This document shows positions 1-36,052 of a DNA stretch of 36,052 bases, piece after piece. Under the pieces are notes generated by a model. That model made no database searches, was not told where the DNA came from, and saw nothing but the letters and a program-made list of their open reading frames with translations. The position numbers and the translations under genes were made by a program. Each line of letters opens with the position of its first letter. The stretch's first letter is position 1. Source of the stretch: Klebsormidium nitens (Eukaryota; Plantae; Klebsormidiophyceae); assembly GCA_000708835.1 (NCBI GenBank), contig DF237705.1, positions 1 through 36,052 of the forward strand, written 5' to 3'.

Positions 1-845
1 CTCGTCAATATCTCTGCATTCCGTCCTGCTCATTGAAAGGGGCGTTCCATTACGCGTAATCAGTCGGACGCAAGTGATTACCGGCAGCCGTCGGTGACGT
101 TCCGTCAAAGTTTGACCGTAGATGTAAGGACGGTGGAAGCGAATCGACGGCATCACCGTGAACTTCAAATCGAGCGACCGGTTGAAAATTTCAAGCAACG
201 CCGTACGGCAGCTTGTACTCAAGACCAAGTCCGGGCGGAGAACCACGGCTGAACACCATGTTGCTGTGAAATTCTTGAGACCTGCGCCGCAAAGCGCCGG
301 AGTCTCCGGGTCGTACATCTTGGAACTCCCTAAGTCCAAGAGTTTCAATTCCAGTCCATAACAAGTTCACCTCGAGGGAAAGCACTGTGAATCTGTGTGC
401 GCCGCTCTGCGGAGAACCAAAAAGGACGCAAAAGAAGCCCGTTTTACCGAGAATCGAAGCCGTGACTTTATGATATGCGGGACTGCACTCTGCCACTATG
501 CTAAGCCCCGAATCCCCGGGCACAATCTTCTCTTGAGGAAAGGGGTCTTATAGGGGCACGCCCGCTTTGAATGCGTCCTGGCGCTCATCTTGCAAGGGGC
601 CGGGCCAAGTGCTATGACGTCTAGAGTACGACCGTAGGCTGTGTAGGGATCTGCAGCCAGTACTCGTTAGTACTCGACGAGCACGTGTTAATTGCCACGC
701 TGGCAGGCTTGCAGCGCTGTCCCTGGCCCTGGGCGCAAAGCGCCGCATTGCACCTTCAGCATTGCTAGGTGAGTCGACTCAATAGTACGCGGTACGTACC
801 CCCCACTTTGATGGTCATCGTCAAAATTACGCGCGCGGCCCGCCA

Positions 846-935
846 GCTCGAGGCTGGGCCTAGTAGGGCCAGGGTGCCCTGGCCCCTAGGCCTGAGCCTG
901 CAAGGCCCAGGCCCAGGGCCGAGGCTGGCCGGACA
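846..935 (+). promoter_or_regulatory. Cluster of GGCCC/GGCCCA site-II-like motifs upstream of the ARM gene
   Basis: Repeated gggcc/ggccc motifs (e.g. aggcccaggcccagggcc) about 100-180 nt upstream of the ATG. Site II (TCP-binding) elements are common in plant housekeeping promoters. Function is inferred. Confidence 0.3.
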
Positions 936-1026
936 TGTACAGAGCTGCCATGAGCGGCCCGCGACGTGCTGGATAGGGAACTCCGGTACATGTGATCATT
1001 TCAATTTCAAAGTCCTGTGTGGGGCA

Positions 1027-4000
1027 ATGGCGACTGTCGTGGAGAGAGCTCAAGCAGCAACGGGAAGTCAACAAAAGGCACCCCGGCCGTTGTCTGGTGA
1101 GACTTCATGCTCTATGCCATCCGATGTTCGTGGATGTGGGTGCACGTTTCACACAGTGTCCTCCTCATCTGCATTACTCAGGCTAGTGCCTGGGTATGAG
1201 CGACCAATTGCGCAAAGTTTCGCACACTCTTCAATGGGCAGTTTTGTGGTGGGTCTGCCGACTGAACCTGCGGTGGCCTAAAGTGCGGTGCTCCTTGTTT
1301 GCAGCTGATGAGATCCCTGGGGCGGTGGAGAAGGAAGTCCAGAAGTTGCAGTCAGACGTGAGCACTTGCTTCGTAGCATTGCTGACGCTAGGAACAGTGG
1401 TGCGGCAGAAAAAAAGTGGTGGTGCAAGAACAAGCGTGCTCCAGAACGCATACATTGGTGTTCCAGTGTGTGGTTGCTCGCCTCGCTCATCTCCCTTTGC
1501 TGACCCCTGGCTGCTTCCCCCAGGATGTTGGGACGGCCTCCCTTGCCGCGCTGGCCATCTTCTTGTTGGGGCAGCGGGAGGATGCGTGGCCCCATCTGCA
1601 CACCGCTGTAAGGAAGCCACCTCCCTCTGGGCCCCACCACCAGCAGGACGAGCCACACCCGATGGTTGAGATTGAATAGAGCATGTTTAGTCACAGGTCT
1701 TACCCGTGCTACGGCAGTGCACGGGTTCTCTCAGAAACCTGCTTGGTCGCCTAGTTGGCTACAATGCTGGTGGAGGAGATTTGCTGTATGATTCTTCTGA
1801 ATCCTGAGTGGTCCTGCCCCCCCTGATCGCACTCTCACTCTGGCTGGCTCTTTGTCGCAGATCCGGCCCTTGGTGAATCTGCTGACGTCAGACCAGGAGT
1901 CAATTCAAGTGAGTGCCAATCGTTGTTTTATCTTTCTCTCAGACACGTGAATCCGTGGCCACTGCCACCGGCATCGCTGCAAAACCTCGCTTGCTCCCCG
2001 TGCTGCATCGTTGATACGCCCTGGGCAGGAGCTATTTGCCCCGGGTCACGCTCTTGCGGTGCTACATTGACTGCCCCATCGCTGCTCTGCTCTCTGGAGC
2101 GCGGCACAGTGGGGCCAAGCTGTAGCAGGCGTCCTGGCGAAGCGATGCCAGGAGGCTTATCAAACTTGAGACATAACTCTGTAAAGCACCCAGCACAGCT
2201 GGCGGGGTCCAGTTCCCTGTGTATGAAGCAACAATAAACTCGAACGGGCTTCCTCATGATTACTGGAACCGTTCGACTTGAGCCCGGTGCGCTGTTTCAG
2301 GCGATGTGTCCTTGGTGCTGATGAGGCTGCGGCCATGCTGCAGCGAAACGTGTTTGCCGCCCTCACTGTCATCTCCAACGCTAATGACGACCTCAGGGGC
2401 CAGGTGGCAGCTTCCTCAGCGGTGGTGAGTCGACCTCGTGTTTGCCTGTTCAGGGAATCACGCTTTATTCGTTGTGTGAGCCCAGCTGGCTGCCAACGAA
2501 GCAGCACTTTCAGTACAGGGGGGACTTTCAGGAATATCAATCCTTTGTCTCTGCAAGGTCCAGATCGAACTCTGAGAGTTGCTTTGTTTGTGCCCCCAAT
2601 TGCGTGCGCCCCCAATTGCATGTGCCACCTGACCTTTCTCCATGCTGTTGCTCTCTCAGGTGCCCGCCTGCCTGGACGCTCTCTCCGATCCAGTCCTGGG
2701 GGTCAATGCGGCCAACTTGCTAGGGGCACTGGCGCAACAGTGAGCGGCCGCCTACTGCTCATGCCGGAGTCTCTAGCCTCCTCCCAACACCGGTCTGCGT
2801 CCTAGTGAATGACCGCACTGAAGGCTTTTTACGCTTTGACTATTCTCGGGACATTCTTGGGGCTCCACCTCGTCGTGAGGCCACCATCGAGGACACCCGT
2901 CTCCCCTCCCTGCAGTGCATCCGTGAGCAGCGACTTGTTTGCGGTGGGGGGCATTCCGCGGCTGCTGGCGGCGTTCGAGGTCCCGCAGCAGCCCGTCCTA
3001 TGGGAGGCCGTCGTCGACGTGGTAAGGCCCGCCCACCATGCCCCCTTGCGCTCGGTGTTATCGAGTATACAATGCGTGTAAGCACTGGGCATCGAACTGT
3101 TTCGCTAGGTGCCACTGACTTTGCACTCCGGCATCCTTGGTTTGTGTCCGGCAGCTTGTGTGTCCCGTTGCCCGCCCAACTCAGCGTTGCGTGGTGGTCG
3201 GACTTTGATGTGCATGCCTTGATCTGCTTCTGGGCTCACCGCCGCGGTGCGGTGTGCAGCTATGCCACCTGGCAGCCGAGGAGTCGTTGCGGCCGTCGCT
3301 GGCGCAGGAGGGCGTCATCGGCGGGCTAGTCCCCCTGCTGGCGTGCAGCGAGAGCGAGGTCGTCGTGCGCGCCCTGCTCGGGCTAGGCATGCTCTGCGGC
3401 GCAGAGTGAGGCCTCACCGCCGTGCGGCATCAACCCATCCACGGGACACTCGTGATCGCTCTTCGGTCCGATCAGCTCAAATTCCTGCCGATAGGGCCGC
3501 TTGTTCGAAACGAGCTTTTAATGCTTGCACCAAAGCCGGTTCCGAAGCTGGAATTCGGGTCGCTTTCATGAGTTACAAGCTTAGAGAAGGATGCAGCGTG
3601 CCGAAGGTTGTTGACGCCCCCCATGCCTGACTGTGCCGATCTTAACGTGTGCAGTGCGGATCGCCAAGCTCGGCTGGCGGAGGAGGACGGGGCCGCCACG
3701 CAGCTGCTGACGCTCATGAAGTAAGCAGCGAGGCCGCCTCCACGGAGTACGCCAAATATTCTCTCGAGCCACACCCAACATGCTTGCTGCTGATCCTGCT
3801 CCAGGTCTGAATGCCGCCTTGAAGTTCGTTGCACTGCTTCTCCGAGCTTGCTTGCTTTTTGCCTGCTTCCTGTCGCCTACGTCAGTGTTACCTGCCGTCT
3901 AACCTGTTCCCGTCTTCCAGGTCCCCCGACGAAGACGTCAGAAACATTTCAAAAGAGGTGTTCTTGTCCCTGGCGTCAAACCCCATTCTCAAGCCGGCCA

Positions 4001-4047
4001 TTGAAGCAGAAATCAGACGATCTACTTCGAAGTCAACAGAACGATGA
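1027..4047 (+). CDS. Armadillo (ARM)-repeat protein, 10 exons, ~286 aa
   Basis: Hand-spliced exons 1027-1096, 1305-1357, 1524-1607, 1861-1908, 2344-2424, 2660-2739, 2916-3021, 3260-3405, 3655-3720, 3921-4047. All introns are GT-AG with consistent phases (861 nt). The product has ARM-like repeats, e.g. IRPLVNLLTSDQESIQRNVFAALTVIS and LAQEGVIGGLVPLLACSESEVVVRALLGLGMLC. The start codon and the 2344 acceptor are the least certain parts. Confidence 0.8.
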
Positions 4048-5360
4048 TTCGCTGGCACTTTGGATCTGGACGCACGCTGCTGCATATTGATTCGTTACCT
4101 TGCTTCCAATCAGGGTTCAAGAGGGCCGTCCGAGATGCCACTCGTGGCTTATTATATGCAGCCATTTGGCGTATGTCTACAGAAGATTGGTCTCAAAAAA
4201 GTTGTCCTGTTTCTGGAAGTCCATGCACTGTCGGCTTTCACTGTCGATTCATGTGGGAACACCTGTAGATGCCAACCACATTCGTCATGCCAGCCGTCGG
4301 GCGGCTGGCCGAGCATGCTCGGCCCGGTAGCAGCTTACATTCTATGCAACATACGTAGAAGACGTACGCTTGCACTGATGCATGCGTCTCCATGCTTGAC
4401 GACTGCGCCATGTCGCAGTCAGATGCTGCCTGATTAAAGTGGTCTATAAAGAACTGGGGGTGGCCATAGCCATTCGAAGTGACCGGAAGGATTTCAAAGG
4501 GAGAACGCTTACCACCACCAGCCTCGGTACGAAGCCAGCAAGCCGTCCAGACATGCTCCGGCCGCGAATCAGCTGCCGACAGGACCTGCGAACCCACGGA
4601 CCCCGAACTGCTGCACATGACCGGACCTACTTAGTTGAATTCAGAACTAGCGTGCTTTAAAGAGCCTCGCACATCAACCATGTTGCGATTAATCGATCAA
4701 ACGCTCGAACACCGGGGATCAAACAGGTAAGTGCATTCCGCTATAGTCGACGGGGCTCCAAAACGTTTATCGACATGTTGATAAACGTGGCTTGACGTGC
4801 ACTGGCCACGGCATGTATATACGCGGCGGCCAACGTACGATGCAATCGAACGAGAGGCTAAGACGTACACGCACCAAGTCACTAGCACATGTGTGCGAGA
4901 ATAGAACAGACTACCATGACTTCTACTTATATGCACGATCGTGTGACACTGCAGCAAGCGCCAGTGCCCGACCACTCCGTCCAATCATCACATGGCATGT
5001 ATGATCGATCCGACATTGCAGCTTCTTGCAATCAATTCCTGAATGTATCCATTGTGGATATACCTTGTAGCTCGTGCCCCATGACCAGATTGCAAACAGT
5101 CAAAATGTTGAGAAATTTCAGGTGTCAGGTTTTCTGCATATGCATCAATGTGAGATCTCGTGTACAGACTGTCACCGGGTTAGCTATCTGTAAATTTTAC
5201 AAGACTATTATCGACGTTCCTGTCGGTATTGATATCCACTGTTGCGAACTCCAAGTATCGTCCGACTATTGCCCATGTAGCATTACCAACTTCGTAAATG
5301 GGATTGCCCTACGTACTAGTGGATGGTAGGGCCTTGCCAGGAGCAGAGGGAGCCCACGAA

Positions 5361-7429
5361 TCAGAGATTGAAGAAGAGCTTACATTCACCTTTTGATATC
5401 CGGTTTGAGCCATGACGCTGGTAGAAGTTCCAAAAGTCGTTCCTGCAAACACCGAGGGGCGAGAGCAAAGCTCGTATCACAAGCATGTCATGTTGGCACC
5501 TGAATTGACGACGGGATACCATCCTCTCTCCAGTAGGAGCATCAAGGGTATTACTCGGATACTTATCCAGACAAAGGCTAGAGTGACTAAGCAGGGAAGC
5601 TCCATACGGAACACAACTCGGAACGACTTCACAAGGTGAATTCAAGCAGACCCCTTTATTCGAGCGCCCAACCGGCTCTAAGAAGGCTGGTAAGTGAAAG
5701 CCGGTGGTGGTGACAATTACGTACCTGGTTTCTGGGATGTCCACAACGGTCAATCCCTTCGCATCTTTGTGCAAGTCCAGGACGAGAACTTCGAGCGAAC
5801 TGAGGCTCAGTGCCGATAGTTCCGTCAGTTTCAGTAACCTTTGAGAAGAGAAGGAGCCCGATGGTAAGCTGCCTTGACGTGAAGTCGAACACAATTGGTG
5901 GCTTCAAGGTAAAAGTGACGGCATCAAGAGAATAGCAAGAGAGATCCGAGCCCACACCAACTAATGAGTGCAGAGAGACATTTGGTAGAAACATCAGTTG
6001 CCCACTTGCATGAGGATGAACGTCACCTGTTCGGCGTCCCCGCTGCAACGTTGACCCGCTTTTTCAGAACTTCGATCTGCTCCTCGATCTTGAAATGCTT
6101 CGCAAAGAGCTTGGCCACACGGCAGCCAGCATTGAGTTCAGTAAGCGTCCTGTAGGAAGACAAACACTCAGCCCTCTGAGCGCAACTGCACATGTACAAA
6201 GCTCCGTTGGCTTGACACACCCCTATCCACAAGCCTTGGCAGAAACAGGCATGTCGCAAAACCAGCTTAGCAAAGTTGCAGGCACAAGGGGCCCATGTAG
6301 CTACTCAAAGAGTGACCCACTTGGGGATTTTTGCAACGCTTACTTGATGATCTCGACACATCTTTTGGCGGACGCTGCTACTATGAGCACTGTGGGGCTC
6401 CCTGCTTCATGTCCCTCCTCCAGGGTGCTGCCCAGCAGGCGCTCCTGCCACCGCGACCCAAACAGTACCTTCAGCTGGGGGGCGAGGGGCGCCCCGGAAT
6501 GACTGCCACTGGCAATGTGCTGATCTGACCAGGAGGACGCAAAAGCTGTCACATGAGGCTCCCATGAAAAGTAGGACAGTGGCAAAGCGCAAACCTAGTG
6601 AGGGGACCAATACTTCACTGGAATGTGTAGTACGATGGTGGTACAATCACGAGGTGGTACGTTCACTGATATCAAGATGCGTACACTTTCCGCTGATGTA
6701 TGATCGGCTTTCCACCAAAACAATGAGTCTAGTGGAACGACAAGAAAAAGTCGAAACCACGTTTGCAAAAGTCTAAGGCACATTCATGGGAGTGCCCAGT
6801 CCTCCCTGGGCCGAAGATGCGGAAGGCACTGCACCTGTGATGTCTGCCTGCTCCAGGCTGGACAGCGCTCCTCCAAAGTGTGCCCGAAAACAGCCCCCGA
6901 ACCAGTCCGCCTGCTCCGTATGGTCGGCGCCGGCTTCAGGGAGGGGCAAAGCGCGGGGGTTCTCTTTGGGCAATTCGCTCATTTCCTTGCCACCTTTTTT
7001 CGAAGCAGCGTGCTTCTCGACCACCTTCTCATCGGATGCTACATCGCGCCCGTCACTCTCTTTTCGTTTCTTCTTGCTCTTTTTCGAAGCTGCATTTACC
7101 TGTCCATCCTGCGACTTTGCTTGTGGGGCCGTGCTTTCATTCACCTGTTCTATCTTCCGTTTCTTTCGCTTTTGGGGCTCTGCGCCCTGCCCCTCCCCCG
7201 GCTGCCCTGTCAGGAACTCCCCCTGCGCGCTGCCCCCATCTGCCACCAGCGCGGCCTCCTCCGCCAGGTCCAGGACCGCCACCGCGCCAAAGTCATCCTC
7301 CGCCTCGCCCCCTTCCTGCGCTAGAGGACCGTGGAAGCTGTCTGCAAGCTTCCTTTTCTTCCGCTCCAAACGCTTTCCAGGAGCATCACGACGGGTGTTG
7401 CTTCCTTTGCCCGCCATCTTAGGCTTCAT
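5361..7429 (-). CDS. CMS1: CMS1/CMSS1-family protein (U3-containing 90S pre-ribosome factor), 5 exons, ~364 aa, Lys/Glu-rich N-terminus
   Basis: Exons 7429-6835, 6524-6344, 6149-6027, 5838-5725, 5442-5361 (1095 nt, phases consistent). The motifs GSPTVLIVAASAKRCVEIIK, RVAKLFAKHFKIEEQIEVLKKRVNVAAGTPNRL and LEVLVLDLHKDAKGLTVVDIPETR match the CMS1 family as I recall it (LIICSSAxRA, KLFAKHIK, GTPGRI, MMDIPEIR). The start could be the ATG at 7417 or one further upstream. Confidence 0.88.
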
Positions 7430-8600
7430 GCTGTCCGCTTGCTTGGTGGCGCCCATGATCTTCTCCGTTTGATCGAGTCCAACGTGCTGGCGTTGGAATT
7501 CCCTGAAACTTGAAAGTCGAAACATTTTAGGATTCACAGAATGGTAACGAGTTGCCGGTAATGGATGTGCCACGTGTTGTTTTTTGAGTCGTCCATTTTA
7601 GCGCAAAATGCGAACTGGAACAGTTCAAACCTCACCTTCGACTCGAATGACCACTCCTAGTAGGTACCTATGCTCAGCTTGTGCACCGGTAGAGTCTAGA
7701 CTCCTCACTGGTCAGTCCTGCACTGAAGCGGCAGGGCAGCCTCTATTCCCTATGAACAATGGGTCGGCCGATACCTACCTATTCCGAATTCGGAGTATCG
7801 ACGGCCCCGATGTTGCGAAGGAGAAAGCATTCGTCCATCGAGCCGCTCGGAGTCGAAGTTTGTTAGGTACTGCCGCGGGTAACTCCCAGTTTCACCGCGG
7901 CTGAGTCTTGCATGATGCAAACCGCAGCAAATACCGTACCTAGTACCGATTGGATCTGCTACCCATACCTAGCAAGGTACGTACCGTAGTTTTTGAGTCC
8001 GACTGAGGTTGTGCGAGCTTAGGATACGGCCGGAACTCCCGGAGATATTTATCGGACAACCGGTACCTACCTAGCGATTGTACAGGTTACAGGATAGGTA
8101 CCTATACATCGTGGTACAATAACTTTTGGAATTTGGACCGTTGGAAAGTGGGACTCATGCACAGCGGAAATGATAATCGGTACTTAGCAAGACGTGTCAA
8201 GACGTGTTCACTGTTTGCTCCATTGCAAAAATGGCCGCGGTGAAAGCATCCTGACACTACCCGCCTTCAAAAGTGCGTAAATCATTCTCTCCTCTAAGCT
8301 AGGTACCTAGCTTGCAGTTCTTGTTGCCTTGTTGCCAATTTGTAAATTGTGAGGACCAGATTGCTGTGTAACATACTGTAGATCAGAGATTGGGCTTCTT
8401 TGTGATAGTTCTTGATTGTCTAGGAGGAGAGGGCGCCTCAGTTTTGTAAGATCGTAGTGGATGCCCTTGCCCAGGTGCAAGGATTAGAGTCGACAGCCTC
8501 GAAAGCAACGGGAGGCAACCTGACACAACTGGCCACCAGTCAAAGACTGCACCTGCCCTGCAAATCGAGTCCTCCTAGTCCAATTTCCTGTCAATGCTCC

Positions 8601-11600
8601 ATGGCGTCGGCCCAGTTGAAGCTGACGCAATTGCGCGCTGATGCCGCATCTCTGGCAGTGAGCCGGACCACAAATGTAGCCAGAGATGCGCCGACTCCCG
8701 CCTGGAGCAGCAGCCACGCGGATTTCATGGGCCCCACACTGCAGCTTGTCGCGGGGCCAGGGAAGAGGAAGAGAGCACCGGCGCACAGCTGCCAGGCACT
8801 CGCGCTGCCTGATGCCGTGACGGGGCTGGTTGCTGCAGGGTGAGTGGCATGGGCGGCATTTTGGTATATGCCGAAACAGGACATCTGTCCACGCACAGCT
8901 AACGGCATCCCCATTGTCAGCATTTGCATCAGGCCAACCGCTGTTTGGCATACATCTGAGACATTGCGCGACGCACGTGTAATTTTCTCTCGTTGTCCAT
9001 ATACTTAGATCTGGAAAGATGAAGTCAAGCCAGCCGTCTCTTGCCCTGCCTTTCATACGACCCCCATCGCATCTAATGCCAGAGCTTGTGTGTCTTCCCC
9101 CCATGCCAGCGTGTCTGCCATTGGCCTTTCCAGCGGTGCGTCGGAGTGGGCCCAGCTGCTGCGCCCCCCCGAGGCGGTGCTGGCCCCCCTGGCCTCTCTG
9201 GACGACCCGGCGCAATGGCGGACACTGGCTGCGGCCGCACTCACTCTCTGGTACATCACTGCCAAGCCGGGGCCGATCCAGGGCGTGCTCGACATCATGT
9301 GGGCGCCCGTCGCAGAAATGAATGCAACGTGAGTGCAACTCAGGCGCACGGGAGATGACGAAGGGCAGCCCACTCAGTTGCCTTGCCACTGGGCCGTAGC
9401 GGGCCACAGAGATTGACGATTGTCTGTTTTAGAGGCAGAAGGAGCCACATTCAGCTGTGGAAGTATTGCCCCACCTCAAGGTGATAAAAGGCTGAGAGAG
9501 TAGGAGCTGAATCCTGCTGAAGTATCCCTTGGGAGGATCAAGCGCAAAGGCATCAACTGAGCTCTTGAGTTGCCGCATCGTTGGGACAATCGAGACCCAG
9601 CTGCCTGGATCAGCCCTGCTATATTCACTTGTGCACGGTGTGTCGCGGCAGGTCGTTTGACCCTGCGTGCATCACCATCGGCAAGCAGCTGGGGGAGGGC
9701 TCTTTTGGCGTGGTATTTGAGGGGTGGGTGGCCGGCCCGCGCGGGCGCACACGCGTGGTGCTCAAGAAGGTGAAGGCCAAGGTGTCGGGTGCCGACGAGA
9801 TGCGCACCAGCGAGCTCTACTTCAACAAGCGCCTCCAACGCTCAGCACGCGGCAGGTCAGCCCCACTGCACTTTTCTCGCACAGCTTCGCTATCGGGGCC
9901 CCGGGTCTTTGTCTGGATGGGATCGTGGGTCATGCCGCGCAACTCAATGTCCCTCCTCACTTTCATTTTTGATATGACTGAAGCTGGTTTAGAATTGGCT
10001 GACTGTTTGTATCTCGATGGACATGGTCACTTTCACTAGAACCGGCTAGTACACATTTGTCGTCGTTGGTAATTCTCTTGCTTGTCTCATTCCTGATCCT
10101 GTGTTTCTTTGGCGCGCAGCTGTGCTGACTTTCTTGGGACCTGCCAGGTGGACAGGGCCATGCAGAAGGGCAAGCTGGTAGAGGTCAGCCTTGCCCCCTG
10201 CCCACACCTCGAGCAAATCGGCGGATGCCTGAGTATCGTCCCTGTAATATCTCCAACTTGTGCCCAGCTCGTTGGGGCTGCCCGTTGTACAGGCAACAGT
10301 TTCCTTCACTTTTCGACAGATTTCGATGGTCGCTTCGTGAGGCCGTTCGTGCTGAGCTAGTCCCGTCTCAAACTGATGGGCTGTCCGCTCTCGATGCCAG
10401 GGCACGTGGCTCATATGGCGCTACCAGGGGTCGGCCAACCTGGAGTCGTTCCTGCGGCGCCGCGACTTCCCGGCTGCGCTGGCGGGGGACCTGCTCGGGG
10501 AGCGCGGGGTGACCGTGCGGTCCACCAAGGAGGACACGCTGCAGCGCGACTGCGCCGTCGTGCAGGCCGTGTGCCGGCACGTCCTGGAGAACCTGCGTGC
10601 CGTGCACGCAACAGGTGCGCATCACCAACGGAGCCCGGACCAGGACAGGTCGACCGCGGCCGAATCTACTGCTCCACGAGCGAAACTCAATTCATTTCAC
10701 ATTCCTTGATGTTGTCTTCACCAGAGTGGGAGATTGCTCAGCAAAGGATCGAAATTGGCACACAAAGGAGACGCAGTAACGCCATGGGGCTGACTTGTGG
10801 AGGGCTGTGTGGCACAGGCGTGGTGCACCGCGACGTGAAGCCCCTGAACCTGGTGCTGGACCAGGAGACGCTGCGCTTCACGCTGGTCGACCTGGGGGCC
10901 TGCGTGGACCTGCGGACCGGGTACAACTACGTGAGCAGACTGCCATCTGAAATTGGCAGCTGTGCATTCTACTGGGGCCTCGCTTCTGCTCCCAGTCTGG
11001 CAATACGTTCGGAGCACTACGTCAATACAAGCGGGTTGGCTCCAGTGTAAAGCTAGCCAGCTCATTGCGTTTCTCCGCTACATGAATCTTGCAGTGATTC
11101 GTGCTTGCTGGCTCCATGACCTCCTGTGCTGACCACGGAGCGGGCGTGCAGGTGCCGGACGAGACGATCATGGACCCGATCTACTGCGCGCCGGAGCAGT
11201 ACATTCTGCCCATCAACATGCCGGACGCGCCCCCCGGCCCCCTCATGTCGCTGCTGGCGCCGCTGCTGTTCCTGGCGCACACGCCCGACAAGTTCGACCT
11301 CTTCTCCACGGGGCTCGTGCTCATGCAGCTCGCGGTGCCCACGCTGCGCTACGACAGGAACCTCGTGAGCGGCCCTCTTCTTCCGCTGTACGTCACCAAC
11401 AGCGATCAAAGATTCAGAAGATCGTCCGCTATCCCTGCAAGTTCGAACTTTCCGCATGTCAGAAGGACGAAAGGAGACCAGGGACTCTGGCAGACTTCCT
11501 GGGGACCCCCTTCCGTTAGAAGCCCTTCGATTGATGGTCAACTCAAAAAGCCATCAACCCAGACCGTCGACCCTAGAGGGTAGTAGTCGGGGTGTCTTAC

Positions 11601-14141
11601 GTGGGCTCGGGAGTCCTCGTTCTCCCTCCTTCCGTCTTGTGAGAAGACGTTTGGATGAAGCTTACTTCACGCAGTTGTCCCTCTCCCCGATTTCTGACTC
11701 TGCCTCCGTGGGCTGTGGGCTACAGGCGCAGTTCAACGTGCAGCTGGCGGCGTCCGGGTATGACCTGGACAAGTGGCGCCGCTCCAAACTCAACTTCGCT
11801 CAGGCGGAGCTCGAAATCCTGGACGCCAACGGTGAGCGAGGCTACAACGGCAAGGCCAACGGGCGGCGGGCTATATTGCTTGGAGGGCCCGCTCAATAGC
11901 TAGCTGCGACTGTGCTGAATGAGGACGAGGGGCGGACTTAGCGTTCGGTTATGGTTACCTCATGATCTTGCACGGAAGCAGGAAGGGCTCGCGTGGAGTG
12001 TACGACTGTAATGCGACTAGACTCAGCCCGGTCTGCAGGCTGACGGCTCGTGTTGCCGTTTGTGCAGGCGGGGCTGGTTGGGACCTGGCCCGCTCCTTGC
12101 TCCGGCCCCGCGACGGCCTCTGGTGCCCGCGCCCGACCGCCCGGCAGGCGCTGCGCCACCGCTTCCTGACGCAGTCCTTACGCTGGGCCACCGAGCCAGT
12201 CCCGCAGCCCACCAAGAGCGGCAAGAAAAAGGCCGCCTCGAGCAGCGGCAAGAAGGCGCGCGAGCCCGTGCTCGCGCCCGCCCTCTCCTTTGGGTGGGCC
12301 CTCGGGGGGCGGCCATCCGCTGAGGCGCCCGCTGAGGCCGCCAGCTCGAGCCGGGGCGGGGGCAGCCTGCCGTTCCTGAACCGCAGCCGGTCGGGCCCGA
12401 AGCTGGCGGACGCGGGGGCCAAGTTCGACCGCAAGGTGAAGCTGAAGGCGACCGTCGTGGCGGGGCGCGCGCCGCAGTCCGCCGTCGCGTGGAGCGCGCT
12501 GCTGCCGCTGAGCACGCCCTTCAACGCCCCCGCACAGCCCGCTGCAGAAGCGCCCCGCGCGCTGGCCGAGCCGCTCCGCGGGCTGAAGCGCCTCGTGGGG
12601 CTGGACGCGGGCGCGCTGCCCGTGCCGCCCGCTCGGGAGGCCGTCCCGCCCGAGTTTCCGCACGTGGCGGCACTCGCGCAGCTGCTGCGGGCCGCCCACC
12701 TGCACCAGCATGTGCCGGTGGGGCTGCAGCCGCTGGCCCGGCCCCAGGGGGGAAAAGCCCGCAGTGCCAACGCGCAGCCGCAACGGGAACCGCAACGGCC
12801 GCGCAAGCTGGAGCTATCACCTGCAGCGCAGACGACCCTCCGGCGGGTGGCGCAGATTGGTGTGCCGCTCGCGGCGGCGAGTGTGATCGTAGCGGCCAGC
12901 GGGTCCATGGTGAGGGGTTCGCGGGCAGACCGTAGGAAGCCGCCACATGTGACGTCAGCGATAGTCCGCTGAGGGCGCGTACCCCCCTTCTTTCCAGTAC
13001 GGGGGAGAGTAGTGCCACAATTGTCGAGGCAATCTGGTTAAGTGTAATCTACATGTGTAAAGAACTAGCGAACGGTGTACGCTATTGCGAAAATGTCTGA
13101 AACGAGCCGTAGGGTAGGTTCCGCTTCAGATTGCAAGTCTCGTTTCTTCTGACCATGCACGGTGCGTGCAGGCGGTGCTGGCGGTGAAGACGTCCGTAGA
13201 GACTGGGTACAGCATGGGCCAGGGCCTCGCGCAGACGCTCGGCTCGGCCGCCCTGCTGTCTGCCATCTACCACTACGTTCTCAGGTCAGGGGCCGCCCCG
13301 AACCACCCAGCACGTATCCCCTCCGGTCCAGATTTACTCAGAGCACTTTCGTCTTTGTCCGGTCCAGGACTCCGCTTTGCCCGCTGCGGTTGCTCTCGTC
13401 GGCTGCTTGCTCGCCTTACGTTTGTCTTCCCGGTGGCCCTGCTCTGGCCCCCTCTCCGGGGGATCCCCCTCATTGTCCCCCCTGCTCACTGGCCGCGTAC
13501 TTTGCTGCGTGCAGGCCCGGCCTGTCCACCTCCTCCCGGCCCCCCCCCTCCCCCTTCACCGCCGCTGGCTTGGCCGGCGCCCCCCCCCGCAACTGAGCCC
13601 TGCCGGCACTCTGCCGCCCGCGTATACCACGTGGCTCGTCCCCCCGAGCAGCGCGAGCCAGGGCGAGCAGGCCAGCCCCGGCAACGCTGGTGAAGGTGAG
13701 GCACACCCGCCGGAAGTGGGGCAGCCCTTGGCGGGCCTGCCGCATCCGAGCGGAGCCCCGCAGTCGCTCTTCAGCGGGACGGCAGCTTGCACGCCCGTCC
13801 CGTCTGGAAGCCAGCAATGCACAGGGGGCTGCCCTTATCTGATCTCTTGCCGGCGCAGGAACTCTCTTCCCGTCAGCCCCAACGATTCTTATCGCAGACT
13901 TGCGTTCCGTGTCCCTTGCCGTCCGCGAGTGCGCACTGACGTGTCGCTCCCCTGGTCGCTGTGTGCTGCAGGGGTGAGCGGCGCGGTGCGCGAGATGGAG
14001 GCGCAGCTGGCGTCGCTGGAGGCGACCATCCAGGGCGGGCACGACTTCAACGTGGCGCAGAAGCAGCTGCTCGCGCGCGTCGAGGCGCTCCTGCTCGAGT
14101 CCACGCTGCAGCCGCCCGCGGGGCAAGCGCAGGTGCCGTAA
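8601..14141 (+). CDS. STN7/STN8 (Stt7/Stl1)-family chloroplast thylakoid Ser/Thr kinase with long C-terminal extension; apparent 1-nt frameshift in exon 11
   Basis: Exons 8601-8839, 9110-9328, 9652-9855, 10120-10183, 10401-10614, 10818-10930, 11152-11364, 11726-11831, 12068-12909, 13172-13284, 13515-13695, 13972-14141. The product has a transit-peptide-like N-terminus, a TM segment followed by KPGPIQGVLD, then GKQLGEGSFGVVF, VVLKK, HRDVKPLN, VDLGACVDLRTGYNYVPDETIMDPIYCAPEQY, PDKFDLFS and GWDLARSLL. These are characteristic of the STN7/STN8 clade. The exon sum of 2678 nt is 1 nt short of an intact frame. Confidence 0.88.
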
Positions 14142-15377
14142 CTAACACGGCATGCCGGGCGGGCCGGGCTTAGCGGAGGCACGGAGCGCAGCGCTCTTTG
14201 TTAGAAGGAACGAGTACATTTGTAGGAGCCGGACGAGAATAGTTGTTTGACCTAGACATGGTAGTATTATCAATGTGCATTGCGGCCCTCGTCTTTGAAT
14301 GTCCTAGCAACATGCATCTGTTAAGGCTCACACAGGCTAGGGGGTCTTTAAATAATTGGCTTGAGTACTCTCAAAGTACGTCGTGGCTAGTGGCCAACAT
14401 TCGGATCAGTAGTTTAAGATAGAGGATAGGGCGTTGATTGTTACCTCGTCCCATTGACGAGCAACCCGGGGTGCCTCCACAAGCAAATCTCCCCGCTCCA
14501 TGCTTCTAGCTCGACTTACCAGCGATCAGCTACTCAACCGTTGGTAGCACATTGTTGCGGCATAGCTTACAGCATTTTCCAAGCAAGCTGCCAGAATTTC
14601 TTGTCAACTGATTTAAGCTGAGTTGGCACAACAGCATGTTGACGAATTTTCATCCAACACCCCATGCTACAAACGGCAGGCCCGTCGCTCCTGGATTTGG
14701 GAAGTTGTATTCACTTGCACCAGCCTGATCGCAAGCAGATTCCACCGCCCTCTTGCACAAGGTAGCGCGGGCGCCGCCGCTGCCATCTGCCATCTCGGTC
14801 CCGGACTCAGTATTCCCGGACGAGACGTATTGCTCTCCTGCTAGTCTTCGACGTCATGAGATGAAACTCTTCATGGATTGACGGCAGGTGATCACCGCTT
14901 TTTGAGTCGAAAGACGCACTCAGGGTGACGACCTGGCGAAAGCCCATGACGCCTAATTGTAAAAAGCATTGGGTCATGCTGAATGCGTTAACGAGCCGTC
15001 TCGCGGATATCTGTCACATGAGCTGTAGGTGAAGATCTCGGATCGGATCATGATCAAGCTAGACTCTCGTTGATTAACCGAAATTTCAATCACGGTACGT
15101 GATGCCGCTCATGAAGGAGCCGTACTTTTTCGTCTGACCTTTTCTTTGGAATTGTTCAAATCCCGTTGACTTGAACTTCGACCCCTCAGACTCCGGAGGC
15201 TTAAGAAAATCATGACGTCAATTCGGCAAAGTAGGTCATGCCACCGTCTTTTCAAGGTGATTCCGCAAGGAGAGTCTCCTTTCGATGCGAAAACGTAGCT
15301 TGAAATCCGTCTTCATGGGCCCCAGCGCGTGTATGAAGCTTCCGACACTGTCCGACGTTTAGAGTTGCTCGATGATC

Positions 15378-15660
15378 GCCACGTGGCACCATCGGACGGC
15401 TAGAAATGTAGTTCGAGTCACCTTCGCCCACAAATGAAGCAATCAAGCAGCGAGCAATTGGTCAGCGTTTTGCCCCCTCATCTTTCAGCGGACCAATCCG
15501 GGGCGCCCCCCAATTCAGGGGCAGGACCTCTGTCCAGGGGTGCTCTACGGAGCTCCTCGAAGAACATTTTCACAACCAAAACCCACCTAAATCTAACCCC
15601 TTTCCCCAGAATCCACGACACACAACCCGTCAGAGTTCTCGCCATCGTCAACCACCACCG
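15378..15660 (+). repeat. Copy A (degenerate) of the promoter + structured-core + G-poor-tail unit; candidate ncRNA gene or pseudogene
   Basis: GCCACGTGGC 15378-15387, ACCATCGGACGG 15388-15399, GCCCACA 15426-15432, core TTCAGCGGACCAATCCGGGGCGCCCCCC...GGAGCTCCTCGAAGAAC 15484-15565, then a C/A-rich tail. Homology to copies B-D is visible directly; the ncRNA role is inference. Confidence 0.85.
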
Positions 15661-16379
15661 AAATCAATCCTGGCCACATACAATTGCGTCAAATTTGAAA
15701 TTGACATGATTCTCGTTGCATGACTTGAATGACGCATCGAAACCCCAAACAAATCTCATGTTCTGTGATTTATAAACGGATGGTGCTTGCAACCAAGAAG
15801 GTGGTGCCTGACAAGTCTGTATCTGCGAAACCTGATGATGGGGCTCGTCTAAGCGCCATCTGTCGGAGGGCTTGTTTTTTTTCAAGGTTGACGTTTGCCG
15901 TGAACACGCCCGATATGCACGTGCTACTCAGCAATCAACCAAGGCTTTGCAAGAGAAGTCGCGGCTGCTAGCAGTGACTCTGAGAGATTGTGTTCTCAGA
16001 CCGATACGTCTTTAACTTGGTCGTGACATCGCTCCGAACCAGAAACTTGCGTTGGCTGAACACTGAAAGCAGATTTGATCAGACACGTACATGGACAGTG
16101 ACAAACCGACAGGTTCGGAGGTGACCTGCTAGCATGCAGACGTTTAATTCTCAAATTTCGAGTTCTAAGTTGTCGCGCTGCTCAGTAACGAGTTCAGCGA
16201 AGGTGGCATCGACATGAGCAGGAGCAAGGCGCAAATGTGAACAAACCGACATGCTATGCGATCACGCTGCTTGTCCATAACATGGCTTACATTCGGGACG
16301 AGTAGAGTAGATGAGTTGAGTGAAGATTCAAGTGCTGGTGGTTGCATATCTGAGGGGGTTCGGTTGTTGTGGTAGCAAT

Positions 16380-16682
16380 TGATGTGGCTGCGGTTGAGTG
16401 AAAAGGGGAGCGAATGATGAAACTTGATGCGGTGGGTATTGTAATGATGTGGTGGTGTTTGAGTGAGGAGGGGAGTGACGGAATAGTTTGGGATGGGTTT
16501 GTTCCGGGGGAGCTCCGTGGAGCACCCCTGGACAGAGGTCCTGCCCCTGGGCCGGGGGGCGCCCCGGATCGATCCACTGAATGACAATGAGCAGAACGCT
16601 GACCTATGTATGCACTGCGTTTCCACCTTCTCTGTGGGCGGACCTGAGATTGTTGCGACCCGTCCGATGGTACCACGTGGCA
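16380..16682 (-). repeat. Copy B of the promoter + structured-core + G-poor-tail unit; candidate ncRNA gene
   Basis: On the minus strand: G-box 16673-16680 with adjacent CCGTCCGATGG, GCCCACA 16633-16639, CATACATA 16606-16613, core 16581-16501 (TTCAGTGGATCGATCCGGGGCGCCCCCCGGCCCAGGGGCAGGACCTCTGTCCAGGGGTGCTCCACGGAGCTCCCCCGGAAC), then a G-poor tail with T4 at 16404-16401. Confidence 0.9.
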
Positions 16683-17718
16683 CATCGAATGGCATCGGTG
16701 CAAAACCGCGCTACCGCGGCCGACGGCAGCGTGCCCAGAAAAGGCACGAGTCGACTGCGACCGCTTGGCTACTGGGAAACGGGCAATACGAATGGCAGAG
16801 CCGGAAGCATTCTCCAATAGCCAGAATCGGAGCCAATAAGGAGCCTTGTCAGGCTGCGTCTTTACGTCAAGCTGGCACGATACTTTGCCAAACATGAATC
16901 TGGAAGGCCGTCTTCTCAGGCGTTGTCCTAAAATTGCGGTGGCAACTTGACGAACAGAGAGTTGCAGGTATATCACGCGGCTCACATGTACTGCTCAGTG
17001 GCCACGAAGAGCAAAGATCTGGGCTGTACTGCGCACTACCGGCTCGCGTGAGAAACTATCCTGAGCACAGTGATTCGAGTGAGGCGAGTGACCCTCTTGA
17101 GCAGCTCTCACAGTGAGTGACTCTCATGATCAGTGAGCGGCTCTCGTAACTTGGTATATTCCAGGTTCCAAACGCACACTGTCACACTAGAACAAGCTTA
17201 TCAGATCGAACAAGCAAGTGAGCTTTGTTCGGAGCTTGTTTTATCCGCCAAACGCTGGAACTCCTGCTATGCAAGATCATATGAGACATGGGCAATCTCG
17301 CGTGGGCACGCACGACTCGCATCTTTTCACGCCAAGTGGAACCGAGGATAGTACTGGACAGGAGCTTCCTCAAAAAGATGCCGTTCCTTATGCCCTTTGA
17401 TCGGACGTTAGAAATGATGGGTCCTTACGAAATTGCCTCCCAGCAAGTCAGTCGAGATGTGTACTCTACTAACATGACCGCCACGAGAGGCTCAATCAAG
17501 TTGCAGCAATCCCGGATCCGCTTGTCCGCGCAGTTTGACAGGAAGCTCCGGCGAAAAGATGAATCTGAGAGCAAGGAACAGCTTCTCGATCTGCTTCGAT
17601 TTTCGCGTCCTGCATCTAAAGCGTGGGCATCACTTTCCCTGCTTTGGACAGCTTGCCTCCAGCGCGAAGCGGAGGATGTGCCGCAGAGCGCGTCAGGTTT
17701 CGCGTAGTTGTGTCATCA

Positions 17719-18128
17719 CCGTCCGATGAAAGCCACGTGGCCAAATCGAGCGGTAGAAAGTTTCCGTTCGTTGTGAGTCGGCCCACAGAAAAGGGAGACA
17801 AACAGGGTGTATATAAGGGAGTGTCCTGCCCTCGTGGTTCAGTGGATCGATCCGGGGCGCCCCCCGGTCCAGGTTCAGGACCTCTGTCCAGGGGTGCTCC
17901 ACGGAGCTCCCCCGGAACAGCTCTTCACACAACTTCCTCCTCAAAACAACCCTTACATATCAAACAGATTCCGACAACAAACACAAATCTTCCAAACCTC
18001 TCCTATAATCAATTACAACAAACACACATGTCCCAAACTAAGTTCTCATGCCGCAATCCCAACGTCAGACACTCACTTGACATCCTATGACTGAATATGC
18101 TCATACTTCTTGAAGAGCCGCATGTTTT
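17719..18128 (+). repeat. Copy C of the promoter + structured-core + G-poor-tail unit; best candidate for an intact ncRNA gene
   Basis: CCGTCCGATG 17719-17728, GCCACGTGGC 17732-17741, GCCCACA 17781-17787, TATATAAG 17810-17817, core 17838-17918 nearly identical to copy B, G-poor tail, first TTTT at 18125-18128. Confidence 0.9.
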
Positions 18129-18405
18129 CATTCAATTCTACGTCCGGCTAAACAAACATGCGTGGCGAACCGTCAGTAGGAGACGAATATCAAAAAAATC
18201 ATTTGCTGCCTTTGGCTCATGCATGGGCTTTCGTTGAAAAGTGCCAGAATGTGCATGCTCTCGCGAAATTGAACGTGGAACAACCGTTTCCAGCACCTGA
18301 ATGACATGATACTTTGCGTCATCGTGCTTGACCTGTGAGGGTCGTGAACATTCGTCAAGCGTGCTAACCAAGTAAGCAGTGCGCGTTTATCCGGCGTGAG
18401 TTCTG

Positions 18406-18790
18406 AAAAAAACCGCCCCCCGTGGTTGCCACAGACGAGGACTGGCTGTGTCAAATCAGAAGCGGACCCTCTGGCTGGAAAGTCCTCGTCAAGGATGCTG
18501 GTTTGCGGTTGGTTAGGTTGGGTTTGTTCAGAATAATGGGTCATGTAATTTGTTATTGGTCGGAGGTGGTAGCGGATGAGGGAGTGGTATTGAGGGCGGT
18601 GATGGGTTGTTCCGGGGGAGCTCCGTAGAGTGCCCCTGGACCGGGGGGCGCCCCGGATCGATCCACTGGAAAATCCAAGGGCAGGCGCTGAGTTATGTAT
18701 GCACTGCTCGTCTGAGGGTTTTGTGGGCAGAGTCAATAAATCCAGGACTTTTCGAGCCGTCCGATGGTGCCACGTGGCATCCGTCGGACT
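18406..18790 (-). repeat. Copy D of the unit; core lacks the middle hairpin; candidate ncRNA gene
   Basis: On the minus strand: G-box 18769-18778 flanked by CCGTCCGATGG and CCGTCGGAC, GCCCACA 18722-18728, CATACATA 18694-18701, shortened core 18671-18609, G-poor tail, T7 at 18412-18406. Confidence 0.88.
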
Positions 18791-20057
18791 ACTGTGGTCA
18801 CGAAGACGCCGAGCACGAGACTGACGGTGGCTTTAACAGCCCGTCCAAGTTGCGAGATAGGAGGAAGGAAGGGAGCTCAAGTGGAAGATAGATGATCGTG
18901 TGACCATCTGCGGCCTTTCTGCACCGTTTCTCCTGCCAGCGCATGTCAGTCTTCCACCTTAGGAGCAGGACTGCCGTCATCCAACAGATCTTTAGAGTAT
19001 GGAATAGACGAGCACAAAGACCAGTTCTGATCGGTCTTCTTGTCAAAGCGCTGGATACCGAGTCCCGTGTTTAAGACAAAGGCATACTAAAACACATACC
19101 GTATTCAGTGTTGCCAGACCCGATCCTGGATGAAGGAGATGACCACGTGCAAGCGTGGAGTGAAGATTTCTCAAGCTCTAGTGGCAGCAGCCATCCTCAC
19201 GGCAGCGCTCCCGCGGTCCGCTCAGCTGGTTTTGAGAGAGCTTCTCAGGATTGTCCGAGTCTGCCCCCAAACAGGGGGTGCCACCGGACAAAACGCTGGC
19301 TCATCGTTTGAGTCCGAGTACGTGAACCTTATATAAGAAGTGATCTCGGTGGAGGATGTCGCCACGTGTCACACGAGCTTTCGTTTACTCAACAGCTCGA
19401 TTGCATTATACGTGCGTACAATCACGGCCAGGCTGGCCGGAGGTCCCGGTGGCCAGAGTTCTAGCAGAGGCATCTCCTGAAGCTACCTATGCTCTGGAGA
19501 TAACAGTCGAGTATTATAGAAGACTCGTGCTTAAAGATACATCTACCCATATGTGCTGGTCGAAAGCTCTTCATATATGTATGCCATTGAACTTATACAA
19601 TCAGCCGCGGCCTGCATTTTCCTCTTCAGTGCGCGCACCGCTCGAGATGCTGCATGTTGCGTTGCACCAACTCTCACTTACAAGCTATAAGCATCTAACT
19701 TATGATCCGGCGTGACTACGTTAAATGACTGTTCTCCATTATGGAACGACAATTATATAGTCGACTTTGCAAACTGCAATGGACTTAGAATGTTCTCAGA
19801 ATGTTCTCAACAATCTGCACAACAACCATAGCAGCTTCTATCTACAGACGCAATCACTCCTATCACGAGTGCTTTCCCAATATCACAAGCAAATACAATA
19901 GACCTCGTCACAAGCCGCTTTCTTACTTTTTAACGAGGATATTTATGCACCGCCTTTACACGTCGTAGCAAAGAAGCAATCGAACGGATTGGAAGTTAGG
20001 GCGGGCACCTCAACCATCTACAGTGTACATAGATTTAAGACGTCAACCAGACACGAG

Positions 20058-23000
20058 CTATTTTCCCACTTTCAGTGCTCTGATATGCGACGAAAGCCCG
20101 TTCATCTCCGCGTTCGGCGACGCTGGCAGTCCCTTGTGGGGGTTGTCCGCCGCTGCTGGCGGCGTCCACTTGAGGAAGCGGCCCCTCTCCTGGGCATGCT
20201 TCGGCGGCGGCGGCAGGCTGCCCCCCTGCGGCCCCTCCACCTTCCGGACGTTGGCATGCGCCACGTGGCCCTGCCTGTCGTTGAAAAAGACGTCCCCGCG
20301 CCTCCCTGTGAAAGCTTCGGGCCCCGCCTCCCGTCCCGCCGTACCACGCGGGCCCCCACCCCGGGTTGCTCCCCCGCCTGTCCCCGGCCCGCTGTTGTCG
20401 TCCTCCGAGCTGCTGTCCCGGTCGTCCGACCGGCGGGCCAGGCTGTCCGGGGAAGCAGGCCGGGGAGTGGAGAAGTCCCGCGACGCTCGCTGCAGCGCCC
20501 CCTGCTCTTCCAGGGTCCGGCCCGCGCTGTGTGGCGGGACCACCCGTCCCTCTTGGTCGGTGCGCCCGTGCACAGGCTGGCCGTACTCGTTGCCCTCGAA
20601 ACTGCGGTACGGGCTCGGCGCTCGGGGCGACCTCTGCTGGCTGCTCTGCCCGTCCCATTGCCGCCCGCTCCCGGCCTCGCTGCGGGCCTGCCCGCCTCCC
20701 CACTCCCCGCTCGCCTGTCCCCACGCCTGCCTGTCCCCGCCGTACTGTGACCCCGTGCTGCGCGCGCGGTCATCCCCCGGCCTGCCGTCCCGCTCGCTCC
20801 GCAGCTGCTCCCGCAGGCGCGCCTCCTGCTCGCGCATATGGCTGGCCACCACCATGCCCGCCAGGTCGCTCACCTGCTGCGCCGCGACAACCAGCGCAGC
20901 CGCCGTCGCGCCCGGGAACTCGTCCAGCCCGCCGGGGGCCGACCGGTTCCCACCGAATGGGTATCCCGACTGCGGCTGTGCCCGCGTTGGCTCGAATCGT
21001 CCGTCCTGCTCGTCCGCCCACGGCCTGGGCGACACCCGGTCGGTGGAAGGGCTCACGGGGAAGCCCCCCCCCGCTTGTCCCGGGCCCGATGTGGCAGTGG
21101 CCCGCCCCGCAGGACCGGCTCCATTGCTCTGCACCCGCAGGGCGGGGAGGGGGAACTCGGGGGGCGGAGGTGGGCGGTACGGCCCCGCGTCGGTGGCACC
21201 CCCGGGATCTGCACCGGCAAACGGCTGGCGCGCGAACGGAGAGGGCGGCGAAGGGGGGCGCTGGCCCGGGGGCGTCCGAGGCGAACGGGCGGTGCGGAGG
21301 AAGTCGTGGGGAGGCGCTTCCTGCGGCGAGGAAAGAGAATGTGAGAGAGTTGAAGTGCGACGCGTTGCAGACAGGTTTGTGCGTAGGTGCACGCACCAGA
21401 GAGGGGGCACGCAGCAGTACAGGCTGCGACATCTGCACGAAGGTCGCAAAGCACGCAGGGATTGATAGAACACCCAATGATCTAGTCGCACTCAGAGCCT
21501 CAAAGGTGTTTGTACTTGCGCAGTGCCATGAACAGACCTCGGTTTTGCTTTTTGTGTTGTCAAAAGAAAGGGAGACAGTCGGCAGCTCAGTCACCTAGCA
21601 GTCTTTGTCCGCATTGCATCACAGGGGAGGCAGCACAAAGGGTAGCAAGAACAATGACTGCGCACAGCAACGACGCTACTCTTTGGGTGGAAACGAAGGG
21701 GGCAAGTAGCATTACCCTCACACATCCCTTCATGTTGGACTACAGGTCAGTATTATGTGGACGCGTTCTTGATAGGCCCCGTTCGGGGCTGGCGTCAACA
21801 TTTCCATCTTCCACATTCTTCGCAGGGTATGTAGCATTCTTCTGTTTCCAAGCCGCAGCACGAGTTTGCGGCAAAAGTCTAAGTGGGGCTCACGGGCACA
21901 ATTCTCTGTGCTTATACTGGTGGGCACCCTTGACAAGCGCGCTTTCCCGACGTACCTGCGTGGGGGGCTGAGGCACGCCCATTTCATTGCGCGTGGAGGG
22001 CGGCCTCCAGTCGACCTGGTACTCGGCTGCAATGGCGGCCAGCACGCGCAGCTTGGTATCGCTGGAGGGGGCATGGACCGTCAGCCCCGCAATGACCTGC
22101 ACCAAGGGGCAGCGCCGTGAGCAGCACCCCAACTCGCTGGGGCAAGCGGGAAGCGAGGTCTCCTTCACCCGAACACACTCCGTTAAAATATTTGCAAGCA
22201 TCACCGCCACTCGATTCAAGGACAAAGAAGGAAAAAGACCAGCAACGGGAAGCCCCTTGCATCCCAGCCTGAACGGGCACAACTTTGCAAGGTTCGGGGA
22301 GGCTTGCAAGCTGTGGGGTGTTAACCGCCGATGCCCCTGCCTGTGAGATGTCCGCCAGGATGCATGAACAGTGGGCCAGCGATACAAGGGGGACGTCACA
22401 AAGGAGCAGCATCCAAGACAAGATGCGCAGCGTGCTGGCGGCTCTGGGTGAAGCGAACTGATGAGCTTGATGGGATTGCTATGCTCACGAGGACTTGTTC
22501 GTTCCATCAGGGAAGACTTGAGGCCAGCAGATCATGCACACCCCATCCTGACGACCTGTGGATCGGTTTGGGCAAAGCCTATCCTCCAAAACAGAGCAGG
22601 CTGGCTGGGGGTCTGCCAGAGTGCACCTACCCGGGAGTCCACTCCGCAGTCGGGCCTCAGCTCCGCTACCGCCGCTGCAAATGCCTTGCCGAACTTGGCC
22701 GTGAACATGACCTTGAGCTGCAGCACAGCACGCGCAGGCATCAGGCACCGAAGTGGTAACTCGCAAAGCAGCACGCTGAGGCGACTGTGAGCTCTCAACC
22801 ACCACCATACTGTCCAGGAAGTGTATCTGTGAAAGGAGTTGTGGATCTTTCTGGTGTCCATGAGGCAGTAACACTGCTTTGCATCGTGCTGCAAAGAGTG
22901 GCATGTGGTGCCATGCCCCTGATAAGATCAGCGGCAGCCTGCCTTCTCTGTCGCATGATGTATCACCTATCGCCCTGTTCGGAGCAGCATAAAAACAAGC

Positions 23001-24474
23001 TTCGATGATCTCTACGGAATGAGCACCCTCTCAGCAACACCAGGCTAGCAAAGTGTCCCACTTACTAGCACTGGAAACACATGTGCAATATGTCAAGAGC
23101 ATTCACTCTGAGAGGCTTGCAGGAGTTCCAAGAGTGCTCCATTGTAGAAGTGCAAGTAGGGCAACTCCTGGCGGGTGACCGCTGGTTAGCGAACCCTAAT
23201 CTTGTGTTAACGGGATACTTGGGCCTTTACCTCTTGGAGCTCTGCAAGGTCGCCGCACCTTGGAGCAGCAAAGATGATTGTTGCAATCTCCTCTTTCAGG
23301 GAGGGGGGGCACTTTCTGCAATTAAAAGACACGATTCGGTTGCTAGTGACTGTGAGCTTCTCAGGGGTGAACACACCGATCCTGCAGGCAAAGTGTCATG
23401 CGTCTGGATGCAGCAGTCCACCTTCTCATTCTCTGATGGTCCAACGGGGATGTTGCTGAATTCGTAAAGTGATGTTCCCCACGTAATCTAATGTTGGAAC
23501 AAAAAGTTACATTGCTTATGAAAGAATGTGTTGAATATACACAGATCAGAAACTCTGCCTCGCAGATCCCACATCGTATGAATCAACCACACCGTGTGAA
23601 TCTAGACAGTCTTGAGAAAGTCTGTGCAGAACGCTCACTTGGCCTCCTCTATCATGGGCATCTGTGCACATAGTGTACTGCAGCAGACTCCAACAACATC
23701 GTAGGCAGCCAGAGCTGCTTCCTCACGAAGCTTCTGTCCAACCTGCTCAGAAGGAAGGACCTAACACTGATTGGTATATGACTCTGACCTTGCAAATTCG
23801 ACAAGCAATCCAGTACAACTCTTGTTGGAGAAAACAATGATTGGTTTTGCGAGAACAATTAGCCAAGTTTCAAAGGTCACATCTATTGCGATGTTCTTGC
23901 GGTCTGGAGCGCCTCGCATCGGGCAAAACAACCTGTCAAAAAGCGCCGTATCTAGCTGTCACAGCAAAATATCCGGCTATATGAGACTGACAAAAGCTCC
24001 ATGCCGCTCCAAAGTCCGACAATTTCAACCACCCCTGGCTCTCAGCCTTTCAAGCAGCCAGGCTGCCTCACCAGAAGCATTGCACGTGCCTCCTGTCCCT
24101 GCGTCAGCAACTCTGCAATCTCCCTCGTCATCTGCTTCATGCGCATCTCCCTCTGGTTGCGCAGCACCTGGATCCTTGCCGTGCACTGCTTCAGCTGTGC
24201 AGCGCTGCACAGAACACAGGCAGCAGCCACTCAGCAGCCTGGCCATGGAAGGGAACTGGCCCTCTCTCGTCAGCTGCATTGCCCCTGCATTGCTCCTCTA
24301 GCAGCCGGAGAGCCCAAGCAATCATCCTGCGTCATTGAGTAAGAGAAGCCCCCTAGCTTGAGAATATGTACGAAGGGCAACGTTGGTCTGCACCAGGTTA
24401 CTGCGCAGAAGGTAAAGCGCAACGACAGACGTGCATGCAGCTTACCATTTTGCACGCTTGAACTTCCCAAACAT
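20058..24474 (-). CDS. IST1: IST1-like ESCRT-III/Vps4 regulator, 7 exons, ~613 aa, with long Pro/Gly/Arg-rich disordered tail and terminal MIM1-like motif
   Basis: Exons 24474-24446, 24204-24072, 23742-23639, 23315-23231, 22717-22631, 22096-21956, 21320-20058 (1842 nt, phases consistent). Ist1-domain motifs are MFGKFKRAKC, ARIQVLRNQRE, LKEEIATIIFAAPRCGDLAELQE, FTAKFGKAFAAAVAELRPDCGV and APSSDTKLRVLAAIAAEYQVDW. It is a family-level call; the exact paralog is unknown. Confidence 0.88.
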
Positions 24475-25013
24475 TTTTACGCCCCTCGTCGCGCAAGATA
24501 TAATCCACTTGTCAAGGCTTACGGAAGGGAAGCCTCGGACCAGCTAGCTATGCATCGTTAGCGCTTGCGGCCTATCAGCGCCAAACGACACACTGAAAGT
24601 TGACGCCTCAATTTAGCTTCTTGCATGCATCACTGGAGCCGCTCTCCCAAAACATTGTCGTCTTGAGAAACTACGGTATCTTTAATATGAGTACCTAGAG
24701 CGTCCTCTAGCTCTGGCCCTTTCTCACAGGCGTTACATTCTGTACTGCCATCTAACGTCTGAGTATGAGCATGCGCATGAGCATATTGTTGACGAGGTAG
24801 ATGCCGCACCTCGGTCACACAACAAGTTGGAAGCAACGAAGAAGCCCCTGGGCAAAATGAGAAACAGCAGGGTCGGAGGAGGGACGGAAGATGCAAATGC
24901 TCGAGCCAGACGCTGAGCTGCAACATTTGCGGGATCCCCCCTTCGGAATCGTACCTCGGCATGCTGTATACAGTATACCTTTAGGTAGACTCTAGAGTTC
25001 GTCTAGCCTCATG

Positions 25014-25419
25014 ATAGGGTATTCGCACCTAACATTTTCCGATCTGTTCTTTTCTCGCGGGTTTCTTGCGAGTTCTCGTCGAATCTGTCCATTTCGGCCG
25101 CAAGAAAATTGACAGGGCAACTTTTTCTTGTGGCGGCTTTTCTTGCCGGTTCTTGTGCGACGCATAGCTTATGCCATCCACCCGCGTATGGTCGACTTCG
25201 GATACCATCGAAGCCGTCCGATTGCCTTTTGTTGCTTAGATCAAAGCCATTTCCAGCCGTCAGATCATAGCTGTTGGGCCGGGCAGAAAAGACTTGAGCA
25301 GAGTACAGCCCGGTGCGAATAACCGGTCTTTTCTTGACTGTTCTGGCTGTTTTCACAAGAAAAGCGGCAAGAAAAGATCCACAAGAAAAGTTGAAATCCT
25401 TTAGGTGCGAATACCCTAT
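25014..25419. mobile_element. MITE 1 (~400 bp non-autonomous TIR DNA transposon, probable TA target duplication)
   Basis: Perfect 22-bp inverted repeat ATGATAGGGTATTCGCACCTAA at 25011-25032 and 25401-25422. Read as element GGGTATT...AATACCC it is flanked by TA on both sides. The interior has many AAGAAAA/TTTTCTT subterminal repeats and no credible ORF. The superfamily is uncertain. Confidence 0.8.
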
Positions 25420-25702
25420 CATCAGACACAGGAGTCAGGCCCTATAGCCCGCGCGCGCAGCAACCCTGCGGGGATCCCCTAAAATTCTGGCACCAAACCT
25501 CTACAAGCGTCAAATGTCGCGTTGCCTGTGCCGTTGAATGGCGTGAGCATGACTTTGAACGGCTGCGATGGCCTCTTGAATATTTGGCCAACTTGTGCTG
25601 ACATCAGCAGATCTTCAACTTGAGCTAAAGGCTCCGCGGCTTCCACGTCGGTCACTGGAAGCCACAACCCCTTGCAATGGCATTGGTTCGGAGCACATGA
25701 AT

Positions 25703-26194
25703 GGCTGCCTCCACACTGGGGGATACTTGGGGATACTGGAGTACCCGGCTACTTCTCAAGTTTCTCCGAGGAACCGGGAGCTCTTCCGCAGAATGCGGGA
25801 GCTGAAGTAGCCGCTTCCACACCGGGGGCTACTTCGGACATCGGCTACTTCCGCCGGTCGCTGTCAGCGTGCCACGTTGACACAAAGATTCGCGCAATCA
25901 TTCAAGAAAGCAGACTGTCGGTGTTCGCACGCGTCCGGTTCAACAACTGGACCGTTATGCTGAAATCTGATTGGCCAACCGCCGAGTAGCCGGCCGAGTA
26001 GCCTACTTTTTGAAGGATACTTGCCGGGCTACTCGTTTACACGTGAGAAGGCGAAGTAGCTTCCGATCATCGCGGAACACAAAGTAGCCGGGCTGAGTAT
26101 CCCGCAGTCTGGACGGGCTACTTGCCCGGGATACTCCAGAGGGGGGTACTCGGAGTAGCCGACGACCCAAGTATCCGGCAGTGTGGAGGCAGCC
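25703..26194. mobile_element. MITE 2, PIF/Harbinger-like (~490 bp), 3-bp TSD AAT
   Basis: TIR GGCTGCCTCCACACTG(GG/CC)GGATACTTGG at 25703 and ending 26194. AAT is directly repeated at 25700-25702 and 26195-26197. The interior has numerous GGCTACT/AGTAGCC repeats. A GGC-initial TIR with a 3-bp TSD is typical of Harbinger elements. Confidence 0.85.
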
Positions 26195-26313
26195 AATCAT
26201 GTGCTCCGAATGTGTGTTTCAAGTTTGAAGCGACGAAGGGCTTTTCCCACAGCCAGGATCGGTTTTGTCAACTGTTCGGAGGTTTGGTCACGGTCTTCCA
26301 AGTTCCATGCTAA

Positions 26314-26751
26314 GAGTAGACTTACATCGGCACGGTTAAACGGTTAAATGGTTACTTTTTCCAACGGCACGGTTGAACAGAGATTGGCGCGAAAGCGCTC
26401 CGCCGGTCATCGGCTGCAGCCCCTTGGAAGAAGCAAATCTGCAAATCTTGGATGAGGCAGTACTGTACCATGTAGAATTTGGGTACTGATAGTGTACCGA
26501 GCAGACTTCCGCACCGTCCGATCAATTCGTTCCCCCCACGCGGCGGGCCCAGATGGAGTAACGGTGTGCTGTTGGCCCCAACCCGCCTAGGCGGGTTGGG
26601 GCCAACCGTACAGTTGGAAGATTATCGTGGGGGGTTGCGAAGAATCCACCCAGGTGATGCGTGAAGTAACCGTGCGTAAAAGTAACCGTGCCAATGTGCG
26701 GTCCGGTTGCGATTAACTTCTAACAGTAACCGTGCCGATGTAAGTCTACCC
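26314..26751. mobile_element. MITE 3, PIF/Harbinger (Tourist-like, ~440 bp), TSD TAA
   Basis: TIR G(A/G)GTAGACTTACATCGGCACGGTT at 26314 and ending 26751, with TAA at 26311-26313 and 26752-26754. CACGGTT/AACCGTG subterminal repeats occur near both ends. Confidence 0.9.
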
Positions 26752-27098
26752 TAAGCGGTTGTTCCGCCAAGTCTTTTTCACACCGTGCCACAAGATCAAA
26801 ACCAGGCGCTCAGACGGACTTCATACATCTGTTCAAGGTGATTCCGTGCTGAATTTCTGCTTGGAGGTGGTAGTTTTCCTGGTTTGTGACAGAGCTGTCG
26901 TACGCGGGCTGCTTACGGAAGGAAGTTTCGATCAGCAAGTTTATCGCAGACTCCTGCTTCTTATAGTGGTCATTGCATTAAGATAGTCTCTTTTTTAGTG
27001 TCTGGCCGGGCAAAGACTAACCAAGTAAGTAGTTCTGTTGCAAGCTAGGAGTTGTTGTTGTGCGGATCTGCTAGCCTGGTGCGCCCGTTCCTGCCAGC

Positions 27099-30000
27099 AT
27101 GCCTGCCTCCGCCCTGCGTGTGCTTTCCCCGTCAGCGGTGCAGGGGGCAGGCCTCCACTCTCTCTCTGCGGAGGCTGCCCGGTCGCCGTCTGTTGCGGCA
27201 CAGGTGCCTTGGCCCCTCCTCAGTGGGCCGGCAGACTGTGCGTGTGGCCGCCGAGATGCTAGCAGCGGGGGGACCATAGCGGCTGGGGAGAGGGGCAGGG
27301 CAACGGCGCGGGGCCGCGGAAGGCGGGCGGCCAGGGTGGCAGCGGTGCTGGCGGACCCGCCGCAGACGAGCCCTGCGCCCAAGCCCCTGCCGGCGGTGCC
27401 TCTGAGCAATGCGGATCGGCGGGGCGGGGGCAACACGGCGGAGCTGGGGCTGACAGACTCGTACCAGGGGGGGCTGGCCAGCACGTGGGAGCACCGCGCG
27501 TGGGTGGCGGCAGGGAGCACAGCGCTGCTAGCGGCACTGGCCAAGGGCCTCTCAGCCGGTGAGGCGGCAGGCTCCTGCAGGGAGCATGCGGGCAGGGAGC
27601 AAGAATGCATGCAGAGGGAGGCCTGTAGATGCCTTAGTGACTTTGAGGAACGTCCTGTAGGTTAGGTCACTTTTGAGTTGCTCGAGTGTTGTTGGAAGCT
27701 TTCTGGTGTCGTTGAAAGCGGCTGGCCCACAGCTGTGGCGGCTTCTGGGTTGATCGCAGGTCTGGCATTCAGTGGTGGGCGAGCTGCGGGCCACCTGGAT
27801 ACGCACTCTTCTTATACCCTGTTGTTCTTTTTGGCGACCTAGTATTCTTGCGCGCACAGAGTTTTAAATGAGGGTTGGGTCTTGAGGAACATTCGGAATT
27901 TCTGGGTCCTAAGCTTTGTGCGGCACTTGAGAATATCTGCACCGTGGCATTGTTGATGTGCGATGGCTCATTAGTCGATTCTTACAGCTGGGATGGGGGC
28001 TCAGAGCAGCCCCAATGTCCATGCGATATTTGCCTGCACTCCTCAACAGCCCCTCAAGTCTGACCGGCAGAGTGCTCAAGTTGGTTGTGAACATTGTGCC
28101 TTCTGCTTGGAAACACTACCACTGAAGTGAGAAATGTGGATGATGATCTGCACTTTTTTAAGTTGGTTAGACTTGAGCATGTTCTTATTTGCCGACAGGC
28201 TGAGGCGAGACGCTTAGGTGCCTTGAAAACTCAGAAATGTCCAGTGCATGGAGTTTGGCGCCTGCTTCAGAACCCCAGCTGTTGTATCTCACGGGCAGGC
28301 ATGCAAAGCTTGCTATGTTGGTCAGTAGGTCAAGCTTCCACTTTGGCCCACAGTGTCGATGGGGATGGGGATGCCACTCCGTTCGCCCTTGTTGTGATTG
28401 TGATCTGGGCAATCAAAGGACGCCGCTCGTTGTCAATATTTCTCCCATTGACGCCTGAGGAAGTCTCATGTAAGGAGCTGGCTTTTACTCAGAATGCCAA
28501 AGGTGGGCCTACCGATATACAAAGGCACTTTATTCCGAAGATTGACCGGGGCTACTTTGTTGCTTGGCTTCTCTTTGTCCGCCCGCTGGTTAAGCCTCTG
28601 CCCCAACTGCTTCGTCTCCCTGAACCGATGGGATTCAAGAAGAGCCCCTTCTGACTGGCTGCTTGTTTGCCGCTGCAGTTCATGGGGCGGATGACGCGGC
28701 GTTGGCGGCGGCGGCCCTGGTGGCGGGGTACCTGCTGGCGGACCTGGGCACGGGGGTGTACCACTGGGGGGTGGACAACTACGGGGATGCCACCACGCCC
28801 ATCTTTGGCTCGCAGGTGAGGGCCACACAGCATGCGCAGGACCCGCCGCTCTGTGCGCCGTGCGGTGCCGGCGAGGTGTTCAGTCTGGTCTGCCGCAGGC
28901 CTGGCCAAAGAGGGCACCCTTTGCCTGGCATAATTAGGGCAGCTGCACCCCTTCTGAGCCAAGAGACGCTGATTTGAGTCACGTTTGATCACTTTTTGCC
29001 AGTAGCAGCGAGCATTAGGGGGCCACAAAAGTCATCAGGGCATGAAGATCTTGTTTCAACAGTTCTATCGTTCGTAAGTTGTTTGAAAGCACCCTAAAGC
29101 TACAGGCCCGCTACTGCTTCGAAGGTGGCCGTGAGGGGACCCCCTCCTGCTCCGGCAGTACTGTCCGGTGACAGCTATCTCCCCAACCTTTTCTCCCTGA
29201 CTAGCTGTGTACCAAGGTACCGGGTCAACAGGGGAGGATGTGTCACCGCCAACTTGTTTCCTGCCGGTATGCTTGCTGCGAGAAGACCGTCCGGCTGGGG
29301 TGCGAGGCCTGTGTGGGCCAGCTACTGGCGGCGTCCAGGCATGCTCTGCCTCACTGCGGTGCTTGCCTCCTCCGCAGATCGATGCATTCCAAGGCCACCA
29401 TCGGCGGCCCTGGACCATCACCCAGCGCCAGTTTGCCAACAACCTGTACGCACTGTGCCGCCCCGCAGCGTTCTTTGTTGCCCCCTTTCTGCTCCTCCCC
29501 AGCAGTGCCCCCGGCCACTGCTTCCTCGCTGTCTTCATGACCGGGGTTGTCTTCAGGTCAGCGTCGGCGCCCTGCCCGCCACCCTTGCCACGCGCTGACG
29601 CAGATCATGATCCCGTCTCTTGTGGTGTCCCTCCGCTCTGTCTGCCTTCGTCCTTCATTTGTATCGAGCTCTGCCACATAGCGCAACGTCCGCACCACAT
29701 TTCCTGTCCAGTGCTCTCGCTTGGGGCTGCAGCAGATGTGATTTGCTCTTGCTTGGGTGTTTCCGCTTACCGATGGACTGAGGTAGATGCGCTTTGTGCG
29801 GCGTGCAGCCAGCAGTTCCATGCGTGGGCGCACATGAAGAAGGGCCAGCTGCCGGGAGTGGTGCTGGCGCTGCAGGATGCAGGTGTGTTGGTGTCAAGAA
29901 AAGCACATGGGGCGCACCATCGGCCACCTTTCGAGGGCAACTACAGCATTGTTAGTGGCATCTGGAATAAGGCCCTAGACGGATCGGGTGTGTTCAAGAA

Positions 30001-30115
30001 GGCGGAGCGTTTTATCTTCGACAAGACGGGGGTAGCGCCTCGCAATTGGACGGAAATTGGGGAGGAGTTCGAGGATCTGAAATACTATGAGTTTTCTAGC
30101 TCCGACTCCGAGTAG
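27099..30115 (+). CDS. FAD4: FAD4-type chloroplast fatty-acid desaturase (phosphatidylglycerol 16:1 delta-3-trans desaturase; TMEM189/PEDS1-related family), 4 exons, ~360 aa
   Basis: Exons 27099-27558, 28679-28815, 29378-29556, 29809-30115 (1083 nt, phases consistent). The product has a transit-peptide-like start, then STWEHRAWVAAG, GYLLADLGTGVYHWGVDNYGD, IDAFQGHHRRPWTITQRQFANNL, FSQQFHAWAH, HGAHHRPPFEGNYSIVSGIWN and GVAPRNW, matching the Arabidopsis FAD4 motifs as I recall them. Confidence 0.92.
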
Positions 30116-31029
30116 CTCTCTCAGGATGTTGGAAAGCGTTATTATTGTTCCAATTGAGCAGCACCATTGCTCGCACAGCGGTAAGTCAAGCTTACTGCTT
30201 GGCCAGGTGATTGAAGGATTTAAAGAGATCATTGTTGCCTCTATTTAGAAGGTGATTCTTTGAGTATACAGTCACACTTACCAAGTCATGAGCATTACGA
30301 CGAGGCCTCGTTACTTTTCGTCAATTGACATGCACATCCGTACAAGAATTCTACTCGCAAGCTTGCTTGCGCTTGTTGCTCTTTTGCCTATTCAACATGG
30401 TCACTTGTTGTTATAAACCTTGAGCCCCGTAATTAAGCCTTGGGCAACGCAATGGTGAGATTGGGGCTACAATGAGTACGTCGACTCGAAGTGTTTGGTA
30501 AAATAACTTCGATCGAATCCATGGGTTCTAGATCATAAATGAACAATCGTATGGATAGTGGCAAGTGTCTGCTTTTTGGGTGGTAGGCGCAAGCCCGGGC
30601 CCACCTCCAGGTCACGCCGAAAATAATGTAAGCGGATACAAGCTTTGTCCGCAATGTTGATGCAGCTTCGGTCGTCCAGATCAAGAGGTGATCAAGTCAG
30701 CAGGTCAATGAGGAGCGCAACTTACCTCGTACAAAACTGAGGCTCCAACATTTTAGCCTGCTACCATACCTCTCAAGGGTTGGGAGTATGCACAAATGGA
30801 CAACACTGCATAAATGAACAGCGTGGCGCGACGTCACACTTCTCTTCATGCAAGAAGCCACATAATCGGCAGGAGGAGAGTAAAATCTTATAGAAGGCAA
30901 GGGATTGGGCGATACTATGTAATTCGATCCCTGTTGGAAAGCATTCGCGCACTTATGTCACAAATTGGATAGTGAAAGGCAGGTTCCGGTAAATGTTTTG
31001 ATTACAAGCGTGAGCTAGCATGAATGTTA

Positions 31030-31450
31030 AGGGCATTATGCGATGCAGGCTTTGTAGTGAACTTCAACACTGATGAGGGGTGTCTGCGACGGGGTACCAT
31101 GTTCCTAGTACGTTTGGAGGGGCGGTTGATTGGTCGAGCCGTCTAGCCCGCAATAGGCGATGTCACCTGTATCGACCATAAAGGCAAAGTACTTGATTGC
31201 GGCACAAGTTGTGAAGAAGGCACTGTGGTTCCGCATACTCGGAGGATATCTCCCCTTGGACTTTGGAAGACAGTCGAGATCTATTGTGAGAATCACTAAG
31301 GGCAATACGCTCCTCAATTATCCAATGATTGCTTCATATTGGTCGAAGCACTATGAATTATATCACTGATCTGCACGAAATTCTAGAGGGTGGCGCAAAA
31401 GGAGAATGCAAGGCAAAGGTGGATGTATTGACTGGAAGGCATTGAATTTT
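31030..31450 (+). mobile_element. Ty1/copia relic: RNase H domain, frameshifted and stop-interrupted
   Basis: Decayed motifs LCDAGF (for YCDADF), GGAVDWSSRL, STIKAKYLIAAQVVKKALWFR (for STTEAEYIAA...KEALWLR), WSKHY, RVAQKE and DVLT. Confidence 0.8.
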
Positions 31451-31599
31451 AAAAGATCTTCTAACTGCATAAGAGAAACAAATATTGTGTTCGTTGCTAG
31501 TATTGGGTGGGCGAGTGACAAACTTTACATGTTGACAGGCTTACAACTGGCCCAAATGGTTTATGCAATATAACATATTCAATCAATGCATAAGGTAGG

Positions 31600-32250
31600 G
31601 CCCTTAAGGGAGTCGAAATTGGATCTTATGCAGTGGACCCTCATGTTTGGCAGTTGTGCAAACGAAAAGTATGATAAATTCGGCCCCTTGAGACCATGCC
31701 AGTGCCATTTGGGATCTCCTGGGCCTGAGAAGCTCAAGAAGGAGAAGAAGCGCTACAATTGCAATAGCATGTTGATCACTTCAAGAGGGAGCCTCGAGGA
31801 AAAGGACAAACCGAGGGCCCAGGCTGAGGCCCGGTTGCCTTTCAAGCAGACAAGGAAGCTTGGGCGAATATTGGCAGGTGGAGTGTCTGAGTCGAGATAG
31901 CCAACTTGCGTATCACGAGCTCGTTCCGAGTCAACCTTGAAGATGGAGCGGGGGAGTTGGGCAATCTGATTTGGGAACAAGGGGTTCCTGGAGGTGGCCG
32001 GTATTGGCACCGGATGGACACCAACATTGCCAAGGGGAGATCGCACAAAAGGATAAGCGGTTCACCCGACCTTCACCTGACCTTCTCCGCAAGGTGGCCG
32101 GTAACAATTCCGTTCTTTAGAAATGAAAAAGCCACCTTGGTCGGGCCCCGGTACTACCTAGTAGGGCCGAGGTTATGCACACGGAGAGGTGTGCAAAGTG
32201 CACATAACGTACAGCTCATGGTTTGGTGTGACGCTTATCCGCAATGTGGA
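31600..32250 (+). mobile_element. Ty1/copia relic: gag C-terminus (zinc-knuckle remnant) and protease region
   Basis: KRYNCN...DHFKR knuckle remnant near 31750-31790 and FGNKGFLEVAGIGT near 31970-32010, which resembles the copia post-protease FGNG...EGIG motif. Several stops interrupt it. Confidence 0.55.
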
Positions 32251-32869
32251 GGGCAACGCGACCAGATTTCATGCCAAAGCTAATCGCTTATGCAGGAGCC
32301 ATGAAAACAGAGGCAGGGCGCCCTCTTTGGTGCTACTAGATTTGTGACGGTTGGCTAGTTCAAGCGAAGTGCTGGCATGGCTAATATACAAGATACAAGT
32401 AGCCACATGTGCGGATCCCATGGTTGCAGGCGTTCTAGGACGAAGGTGCAGCATTGTGATAAAGTTGCTAGAGCACGCACTTTTATGTATCAACTATTCG
32501 CATATTGCGGCGCCCGTCGTTGGTTTGATAGCATAACCTGTCCCTGGCAAATTTGGTAGTGTCGCGATTTGAGAGTCACGCCGTCCAATGTTTCATCTGA
32601 CGGCCAAATTTTGGCTTTGGCCGAACCGACACCGTGGCGAAAAACTCTTGAATGTCACGAACCACTTTTTCGAGCAGCCAATACAGCTATTTCAGGATAA
32701 CAAAGGCCGCATAGTTAAAAAGCTCCCCGGGACGATTTTGAACTCTGTGATGAGAAGTTGCGCATATTGCTGCCAACATCAGAAAACTCCCAGACTGTAA
32801 TGATGATGGCAATTTACCGCAGTAACATAAAATGATGCAGAGTCTTGCAAGCAAAGGCAGGCTCCCTAC

Positions 32870-33780
32870 AGCAGTTGATGACCGACAACCAAGTGTTTGT
32901 TGCGAATCGTCAAAAGTGGTCGGTCCGTGTTGCAACTTCCGGGCGCGAGATGGCCCTTATGTTTCCGGTGTGGCAGAGAACCTCTTCTTGAAGAAGAAAG
33001 AAAATTGTGTGTTCCGTGGGAGGTGTGCGACTTGTTCATGGACGGAAAAGTCATGCTTCGGACAGAGAAAAATGCAGAGAGCGTGTCAATGATTTGCCAA
33101 TTCAATGCAACGTGGGAAAACATAGAGAAACACGTGCTAGCTTGTGAGGAATGCTAAATGTCAGGTGTTGCGGCATCGGAGGTTGGGCACGCCGGCTATG
33201 ATAGTTTATTCAAGATGGTCGATGTCTCACAGTTGGTTTAAAATGTGGGGGTCAAATGCGAAGCGTTTTGGGGGAAAAAGACTTCGGAATGCGACCTTGT
33301 GCACATCACTATAAAGCAAAATCGGGAGGCTTTTTCTTATGAGTTGGACCTTTCGAATGTCAGTTCATATGGAGCCCTTTGAGCTCGTGCACATGAACGT
33401 GTGCGGTGATGTCAAAGGGGGGACAAGATACTTCGTAACTTTCCTCGACGACTATAGCAAGCCTTTGGTGGTGCAAGGGATGAAACGGAAGACCGATGTT
33501 ATGGGGGTGCAAAGGAGCCAAAGCGGGGAAGTACGTCAACAGGGGGAATGACGGCCCTCCCTGGACAGAGACGGACGGTACCGTGGACCACGGTGGGTCA
33601 CTCTTTCAAACAAACCAGTTCGGCGGAGCAGTTGAACCGGACGCGTTTGACCAGCGCTGTTTCCGGCGCGGGCTTTGCTAGAGGATGCCAGGCTTGAGCT
33701 GGTATTGTGGACGTGTGCGATTGTTGCCAAGGACTACACCCGACACTAGGTTTCCTCGAACGTGCCCGGCAAGCCTTGTG
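32870..33780 (+). mobile_element. Ty1/copia relic: post-protease, GAG-pre-integrase and integrase core
   Basis: YVSGVAENLF, HRRLGHAGYDSLFKMV, ELVHMNVCG, GGTRYFVTFLDDYSK, GKYVN (for GGEYV) and a decayed NGAAERLNRT-like segment, with many frameshifts. Confidence 0.85.
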
Positions 33781-34620
33781 TTAGAATTGGAGGTTAATTG
33801 ACGGCCAAATTGTTTGGTTCGGGGCAACTTTCAGGCTAGTGACGCACTAGAATTTTAGGATTTGTAGCCGTTGATCGTGGTTACTTTGAGTTTTTGTTGG
33901 ATGATCGAGAACACGTGTCACGAGTTCGGAATCAAGATTGATCGCCAATATCGACGATAAGATACGCGTCTCGGTTTGTCTTGGTTTGGTTTAAATCGTT
34001 TCAATCTAGATTGACCGTTGAATCGAGGATCGATGGTCTATAACGAAAGGTCCGAAATTTGAGTGTACCAAATTGAGTCACTTAGATAGAATATCGACGG
34101 ATTAAGAAATTGGTACAAATTGGTTACATTGGTAGTGTGTTGGATTCGGTAATTTGGGTCAGCCGAAATAATGAGTTGAAAGGGGTTTGAACTAGTAAGC
34201 GCCGGCGTGCGTGTACGGCGGTTCGACGTTTAAATCGTCAGGCGATTTAGAGATTAGGCGGTTGCAAAAGCTGTTAGTGTAACCCGTAGATAAGGATCTG
34301 TCGAAGGCTAGGATTGAGGGTGATTGTGAGCTAGGCTAGCGAGCCTAGTAACGTGTTTATTAGGCTACTGACCCTCGTAGGCTAGTGCGCCTAGTGGAAC
34401 GGGAAACACCCATAGGAGTTATGGTGGTGGAAACAATTGTGATACATCATTCCATAAGATGTTTTTGGAGAAAGCGAAGCTGCTTGTAAGGCTTTTCGTG
34501 TGTTTCTCTTGGGATGCATAGCTGCCATCAATGAGTGGTAGGCATGGGTGCTAGGCAATGCAATAAGACCCGATGACGAGTGCTCAACTACACTACGAGT
34601 TCCTTACATAACTTTCAAAA

Positions 34621-36052
34621 GATTGTGGGCCCACAACGCTTGGTTGTGAGGAGGGCGCAAGGTTTCAAATCTGGTCGTTTGAAGAGCGATATTACAACGC
34701 TCGCGCCAATGAGCCTGTGAGGAAAAGGAGCGGAGACTTTTACTTCCTTGTGTTCGGGGAGGAGTGCGGTTGTGATGGCGGTGGACAGAGTGTCCAGACC
34801 GCATTAGTGTGGAAGAGCTGGTCAACGCCGCGCCAAATTTTGGGGGCTTCTAGCATACACGGGATGGCTGTGTGCATTAGAGAAAGCCGGAGTCCGTGGA
34901 AGAATAAAAATGTCAAGCCCAGCAAGGAAGCTAATGCTGATCCACACGAAAGTTGCATATGTGAGGTTCAAGGCTGAACCCACTGCAGCAAAAGCGTGGA
35001 AGGAGTTGGAGGACAACTTTGAGACGAGGAGCAATGCCCGTAATTCAGCTACGGAGGGGGCCGACGGGTCTAAGGTTGACAAAGGAGAGCCATTGCAGAG
35101 TACCTAGAGGAATTTCGAAAGCTCAAGCTCGTTTTGAAGGCGGCAAAAAAAACCGTCTCAGAGAGGGAGTTGGCAGTGCACGCCTTTGGGGTTTGCTGGT
35201 GGAATATGCCACTCTTGTGGATGTCTTGGAGCTTGGGGACGAAGAGCTAAACCTAGATGAGATCTAGTCGAAGCTAATGCAGAGAGAGAAGAAGCTAAAA
35301 TCTAGGGCCGAGGCGAGGTCCTTTCATGGATATCGGATGCAGATGGAGTGGTGGCGTATGCTGCCAAGCATCGGGGCTAATCGAGCTTGGAGAAGGGCCG
35401 GGGAAGCTCAAACGAGCTGGGAAGAAGCTCGGCGATGAGAGGCGGAAGCTCGAAGCCGTGCTATTGTGTAGCAAGGTGGGCCACATCAAGGCAAAGTGCA
35501 CGTTGCTCGATACTGAGTGCGACAAGAGGGGACATCCAGAGGCGGTTTCTGGGCACAGAGCGTGCGAAAGTGGCTGCGCAAAGGATAGAAACTTTACGAA
35601 GGAGGCAGACGAAGTAGACTTTACGGAGTGAGGCAAAAACGGGGATGTGCCAAAAGCAGTGTGAATTGTCGCTCGGACATCACCCACCATGTCACGGCCA
35701 ATTGAAGGCATGTCACGAGCTACAGAGAGCTACGGCATGACTAAGTGATTTTGGGGATCTGTGGTGAGTCTCTAATTGCGGTGGAAATTGAGAAGTGGAG
35801 CTCTGAGTGTAAGATCCCGAGCGATGTGAGTATGGCAACCTTGAGGGAGGTTTGGCAAGCTTCAAATGCACAGGCGAGGTTGATCGCTCTTACAAAACCG
35901 ACTGACGCGGAAGCACGAGTGGTGCTCGACGGAGGAACCGCGCAAATCGAAACGAACGGAGTGATACATTTGGAGTGTGTTGAAACACAACGTTGTTGGA
36001 AGTGATATTCAATCAATCAAGTTCACACAATGTATATGGAGTGTTCCGAGTC
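34621..36052 (+). mobile_element. Ty1/copia relic running off the window end: PBS-like site, gag with CCHC knuckles, protease region
   Basis: PBS-like GATTGTGGGCCCAC at 34621, gag KAWKELEDNFETRSNAR, knuckle remnant CSKVGHIKAKC near 35470-35500, and a post-protease segment ESLIAVEIEKWSSECKIPSDVSMATLREVWQASNAQARLIALTKPTDAEARVVLDG. The presumed 5' LTR lies upstream of 34620 but its boundary was not resolved. Confidence 0.8.

Follow-up and report, generated by a model that had tools for sequence, protein, structure and literature searches.

A candidate multigene small-RNA family of Klebsormidium nitens with an snRNA-type promoter, a conserved head and a G-poor tail

A non-coding unit that recurs four times between a kinase gene and the IST1 gene of Klebsormidium nitens (copies A-D), and twice more on a contig of another sample (copies E and F), is a real, selected, multi-copy element. 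The six copies very probably belong to a multigene family of Klebsormidium that encodes non-coding RNAs (ncRNAs). Each combines an upstream set of promoter motifs, a head of about 78 nt and a tail of about 120 nt that is almost devoid of G. The assignment to ncRNA genes with an external promoter is based on the fixed promoter geometry of the six copies and on head conservation far above that of the spacer between the promoter motifs, and it is strengthened by further copies in relatives and by the absence of transposon-type ends.

The window, meaning the whole stretch of DNA analysed, corresponds to the entire K. nitens scaffold DF237705 (36,052 bp). Its IST1 gene is KFL_007560040, and no gene is annotated between it and the kinase on this scaffold. 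RNA contigs place the end of the kinase RNA near 14682 and that of the IST1 RNA near 19379. The intervening gap carries two convergent pairs of units, A+/B- and C+/D-, at the positions and on the strands proposed in an earlier note on this DNA (Table 1).

Table 1. Features of units A-D in the window; promoter offsets are counted from the A of YCAG, the predicted start.
Feature	Position	Strand	Remarks
Unit A upstream composite element, G-box CCACGTGG-N4-ATCGRRCGG	15379..15399	+	at -108
Unit A USE-like GCCCACA	15426..15432	+	at -61
Unit A TATA position	15455-15460	+	decayed, reads CAATTG
Unit A head, 77 nt	15487..15563	+	most diverged, 79-85% to others; T4 directly after
Unit A G-poor tail	15564..15685	+	10 G in 120 nt
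Unit B upstream composite element	16660..16680	-	at -102
Unit B USE-like GCCCACA	16639-16633 (within 16605..16639)	-	at -61
Unit B TATA-like TACATA	16610-16605	-	at -32
Unit B head, 77 nt, predicted three hairpins	16502..16578	-	last loop cCACGg
Unit B G-poor tail	16300..16501	-	6 G in first 120 nt; G-poor for ~200 nt
Unit C upstream composite element	17733..17753	+	at -108
Unit C USE-like GCCCACA	17781-17787 (within 17781..17815)	+	at -60
Unit C TATATA	17810-17815	+	at -31
Unit C head, 77 nt	17841..17917	+	
Unit C G-poor tail	17918..18037	+	4 G in 120 nt
Unit D upstream composite element	18757..18777	-	at -110
Unit D USE-like GCCCACA	18728-18722 (within 18694..18728)	-	at -61
Unit D TACATA	18699-18694	-	at -32
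Unit D head, 58 nt	18610..18667	-	lacks 19-nt middle hairpin; predicted hairpins 1 and 3 kept, loop cUACGg
Unit D G-poor tail	18490..18609	-	8 G in 120 nt; T7 at +197

A single-frame translation of the heads, searched with HMMER, returned two unrelated repeat proteins and one true homologue, a spurious ORF located on a Logan contig of 5,705 bp from run SRR23617307. The contig comes from another locus, where the units follow an intron-rich MFS gene, and has nothing but the units in common with the window. Its two units, E+ and F-, again converge; they reach 92 and 82 bits under a model derived from A-D. One DNA run, registered under another organism name (X7), has the A-B pair in unchanged order on a single contig of 2,405 bp, and in at least six of its contigs a head is followed by differing G-poor tails. 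The same head and tail pattern is present in run X8. Depth over the X7 heads is many times that of their flanks; depth is not copy number, and tens of copies in the relative's genome is a rough inference. A word-index search with the ORF spanning the head gave no match, and IST1-based searches yielded no other Klebsormidium genome with syntenic DNA. In the JGI metagenomes a first pattern found nothing and a second found five chance bacterial matches, both patterns being of a kind that would miss E and F. Viral contigs, GTDB genomes and plasmids contained no match at the sensitivity used, and a literature search that included exact head words found no description of a family with this head and tail.

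At all three loci (A-B, C-D and E-F) the partners converge at a distance of 693-939 nt, an arrangement that would suit inverted transposon ends or, as DNA elements of another kind, palindromic protein-binding sites. The head also contains three palindromes of 8-10 nt (P ~0.01, for a statistic chosen post hoc). Nevertheless, we regard such DNA elements as highly improbable. Conservation peaks at the inner end of the unit and is lowest at its outer end, no target duplication or transposon-type end is present, and B and C, which belong to different pairs, resemble each other more closely than pair partners do; these three features together make transposon ends unlikely. In addition, the first palindrome is disrupted in A, E and F, as is the second in the relative's copy of A, the order of the A-B pair is the same in that relative, and the true MITEs of the window look different.

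The promoter motifs show a remarkably constant layout, and the conservation of upstream motifs that the earlier note had described is borne out statistically. All six copies carry the composite CCACGTGG-N4-ATCGRRCGG, at -102 to -111, followed at -60 to -62 by GCCCACA, which amounts to an upstream sequence element (USE) with a CCCA core at fixed distance. A TATA-like box lies at -31 to -33 in every copy except A, where it has decayed, and a YCAG start is found in all six. E and F contain the entire promoter, with elements at -111, -61/-62 and -32/-33. The distance from USE to TATA is 29 nt (start to start) in 6/6 copies, while the spacer around these motifs is only 32-63% identical. The G-box and GCCCACA pair occurs four times in the window against 0.00 expected, and the GCCCACA and TAYATA pair three times against 0.01. 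The composite motif is an observation additional to those of the earlier reader, as is the defined tail length of ~120 nt described below.

From this geometry the promoter would be external and of the snRNA kind (type-3-like). GCCCACA is similar to the CCCA-core USEs tabulated for other lineages (PMC8287931, Table 1), and the combination of CCCA core and TATA at fixed spacing is shared with the plant type 3 genes for snRNAs, U3, SRP RNA and telomerase RNA (PMC8287931). Counted by the Arabidopsis convention, USE and TATA are separated by 23-24 bp in the Pol III class and by 32-34 bp in the Pol II class (PMC8287931); by our own count with that convention the gap in the units is ~17-19 bp, nearer to the Pol III class and equal to neither. 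Unlike the plant type 3 genes, moreover, the predicted RNA matches none of the snRNA, U3, SRP or telomerase families. YCAG was also considered as a 3' splice site; the promoter geometry upstream and one paralog with CAA at this position are weak counter-evidence.

Downstream of the promoter, the heads are 77-80 nt long and 79-97% identical among the six copies. The core of ~80 nt reported in the earlier note thus holds for all of them except D, whose head has only 58 nt. B and C differ at 3 positions in 80 nt (96% identity), matching the approximate count given before, and mean identity is 89% over the heads compared with 49% over the spacer, so that the core is indeed far better conserved than the DNA between the motifs. 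The conserved stretch does not end in GAAC, as had been stated; it stops at GGAA, one base past the last predicted hairpin, in all paralogs. A shared reading frame is ruled out by frameshifting indels, a 19-nt deletion in the D head and a 1-nt shift in the A head, in keeping with the earlier remark that no conserved ORF follows.

RNAalifold applied to the six copies predicts a leader of 10-11 nt followed by three hairpins in series, and B, D, E and F, folded individually, take the same form at minimum energy. D lacks the middle hairpin and keeps the other two. Six pairs vary on one side yet stay paired through wobble changes, and the last loop varies (CACG, UACG, UUCG, AAUG) above an invariant CUC/GAG stem. 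Pairs are broken in seven cells of the six-copy alignment, four of them in A, which, with no TATA and a broken 3' stem, is possibly a decayed copy. No compensatory pair, with a change on both sides, is seen among the six copies. The heads fold no better than shuffled sequences (z -0.15 to -1.11), and several folds are possible because they hold GGGG and CCCC runs. What remains of the earlier description of the core as structured is therefore the substitution pattern, not the energy; it points to selection on RNA, with modest support. A cloverleaf was favoured with four copies and lost to the three hairpins once E and F were added; the first cloverleaf arm is disrupted in C, E and F.

The absence of likeness to tRNA and other known RNAs, stated in the earlier note, is upheld by database searches. 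Against Rfam 15, with a covariance-model match at gathering score as the criterion, the best score, elsewhere in the window, was 26 bits against the 102 required; scores over the heads were at most 22.4 bits against 80, two sub-regions that were also tried gave nothing near threshold, and L007 had no match. ARAGORN found no tRNA and there is no B box, which, with the broken cloverleaf arm, speaks against a tRNA or a tRNA-derived SINE. An ACA follows the head in A-D and is absent there in E, F and the paralogs of runs X6-X8, so that the box of an H/ACA snoRNA is not kept. Other classes were rejected on their own diagnostic features: C/D snoRNAs (no box C RUGAUGA in the head and the following 250 nt), Sm-class snRNAs (one Sm-like word, only in E), spliced-leader RNAs (no shared splice donor after the heads), HDV-like ribozymes (a loose descriptor gave registers that differed between copies and relied on variable tail bases), MITE terminal inverted repeats (reversed conservation gradient, no duplication) and telomerase RNA (a template-like match of 9-10 nt only in F, the other copies being at chance level).

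The tails are defined by composition and length. Pooled over the six copies in 20-nt bins, G makes up 2-7% of the first six bins after the head and 16-30% beyond, which delimits a tail of ~120 nt with ~5% G overall. Nowhere else on either strand of the 36-kb scaffold than in the B, C and D tails does a 100-nt window contain 6 G or fewer. The tails of paralogs do not align (lowest P 0.045 among 15 pairs), and the earlier characterization of the tails as unrelated and G-poor is accordingly confirmed. Tail starts are, by contrast, alignable between apparent orthologs, where they are still G-poor (30-letter pieces compared): an RNA contig labelled K. nitens matches the start of the F tail, and an X8 contig that of the C tail. 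Because ortholog starts align and paralog tails do not, we infer that each locus passes on its own tail and that the main constraint on the tails is compositional. With almost no G the tail would be unable to fold, and fold prediction indeed finds no structure in it; pairing between tail and head is avoided no more than in shuffles of the tails themselves. Measured against mononucleotide shuffles, with genome-wide dinucleotide bias uncorrected, UCA(A/U) is enriched in the tails (27 versus 10.7 expected), as is CAA, and CCCC is depleted (7 versus 17).

A constant 5' scaffold with a locus-specific 3' part is also the architecture of guide RNAs, which the earlier note had put forward together with decoys. 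In such a scheme, tens of separately promoted RNAs would bind an enzyme through the head, and the tail would pair with G/U-rich RNA or DNA or serve as a template for G/T-rich DNA, in the manner of telomerase RNA or Fanzor RNA. K. nitens possesses an active Fanzor nuclease, KnFNuc, whose fRNA originates in the non-coding 3' end of the transposon that carries the nuclease (PMC10530073), and the F tail contains a 10-nt match to the CCCTAAA repeat. However, telomere-like stretches in the other five tails do not exceed chance, the Klebsormidium telomere repeat is reported as CCCTAAAA/CCTAAAA, and tails that are 120 nt long and G-free are unlike short free flanks. The unit loci have no effector gene, transposon end or TA junction; the earlier reader saw no effector in the window, and the follow-up found none either. 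The guide or template scheme is thus improbable, and the guide part of the earlier proposal is weakly supported: tail composition and inheritance per locus are better suited to a zone of protein binding or processing. Compared by description, the units share with Fanzor/TnpB omega RNA (KnFNuc, PMC10530073) the constant 5' scaffold and variable 3' part and differ in having their own promoters, no nuclease gene or element end and a compositionally fixed tail of 120 nt. Membership in the omega RNA class also finds no support in the gene context, the scaffold stretch having no nuclease gene and no target duplication.

No terminator, plant 3' box or common 3' end signal is shared by the six copies after their heads. 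T runs occur at +3, +97, +207 and +282 (T4), at +197 (T7) and at +119 (T5), and B, C and F contain no T5 run in over 600 nt. None of the runs recorded as RNA contains the stretch. Four presumed RNA runs from one study contain 7-12% of its words, and twelve other runs with the same species label contain next to none. Contigs from two of the four, which have a depth of 2-5 and show neither strand nor ends, cover the C tail (17933-18149, depth 2.5) and the D tail (18335-18585, depth 3.2), the latter crossing the T7 of D. Of two further contigs, one joins a paralog head to a tail of no less than 255 nt; the other has ~20 nt ahead of the predicted start, a diverged head and 563 nt behind it. The T7-crossing contig and the lack of T5 runs in B, C and F speak rather for Pol II, and the polymerase may be either Pol II or Pol III.

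A spliced minus-strand RNA (17050-16986, 16387-16289 and 15419-15231, depth 4.7) starts upstream of B and includes an exon, 16387-16289, from the B tail, with junctions that have GT and AG ends. Read-through, and spliced RNA crossing B, may explain the RNA contigs. Of the earlier claim of independently transcribed small RNAs, the multigene ncRNA family stands, whereas the contigs at hand are of low depth and overlap read-through, and the expression of the K. nitens units is weakly supported, its origin at their own promoters being putative. Data of this kind are expected to contain few RNAs that are short or lack a poly(A) tail (PMC8287931).

Alternatively, these transcripts could mean that each unit is a Pol II promoter driving a longer RNA, capped, partly spliced and either non-coding or with a short ORF; the head would then be a conserved element at the 5' end, and the tail a G-free leader of the omega kind. 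The G-box, the TATA at -32 and the TCAGT-like start are compatible with this scheme, as are the length of the paralog contig beyond its head, the contig across the D T7 and the used splice donor at the end of the B tail. On the other hand, the first ATG lies at +57 to +154 and opens ORFs that are unrelated between copies, and a CCCA element at fixed distance is untypical of ordinary mRNA promoters. A GC-rich triple hairpin at the cap would, moreover, hinder scanning. Taken together, we consider long Pol II transcripts quite improbable.

The main rival of the reading that we prefer holds that the mature RNA is the head alone, ~78 nt long, and that the G-free stretch is a precursor zone for termination, cleavage or 3' trimming back to the last hairpin. 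The exact end of conservation just past that hairpin fits this scheme, contigs that bear tails are as rare as precursors would be, and a 78-nt RNA would escape these libraries. It is countered by the lack of a plant 3' box or a shared T run behind the head, and by a stretch that has a defined length, a word bias and starts alignable between orthologs. We judge it possible, though rather unlikely.

Our preferred reading, held tentatively and with slightly less than even confidence, is that the units encode RNAs with an snRNA-type promoter, a protein-binding head and a single-stranded C/A tail that serves as a landing strip for proteins. The G-box composite, the CCCA-core USE and the TATA at fixed spacing would direct initiation at the A of YCAG. 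The predicted RNA would comprise a single-stranded leader of 10-11 nt, three hairpins, of which the middle one appears dispensable, extending to GGAA, and ~120 nt of unfoldable sequence. The constant head may bind a common protein for stability, localization or particle assembly, and the composition of the tail, with its short UCA/CAA words, may offer a single-stranded landing strip to C/A-binding proteins. Such RNAs would act as scaffolds or decoys rather than as base-pairing guides.

In gene organization, the Class I RNAs of dictyostelids appear closest by analogy. They are 42-65 nt long, with a closing stem formed by the 5' and 3' ends, an 11-nt motif and an internal variable region (PMC7919456). 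Like the units, they form a lineage-restricted orphan small-RNA family with an upstream element ~60 nt before the start, and they combine a constant motif with a variable region and a proposed role in protein binding (PMC7919456). The units differ in their constant 5' head of 78 nt and variable, G-free 3' stretch of 120 nt. Membership in the dictyostelid class was rejected because the variable part lies 3' of the constant one and Rfam gave no match.

A comparable layout is known from BC1/BC200 and snaR, the latter a recent multi-copy family, in which a structured 5' domain precedes an unstructured A- and C-rich protein-binding region. These RNAs derive from tRNA, 7SL or retroelements and have internal Pol III boxes, in contrast to the K. 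nitens units, which lack a B box. The likeness to the units is one of layout, sequences having been compared through Rfam.

For Klebsormidium, the family supplies a sharply defined promoter of snRNA type, marked by unusual spacing and by the G-box composite, that could be put to use in expressing small RNAs in the alga. Should the RNAs be confirmed, a sizeable uncatalogued family of small-RNA genes would exist in a streptophyte alga of the lineage leading to land plants, and its build, a constant folded head joined to a G-free strand of 120 nt, has no match among the described classes compared.

The family extends to a further pair of units, E and F, on L007, a 5,705-bp Logan contig of run SRR23617307 (see table), where an MFS transporter gene precedes the pair. 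On this contig the match of the translated-head search, P0005, is a spurious ORF that reads through the head of unit E.

A contig of sequencing run X5 (depth 4.7) represents a three-exon spliced RNA of 353 nt from the minus strand (17050-15231). Beginning 470 nt upstream of B, this RNA leaves out the promoter and head of that unit, includes its tail as the second exon and finishes antisense to the promoter of unit A.

Conservation is also found in the DNA between the units. A block located between the tails of units C and D (18327-18416), bordering the T7 run of D, keeps a similarity of 85% or more in orthologous contigs that have diverged, where the C and D tails do not; the block carries no folding signal. 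Between the divergent promoters of B and C lie imperfect inverted repeats in short clusters (17066-17150 and 17190-17245), and the region around them (16991-17402) is conserved in relatives. A 32-nt piece (16783-16814) also occurs in abundant transcripts from elsewhere (contig depths of 80-200 in runs X5 and X6) and is probably a short repeat.

Directly beyond the IST1 3' end, a G-box-like word and TATATAA are present on the minus strand (19361-19320), a site at which both GCCCACA and the head are absent. Nearby, 52 nt at 19246-19299 are missing in a relative.

Three adjacent elements bounded by inverted repeats lie inside a 1.8-kb part of the window. The last, which contains a strong hairpin (26550-26625), is by its appearance a PIF/Harbinger-type MITE. 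The end of the window (33000-36052) is G-skewed and without genes; read by eye, it seems to contain degenerate integrase and gag zinc-knuckle sequences left over from a copia-type retrotransposon.

Positions of the third pair of units and of the inverted-repeat-bounded elements
Feature	Position	Inverted repeats	Flanks
Units E and F, third convergent pair of the family	L007:3674-4968		
Element	window 25008-25425	25 nt	
Element	window 25687-26210	45 nt	
Element	window 26309-26756	30 nt (ends)	TAA on both sides
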